IMG/VR virus record: IMGVR_UViG_3300045988_094648
Span: 1 to 5,523 of that record
DNA: 5,523 bases
Reading direction: 5' to 3' (one strand)
Source of the DNA: a virus
Under the pieces are notes generated by a model. That model did no database searches. It was not told the DNA's origin and saw nothing but the letters and a program-made list of their open reading frames with translations. Made by a program: the position numbers and the translations under genes. Shown here piece after piece: positions 1 to 5,523 of this stretch; positions within the stretch are counted from its first letter, which is position 1, and the number at the start of each line of letters is the position of its first letter.

Positions 1-904
1 AGTCTATCTGGGCACGCACACGATTTACATACTTTAGCGCATTATCTTCGGTCTGACCTTTAGCCTGCAAGTACTCGACCAGAGACCGAGCATTAAGTTC
101 ACCTTGTATGTACTTTTCAGTCATCATTTTGACTTGATTCAAGCTTGTTTCGGAGTCAAGTCGTAAAATTTCATGCGCATTCTTCTCGATATCGCTATCA
201 ATTTTCGCGATTTCGTGAGGCAGTAAAGCATTAATCCGGTTTGTTTGCGCTCCGAGATTCGCAGTTGTCGCATTTGCGACGTCTGTCTGCGGACCGCTAA
301 TATATCGAGCCTCAGCATTGTATTTATCAATCTCAGACTGCGCTTTCGCAGTGCCGACACCTTTTGTGAAATCAGCACTGGCTTGTAAATTATTCGCATT
401 AGCAAGTAGCTGCACTAATTGAGTCTCTAACATAGCCTTTTTGTAATCTGCTTCTGTTGACGCGGCACGACCTTCCTGCGTCTTTTTATATGTATCCGCA
501 CTAAGATTCAAATTTTGCTGCTCCAAATTTTTTTCCTGCTGCTGTTGAATCTTTCGATTCGTCTTAGCAGAATACATACCAGTCATAGCATTAATACCAT
601 TAGAAACATCTGAACCATAACCAGTATAAGCATTAGAGGAATAAGAAGCGGTCGCGCCGGCAGGTGTCGACGCGCCTTGGCCACCCATGCCAGAAAGCAT
701 GGGATTCAAGCCGGCTTTACGCAAATCTTCAATCTCGCGCTGATGGGCCGTGGAAGACATCTTTTCTTGCCAATCACGAGTTTTTTGCGCTTCCTGCGAT
801 TGCCATTGCATCTGCTCACGCGAAAGTGCAGCCTGGGCATTAGCCGATTTATTACCCGACCATATACCAAGGGCGGCGCCGGCGACCGACGATAAAAAAC
901 TCAT
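1..904 (-). CDS. VP2: VP2 minor capsid / DNA pilot protein, N-terminal 301 codons. The ORF is open to the window edge and continues across the circular junction into 5468..5329.
   Basis: I translated the minus strand by hand. ATG is at 904..902, preceded by AAGGAG (920..915) with a 10-nt spacer. The frame is open all the way to position 1 (MSFLSSVAGAALGIWSGNKSANAQAALSREQMQWQSQEAQKTRDWQEKMSSTAHQREIEDLRKAGLNPMLSGMGG...). Position directly downstream of VP1, the Gly/Ala-rich N-terminus and the Q/N/K-rich coiled-coil-like body fit gokushovirus VP2. The ORF track omits it because it has no in-window stop. Confidence 0.8.
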   Translation of the reverse strand, partial: MSFLSSVAGAALGIWSGNKSANAQAALSREQMQWQSQEAQKTRDWQEKMSSTAHQREIEDLRKAGLNPMLSGMGGQGASTPAGATASYSSNAYTGYGSDVSNGINAMTGMYSAKTNRKIQQQQEKNLEQQNLNLSADTYKKTQEGRAASTEADYKKAMLETQLVQLLANANNLQASADFTKGVGTAKAQSEIDKYNAEARYISGPQTDVANATTANLGAQTNRINALLPHEIAKIDSDIEKNAHEILRLDSETSLNQVKMMTEKYIQGELNARSLVEYLQAKGQTEDNALKYVNRVRAQID

Positions 905-919
905 ACGTCATCAACTCCT

Positions 920-2611
920 TTAGAAATGATCAAGCATACCAGGAACACCATAAACCGGCATGGGGCGAGCGCATTTTAAATCTAAATACGCATCAAGGTA
1001 AAACTGCGGCTCACTTTGTACAGCACTAATACGCTTAATAGCCTGATAACTAGCCTGGTCCTGAATAAACTCGCCATTAAGTGCGGGTAAAGCATCAAAT
1101 TTTTGTGCAAAATGCCAAACATCAACACTCTGTGCATAGGTACTACGCATCTTGCCGGTAATGATAGAAGGATGATACCGGCATTCGGCATAGCGTTCCT
1201 GGTAACCAAAAACCTGATTGTCGCTATCATTGCCTTGAGCATAAATTTCCTTATTGAGCACGGCCTGCTCTCCAAGGTGAGCAAAAGTAGGCCAATAAAA
1301 CTCTTCACGAGTTTGGCGCAGCCATGTCTTATTAATGCCCTGCTGATAGCTCAAATCAGTACGAATATTACATAAACCAATAACAATTCCGTGCTCAGTA
1401 AACGACTTATTAAAACCATGAACACGCGTACTCATTAAAGCATACGCAGACAAGTTACCCTGTGGGGACGTGGTATCTGTGGAGGACGTCTGTTGAACAG
1501 GATTGAACATAATTGGAGTGGAATCACCACCGAGGTATTCACTGCGCTGGAGACGGGCATCGGGCGAAATAATACCAAAGTGCGAGCGGATAATCTCCGT
1601 GTAACGAGTACCACCACGAGCATCTTTTTCGTAAAACCGCTGGAGCGCAAAGGCAGAGCGCAAACTATTAATCGTGATTGCCGTTGCACTGGACAAATCG
1701 ACCCTCGCATGGCTCGAGTCGGCGGTACCGGAAACCGTCACGCTGCCAGACATCCAGACGGGAACGTTTATATCGGAATCGGACTGCATAGTTGCATAAA
1801 GTCTCGAGTCATTAGCTACTGACACAGGCGAGCCAGAAACACCCGAGGGCCGGGGCGAAATAGGCAATCGACCCCTTAAGCTGTCGTCATTAATACTACC
1901 AGTAGCGGAAACCGGAAGTGATCCAGTAATAGTTGCAGATTGGCCAAGAGGTAACTCTACGCCAGGACCCTTTTGAGGCCAGGGCAAGGCGCTCGTAAAA
2001 TAATCATGACGCTTACCACGATAAAAACATTGAGCAGCCGTAGCATCTTGCGAAGCATCACCACCATATGCGTCATCTTCCGAGGATGTCGAAGAAAGCG
2101 GTGCACCAGTTTGGATAGACACAGCATTTTGAAGATTTTCATCACGGAACCAGTCATTATAAATCTTCCAATACGCTCTAAACGGGAACGCACTTACAGA
2201 CAACTTATTTTTTACCTCAGTCGGAAAACCGAAATAGTCCCACAACGTCTGGACCTGTGCATTCGTAGCCGTCATCTGCGGCACTTCATAGTCTTTACTT
2301 TGATAGCCTGCAAGTGGATTTTCGCCATTAAATTCCTTCCAATGCTTCCATAATAAGCGATATGGGACGAAAAAAAAGAAGGTGTCTAAGTACGCATTAT
2401 CCATCGCCGGAACAATCGGCGTGGCCATACGACCAAAAAGCGTTGCCTTACAATTAAAAGTATCACCAGGGTAGACTTCATCAATATAAAATGGAACAAG
2501 TCGACCTGCATCCAGTGTGGTTTTTACTGTATGTGAGCGCTTGAAGGAAGACCGGGGAATTTGATTCTGAGGACTTATAGCAAAACTGTGCTGAGTAGCT
2601 CTTTTTGACAT
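920..2611 (-). CDS. VP1: VP1 major capsid protein, 563 aa.
   Basis: ORF from the track. The N-terminus ...IPRSSFKRSHTVKTTLDAGRLVPFYIDEVYPGDTF... is the classic gokushovirus/microvirus F-like capsid signature. An internal Ser/Thr/Gly-rich variable insertion is also present. The RBS AGGAGA lies 9 nt upstream of ATG 2611..2609. The TAA stop is at 922..920. Confidence 0.95.
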   Translation of the reverse strand: MSKRATQHSFAISPQNQIPRSSFKRSHTVKTTLDAGRLVPFYIDEVYPGDTFNCKATLFGRMATPIVPAMDNAYLDTFFFFVPYRLLWKHWKEFNGENPLAGYQSKDYEVPQMTATNAQVQTLWDYFGFPTEVKNKLSVSAFPFRAYWKIYNDWFRDENLQNAVSIQTGAPLSSTSSEDDAYGGDASQDATAAQCFYRGKRHDYFTSALPWPQKGPGVELPLGQSATITGSLPVSATGSINDDSLRGRLPISPRPSGVSGSPVSVANDSRLYATMQSDSDINVPVWMSGSVTVSGTADSSHARVDLSSATAITINSLRSAFALQRFYEKDARGGTRYTEIIRSHFGIISPDARLQRSEYLGGDSTPIMFNPVQQTSSTDTTSPQGNLSAYALMSTRVHGFNKSFTEHGIVIGLCNIRTDLSYQQGINKTWLRQTREEFYWPTFAHLGEQAVLNKEIYAQGNDSDNQVFGYQERYAECRYHPSIITGKMRSTYAQSVDVWHFAQKFDALPALNGEFIQDQASYQAIKRISAVQSEPQFYLDAYLDLKCARPMPVYGVPGMLDHF

Positions 2612-2643
2612 TTTTATGCATCTCCTAACATCTGTATTTAGCG

Positions 2644-2662
2644 CACCAATCTAACATTGGTG
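2644..2662. other. Second hairpin (caccaat-ctaac-attggtg, 7-bp stem) 3 nt from the first, just upstream of the VP1 RBS.
   Basis: Exact reverse-complement arms read from the sequence. Confidence 0.5.
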
Positions 2663-2665
2663 TCA

Positions 2666-2700
2666 GTCGTACCAGTTACATCAAGTGGAACTGGTACGAC
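2666..2700. other. Perfect 12-bp-stem hairpin (gtcgtaccagtt / aactggtacgac, 11-nt loop) in the VP3–VP1 intergenic region.
   Basis: The arms are exact reverse complements. Such a match is not expected by chance in 5.5 kb. It sits in the 161-nt non-coding gap upstream of VP1. Confidence 0.7.
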
Positions 2701-2772
2701 CTGAAAACGAAAGTGACAACCATGCGGTTTTTCAGCTTTTCTGATAAAAAGTGACATTTACTGAGAAAATGC

Positions 2773-3210
2773 CTAACCATTAGCATTATCGCCTGCATTA
2801 TTATCCACATTTTCCGTATGATTATCAGACTTAACAACGGTCTTGGTGGCAAGACCCATAGCCACAAGTTCGTCTAAATTTTCCGGATTATCGGCAAATT
2901 CCAGGAAAGCGGCGGGGTCGTAATTAAAACGCTTACGAACCTCCAATGGCAAATTGTCAAAGTTATTTTTAGCCTCTATCATACGATTGTACATCTCCTG
3001 TGCATTGTCCGGCAGTGATGCAAAATCACCAAAAACAGGCTGTGCCGGCTGTCCATCACCATGAAAAGTCGGCATAACACCAGAAGAATCATACATAGAG
3101 ACAATATAATTTATATCTGCCTCGTCTTTAAACTGCTGCTGAGTCAAGGAGGGCATACTAGATTTCCAACCTTCACGAACGCCTGCATTATACCTAGAGC
3201 GAATCTCCAT
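2773..3210 (-). CDS. VP3: VP3 internal scaffolding protein, about 145 aa from the internal Met. The track ORF extends to 3303, but the 5' extension lacks an RBS and overlaps the upstream gene.
   Basis: The sequence MEIRSRYNAGVREGWKSSMPSLTQQQFKDEADINYIVSMYDSSGVMPTFHGDGQPAQPVFGDFASLPDNAQEMYNRMIEAKNNFDNLPLEVRKRFNYDPAAFLEF... resembles gokushovirus scaffold proteins. AAAGGAG lies 8 nt upstream of ATG 3210..3208. Position immediately upstream of VP1. Size is typical. Confidence 0.75.
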   Translation of the reverse strand: MEIRSRYNAGVREGWKSSMPSLTQQQFKDEADINYIVSMYDSSGVMPTFHGDGQPAQPVFGDFASLPDNAQEMYNRMIEAKNNFDNLPLEVRKRFNYDPAAFLEFADNPENLDELVAMGLATKTVVKSDNHTENVDNNAGDNANG

Positions 3211-3472
3211 TAGCTTCACTCCTTTCAACATTAGCGCACTGCATGGCATGACAAATAAAAGTAGGCATATCATAAGGCTTAAGAATACCTTTCTCGTCAT
3301 CAAATTCTCCTAAGCAGTACAAATGGAAATCGCCGAGGTGCTGACTAACAAGACTCCGACTATCGTTACACAAATCACTAAAAGAACGGCCAGCAACCAG
3401 GTCATTTTGGGCAAAGTACGGCGTATTAAAGCACTGTGCCTTATCATCCAAGATTGAATAAACCTTAAGCAT
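3194..3472 (-). CDS. 92-aa VP5-like non-structural protein (putative). Its last 17 nt overlap the VP3 start.
   Basis: ORF from the track (MLKVYSILDDKAQCFNTPYFAQNDLVAGRSFSDL...LGEFDDEKGILKPYD...). AAAGGAG lies 10 nt upstream of ATG 3472..3470. Position between VP4 and VP3 is where gokushoviruses carry VP5. I recognise the family only weakly. Confidence 0.5.
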   Translation of the reverse strand: MLKVYSILDDKAQCFNTPYFAQNDLVAGRSFSDLCNDSRSLVSQHLGDFHLYCLGEFDDEKGILKPYDMPTFICHAMQCANVERSEANGDSL

Positions 3473-3508
3473 TTCGTAACAACTCCTTTTAAAATATTAA
3501 GAATAAAA

Positions 3509-3709
3509 TCAAAAATAGCGGAAACAATAACGGTCAAGATACGTGCGAGGATAGCGATTTTCCAACTCCTTTCTACTGTAAAAATATTTTGTTTTCCACG
3601 GCGAAAAACAAACAGCATCTGTAATATCAGTATTACGCGCCTTGCAATAAATCTGCCACAAATCTACTTCATCAAAGGACTCATACAATCGATGTACGTA
3701 TATACGCAT
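3509..3709 (-). CDS. 66-aa hypothetical protein. An alternative upstream ATG at 3775 would give 88 aa.
   Basis: A strong Shine-Dalgarno AAAGGAGGT sits 4 nt upstream of ATG 3709..3707 (MRIYVHRLYESFDEVDLWQIYCKARNTDITDAVCFSPWKTKYFYSRKELENRYPRTYLDRYCFRYF). It is on the coding strand between VP4 and the VP5-like gene. I recognise no homology. Confidence 0.4.
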   Translation of the reverse strand: MRIYVHRLYESFDEVDLWQIYCKARNTDITDAVCFSPWKTKYFYSRKELENRYPRTYLDRYCFRYF

Positions 3710-3838
3710 AATACCTCCTTTCACGAGAGGGAGTGTTGCTTGGAATAACAGAAAAGGATCGCTCAATTTAGACATAAAAAAATGCCCTCTCGTTGATACA
3801 ATAGTACCTTACGGGGGGGGCAAACTGTCAAGCAACAT

Positions 3839-4765
3839 CTACTCATACATATCCATATCATCATGTAGCCTTCGGACGAGCTTGGTTAGCTTACGAGCCT
3901 TTAACCGCTCTTGAACCTGGGCAACTTCATACTCTTCCGTTGTCATCGACTCGTCGCGACAATACTTGTCTTGGCGAGCCTTTTTAACTTTCTCATACAA
4001 ATCGGGGTCATCCTTTTCCAACAAGGAATCATAATACGCAGGTGGCTTACATGTCATCCCATCACGAATAACAATAAAGTCATTGGGATAAACCTGACTT
4101 TTATACTTTTCATACCAATCATGACCAAGACCTGGCATGCGTGACATCAAGACAAAAGGCTGCAGGGATTCGTCAACATCATCGCCTTTCTGCTTTTTCA
4201 TCACATAACGAGCAACATAAGCACACGATTCAAAAGTAACACCTCCAACCAAACTGAAGCCGTAGGGCCAAAGCCTTTCTAAAATTGGACTTCTATAATA
4301 CTGGAAGCCATTCTTAACCGTATGAATCATTAAATCCGGAAATCGTAAGCCAAAAATAACTGCATGGTAGTGCGGCCTTTTAAACTTATGGCCATACTCG
4401 CCGCAAGCGAAAAAGCGAAGGCCGTTACCAAACTTCTTACGAAGTCGCTTCATGAATTTCTGGAAAACATCTTTATGAATTTTACCATCTGCCGGCAGAT
4501 ATTCGGGGCTATACGTAAGCGTTAAAAAAGAACCAATACAACCAGCCGTTTCGAACTCATGTACACAACGCATGGCCCATTGCCGGCTATACTCAAGCCG
4601 GCAACCGACACACTGGCCACACGGAACATAAATTGTCTCCGGAAGTCTACCAAGTGGACGCCACGCATTTCCATAATTTGCCGTCAACGAACGCTTGCCG
4701 GTCTCTTTGTTTATCTCCTTACTATACCACATGGGAATGGGATGATAGCATGGCAAACAAATCAC
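3839..4765 (-). CDS. VP4: VP4 rolling-circle replication initiation protein (HUH endonuclease), about 305-308 aa.
   Basis: Motif I is FLTLTY. Motif II (HUH) is PHYHAVIF. Motif III is YVARYVMKK, the catalytic Tyr pair. There is also a Cys cluster CGQCVGCRLEYSRQWAMRC. The track start at 4765 is GTG, directly abutting GGGAGG. A TTG at 4756 has 8-nt spacing from GGGAGG and would give M/LPCYHPIPMWYS... Confidence 0.9.
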   Translation of the reverse strand: MICLPCYHPIPMWYSKEINKETGKRSLTANYGNAWRPLGRLPETIYVPCGQCVGCRLEYSRQWAMRCVHEFETAGCIGSFLTLTYSPEYLPADGKIHKDVFQKFMKRLRKKFGNGLRFFACGEYGHKFKRPHYHAVIFGLRFPDLMIHTVKNGFQYYRSPILERLWPYGFSLVGGVTFESCAYVARYVMKKQKGDDVDESLQPFVLMSRMPGLGHDWYEKYKSQVYPNDFIVIRDGMTCKPPAYYDSLLEKDDPDLYEKVKKARQDKYCRDESMTTEEYEVAQVQERLKARKLTKLVRRLHDDMDMYE

Positions 4766-4788
4766 CTCCCGGAGACTACAAACAAATG

Positions 4789-4902
4789 CTACATTCTAAA
4801 TCCACCGCGCATAGGGATGGGGCGATTATTTTTCGGATTAACCGTCATTCCACGACGGAAATTTTTACCACTCTTTTTTTTACTCATTTTCTGCCGTTTC
4901 AT
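4789..4902 (-). CDS. VP8: VP8/J-like small basic DNA-binding (packaging) protein, 37 aa.
   Basis: Manual translation gives MKRQKMSKKKSGKNFRRGMTVNPKNNRPIPMRGGFRM*. It has 13 Lys/Arg and no acidic residues. It ends in the PMRGGFR-type tail seen in gokushovirus ORF8/VP8 proteins. AAGGAG lies 10 nt upstream of ATG 4902..4900. It sits immediately upstream of VP4. It is missed by the track because of its size. Confidence 0.7.
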   Translation of the reverse strand: MKRQKMSKKKSGKNFRRGMTVNPKNNRPIPMRGGFRM

Positions 4903-4916
4903 ACAACATCAACTCC

Positions 4917-5012
4917 TTATAAAAAAACATCCAATACACTAATCACAAAAGAGACGACTAAAATGCCTAGCACAAGCCAACAAAACAATGCAACCGGCGT
5001 ACTAACCTTCAT
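4917..5012 (-). CDS. 31-aa single-pass transmembrane peptide. Hypothetical; candidate lysis or membrane-active peptide.
   Basis: Manual translation gives MKVSTPVALFCWLVLGILVVSFVISVLDVFL*. AAGGAGA lies 9 nt upstream. Its ATG (5012..5010) overlaps the TGA of the upstream ORF (ATGA). Its TAA (4919..4917) overlaps the VP8 RBS. The 21-residue uninterrupted hydrophobic core has a short polar N-terminus. Confidence 0.5.
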   Translation of the reverse strand: MKVSTPVALFCWLVLGILVVSFVISVLDVFL

Positions 5013-5173
5013 TTCTCGCCATCTCCTTTCATAATTTCCCAAAAATACTTAGACCGCTGCTCATGGGACAAATCATTAATCGACAGCGCATCAAAAACGC
5101 GCATCAAACGCAATGCAATCTTAATACGTTTATACTCATCATCTGAACAATAAATACTACGAGTTTTTCTCAT
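5009..5173 (-). CDS. 54-aa basic protein with an RHH-like (ribbon-helix-helix / MobC-CopG-like) N-terminal pattern. Putative DNA-binding regulator.
   Basis: Manual translation gives MRKTRSIYCSDDEYKRIKIALRLMRVFDALSINDLSHEQRSKYFWEIMKGDGEK*. GAGGTG lies 6 nt upstream of ATG 5173..5171. It is the first gene after a near-consensus promoter. The pattern is basic residues, then a short beta-like stretch (TRSIYCS), then DDEYKRIKIA, as in the RHH/MobC 'R..I.I.LS.EE...L...A' motif. The assignment is tentative. Confidence 0.5.
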   Translation of the reverse strand: MRKTRSIYCSDDEYKRIKIALRLMRVFDALSINDLSHEQRSKYFWEIMKGDGEK

Positions 5174-5192
5174 ATCTATCACCTCTATTAAT

Positions 5193-5216
5193 ATTCTAAC
5201 ACATACTTAATAGAAT
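5193..5216. promoter_or_regulatory. Inverted repeat ATTCTA-N12-TAGAAT overlapping the -35/-10 elements. Candidate operator.
   Basis: Plus strand 5193..5216 reads attctaacacatacttaatagaat. The 6-bp arms are perfect reverse complements. One arm is the -10 hexamer and the other abuts the -35. Confidence 0.3.
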
Positions 5217-5221
5217 GTCAA
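5193..5221 (-). promoter_or_regulatory. Sigma70-type promoter on the coding strand: -35 TTGACA (5221..5216), 17-nt spacer, -10 TAGAAT (5198..5193).
   Basis: Read directly from the sequence. The -35 is a 6/6 match and the -10 a 5/6 match with optimal 17-nt spacing. There is an A/T-rich UP-like stretch upstream (atctttttgtttgtatccta). It is followed 19 nt later by an SD+ATG. It is the only strong promoter match on the coding strand that I found. Confidence 0.6.
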
Positions 5222-5328
5222 TAGGATACAAACAAAAAGATGATAGCCGGCTAAACGCCATCGTACGTCACCGTTCCACTAATACGAAAGAAAAACAATT
5301 CCGCTGAGGCAGCCAAAGGGAAACCAAA

Positions 5329-5523
5329 TCACTTAAAAATTTGTGTAACAAGACCGAGCGGGCTGGCATCAACAAGACCTTTTGCATTGCCAAGGATACG
5401 AGCTAGACGCTCATAAGGACCCTGCGGGGTAACGCCAGAGTAGCGATTCTGAATTTGATACTGTTTCAAGTCTATCTGGGCACGCACACGATTTACATAC
5501 TTTAGCGCATTATCTTCGGTCTG
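5329..5523 (-). CDS. VP2: VP2 C-terminal portion. Bases 5469..5523 duplicate 1..55. The TGA stop is at 5331..5329. The full protein is about 347 aa on the 5,468-nt circle.
   Basis: The frame runs continuously from the 1..904 segment through the junction. Manual translation gives ...LKQYQIQNRYSGVTPQGPYERLARILGNAKGLVDASPLGLVTQIFK*. Confidence 0.75.
   Translation of the reverse strand, partial: QTEDNALKYVNRVRAQIDLKQYQIQNRYSGVTPQGPYERLARILGNAKGLVDASPLGLVTQIFK
5469..5523. repeat. 55-nt terminal redundancy identical to 1..55. This is the circular-genome closure (assembly/windowing overlap), not a biological repeat.
   Basis: Exact identity checked base by base. The implied unit length is 5,468 nt. 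Confidence 0.9.

Follow-up and report, generated by a model that had tools for sequence, protein, structure and literature searches.

A conserved intergenic stem-loop with a phiX174-like cleavage core is a probable viral-strand replication origin of gokushoviruses

The replication origin of phiX174 is annotated to the nucleotide. Its RefSeq record places the rep_origin for viral-strand synthesis at position 4306, in CCCCCAACTTG|ATATTAATAACACTATAGACCAC (CAACTTG|ATATT), and cleavage there has been demonstrated. This origin lies inside gene A, has no hairpin and includes an AT-rich spacer. The double-strand origins of the pC194/pUB110 plasmid family and the ends of IS91 have the nick-region core CTTGATA; the pC194 origin is TTCTTATCTTGATAATAAGG, and pC194 origin constructs contain TCTTGATAATAA / CTTGATAATAA. 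In CRESS-DNA viruses (geminiviruses and circoviruses) and pT181-type plasmids, the nick sequence is instead presented in the loop of a covarying stem near the rep gene. For the opposite strand, G4 and rolling-circle plasmids use multi-hairpin complementary-strand (-) origins. Among other microviruses, intergenic hairpins with a conserved loop in the reekeekee- and roodoodoo-microviruses have been tentatively read as (-) origins (PMC9865509). In the searchable full-text literature, whose scope does not extend to the original Chp2, phiMH2K and SpV4 papers, we found no description of a gokushovirus replication origin or origin hairpin.

The window analysed here, meaning the whole stretch of 5,523 nt, is a complete circular gokushovirus genome (5468 nt); its ends overlap by 55 nt, so that position 5469 corresponds to position 1. 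Its nearest GenBank relatives are pig-gut Gokushovirinae with ~85% identity. Every gene lies on the - strand (Table 1), and because Microviridae package the coding strand, we refer to the - strand as the viral strand. The original prediction concerned the intergenic gap between VP3 and VP1, in which it had named a perfect 12-bp stem, a neighbouring 7-bp hairpin, a CTGAAAA/TTTTCAG inverted repeat, a direct repeat and a 39-codon ORF, and all of these features were found where it had placed them.

Table 1. Genes of the window and features of the VP3-VP1 gap
Feature	Position	Strand	Remarks
Intergenic gap	2612-2772		between VP3 stop (2773) and VP1 start (2611)
Predicted origin hairpin	2666-2700	-	5' arm 2700-2689, loop 2688-2678, 3' arm 2677-2666
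Loop CCACTTGATGT with conserved core ACTTGAT	2678-2688	-	predicted VP4 cleavage between G (2682) and A (2681)
TGACACC box	2659-2665	-	putative Rep binding (key) sequence; directly 3' of hairpin
Accessory 7-bp hairpin, CACCAAT-gttag-ATTGGTG	2644-2662	-	5' arm overlaps TGACACC box
CTGAAAA/TTTTCAG stem, clade-specific	2701-2707 / 2729-2735	-	adjoins 5' side of origin hairpin
39-codon ORF	2638-2757	-	no Pfam match
VP1, major capsid protein	920-2611	-	Pfam Phage_F, E 4e-169
VP3, scaffold protein	2773-3213	-	Pfam Chlamy_scaf, E 3e-35
VP5	3194-3472	-	
VP4, replication initiator	3839-4765	-	Pfam REP_ORF2-G2P, E 1.7e-20
VP2	spans window end (wraps)	-	

Read on the viral strand, the largest of these structures is GTCGTACCAGTT-CCACTTGATGT-AACTGGTACGAC, a perfect 12-bp stem that closes an 11-nt loop. 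No other perfect hairpin in the genome is as long, and a stem of 12 bp was not reached in any of 300 first-order Markov genomes. When folded in silico as single-stranded DNA and as RNA, as had been proposed, the hairpin gave -11.9 kcal/mol and z = -5.5 for ssDNA and a z of -2.6 for RNA. The claim that a stem of this length is far beyond chance expectation therefore stands. The 7-bp hairpin is significant by itself (-5.0 kcal/mol, z = -4.1) and shows a single compensatory change, C-G to T-A, in the relative MG945487, which confirms it as well.

The CTGAAAA/TTTTCAG repeat was not significant as a fold by itself (z = -1.1), but in MG945147 and MG945487 both arms have changed in step, to CCGAAAA/TTTTCGG, converting a T-A pair to C-G. 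Sensitive blastn with the whole gap found none of this stem outside the close pig-gut relatives. On the strength of the fold statistics and the compensatory changes among close relatives, the three stems of the gap are real. The gap is ~95% identical among six close relatives, compared to ~85% genome-wide. The direct repeat AAAGTGACA is present at 2710-2718 and 2748-2756, 38 nt apart; because its 2710-2718 copy varies in four of five close relatives, we treated TGTCACTTT as a chance repeat that is probably without function. The 39-codon ORF was rejected as a gene since it is interrupted by a TGA stop in MG945147 and has no Pfam match, in agreement with the original view that the gap holds no supported ORF.

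The hairpin extends much further than the gap around it. By sensitive blastn, the full 161-nt gap was matched in seven close pig relatives only, whereas the hairpin alone (44-50 nt) matched ~28 more microviruses, nearly always in unannotated DNA, from pig, dog, rodent, lemur, human, sea squirt, honeybee, blackfly, sparrow and a freshwater spring. The pattern ACTTGATGTAA-N10-TGACAC was found in at least 119 IMG/VR contigs among the matches listed, mostly of 4-6 kb and with one copy per genome; two matches per contig occurred only where the assembly is a dimer or has a terminal overlap. The loop of these motif-retrieved sequences is fixed by construction, and unbiased information comes only from their N10 stem positions and from a second set of 80 genomes, which were retrieved by VP4 protein homology only (39-93% identity).

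In this VP4-selected set, a hairpin with CTTGNT in its loop was present in 75 of 80 genomes. A stricter filter retained the element in 69 of the 80, and inspection by eye in ~71 (about 88%), while ~10% had no element detectable by the criteria used, some of these being partial contigs. The loop core of the 69 elements was TACTTGATG in 41 and CACTTGATG in nine, so that 50 of 69 share [T/C]ACTTGATG, and the consensus of the fixed core is [T/C]ACTTG[A/T]T. A TGACACC box follows nearly all hairpins of the set. The three classic genera known from culture carry the element too: Chp2 at 2904-2941 (CTAGCGTATAACAG-tcTACTTGAT-CTGTTATACGCTAG, then gTGATAGC), phiMH2K at 3296-3335 (loop ggacccTACTTGtTGTAA) and SpV4 at 512-544 (loop atTACTTGtTata, then tTGACGAC). 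The hairpin is thus kept in phages of Chlamydia, Bdellovibrio, Spiroplasma and E. coli, including E. coli prophages, and is conserved across the gokushovirus subfamily.

Within the window, CTTGATG occurs three times on the coding strand (2685, 4151 and 997), and only the site at 2685 lies in a hairpin of at least 8 bp, so the hairpin element is present as a single copy on its replicon. We also asked whether a second hairpin belongs to the element in all genomes. Stems of 6 bp or more that pair with the box were enriched, being found in 33% of 122 genomes compared to 5% in shuffled controls, but with only about one third of genomes having such a stem, a second hairpin was rejected as a universal component.

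The original prediction had proposed covariation across related gokushoviruses as a check on the hairpin. In an alignment of 99 distinct homologues, both sides were changed in 10 of the 12 stem pairs. Double-change cells numbered 221, compared to 96 +/- 10 in shuffled alignments, and 0 of 500 shuffles were as high; the covariation score was 0.41, falling to 0.06-0.11 when partner columns were slid. The signal is carried by the free N10 positions and is therefore not an artefact of retrieval. Pairs of the inner stem were 90% Watson-Crick with only 2% G.T, fewer wobble pairs than we would expect of an RNA helix. Collectively, these data establish a real hairpin structure that selection maintains. 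There was no variation in the loop core or the TGAC box, whereas VP4 proteins from these genomes share only ~40-50% identity; the DNA core is better conserved than the proteins.

We then compared the position and orientation of the motif in 127 genomes. It was intergenic in all but one, the exception being a dubious gene call, and it lay on the coding strand in 122. VP3 directly precedes the hairpin in 104 of the 127 genomes. The gene that follows may be VP4 (directly after the hairpin in 100), VP1 (in 19, the window included) or VP5. When VP4 follows, the hairpin is sometimes only ~25 nt from the ATG, and in many genomes the TGACACC box runs directly into the VP4 ribosome-binding site. In Blackfly microvirus SF02 and four further genomes (L023, L038, L073 and L091), the same sequence occupies the same VP3/VP5-VP4 gap in inverted orientation. 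Because the sequence is kept whatever the downstream gene or the direction of transcription, the element acts at the DNA level and is no part of the VP1 message. A role in that message had been suggested, and it is disfavoured by a comparison in which VP1 lies downstream in only 19 of 127 genomes and five genomes hold the element inverted.

The loop suggests what the element may do. Its 7-mer ACTTGAT is identical to phiX174 positions 4301-4307, across the annotated cut, and the nick-site core CTTG|AT lies on the strand that would be displaced, the viral strand. In both systems the sequence occurs once per genome on the packaged strand. The likeness spans -7 to +23 relative to the cut: GAC stands at +18 to +20 in both the gokushovirus box and phiX174 (GACCAC), and the conserved gokushovirus block ends at +23, which is also the end of the 30-nt phiX174 origin. 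When a weight matrix was derived solely from VP4-selected gokushovirus elements, the hairpin ranked first in Chp2, phiMH2K and SpV4, and the true phiX174 origin ranked third of 10772 positions, with most of the score coming from the core. With a matrix of the box alone, the phiX174 origin ranked only 197th of 10772 positions. The box is therefore weak as independent evidence of phiX174 homology, and its similarity to the phiX174 origin should be regarded as suggestive.

The presumed initiator points in the same direction. VP4, encoded on the same replicon, contains the motif FLTLTY, the HUH motif RPHYHAVIF and the two-tyrosine motif YVARYVMKK, and thus has the catalytic tyrosines of a cognate HUH initiator. 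When VP4 was aligned with phiX174 protein A, the corresponding motifs fell in the same columns (FLTLTY/FDTLTL, RPHYHAVIF/RLHFHAVHF and YVARYVMKK/YVAKYVNKK), so that the two origins would be served by homologous initiators of the HUH and YxxxY type. These alignments are read most simply as nearly the same catalytic centre working on nearly the same core, and VP4 is presumed to act on the hairpin in trans.

The gokushovirus element is nevertheless a different element from phiX174's own origin. It is intergenic rather than inside the initiator gene, its core lies in the loop of an 8-16-bp hairpin rather than in unstructured DNA, and a G+C-containing 3' arm replaces the AT-rich spacer, with a 5' arm added. 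Cleavage, which is demonstrated for phiX174, is predicted here. We therefore describe the gokushovirus element as a variant of the phiX174 origin.

The other known systems share one side of this combination each. With CTTGATAATAA also contained in the pC194 origin, this Rep lineage appears to have had CTTG|AT as its ancestral cleavage site. The initiators of the pC194/pUB110 family are HUH enzymes of the same broad superfamily (PMC5714925). These systems, together with IS91, differ from gokushoviruses in being plasmids or transposons, in having a Rep of the Rep_1 Pfam family, and in their flanks and structures. With CRESS-DNA and pT181-type origins the likeness is one of architecture, and by analogy the gokushovirus element most likely works as those stem-loop origins do. 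Their loops (TAATATTAC or TAGTATTAC, compared to ACTTGATGT in gokushoviruses) have no sequence homology to it, and the window's loop, CCACTTGATGT, is not a nonanucleotide of the TAGTATTAC / TAATATTAC type. Their Rep proteins also differ, being single-tyrosine enzymes fused to a helicase or members of the Rep_trans family. The element is thus built like a CRESS-DNA or pT181-type origin, while its sequence and its enzyme are those of the phiX174 type. The hairpins of reekeekee- and roodoodoo-microviruses, which we compared by description only, are likewise intergenic and near Rep, and within a clade they keep one identical loop while their stems show compensatory changes; they belong to other clades, and they were not connected with the phiX174 cleavage core (PMC9865509).

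Taken together, we propose that the hairpin and the TGACACC box are probably the viral-strand (+) origin of rolling-circle replication, nicked by VP4 at 2682|2681 on the - strand. The cleavage position is predicted from homology to phiX174, and we infer cruciform extrusion, cleavage itself and a binding role for the box in the same scheme. On the supercoiled double-stranded RF, the inverted repeat would extrude as a cruciform, or the region would breathe, leaving the loop sequence ACTTGAT single-stranded. VP4, an HUH endonuclease with two catalytic tyrosines and homologous to phiX174 A, would dock on the stem and box, cut the viral strand between G and A in CTTG|AT and become covalently joined to the 5' end, and a host polymerase would extend the 3'-OH. 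One round later, the regenerated hairpin would be cut and the ends joined via the second tyrosine, releasing circular ssDNA for packaging. Relative to phiX174, the site would have moved out of the rep gene and gained a 5' arm, and the AT-rich spacer would have become the 3' arm of the stem.

The original prediction had drawn an analogy with phiX174 as well, reading the hairpin as a possible (-) origin with a PriA n' site. Its first half holds, in that the hairpin fits a cis-acting replication element; the evidence, however, fits the A-protein (+) cleavage site better than an n' site. As a (-) origin, the hairpin would be recognised on the packaged strand by the PriA primosome, DnaG primase or RNA polymerase. 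Such a hairpin should be stable as ssDNA and lie on the packaged strand, as this one does in 122 of 127 genomes, and a conserved packaged-strand hairpin could in principle also serve there. In the clade of the window, the two flanking stem-loops with compensatory changes recall the multi-hairpin (-) origins of rolling-circle plasmids (PMC5714925), and the conserved-loop hairpins of other microvirus clades have been tentatively read in this way (PMC9865509). We consider a (-) origin unlikely, as the invariant loop is the phiX174 (+) cleavage core, the accessory hairpins are absent from most genomes and the box in many genomes runs into the VP4 ribosome-binding site. The hosts of the phages that keep the element (Chlamydia, Spiroplasma, Bdellovibrio and E. 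coli) differ widely in their priming systems, and a site recognised by host priming proteins would be expected to track the host; the conservation thus fits recognition by the phage Rep better. Alongside the viral-strand origin, the accessory hairpins may prime complementary-strand synthesis or affect mRNA 3' or 5' ends.

A second alternative is another VP4- or assembly-related cis signal distinct from the nick site, such as an operator through which VP4 regulates its own expression, or a signal for packaging. A position immediately before the VP4 start, as in 100 of 127 genomes and at times so close to the ATG, would suit an operator, and such roles could coexist with origin function. By themselves, these roles are improbable: in the window and 18 other genomes the element precedes VP1, far from VP4, and neither role explains the identity with the phiX174 cleavage core. 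For packaging, phiX174 couples the process to the origin-bound A protein and is not known to have a separate signal.

An RNA-level element, which the original prediction had offered as a processing or stability site, would end transcription after VP3, or serve message stability or processing at the 5' end of VP1 or the 3' end of VP3. Intergenic hairpins of phiX174 have terminator and mRNA-stability or processing roles, the hairpin directly follows VP3 in 104 of 127 genomes, and it also folds as RNA, with the weaker z-score given above. We nonetheless regard this reading as highly improbable. The stem is followed by the conserved TGACACC rather than by a T-run, and a terminator needs no invariant loop sequence, here that of the phiX174 cleavage core. 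The stem has very few G.U-type pairs, the downstream gene varies, and five genomes hold the sequence on the non-transcribed strand. Scanning 2450-2950 for promoters and terminators gave no terminator-like site; a single weak promoter-like site was found, within VP3, which is no more than chance would produce. Against Rfam 15, the whole window had no covariance-model match at E <= 1.

Finally, an integration site of the kind found in enterobacterial gokushoviruses, a dif-like XerC/XerD site or attP for lysogeny, was prompted by GGTGCGC beside the small hairpin and agrees with the partly palindromic, non-coding nature of the element and with the occurrence of gokushovirus dif motifs in non-coding regions (PMC7062461), but it deserves almost no credence, since the E. 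coli C41 prophage has its dif-like sites at its ends (3322 and 7844) and the hairpin internally (5001-5044, between VP3 and VP1 as in the window), no dif-like sequence was found in the window even at 9 mismatches in 28, and dif-deleted phages still replicate as circles (PMC7062461).

Outside viral contigs, a 22-base version of the motif was found at 22 loci among 185,579 species genomes, and many of these are prophages or binned phage contigs. Two of the 22 loci are CRISPR spacers, in Natronospirillum operosum and Marinomonas arctica. Both spacers start at the same base, which we considered as a sign of the nick; given known PAM preferences, a PAM-like CC or TTC in the 5' part of the loop would be the simpler explanation, and the idea was dropped.

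Three of the 22 loci hold a complete hairpin without VP1-VP5. In a Micavibrio genome (L148), the hairpin is part of an island of 4277 nt, at whose borders the 3' end of tRNA-Glu is repeated. The island encodes an integrase, an excisionase-like ORF, a conserved 246-aa ORF and a DUF5677 protein, and has no Rep or capsid genes; the 246-aa ORF was rejected as a hidden Rep because it does not resemble VP4 (hhalign probability 0.4%). The same island layout is found beside tRNA-Gly in an alphaproteobacterial MAG (L132), and the two islands have in common a ~150-nt module around the hairpin. A search for free or packaged forms of these Rep-less islands returned 0 viral contigs and 2 short metagenome contigs, and the family is rare. 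Because the islands carry it complete, the hairpin moves as a self-contained cis module. It is a speculative and rather unlikely further step to regard the islands as satellites that are replicated by the VP4 of a helper gokushovirus and packaged in its capsid. If that were true, they would be the first satellites of single-stranded DNA phages, and under the same portable-origin reading genomes with an inverted hairpin would package the antisense strand.

The viral-strand origin reading, which we hold to be probable, recasts a phiX174-type origin as a stem-loop origin. It gives a prediction at the nucleotide level, consisting of the hairpin, CTTG|AT and TGACACC, that lends itself to testing in phages available in culture, namely Chp2, phiMH2K, SpV4 and EC6098 of E. 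coli. A (+) origin at this site would require the five or six genomes whose element is inverted to package the non-coding strand. The hairpin also offers a natural zero coordinate and a specific ~22-nt marker for gokushoviruses, their prophages and anti-gokushovirus CRISPR spacers, and together with the box it would be the cis element needed for gokushovirus-based phagemids and for finding satellites that borrow it. Gokushoviruses are among the most abundant ssDNA phages of gut, freshwater and marine viromes, and the finding would link phiX174-type and hairpin-type rolling-circle designs within one family, from an unstructured intragenic site to an intergenic stem-loop.

The 55 nt at the start of the window (1-55) recur at its end (5469-5523), so the stretch represents a circular genome of 5468 nt, and VP2 runs across the junction. 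Within the gap between the VP3 scaffold and VP1 major capsid genes (2612-2772), which holds the 12-bp hairpin, conservation among close relatives was 90-96%, compared to ~84-87% for coding regions, and the conserved stretch takes in ~60 nt on the upstream side of the hairpin (2736-2772). The intergenic region upstream of the replication initiator gene VP4 carries a run of eight G (~3815-3822) adjoining a TTGACAG-like sequence on the - strand.

Features of the window genome and of other loci carrying the hairpin
Feature	Locus and position	Strand	Source or remark
VP2	window 904..1 joined to 5468..5329	-	spans window junction
Intergenic region upstream of VP4	window 3776-3838
Inverted hairpin motif	L007, L023, L038, L073, L091, also L180		L007, Blackfly microvirus SF02, MK249209
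Prophage locus	L153, 3016985-3027028		E. coli C41, NZ_CP127252
Rep-less island with hairpin	L148, 2863-7208		Micavibrio MAG
Rep-less island with hairpin	L132, ~700-4260		Alphaproteobacteria MAG
Rep-less island with two hairpins	L151, 2809 and 4427		Pseudomonadota MAG
CRISPR spacer with hairpin sequence	L137, ~3500-3600		Natronospirillum operosum, NZ_SRMF01000001
CRISPR spacer with hairpin sequence	L138, ~6930-6990		Marinomonas arctica, NZ_QHJF01000002

In the six inverted-motif loci the hairpin occupies its usual site, the VP3/VP5-VP4 gap, with all genes encoded on the opposite strand. Such phages would be expected to package antisense DNA if the hairpin is the viral-strand origin. One of the six, L023, measures 8974 nt and contains the VP genes twice; it is therefore a dimer or concatemer rather than a large genome. 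Three further contigs, L015, L176 and L190, are likewise oversized (7.3-8.5 kb), with two hairpins each in L176 and L190.

The hairpin was also detected in seven of 5426 complete E. coli genomes, C41 and six other chromosomes. In C41, the one of these seven that was examined, it lies within a gokushovirus prophage that adjoins hipA, ends in dif-like sites and has the gene order VP4-VP5-VP3-hairpin-VP1-VP2, such that its placement from VP3 to VP1 matches the window. A single scaffold of Intestinirhabdus alba (NZ_WMJZ01000007) bears two hairpin-containing gokushovirus prophage copies (L139 and L149) a few kb apart, which look like tandem or neighbouring integrations.

Complete gokushovirus-type hairpins were additionally found in three tRNA-integrated islands, which share a tyrosine integrase and a conserved ~250-aa ORF with no assigned function, and from which VP1-VP5 and Rep are absent. 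The Micavibrio island, which also encodes an excisionase-like ORF, has at its borders two copies of a 16-nt stretch from the 3' end of tRNA-Glu; they lie 4277 nt apart, the size of a microvirus genome. The two hairpins of L151 are in direct orientation, 1.6 kb apart. These islands are possibly satellites or remnants.

Both CRISPR spacers comprise the hairpin loop, the 3' arm and the adjoining TGACACC box (TACTTGATGTAACTGGTCT..GTGACACCA..), share one starting position in the motif, and are flanked by the direct repeats GTCGCGCCCCACGCGGGCGCG.GGAT.GAAAC and GTTCGCCGCCGAGCACGCGGCTTAGAAA. These spacers show that CRISPR targeting falls on the most constrained non-coding site of gokushoviruses, and they provide host links for these phages.

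What the first reader, a model, noticed from the sequence alone, without database searches (positions are those of the whole stretch)
4917..5221. Unannotated promoter-driven mini-operon (RHH-like 54 aa + 31-aa TM peptide) in the usually non-coding VP2–VP4 region
A near-consensus sigma70 promoter is followed by two tightly packed tiny genes, each with a good SD. Stop and start are coupled (gagaaATGAagg). The second gene's stop overlaps the RBS of the VP8/J-like gene, so the cassette is built into the main late transcript. In gokushoviruses with this gene order, the VP2–VP8/VP4 interval normally carries only promoter and non-coding sequence. A DNA-binding-like protein plus a membrane peptide suggests several modules: antitoxin/toxin-like, lysis, superinfection exclusion, or a regulator plus effector. 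Both genes are below typical ORF-calling thresholds and were absent from the supplied track.
Basis: partly seen in the sequence, partly recalled or inferred. Interest (0 to 1): 0.85.

Follow-up and report, generated by a model that had tools for sequence, protein, structure and literature searches.

The report
Hypervariable two-gene cassette in a gokushovirus
A small pig-gut bacterial virus carries two real, unannotated tiny genes (a 54-residue soluble protein and a 31-residue membrane peptide) just behind its strongest promoter; relatives swap the unit as a block, and host bacteria have captured it at least three times, twice inside CRISPR arrays, so it probably works on its own, most plausibly to control or block infection by related viruses.

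Summary
A TTGACA-17-TAGAAT promoter with an extended -10 TG is the best promoter match in this 5468-nt circular gokushovirus. It is followed by ORF A (54 aa), ORF B (31 aa, one TM helix, ATGA overlap with A) and then the J/VP8-like gene.

Both ORFs are real genes. A is intact in 36 of 36 related loci and B in 35 of 36. Pooled pN/pS is 0.19-0.47.

The promoter+A+B block is the most divergent part of the genome (A 31-83% identical, flanking genes about 90-95%). It occurs only in this clade.

The RHH label is not supported: there are no Pfam, PHROG, NCBIfam, PADLOC or PDB matches, and no RHH appears in the fold searches. An inverted repeat brackets the -10 box and shows compensatory changes, which suggests a dimeric regulator binds there.

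The unexpected result is that the promoter+A+B unit occurs without the rest of the phage in three bacterial chromosomal contexts. Two of these are spacer positions in CRISPR-type arrays, one of them in a Megasphaera-like host.

My best reading, at moderate-to-low confidence, is an autoregulated immunity or superinfection-exclusion module. An addiction (TA-like) module is the main rival.

The parts
5193..5221 (-). Sigma-70-type promoter: -35 TTGACA (5221..5216), 17-nt spacer, extended -10 TG (5201..5200) plus TAGAAT (5198..5193)
   Evidence: Scores 11/12 and is the best site in the window. It is conserved in all relatives, as TTGACA..TAGAAT in one allele group and TTGACT..TATAAT in the other.
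5207..5214 (-). Left arm of the inverted repeat (TCTATTAA), directly downstream of the -35 box; candidate operator half-site
   Evidence: TCTRTTAR occurs only twice in the genome, and these are the two arms. A perfect 8-bp inverted repeat arises in 53 of 5000 shuffles of the region. The repeat is conserved in both allele groups, with compensatory changes in L108 and in L019/L104.
5184..5191 (-). Right arm of the inverted repeat (TTAATAGA), between the -10 box and the SD of A; candidate operator half-site
   Evidence: A third, direct copy of the half-site (TGTGTTAG, 5203..5196) overlaps the extended -10 (read from the sequences).
5009..5173 (-). ORF A, 54 aa: MRKTRSIYCSDDEYKRIKIALRLMRVFDALSINDLSHEQRSKYFWEIMKGDGEK. 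Basic N-terminal half with the invariant S6-Y8-C9-E13-R16-L21-R25 motif; predicted coil followed by two helices
   Evidence: Intact in 36/36 loci. pN/pS is 0.19-0.28. It is an orphan family: 67 clusters in 5.8e9 proteins and 11 representatives in 1.84e9. AF2 pLDDT 82.
4917..5012 (-). ORF B, 31 aa: MKVSTPVALFCWLVLGILVVSFVISVLDVFL. A single hydrophobic helix with a conserved FC[WC] near the N-terminus and an Asp near the C-terminus. Its start overlaps A's stop (ATGA)
   Evidence: Intact in 35/36 loci (L017 has a 3' frameshift). Always overlaps A by 4 to 20 nt. pN/pS is 0.29-0.47. No family match.
4789..4902 (-). J/VP8-like 37-aa basic protein. Context only: it is the next gene on the same transcript, and its SD overlaps B's stop
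   Evidence: phrog_10695, E=7.5e-8. It is 84-100% identical in relatives.
5249..5287 (-). Near-invariant non-coding block TCGTATTAGTGGAACGGTGACGTACGATGGCGTTTAGCC upstream of the promoter. A neighbour of the cassette; not shown to be part of it
   Evidence: In some relatives the same block lies between VP4 and VP5 instead.

Best explanation
The feature is a lineage-specific, self-contained accessory module of a gokushovirus that infects Megasphaera-like Negativicutes.

Shown:
- The genome's principal promoter is followed by two translationally coupled genes under purifying selection.
- Relatives exchange the promoter+A+B block as a unit, and it is far more divergent than its flanks.
- The block has been retained on its own in bacterial chromosomes at least three times.

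Inferred mechanism:
- A is a small dimeric nucleic-acid-binding protein. Its conserved basic N-terminal motif (K-T/S-R-S-x-Y-C) probably forms a two-stranded ribbon.
- A binds the inverted half-sites that bracket the -10 box. It thereby represses the promoter that drives A, B, J and the replication initiator VP4.
- In the phage this would give autoregulation of early transcription.
- Expressed from a resident copy (an episome, or a chromosomal or array-embedded copy), it would shut down incoming phages with matching operators. That is immunity.
- B, made in fixed proportion to A, inserts into the inner membrane with its N-terminus inside. It would act as the membrane effector, most likely blocking superinfection at the DNA-delivery step.
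- The allelic diversity would then reflect escape from immunity.
For: - Promoter quality and conservation.
- Both genes are real. A is intact in 36/36 loci and B in 35/36. pN/pS is 0.19-0.47 with third-position bias. Chromosomal versus phage copies give omega 0.08-0.48.
- The module is the divergence hot-spot. Median identity to the window is 67% for A (minimum 31%), against 92-95% for VP4, J and VP2. B is detectable in only 16/29 relatives.
- The promoter type changes together with the A/B allele group.
- Inverted repeat around the -10 box: 8/8 in the window (53/5000 shuffles); 11 bp in L107; 11 bp in L108 with both arms changed together (TCTATTAG/CTAATAGA becomes TCTGTTAG/CTAACAGA); CTTTCTAT/ATAGAAAG in the second allele group. 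The half-site occurs nowhere else in the genome. The left arm lies upstream of any plausible transcription start, so an mRNA hairpin is unlikely (inference).
- A has a strongly basic, invariant N-terminal half. AF2 gives coil plus two helices. In the natural tandem protein P0110 both copies of the motif are modelled as beta strands, each followed by a helix, at low confidence.
- Three independent chromosomal captures share only promoter+A+B: L008-L012 (about 633 nt), L099 (about 355 nt) and L096-L098 (about 313 nt). Their ends and flanks differ.
- All three keep the promoter, the repeat arms and both ORFs.
- The L096 array also holds a spacer matching VP1 of this phage clade at 27/32 positions. 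This ties the carrier bacterium to these phages.
Against: - A matches no DNA-binding family by sequence or fold. DNA binding is inferred, not shown.
- The repeat arms are imperfect in several alleles (L014, L100). The arm spacing differs between allele groups (about 23 versus 31 bp centre to centre). Part of the pattern overlaps promoter consensus positions.
- A host factor, or a hairpin in the single-stranded genome, could explain the repeat.
- Nothing bears directly on what B does.
- My two literature searches found no report of a repressor or exclusion gene in Microviridae.
- Chromosomal persistence could reflect addiction or recent insertion rather than benefit to the host.
- No expression data exist.
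Confidence: 0.4

Rival explanations
1. Addiction (toxin-antitoxin-like) module. B is a small membrane-damaging toxin, and A is its transcriptional repressor or neutraliser. In the phage it stabilises the episomal replicative form in a carrier state. In chromosomes and CRISPR arrays it persists because losing it kills the cell, and it would incidentally protect the surrounding array from deletion.
For: - The architecture is that of a type II TA operon: a strong promoter with a palindrome, a small basic protein first, a second gene overlapping by 4-20 nt, and high allelic diversity.
- B resembles type I toxins in size and hydrophobicity (read from the sequence).
- The unit persists as an isolated block in three chromosomal places.
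- Gokushoviruses are known to persist as circular DNA in surviving cells (PMC7062461).
- TA cargo inside CRISPR-cas loci is documented (10.1101/2023.03.03.530964).
Against: - No TA or defence family matches either protein.
- B has almost no cytoplasmic portion for a soluble 54-aa protein to sequester.
- Small membrane toxins are normally controlled by antisense RNA, and I did not look for one.
- Coupled translation yields toxin whenever antitoxin is made.
- Addiction alone does not explain why the operator type co-varies with the allele group.
Confidence: 0.22
2. Lysis cassette. B is the missing gokushovirus lysis peptide (an amurin or holin-like single-gene lysis protein), and A times or restrains it.
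For: - The papers I retrieved name no gokushovirus lysis gene, and I recall none (own knowledge).
- Single-gene lysis proteins of small phages are short membrane proteins, phiX174 E being the example (own knowledge).
- B is conserved and membrane-embedded.
Against: - B is the second gene after the strongest promoter, with a good SD and translational coupling. That means early, high expression, the opposite of what a lysis gene needs.
- An intact B under its own promoter is carried stably in bacterial chromosomes across many samples: 87 contigs for the L008-type B.
- The cassette is absent from all 65 more distant gokushoviruses, which must also lyse their hosts.
Confidence: 0.08
3. Anti-defence early genes, for example an anti-CRISPR with a partner. 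The copies inside arrays would reflect interplay with type I-E-like CRISPR systems.
For: - The genes are small, orphan, fast-evolving and sit directly behind a strong early promoter with a palindrome, as in acr-aca operons (own knowledge).
- Two of the three captures are inside CRISPR arrays, one of which targets this phage clade.
Against: - There is no HTH Aca-type protein in the cassette.
- A 31-aa membrane peptide is an unlikely Cas inhibitor.
- An array-borne anti-CRISPR would disarm its own host, so it is hard to see why it would be retained.
- The most abundant capture (L008 type) is not in an array.
Confidence: 0.1
4. The ORFs are not functional genes. They are chance open frames in a variable non-coding spacer.
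For: They are very short, have no homologs outside the clade, and were not annotated in the seven GenBank relatives inspected.
Against: Both frames are kept open across sequences with dS up to about 1. Omega is well below 1. The SDs and the overlap are conserved, and two very different allele families keep the same architecture.
Confidence: 0.02

Closest known systems
Immunity regions of temperate dsDNA phages (lambdoid imm cassettes: repressor plus operators overlapping the early promoter, often with small membrane exclusion genes such as sieB or rexB)
   Same: A block of promoter/operator plus a small regulator is swapped between otherwise near-identical genomes and is the most divergent region. 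A palindromic site overlaps the -10 box. A membrane protein is co-encoded. Bacteria retain the block after the rest of the phage is lost.
   Different: The module is only about 300 nt long and sits in a 5.5-kb ssDNA microvirus with no integrase. The regulator is 54 aa with no HTH and no detectable homology. Binding and immunity are untested. I know of no immunity system in Microviridae, and my literature searches found none.
Type II toxin-antitoxin operons with ribbon-helix-helix antitoxins (e.g. ParD/ParE, CcdA/CcdB, RelB/RelE)
   Same: The gene order, overlapping stop and start codons, palindrome at the promoter, small basic first protein, allelic diversity and persistence in chromosomes all match.
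   Different: The second protein is a 31-aa transmembrane peptide rather than a soluble toxin of about 100 aa. Neither protein matches any TA family. The RHH fold was not confirmed.
phiX174 small membrane proteins E (lysis) and K
   Same: They are tiny membrane proteins encoded by a microvirus (own knowledge).
   Different: E and K are embedded out of frame inside other genes. B is a free-standing gene that is translationally coupled and promoter-proximal. There is no sequence similarity, and B tolerates chromosomal carriage.
Cargo and toxin modules in CRISPR-cas loci (CreTA; repeat-flanked cargo; 10.1101/2023.03.03.530964)
   Same: Non-spacer genetic cargo is bracketed by CRISPR repeats.
   Different: Here the cargo is a phage-derived promoter with two protein genes. 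It occupies a spacer position inside a regular array of 29-nt repeats and 32-nt spacers. CreTA, by contrast, is an RNA toxin with a mini-array antitoxin located between cas genes.

Membership tests
Ribbon-helix-helix (Arc/MetJ/CopG) superfamily (protein A) | Sequence or profile similarity to an RHH family | tested here: not met
   Pfam found nothing for A. None of the 38 members hit any RHH family at E<=10. The PDB profile search gave only a chance hit at E=0.41.
Ribbon-helix-helix (Arc/MetJ/CopG) superfamily (protein A) | Beta-alpha-alpha fold with a short, tight turn between the helices | tested here: inconclusive
Ribbon-helix-helix (Arc/MetJ/CopG) superfamily (protein A) | Obligate dimer with an intermolecular antiparallel beta ribbon that reads the major groove | not testable with these tools
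Ribbon-helix-helix (Arc/MetJ/CopG) superfamily (protein A) | Operator made of inverted or tandem subsites at its own promoter | tested here: met
   An inverted repeat brackets the -10 box, a third direct half-site is present, and compensatory changes occur. This is consistent with the family but not specific to RHH proteins.
Type II toxin-antitoxin system | Two small co-transcribed genes with overlapping or adjacent stop and start codons and an autoregulated promoter | tested here: met
   Overlap of 4-20 nt in all loci; palindrome at the promoter. Autoregulation itself is untested.
Type II toxin-antitoxin system | The toxin or antitoxin belongs to a recognised TA protein family | tested here: not met
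   No hits in Pfam, NCBIfam or PADLOC for either protein or for other alleles.
Type I toxin-like small membrane peptides (Hok, Fst, TisB class) (protein B) | Hydrophobic peptide of 20-60 aa with a single TM helix | tested here: met
   31-38 aa with one uninterrupted hydrophobic stretch in all alleles. This is a resemblance by composition only.
Type I toxin-like small membrane peptides (Hok, Fst, TisB class) (protein B) | Control by a cis-encoded antisense RNA | not tested
   No dedicated search was made. The only opposite-strand promoter-like site near the cassette is weak (+ strand, 5188-5216, 9/12).
Single-gene lysis proteins of Microviridae (phiX174 E type) | Membrane protein whose expression lyses the host; usually embedded in another gene and weakly translated | tested here: not met
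   B is a free-standing, promoter-proximal gene with a good SD. It is carried intact under its promoter in bacterial chromosomes. Lysis itself cannot be tested here.
Anti-CRISPR (acr-aca) operon | Small Acr gene or genes with an HTH-type Aca repressor behind a strong promoter | tested here: not met
   The strong promoter and small genes are present. No HTH or Aca family was detected.
CRISPR array (host context of L096-L098 and L099) | Regularly spaced, partly palindromic direct repeats with unique spacers | tested here: met
   L096 has five 29-nt repeats spaced 61, 345, 61 and 61 nt apart. L099 has two repeats 389 nt apart at a contig end. The repeat core is found only in these loci. Rfam at gathering threshold reported no CRISPR-DR family.
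CRISPR array (host context of L096-L098 and L099) | Spacers matching mobile elements, and adjacent cas genes | tested here: inconclusive
   Spacer 4 matches VP1 of clade phages at 27/32 positions. No cas gene lies within about 10 kb downstream or 1.1 kb upstream, so this may be an orphan array.

The most novel reading that the evidence does not exclude
CRISPR arrays of gut Negativicutes have captured an entire expressible phage module (promoter plus two genes) in place of a spacer, and they keep it. This happened at least twice independently. The module itself would protect the cell against gokushoviruses, or alternatively stabilise the array. It would be a protein-based immunity cassette lodged inside an RNA-guided immunity locus, and the first repressor or exclusion system described for Microviridae.
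Probability: 0.25. Interest if true: 0.9.

Novelty: new variant of a known kind. Interest (0 to 1): 0.72.

Why it matters
- Gokushoviruses are among the most abundant gut phages, yet essentially nothing is known about how they regulate transcription, exclude competitors or persist in cells. A conserved, exchangeable promoter-regulator-membrane-peptide unit would be the first candidate control or immunity module in the family. It gives a concrete 300-nt object to test.
- The independent capture of the same unit by host chromosomes is a natural experiment. It says the unit works on its own.
- Finding the unit in spacer positions of CRISPR arrays raises a mechanistic question about how long, gene-bearing DNA gets between repeats. 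I found no report of such a case.
- The analysis also links this uncultured phage clade to Megasphaera-like hosts.

Tried and rejected
- **Family searches for A and B.** Pfam, PHROGs, NCBIfam and PADLOC gave nothing usable.
- **PDB profile search with the A family.** It returned only a chance hit.
- **Exhaustive profile search of 1.84e9 representatives.** It found only 11 relatives and no link to a named family.
- **hhalign against Arc and CopG.** Not significant.
- **Reference-genome scan for A.** It gave one marginal locus, L013 (Cyclobacteriaceae), which the A profile does not confirm. I reject it as chance.
- **Host naming by exact look-up of neighbouring housekeeping proteins.** No organism names were returned. 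The RF3 homology search solved this instead.
- **Apparent B frameshifts in L016 and L017.** L016 was my own start-codon error. Only L017 is truly frameshifted.
- **Small TM ORFs upstream of VP4 in distant gokushoviruses.** They are alternative-frame overlaps within VP2 and lack an SD, so I reject them as analogues.
- **Phage-borne CRISPR repeats as the route into arrays.** No phage locus, and not the window, carries the repeat core.
- **Rfam scan.** It found nothing in the window. The only hit was a TPP riboswitch in the L096 host flank.
- **Literature.** I found no report of this cassette, of Microviridae repressors, or of gene-bearing spacers.

Full report
**1. What the window is.**
The 5523-nt window is a complete circular genome of 5468 nt, with the first 55 bases repeated at the end. 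All recognisable genes lie on the minus strand (Pfam):
- VP4/Rep, 4765..3839
- VP5, 3472..3194
- VP3 scaffold, about 3303..2773
- VP1 capsid, 2611..920
- VP2, 904..1 joined to 5468..5329

After VP2 come the region in question and a 37-aa basic J/VP8-like gene (4902..4789; phrog_10695). This gene order is the one described for enterogokushovirus prophages, where the VP2-VP8 interval is called a variable non-coding region (PMC7062461).

**2.
On the minus strand, TTGACA (5221..5216), a 17-nt spacer and TG-n-TAGAAT (5201..5193) score 11 of 12. This is the best promoter-like site in the window, although the total number of such sites is no higher than in shuffled sequence. It is followed by:
- SD GAGGTG and ORF A (5173..5009, 54 aa)
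- ORF B (5012..4917, 31 aa), whose ATG overlaps A's TGA
- B's TAA stop fused to the SD of J

**3. Both ORFs are genes.**
The closest annotated relatives are pig-gut gokushoviruses at about 85% nucleotide identity. None of the seven I inspected annotates either ORF. I gathered 36 loci from GenBank, IMG/VR and metagenome assemblies.
- A is intact in all 36, and B in 35. Only L017 has a frameshift, near B's 3' end.
- The two genes always overlap, by 4 to 20 nt.
- Variation is concentrated at third codon positions. Pooled pN/pS is 0.28 and 0.19 for the two A groups, and 0.29 and 0.47 for the two B groups.
- B alleles are so different that tblastn links only some of them (MKVSTPVALFCW... versus MIKFILFCWSL...). 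All of them keep an FC[WC] motif near the N-terminus, one hydrophobic helix and an S/G-x-[LIV]-D-x-[LF] C-terminus.

**4. The block is the genome's divergence hot-spot and is clade-specific.**
Median amino-acid identity of 29 close relatives to the window:

| Protein | Median identity |
|---|---|
| VP2 | 95% |
| J | 94% |
| VP4 | 92% |
| VP5 | 89% |
| VP3 | 88% |
| VP1 | 85% |
| A | 67% (minimum 31%) |
| B | detected in only 16 of 29 |

- The promoter type changes with the allele group: TTGACA...TAGAAT versus TTGACT...TATAAT. So promoter+A+B is exchanged as one unit.
- An HMM of A finds the gene in every close relative except the partial record L003, and in none of 65 gokushoviruses with VP4 at 50% identity or less.
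- In distant relatives with the same VP2-then-VP4 order, the interval is about 220 nt with no ORF of 25 aa or more.

**5. What A is, and is not.**
A belongs to a small orphan family. I found 67 clusters at 90% identity in a database of 5.8 billion proteins, mostly on contigs of about 5.4 kb. Only 11 representatives out of 1.84 billion reach E<=1e-3. No Pfam, PHROG, NCBIfam, PADLOC or PDB relative exists.
- An AF2 model (pLDDT 82) has an extended N-terminus, helix 11-29 and helix 37-49.
- hhalign places A against CopG in the RHH register, but at 1.2% probability.
- The RHH label is therefore unsupported.
- One weak hint exists. P0110 is a natural tandem duplication of the conserved N-terminal motif. 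It is modelled with both motifs as beta strands, each followed by a helix, at pLDDT 60. No fold match followed.
- The invariant residues (S6, Y8, C9, E13, R16, L21, R25) and most basic residues lie in the N-terminal half. The C-terminal half is acidic and variable.

**6. A candidate operator.**
An inverted repeat brackets the -10 box.
- In the window it is TCTATTAA (5214..5207) and TTAATAGA (5191..5184). It is perfect over 8 bp, which occurred in 53 of 5000 dinucleotide shuffles. These are the only two copies of TCTRTTAR in the genome.
- L107 has 11-bp arms. L108 has the same arms with both sides changed together (A:T to G:C). L019 and L104 show the same G/C variant.
- The second allele group has CTTTCTAT...ATAGAAAG.
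- A third, direct copy of the half-site overlaps the extended -10.
- Some alleles have one mismatch between the arms, and the arm spacing differs between groups, so this evidence is suggestive rather than conclusive.
- The left arm lies upstream of any plausible transcription start. The repeat is therefore more likely a protein-binding site, or an ssDNA feature, than an mRNA hairpin (inference).

**7. The unexpected finding: the unit lives on its own in bacteria.**

*7a. Context 1 (L008-L012; contigs up to 385 kb).* Between a LysR gene and a truncated LysR gene lies a fragment of about 633 nt. It matches L107-like phages from the last ~110 nt of VP2 to just before the VP4 start. It therefore contains the promoter, A, B and J, all intact, but no VP1 or VP4. 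The B allele of this context occurs on 87 contigs, while the adjacent ribosomal protein S2 occurs on 558. The fragment therefore appears to be present in only a subset of strains.

*7b. Context 2 (L096-L098; several samples).* Five 29-nt repeats (GTATGCCCCGCATGCGCGGGGATGATCCC) are spaced 61, 345, 61 and 61 nt apart. The long interval is exactly the -35 box through B's stop and the following SD.

*7c. Context 3 (L099).* This comes from a different sample, has a different repeat (GTCTTTCCCGCG.AAGCGGGGGTGATCCT) and different flanking genes. The unit again sits between two repeats and includes about 50 extra upstream nucleotides.

*7d. What the three contexts share.*
- The ends differ in all three, so these were independent events. 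Promoter+A+B is the common denominator.
- In both arrays the unit has the same left-to-right orientation as the G-first strand of the repeats. I take that strand to be the transcribed one by analogy with the E. coli I-E repeat (own knowledge, not tested).
- Comparisons of chromosomal with phage copies, and of the two array copies with each other, give omega of 0.08-0.48.

*7e. Host and route of entry.*
- The host of context 2 is a Megasphaera-like Negativicute. Its RF3 is 87% identical to Megasphaera RF3, and the next named hits are Veillonellaceae and other Negativicutes.
- One ordinary spacer in that array matches VP1 of clade phages at 27 of 32 positions.
- No phage genome carries the repeat core, so recombination through phage-borne repeats is not the route in.
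- How the unit entered the arrays remains unknown. Two possibilities are aberrant Cas1-Cas2 integration of a long fragment, and illegitimate or spacer-guided recombination followed by deletion.

**8. Interpretation.**

*8a. Best-supported reading: a self-contained regulatory/immunity module.*
- A would bind the palindrome as a dimer and repress the promoter that also drives J and VP4.
- A resident copy would then silence incoming phages with the same operator.
- B would be a co-produced membrane effector, most simply a block to superinfection.
- This reading accounts for the promoter-proximal position, the palindrome, the unit-wise allelic replacement, the extreme divergence, and the repeated retention by hosts. 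I put it at about 0.4.

*8b. Main rival: a TA-like addiction module (about 0.22).*
- It shares the architecture and also explains persistence.
- It fits poorly with a toxin that has no cytoplasmic surface for A to bind, and with the absence of any TA family signal.

*8c. Less likely readings.*
- Lysis (about 0.08) is unlikely. Expression would be early and strong, the gene is stably carried in chromosomes, and the cassette is absent from other gokushoviruses.
- An anti-defence role (about 0.1) is not excluded.
- Spurious ORFs are effectively ruled out.

**9. Novelty.**
As a kind of system, a phage accessory module made of a small regulator and a membrane peptide is familiar from dsDNA phages and plasmids. 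What is new:
- the proteins themselves, which are orphans
- the presence of such a module in Microviridae
- its occurrence as gene-bearing cargo in spacer positions of CRISPR arrays, for which my literature searches found no precedent

Noticed in passing
L096:1111-1667 (also L097, L098); L099:1-418: The promoter+A+B unit, without any other phage gene, occupies a spacer position in CRISPR-type arrays of two different bacteria. The two arrays have different 29-nt repeats, different flanking genes and different junctions. In L096 the repeat spacing is 61, 345, 61 and 61 nt.
   Followed up: yes
L008:9828-10459 (same in L009-L012): A phage fragment of about 633 nt (VP2 3' end, hairpin, promoter, A, B, intact J) lies in a bacterial chromosome between a LysR gene and a truncated LysR gene. 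It ends just before where VP4 would start. Its closest phages are L107 and L108. The B allele is on 87 contigs, against 558 for the neighbouring rpsB, so the fragment appears to be strain-variable.
   Followed up: partly
L096:1607-1638; matching site in the window at about 2108..2077 (minus strand, inside VP1): An ordinary 32-nt spacer of the same array matches VP1 of clade phages L016, L018 and L021 at 27/32 positions, and the window at 25/32. This links these gokushoviruses to a Megasphaera-like host (RF3 87% identical to Megasphaera).
   Followed up: partly
window 5249..5287 (minus strand): A near-invariant 39-nt non-coding block (TCGTATTAGTGGAACGGTGACGTAC...GGCGTTTAGCC) sits between the VP2 stop and the promoter. 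Its exact core is present in 19 loci, but in L002 and L006 it lies between VP4 and VP5 instead. It has no stable fold. It could be an origin, packaging site or attachment site.
   Followed up: partly
L006:4919-5191: One relative carries an extra Cys-rich 90-aa ORF with its own SD between the promoter and A. The slot therefore accepts additional cargo. No family match was found.
   Followed up: partly
window 3509..3775 (minus strand): An 88-aa ORF between VP4 and VP5 is detectable in only 7 of 29 close relatives. This is a second variable accessory slot.
   Followed up: no
window 3310..3618 (minus strand): A hydrophobic 102-aa ORF overlaps the start of VP5 in another frame and is detectable in 28 of 29 relatives (median 80% identity). 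It may be an overlapping gene, or the conservation may simply be imposed by VP5.
   Followed up: no
L107:3895-3925; L008:9905-9935; L099:30-60: A GC-rich hairpin (CCGCGCGCAATAAAATG(T/C)GCGTG) lies just downstream of the VP2 stop in one allele lineage. It is carried along into two of the chromosomal captures and is absent from the window. It may be a terminator.
   Followed up: no
P0110 (87 aa; a distant member of the A family): A natural tandem duplication of the conserved N-terminal motif. AF2 models both copies as beta strands, each followed by a helix, at low confidence (pLDDT 60).
   Followed up: partly
window 1..55 and 5469..5523: The window is a complete circular genome of 5468 nt with a 55-nt terminal overlap. 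VP2 runs across the junction.
   Followed up: yes

Follow-up and report, generated by a model that had tools for sequence, protein, structure and literature searches.

The gokushoviruses are among the most abundant ssDNA phages of guts and oceans, and their exit from the host cell is a long-standing gap; only the phiX174-type lysis protein E is explained. E is an amurin of 91 amino acids with one transmembrane (TM) helix, which inhibits MraY, requires SlyD, contains a conserved and essential proline in its TM segment and is encoded by an overprinted gene inside gene D. According to reviews and primary papers, gokushoviruses have no E homolog and no known lysis gene, and only occasionally acquired peptidases have come up as candidates, which agrees with what an earlier sequence-only reading of the DNA studied here had assumed. 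In other microvirus families, lysis-associated accessory genes are located in the same VP1-to-VP4 region (PMC9239249). The known single-gene lysis (Sgl) proteins, for example, SglM/LysM (37 amino acids, a MurJ inhibitor) and the single-TM Sgls of ssRNA phages, are small, typically with a single TM segment, and their sequences do not resemble one another, even where the target is shared. Lysis of the holin–endolysin type needs a muralytic partner.

The DNA analyzed (5,523 nt, in the following termed the window) is a gokushovirus genome with all genes on the minus strand (Table 1). It contains a short gene, designated TM31, whose product resembles the Sgl proteins in being tiny, in having one TM segment, and in belonging to a small phage genome without holin or endolysin. 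Like the Sgls, TM31 is also fast-evolving and lineage-specific, shows no homology to other lysis proteins, and is translationally coupled to an upstream gene. In contrast to the Sgls, it never comes without a dedicated partner gene, it is found in an ssDNA gokushovirus of a Negativicutes host, and it shares no sequence similarity with them. Like phiX174 E, TM31 is a membrane protein of a member of the Microviridae with a diderm host, and both contain a single TM helix. However, TM31 occupies 96 free-standing nucleotides of its own between ORF54 and the VP8-like gene, comprises 31 instead of 91 amino acids, and lacks a conserved proline (Pro6 occurs in type A only, and none is present in types B and C; the types are described below). 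A profile of 17 TM peptides compared with all PDB chain sequences, which presumably include the MraY-E-SlyD complex, gave no match at all at E ≤ 10, and no E-relevant match of TM31 was obtained in Pfam or PHROGs.

Table 1. Features of the gokushovirus genome and of the cassette containing TM31 (coordinates of the window)
Feature	Position	Strand	Basis
TM31, gene for a 31-aa single-pass membrane peptide (predicted), 96 nt	4917..5012	minus	sequence, conservation, pN/pS
Shine–Dalgarno sequence of TM31, AAGGAGA, 9 nt before the ATG, within the 3' end of ORF54	5028..5022	minus	sequence
ORF54, gene for a 54-aa soluble partner, 165 nt	5009..5173	minus	conserved motif, pairing, AF2 model
Sigma-70-type promoter: TTGACA, 17-nt spacer, TAGAAT, extended −10 TG, 11/12 matches	5193..5221	minus	about 20 nt upstream of ORF54
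Imperfect palindrome over −35 and −10, 14-nt arms, 86% complementary	5185..5224		fold
Cassette (promoter, ORF54, TM31)	4913..5224	minus	limits of the segment in the Megasphaera array; hypervariable block in the clade
VP8/J-like protein, 37 aa, highly basic, DNA-binding	4902..4789	minus	phrog_10695
VP4 (Rep)	4765..3839	minus	Pfam
VP5	3472..3194	minus	Pfam
VP3	about 3210..2773	minus	Pfam
VP1	2611..920	minus	Pfam
VP2, 347 aa, across the junction	904..1 + 5468..5329	minus	order of the core genes identified by Pfam

An exact 55-nt direct repeat at positions 1–55 and 5469–5523 represents a terminal redundancy (assembly overlap) and indicates a circular genome with a unit length of 5468 nt. When all ORFs of the window were compared with Pfam, only VP1, VP3, VP4, and VP5 were recognized, and the genome contained no peptidase, lysozyme, holin, or endolysin domain. 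As ORF54 did not match any enzyme family either, the muralytic partner of a holin–endolysin system is missing. An Rfam search with the whole window gave no match. A hidden, E-like overprinted lysis gene was not supported: several off-frame hydrophobic ORFs exist, yet in a scan of limited power covering 9–12 genomes at about 85% identity, synonymous variation did not fall under 50% of the mean of the respective gene in any 25-codon window of VP1–VP5. The VP8-like gene, whose Shine–Dalgarno (SD) sequence (TAAGGAG, 4919..4913) overlaps the TM31 stop codon, and VP4 are the genomic context of TM31 and do not belong to its cassette. Between VP4 and VP5, an ORF of 88 amino acids (probably 66, starting with MRIYVHR) was detected at 3775..3509 on the minus strand. 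It is present in only some of the related genomes (L027, L030, L111, and L113) and has neither a family match nor a TM segment. This second accessory gene was dropped as a rival candidate for membrane lysis due to its patchy distribution and the missing TM segment.

The sequence-only reading had described a 31-aa ORF with a 21-residue helix, an AAGGAGA SD sequence, and coupling to the upstream gene, and all of these elements were found on the minus strand. The ORF extends from an ATG at 5012..5010 to a TAA stop codon at 4919..4917 and is translated into MKVSTPVALFCWLVLGILVVSFVISVLDVFL. The ATG overlaps the TGA stop codon of ORF54 as ATGA, and purine-rich sites equivalent to the SD sequence are kept in relatives. 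Residues 7–27 form an uncharged hydrophobic stretch of 21 residues (Kyte–Doolittle (KD) 17-residue maximum of 2.87; simple Hessa-scale sum of −3.75 kcal/mol) with K2 on its N-terminal and D28 on its C-terminal side. Based on the positive-inside rule, an N-in/C-out topology is predicted, in which K2 would be located inside and D28 outside. The hydrophobicity of TM31 by itself is not beyond chance, as 7 of the 28 sense-strand ORFs of at least 25 amino acids reach a KD value ≥2.0 on the T-rich coding strand; it is the conservation that lifts TM31 above chance. Within the window, TM31 is the sole TM-like ORF with its own space, SD sequence, and start codon.

Related sequences were obtained from GenBank pig-faeces viromes, IMG/VR, metagenomes, and Logan assemblies, and genomes with a VP4 at least 80% identical were assigned to one clade. 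Every clade genome in which the region is covered (about 30 genomes) contains a single-TM ORF of 30–37 amino acids at the position of TM31. This applies to 6/6 GenBank genomes, 12/12 IMG/VR loci, 6/6 metagenome loci, and five Logan genomes. The ORFs overlap the stop codon of the ORF54 homolog and end 14–19 nt before the VP8-like gene, and the start codon, the SD sequence, and the length are intact across the clade. The pN/pS values were 0.29, 0.38, and 0.47 in three subgroups comprising 19 distinct nucleotide versions. Codon position 2, which fixes hydrophobicity, was the least variable (variable columns in type A: 10/3/13). These comparisons show that TM31 is a real gene under purifying selection. 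In distant gokushoviruses with a recognizable basic ORF, a TM-like ORF was found at the corresponding slot in only about 7 of 40 cases, and the sequences were unrelated. The positional conservation that the sequence-only reading had demanded across related genomes is thus given within the clade (VP4 ≥80%) and not among gokushoviruses in general. A TM mini-ORF common to the whole family was ruled out, because in distant genomes such ORFs turn up only sporadically upstream of VP8 and are unrelated in sequence.

A profile search based on an alignment headed by a 41-aa, TTG-extended form of TM31 retrieved 27 protein clusters from a database of 5.8 billion proteins. All of them were annotated as "hypothetical," and nearly all were located on contigs of about 5.3–5.5 kb, the size of a microvirus genome. 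A degenerate peptide pattern derived from the TM alignment had no match in viral contigs. Altogether, 54 distinct TM31 peptides were collected, including types with only about 30% identity. All 54 contain the motif [SG]x[LIVF][DE][VA][FL] near the C-terminus, 52 carry Lys or Arg within the first eight residues, and in 51 a Cys is present early in the helix, usually in an "FC" motif. The insertion free energy (simple Hessa-scale sum) was negative for each of the 54 variants, so membrane insertion is predicted. That motifs remain invariant in such a short peptide points to a specific protein target and not to general damage of the membrane.

ORF54, the gene upstream of TM31, encodes a protein with the N-terminal conserved motif K-(T/S)-R-S-(I/V)-Y-C-(S/T)-x-x-E-Y-x-R-(L/I)-K-x-A-L. 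Its homologs comprise 54–73 amino acids, and the AF2 model (pLDDT 73.5) displays an extended N-terminus and two helices. The family is very small, with 19 close clusters; an exhaustive profile search of 1.84 billion proteins yielded only eight representatives, of which P0185, a 714-aa repeat protein, is probably spurious. The genomic contexts of P0182, P0183, P0186, and P0187, some of which are below 50% identity, were inspected. Each of these genes is located in a microvirus and is followed by a stop-overlapping TM mini-ORF. ORF54 and TM31 were never seen apart, and this constant company may reflect a function with two components. Searches with ORF54 gave no match to a known fold or family, including the ribbon-helix-helix (RHH) profile and fold, and a search of the GTDB species genomes for members of the family was negative. 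Neither ORF54 nor TM31 matched entries in Pfam, PHROGs, PADLOC, NCBIfam, or the PDB sequences, apart from a weak and uninformative PHROG match of TM31 (phrog_2501, E = 0.023, function unknown).

Three types of the cassette (A, B, and C) were distinguished. Between the types, amino acid sequence identities are 31–45% for ORF54 and 32–43% for TM31, while VP1, VP2, VP3, VP4, VP5, and VP8 of the same genomes are 84–99% identical. Megablast homology between close genomes stops exactly at the TM31 stop codon. Judged by this pattern, ORF54 and TM31 form a clade-specific, fast-evolving accessory cassette. The palindrome spanning the promoter is the main hairpin of the intergenic region when folded as ssDNA (z = −2.2), and its core TTCTAT...ATAGAA is common to all cassette types. 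It could serve as an operator, as an ssDNA hairpin, or as a complementary-strand origin signal. The promoter-proximal location of TM31 implies early and strong expression, which speaks against a lytic role.

The probable host of the clade is Megasphaera, a diderm member of the Negativicutes, as indicated by three independent lines of evidence. Firstly, contig L097 contains exactly one unit-length clade genome (6448–11821). Both junctions correspond to window position 3135, inside VP3, where phage and flanking DNA share just the 9-nt core AAGGACGAA, and the flanking proteins are exact matches to proteins of Megasphaera massiliensis or other Megasphaera. This single contig may represent an integrated gokushovirus prophage interrupted in VP3. 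Secondly, four consecutive 32-nt spacers in an array (about 5950–7990) of the Megasphaera MAG CAKPYN010000024.1 (L188) match clade genomes. One of them is identical over 32/32 nt to L115:2169–2200, inside an ORF54-family gene, and the others match L014 (25/25), L012 and L097 (27/28), and window positions 1674–1696 in VP1 (22/23). The third line is a copy of the cassette in Megasphaera chromosomal DNA. No literature that pairs Megasphaera with microviruses as host and phage was found.

This chromosomal copy is part of a CRISPR array. Contigs L098–L110 share with the phage only the segment corresponding to window positions 5224..4913 (81.5% identity over 314 nt), which begins a little before the −35 element and extends to the stop codon of TM31. 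It includes an intact promoter, the ORF54 counterpart (here ORF56), and TM31. The insert of about 316 nt is located between two copies of the 29-nt repeat GTATGCCCCGCATGCGCGGGGATGAT(CCC), and both bordering repeats lack the terminal CCC. The mini-array (L098:1111–1667, also in L099–L110) consists of five type I-E-like repeats spaced 61, 345, 61, and 61 nt and has the same orientation as the inserted genes. The repeat family is a genuine CRISPR family with a 61-nt period, present in Megasphaera and Mitsuokella. The neighboring genes, including HipA, a TPP riboswitch with thiC, and prfC, are all of the Megasphaera type. At least 24 contigs, which stem from three SRA accession series, carry the ORF56 variant (P0007), always in this bacterial context and never in a microvirus genome, which makes an assembly chimera unlikely. 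Since all bacterial copies are identical, they represent one event in one lineage. The syntenic mini-array of the reference MAG (L188) consists of repeat–spacer–repeat only and has no insert, and the closest phage version of the cassette belongs to an ordinary gokushovirus genome (L111). Most simply, the insert is an aberrant, oversized acquisition from a phage fought by the owner of the array. It shows that Megasphaera is not strongly harmed by the intact unit of promoter, ORF54, and TM31. It is unusual for a complete phage gene cassette to occupy the position of a spacer, and this bears on the acquisition, and perhaps the domestication, of phage genes by CRISPR arrays. Further irregular gaps were noticed in arrays of Megasphaera and Mitsuokella, namely 377 nt (L188:6224–6600) and about 1.4 kb (L189:1830–3236); the 377-nt gap had no match to the phages collected.

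We tentatively consider TM31 a candidate membrane-acting effector for lysis of the diderm host, with ORF54 as its regulator or neutralizer; among the functions weighed, this appears to be the single most likely one. In a diderm host the cell wall must be breached. Lysis is favored by the lack of a muralytic enzyme and of a signal for an overprinted gene, by the status of TM31 as the sole free-standing gene for a membrane peptide, by its conserved motifs, and by its fast evolution. Transcription from the promoter at 5221..5193 would yield a transcript with ORF54 and TM31 as the first two cistrons, so that both proteins would be made together. TM31 would then be inserted into the inner membrane as an N-in/C-out peptide. 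There, it may bind a host membrane protein of the cell wall precursor pathway via the FC and the periplasm-proximal S-x-(I/L)-(D/E) motifs, and it would attack the envelope and cause lysis in the manner of the small single-TM "protein antibiotics" with which other tiny phages lyse their hosts. ORF54 could be a co-evolving partner, which either regulates the palindromic promoter or neutralizes TM31 and thereby sets the timing. The rapid divergence of TM31 fits an arms race with a host target. As distant gokushoviruses with the same gene order lack the cassette, it cannot represent the ancestral lysis mechanism of the gokushoviruses.

The proposal of the sequence-only reading that TM31 is an amurin-like, single-gene lysis protein thus stands in part. 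A coupled gene for a single-TM mini-protein is present, but the constant pairing with ORF54 is unlike true single-gene lysis, the confinement to a single clade likewise speaks against a simple amurin, and a relation to E or LysM was not found. Moreover, the intact, promoter-bearing copy on at least 24 contigs of a Megasphaera lineage does not easily fit a lytic protein that is unregulated. What is new is a two-component, hypervariable variant of the theme of small phage membrane effectors, which is unrelated by sequence to the known ones and resides in a gokushovirus of Negativicutes. The candidate, a gene of 96 nt that can be taken alone or together with its 165-nt partner, is concrete and cheap to test, and the data supply a probable host genus as well as types A, B, and C as natural alleles for the mapping of specificity. 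In case of lytic activity, the target of TM31 would constitute a new "weak spot" of the Negativicutes envelope, and its obligate partner would add a new mode of control for a peptide of this kind. Otherwise, the cassette would still be the main fast-evolving host-interaction module of these phages.

A possible, although not a probable, explanation is that the cassette confers immunity or superinfection exclusion. ORF54 would then be a DNA-binding repressor of the palindromic promoter, and TM31 would be a non-lethal peptide that either keeps related phages from entering or modulates a membrane protein of the host. Together, they would protect carrier-state or lysogenic cells, and the Megasphaera copy would have been domesticated for immunity. 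The conservation of the promoter palindrome across the cassette types is in line with this assumption, and hypervariability is typical of specificity determinants in exclusion and immunity. Within one Megasphaera lineage, the intact chromosomal copy with its promoter is widespread and tolerated, its surroundings are rich in defense genes (HipA, CRISPR arrays), and the clade genome integrated in Megasphaera DNA points to a non-lytic state that may exist. On the other hand, none of the family and fold searches supports DNA binding by ORF54, the integrated copy is a single contig, and the identity of all bacterial copies means that selection for a function there cannot be shown. Exclusion would also leave the phage without any lysis candidate.

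It is rather unlikely that TM31 is a membrane-depolarizing toxin with ORF54 as its protein antidote or repressor, serving carrier-state maintenance, host shut-off, or competition between phages and not programmed lysis. The order of partner and toxin, the stop/start overlap, the obligate co-occurrence, and the divergence of both proteins in step between the types would be expected of such a module, and a co-expressed antidote would explain why the chromosomal copy is tolerated. However, no match to toxin–antitoxin or defense families was obtained, and to our knowledge protein-antitoxin systems with toxins of about 31 amino acids are not an established class. TM31 does resemble the type I toxins (Hok, TisB, Fst, and the CRISPR-adjoining toxins of C. 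difficile) as a hydrophobic peptide of about 30 residues with one TM helix, of which one copy lies within a CRISPR array. That it belongs to this class, with whose architecture the sequence-only reading had compared it, was nevertheless not supported. TM31 has no sequence relationship to a toxin family, it is co-transcribed and coupled with a protein partner, and neither a known antitoxin RNA nor an antisense promoter-like site at or downstream of TM31 was detected by Rfam on the window and a promoter scan of positions 4600–5523, a weak test by which a novel sRNA would be missed. Precedents for a link to CRISPR arrays are the phage-derived, CRISPR-associated toxin CreP (bioRxiv 10.1101/2024.01.05.574328) and the small hydrophobic toxins of C. 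difficile, which adjoin CRISPR arrays (PMC5961336). Like the CreTA/CrePA modules, of which CrePA contains a phage-derived protein toxin, the Megasphaera copy is phage-derived, has its own promoter, and lies among CRISPR repeats with degenerate 3' ends. Unlike in CreTA/CrePA, a psi-spacer partially matching the cassette promoter was not found: the four neighboring spacers matched the cassette no better than shuffled controls, which also speaks against a toxin module. Furthermore, the contigs inspected contain no cas genes, the cassette takes the place of a spacer in the array instead of lying in a cas operon, and the CreTA/CrePA toxin is not a membrane peptide.

A more far-reaching scenario seems improbable to us. 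In it, ORF54 and TM31 of the Megasphaera gokushoviruses would constitute a novel lysis or toxin system of two components, whose effector would be among the smallest known for lysis, and the type I-E adaptation machinery of the host would have captured the whole unit of promoter and both genes as a 316-nt "giant spacer." Processed or expressed from the array, the unit would have been domesticated for immunity or abortive infection directed at these same phages. Even less credence is given to TM31 as an accessory factor that supports replication, assembly, or DNA delivery at the membrane without killing. Such a role could be derived from the operon shared with the VP8-like DNA-binding protein and the Rep protein VP4, and phiX174 also encodes a small, non-essential protein, K, which affects the burst size. 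But proteins in contact with conserved phage partners should not be encoded by the most divergent genes of the genome, and most gokushoviruses with the same core genes lack the cassette. That a hydrophobic ORF arose by chance in a T-rich spacer between genes, as the frequency of KD values ≥2.0 and the many off-frame hydrophobic ORFs on this strand might suggest, is effectively refuted by the comparative data, that is, by the maintenance of ORF, start, SD sequence, length, and motifs in 54 variants including types of about 30% identity, by the pN/pS of 0.29–0.47, and by the strongest constraint on codon position 2.

Some further observations concern the region between VP2 and the VP8-like gene. 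In two distant gokushoviruses (L087:1214–1390 and L043; VP4 about 42–44%), unrelated small proteins are encoded at the same slot upstream of the VP8-like gene. They display lipoprotein-like signal peptides (e.g., ...LTTIAGCGT..., followed by a Pro-rich tail), which hints that this slot holds accessory proteins acting on the envelope. In L007 (MG945505.1), an extra ORF for a Cys-rich protein of 90 amino acids with a good SD sequence is present between VP2 and the ORF54 homolog (4919–5191); the VP2–VP8 slot evidently takes additional cargo. A 56-nt stretch of the intergenic region between VP2 and ORF54 (window 5303..5248, minus strand) recurs with 89% identity at L097:11316–11371, where it is located elsewhere, in the intergenic region between VP4 and VP5, and may be a small mobile or regulatory element.
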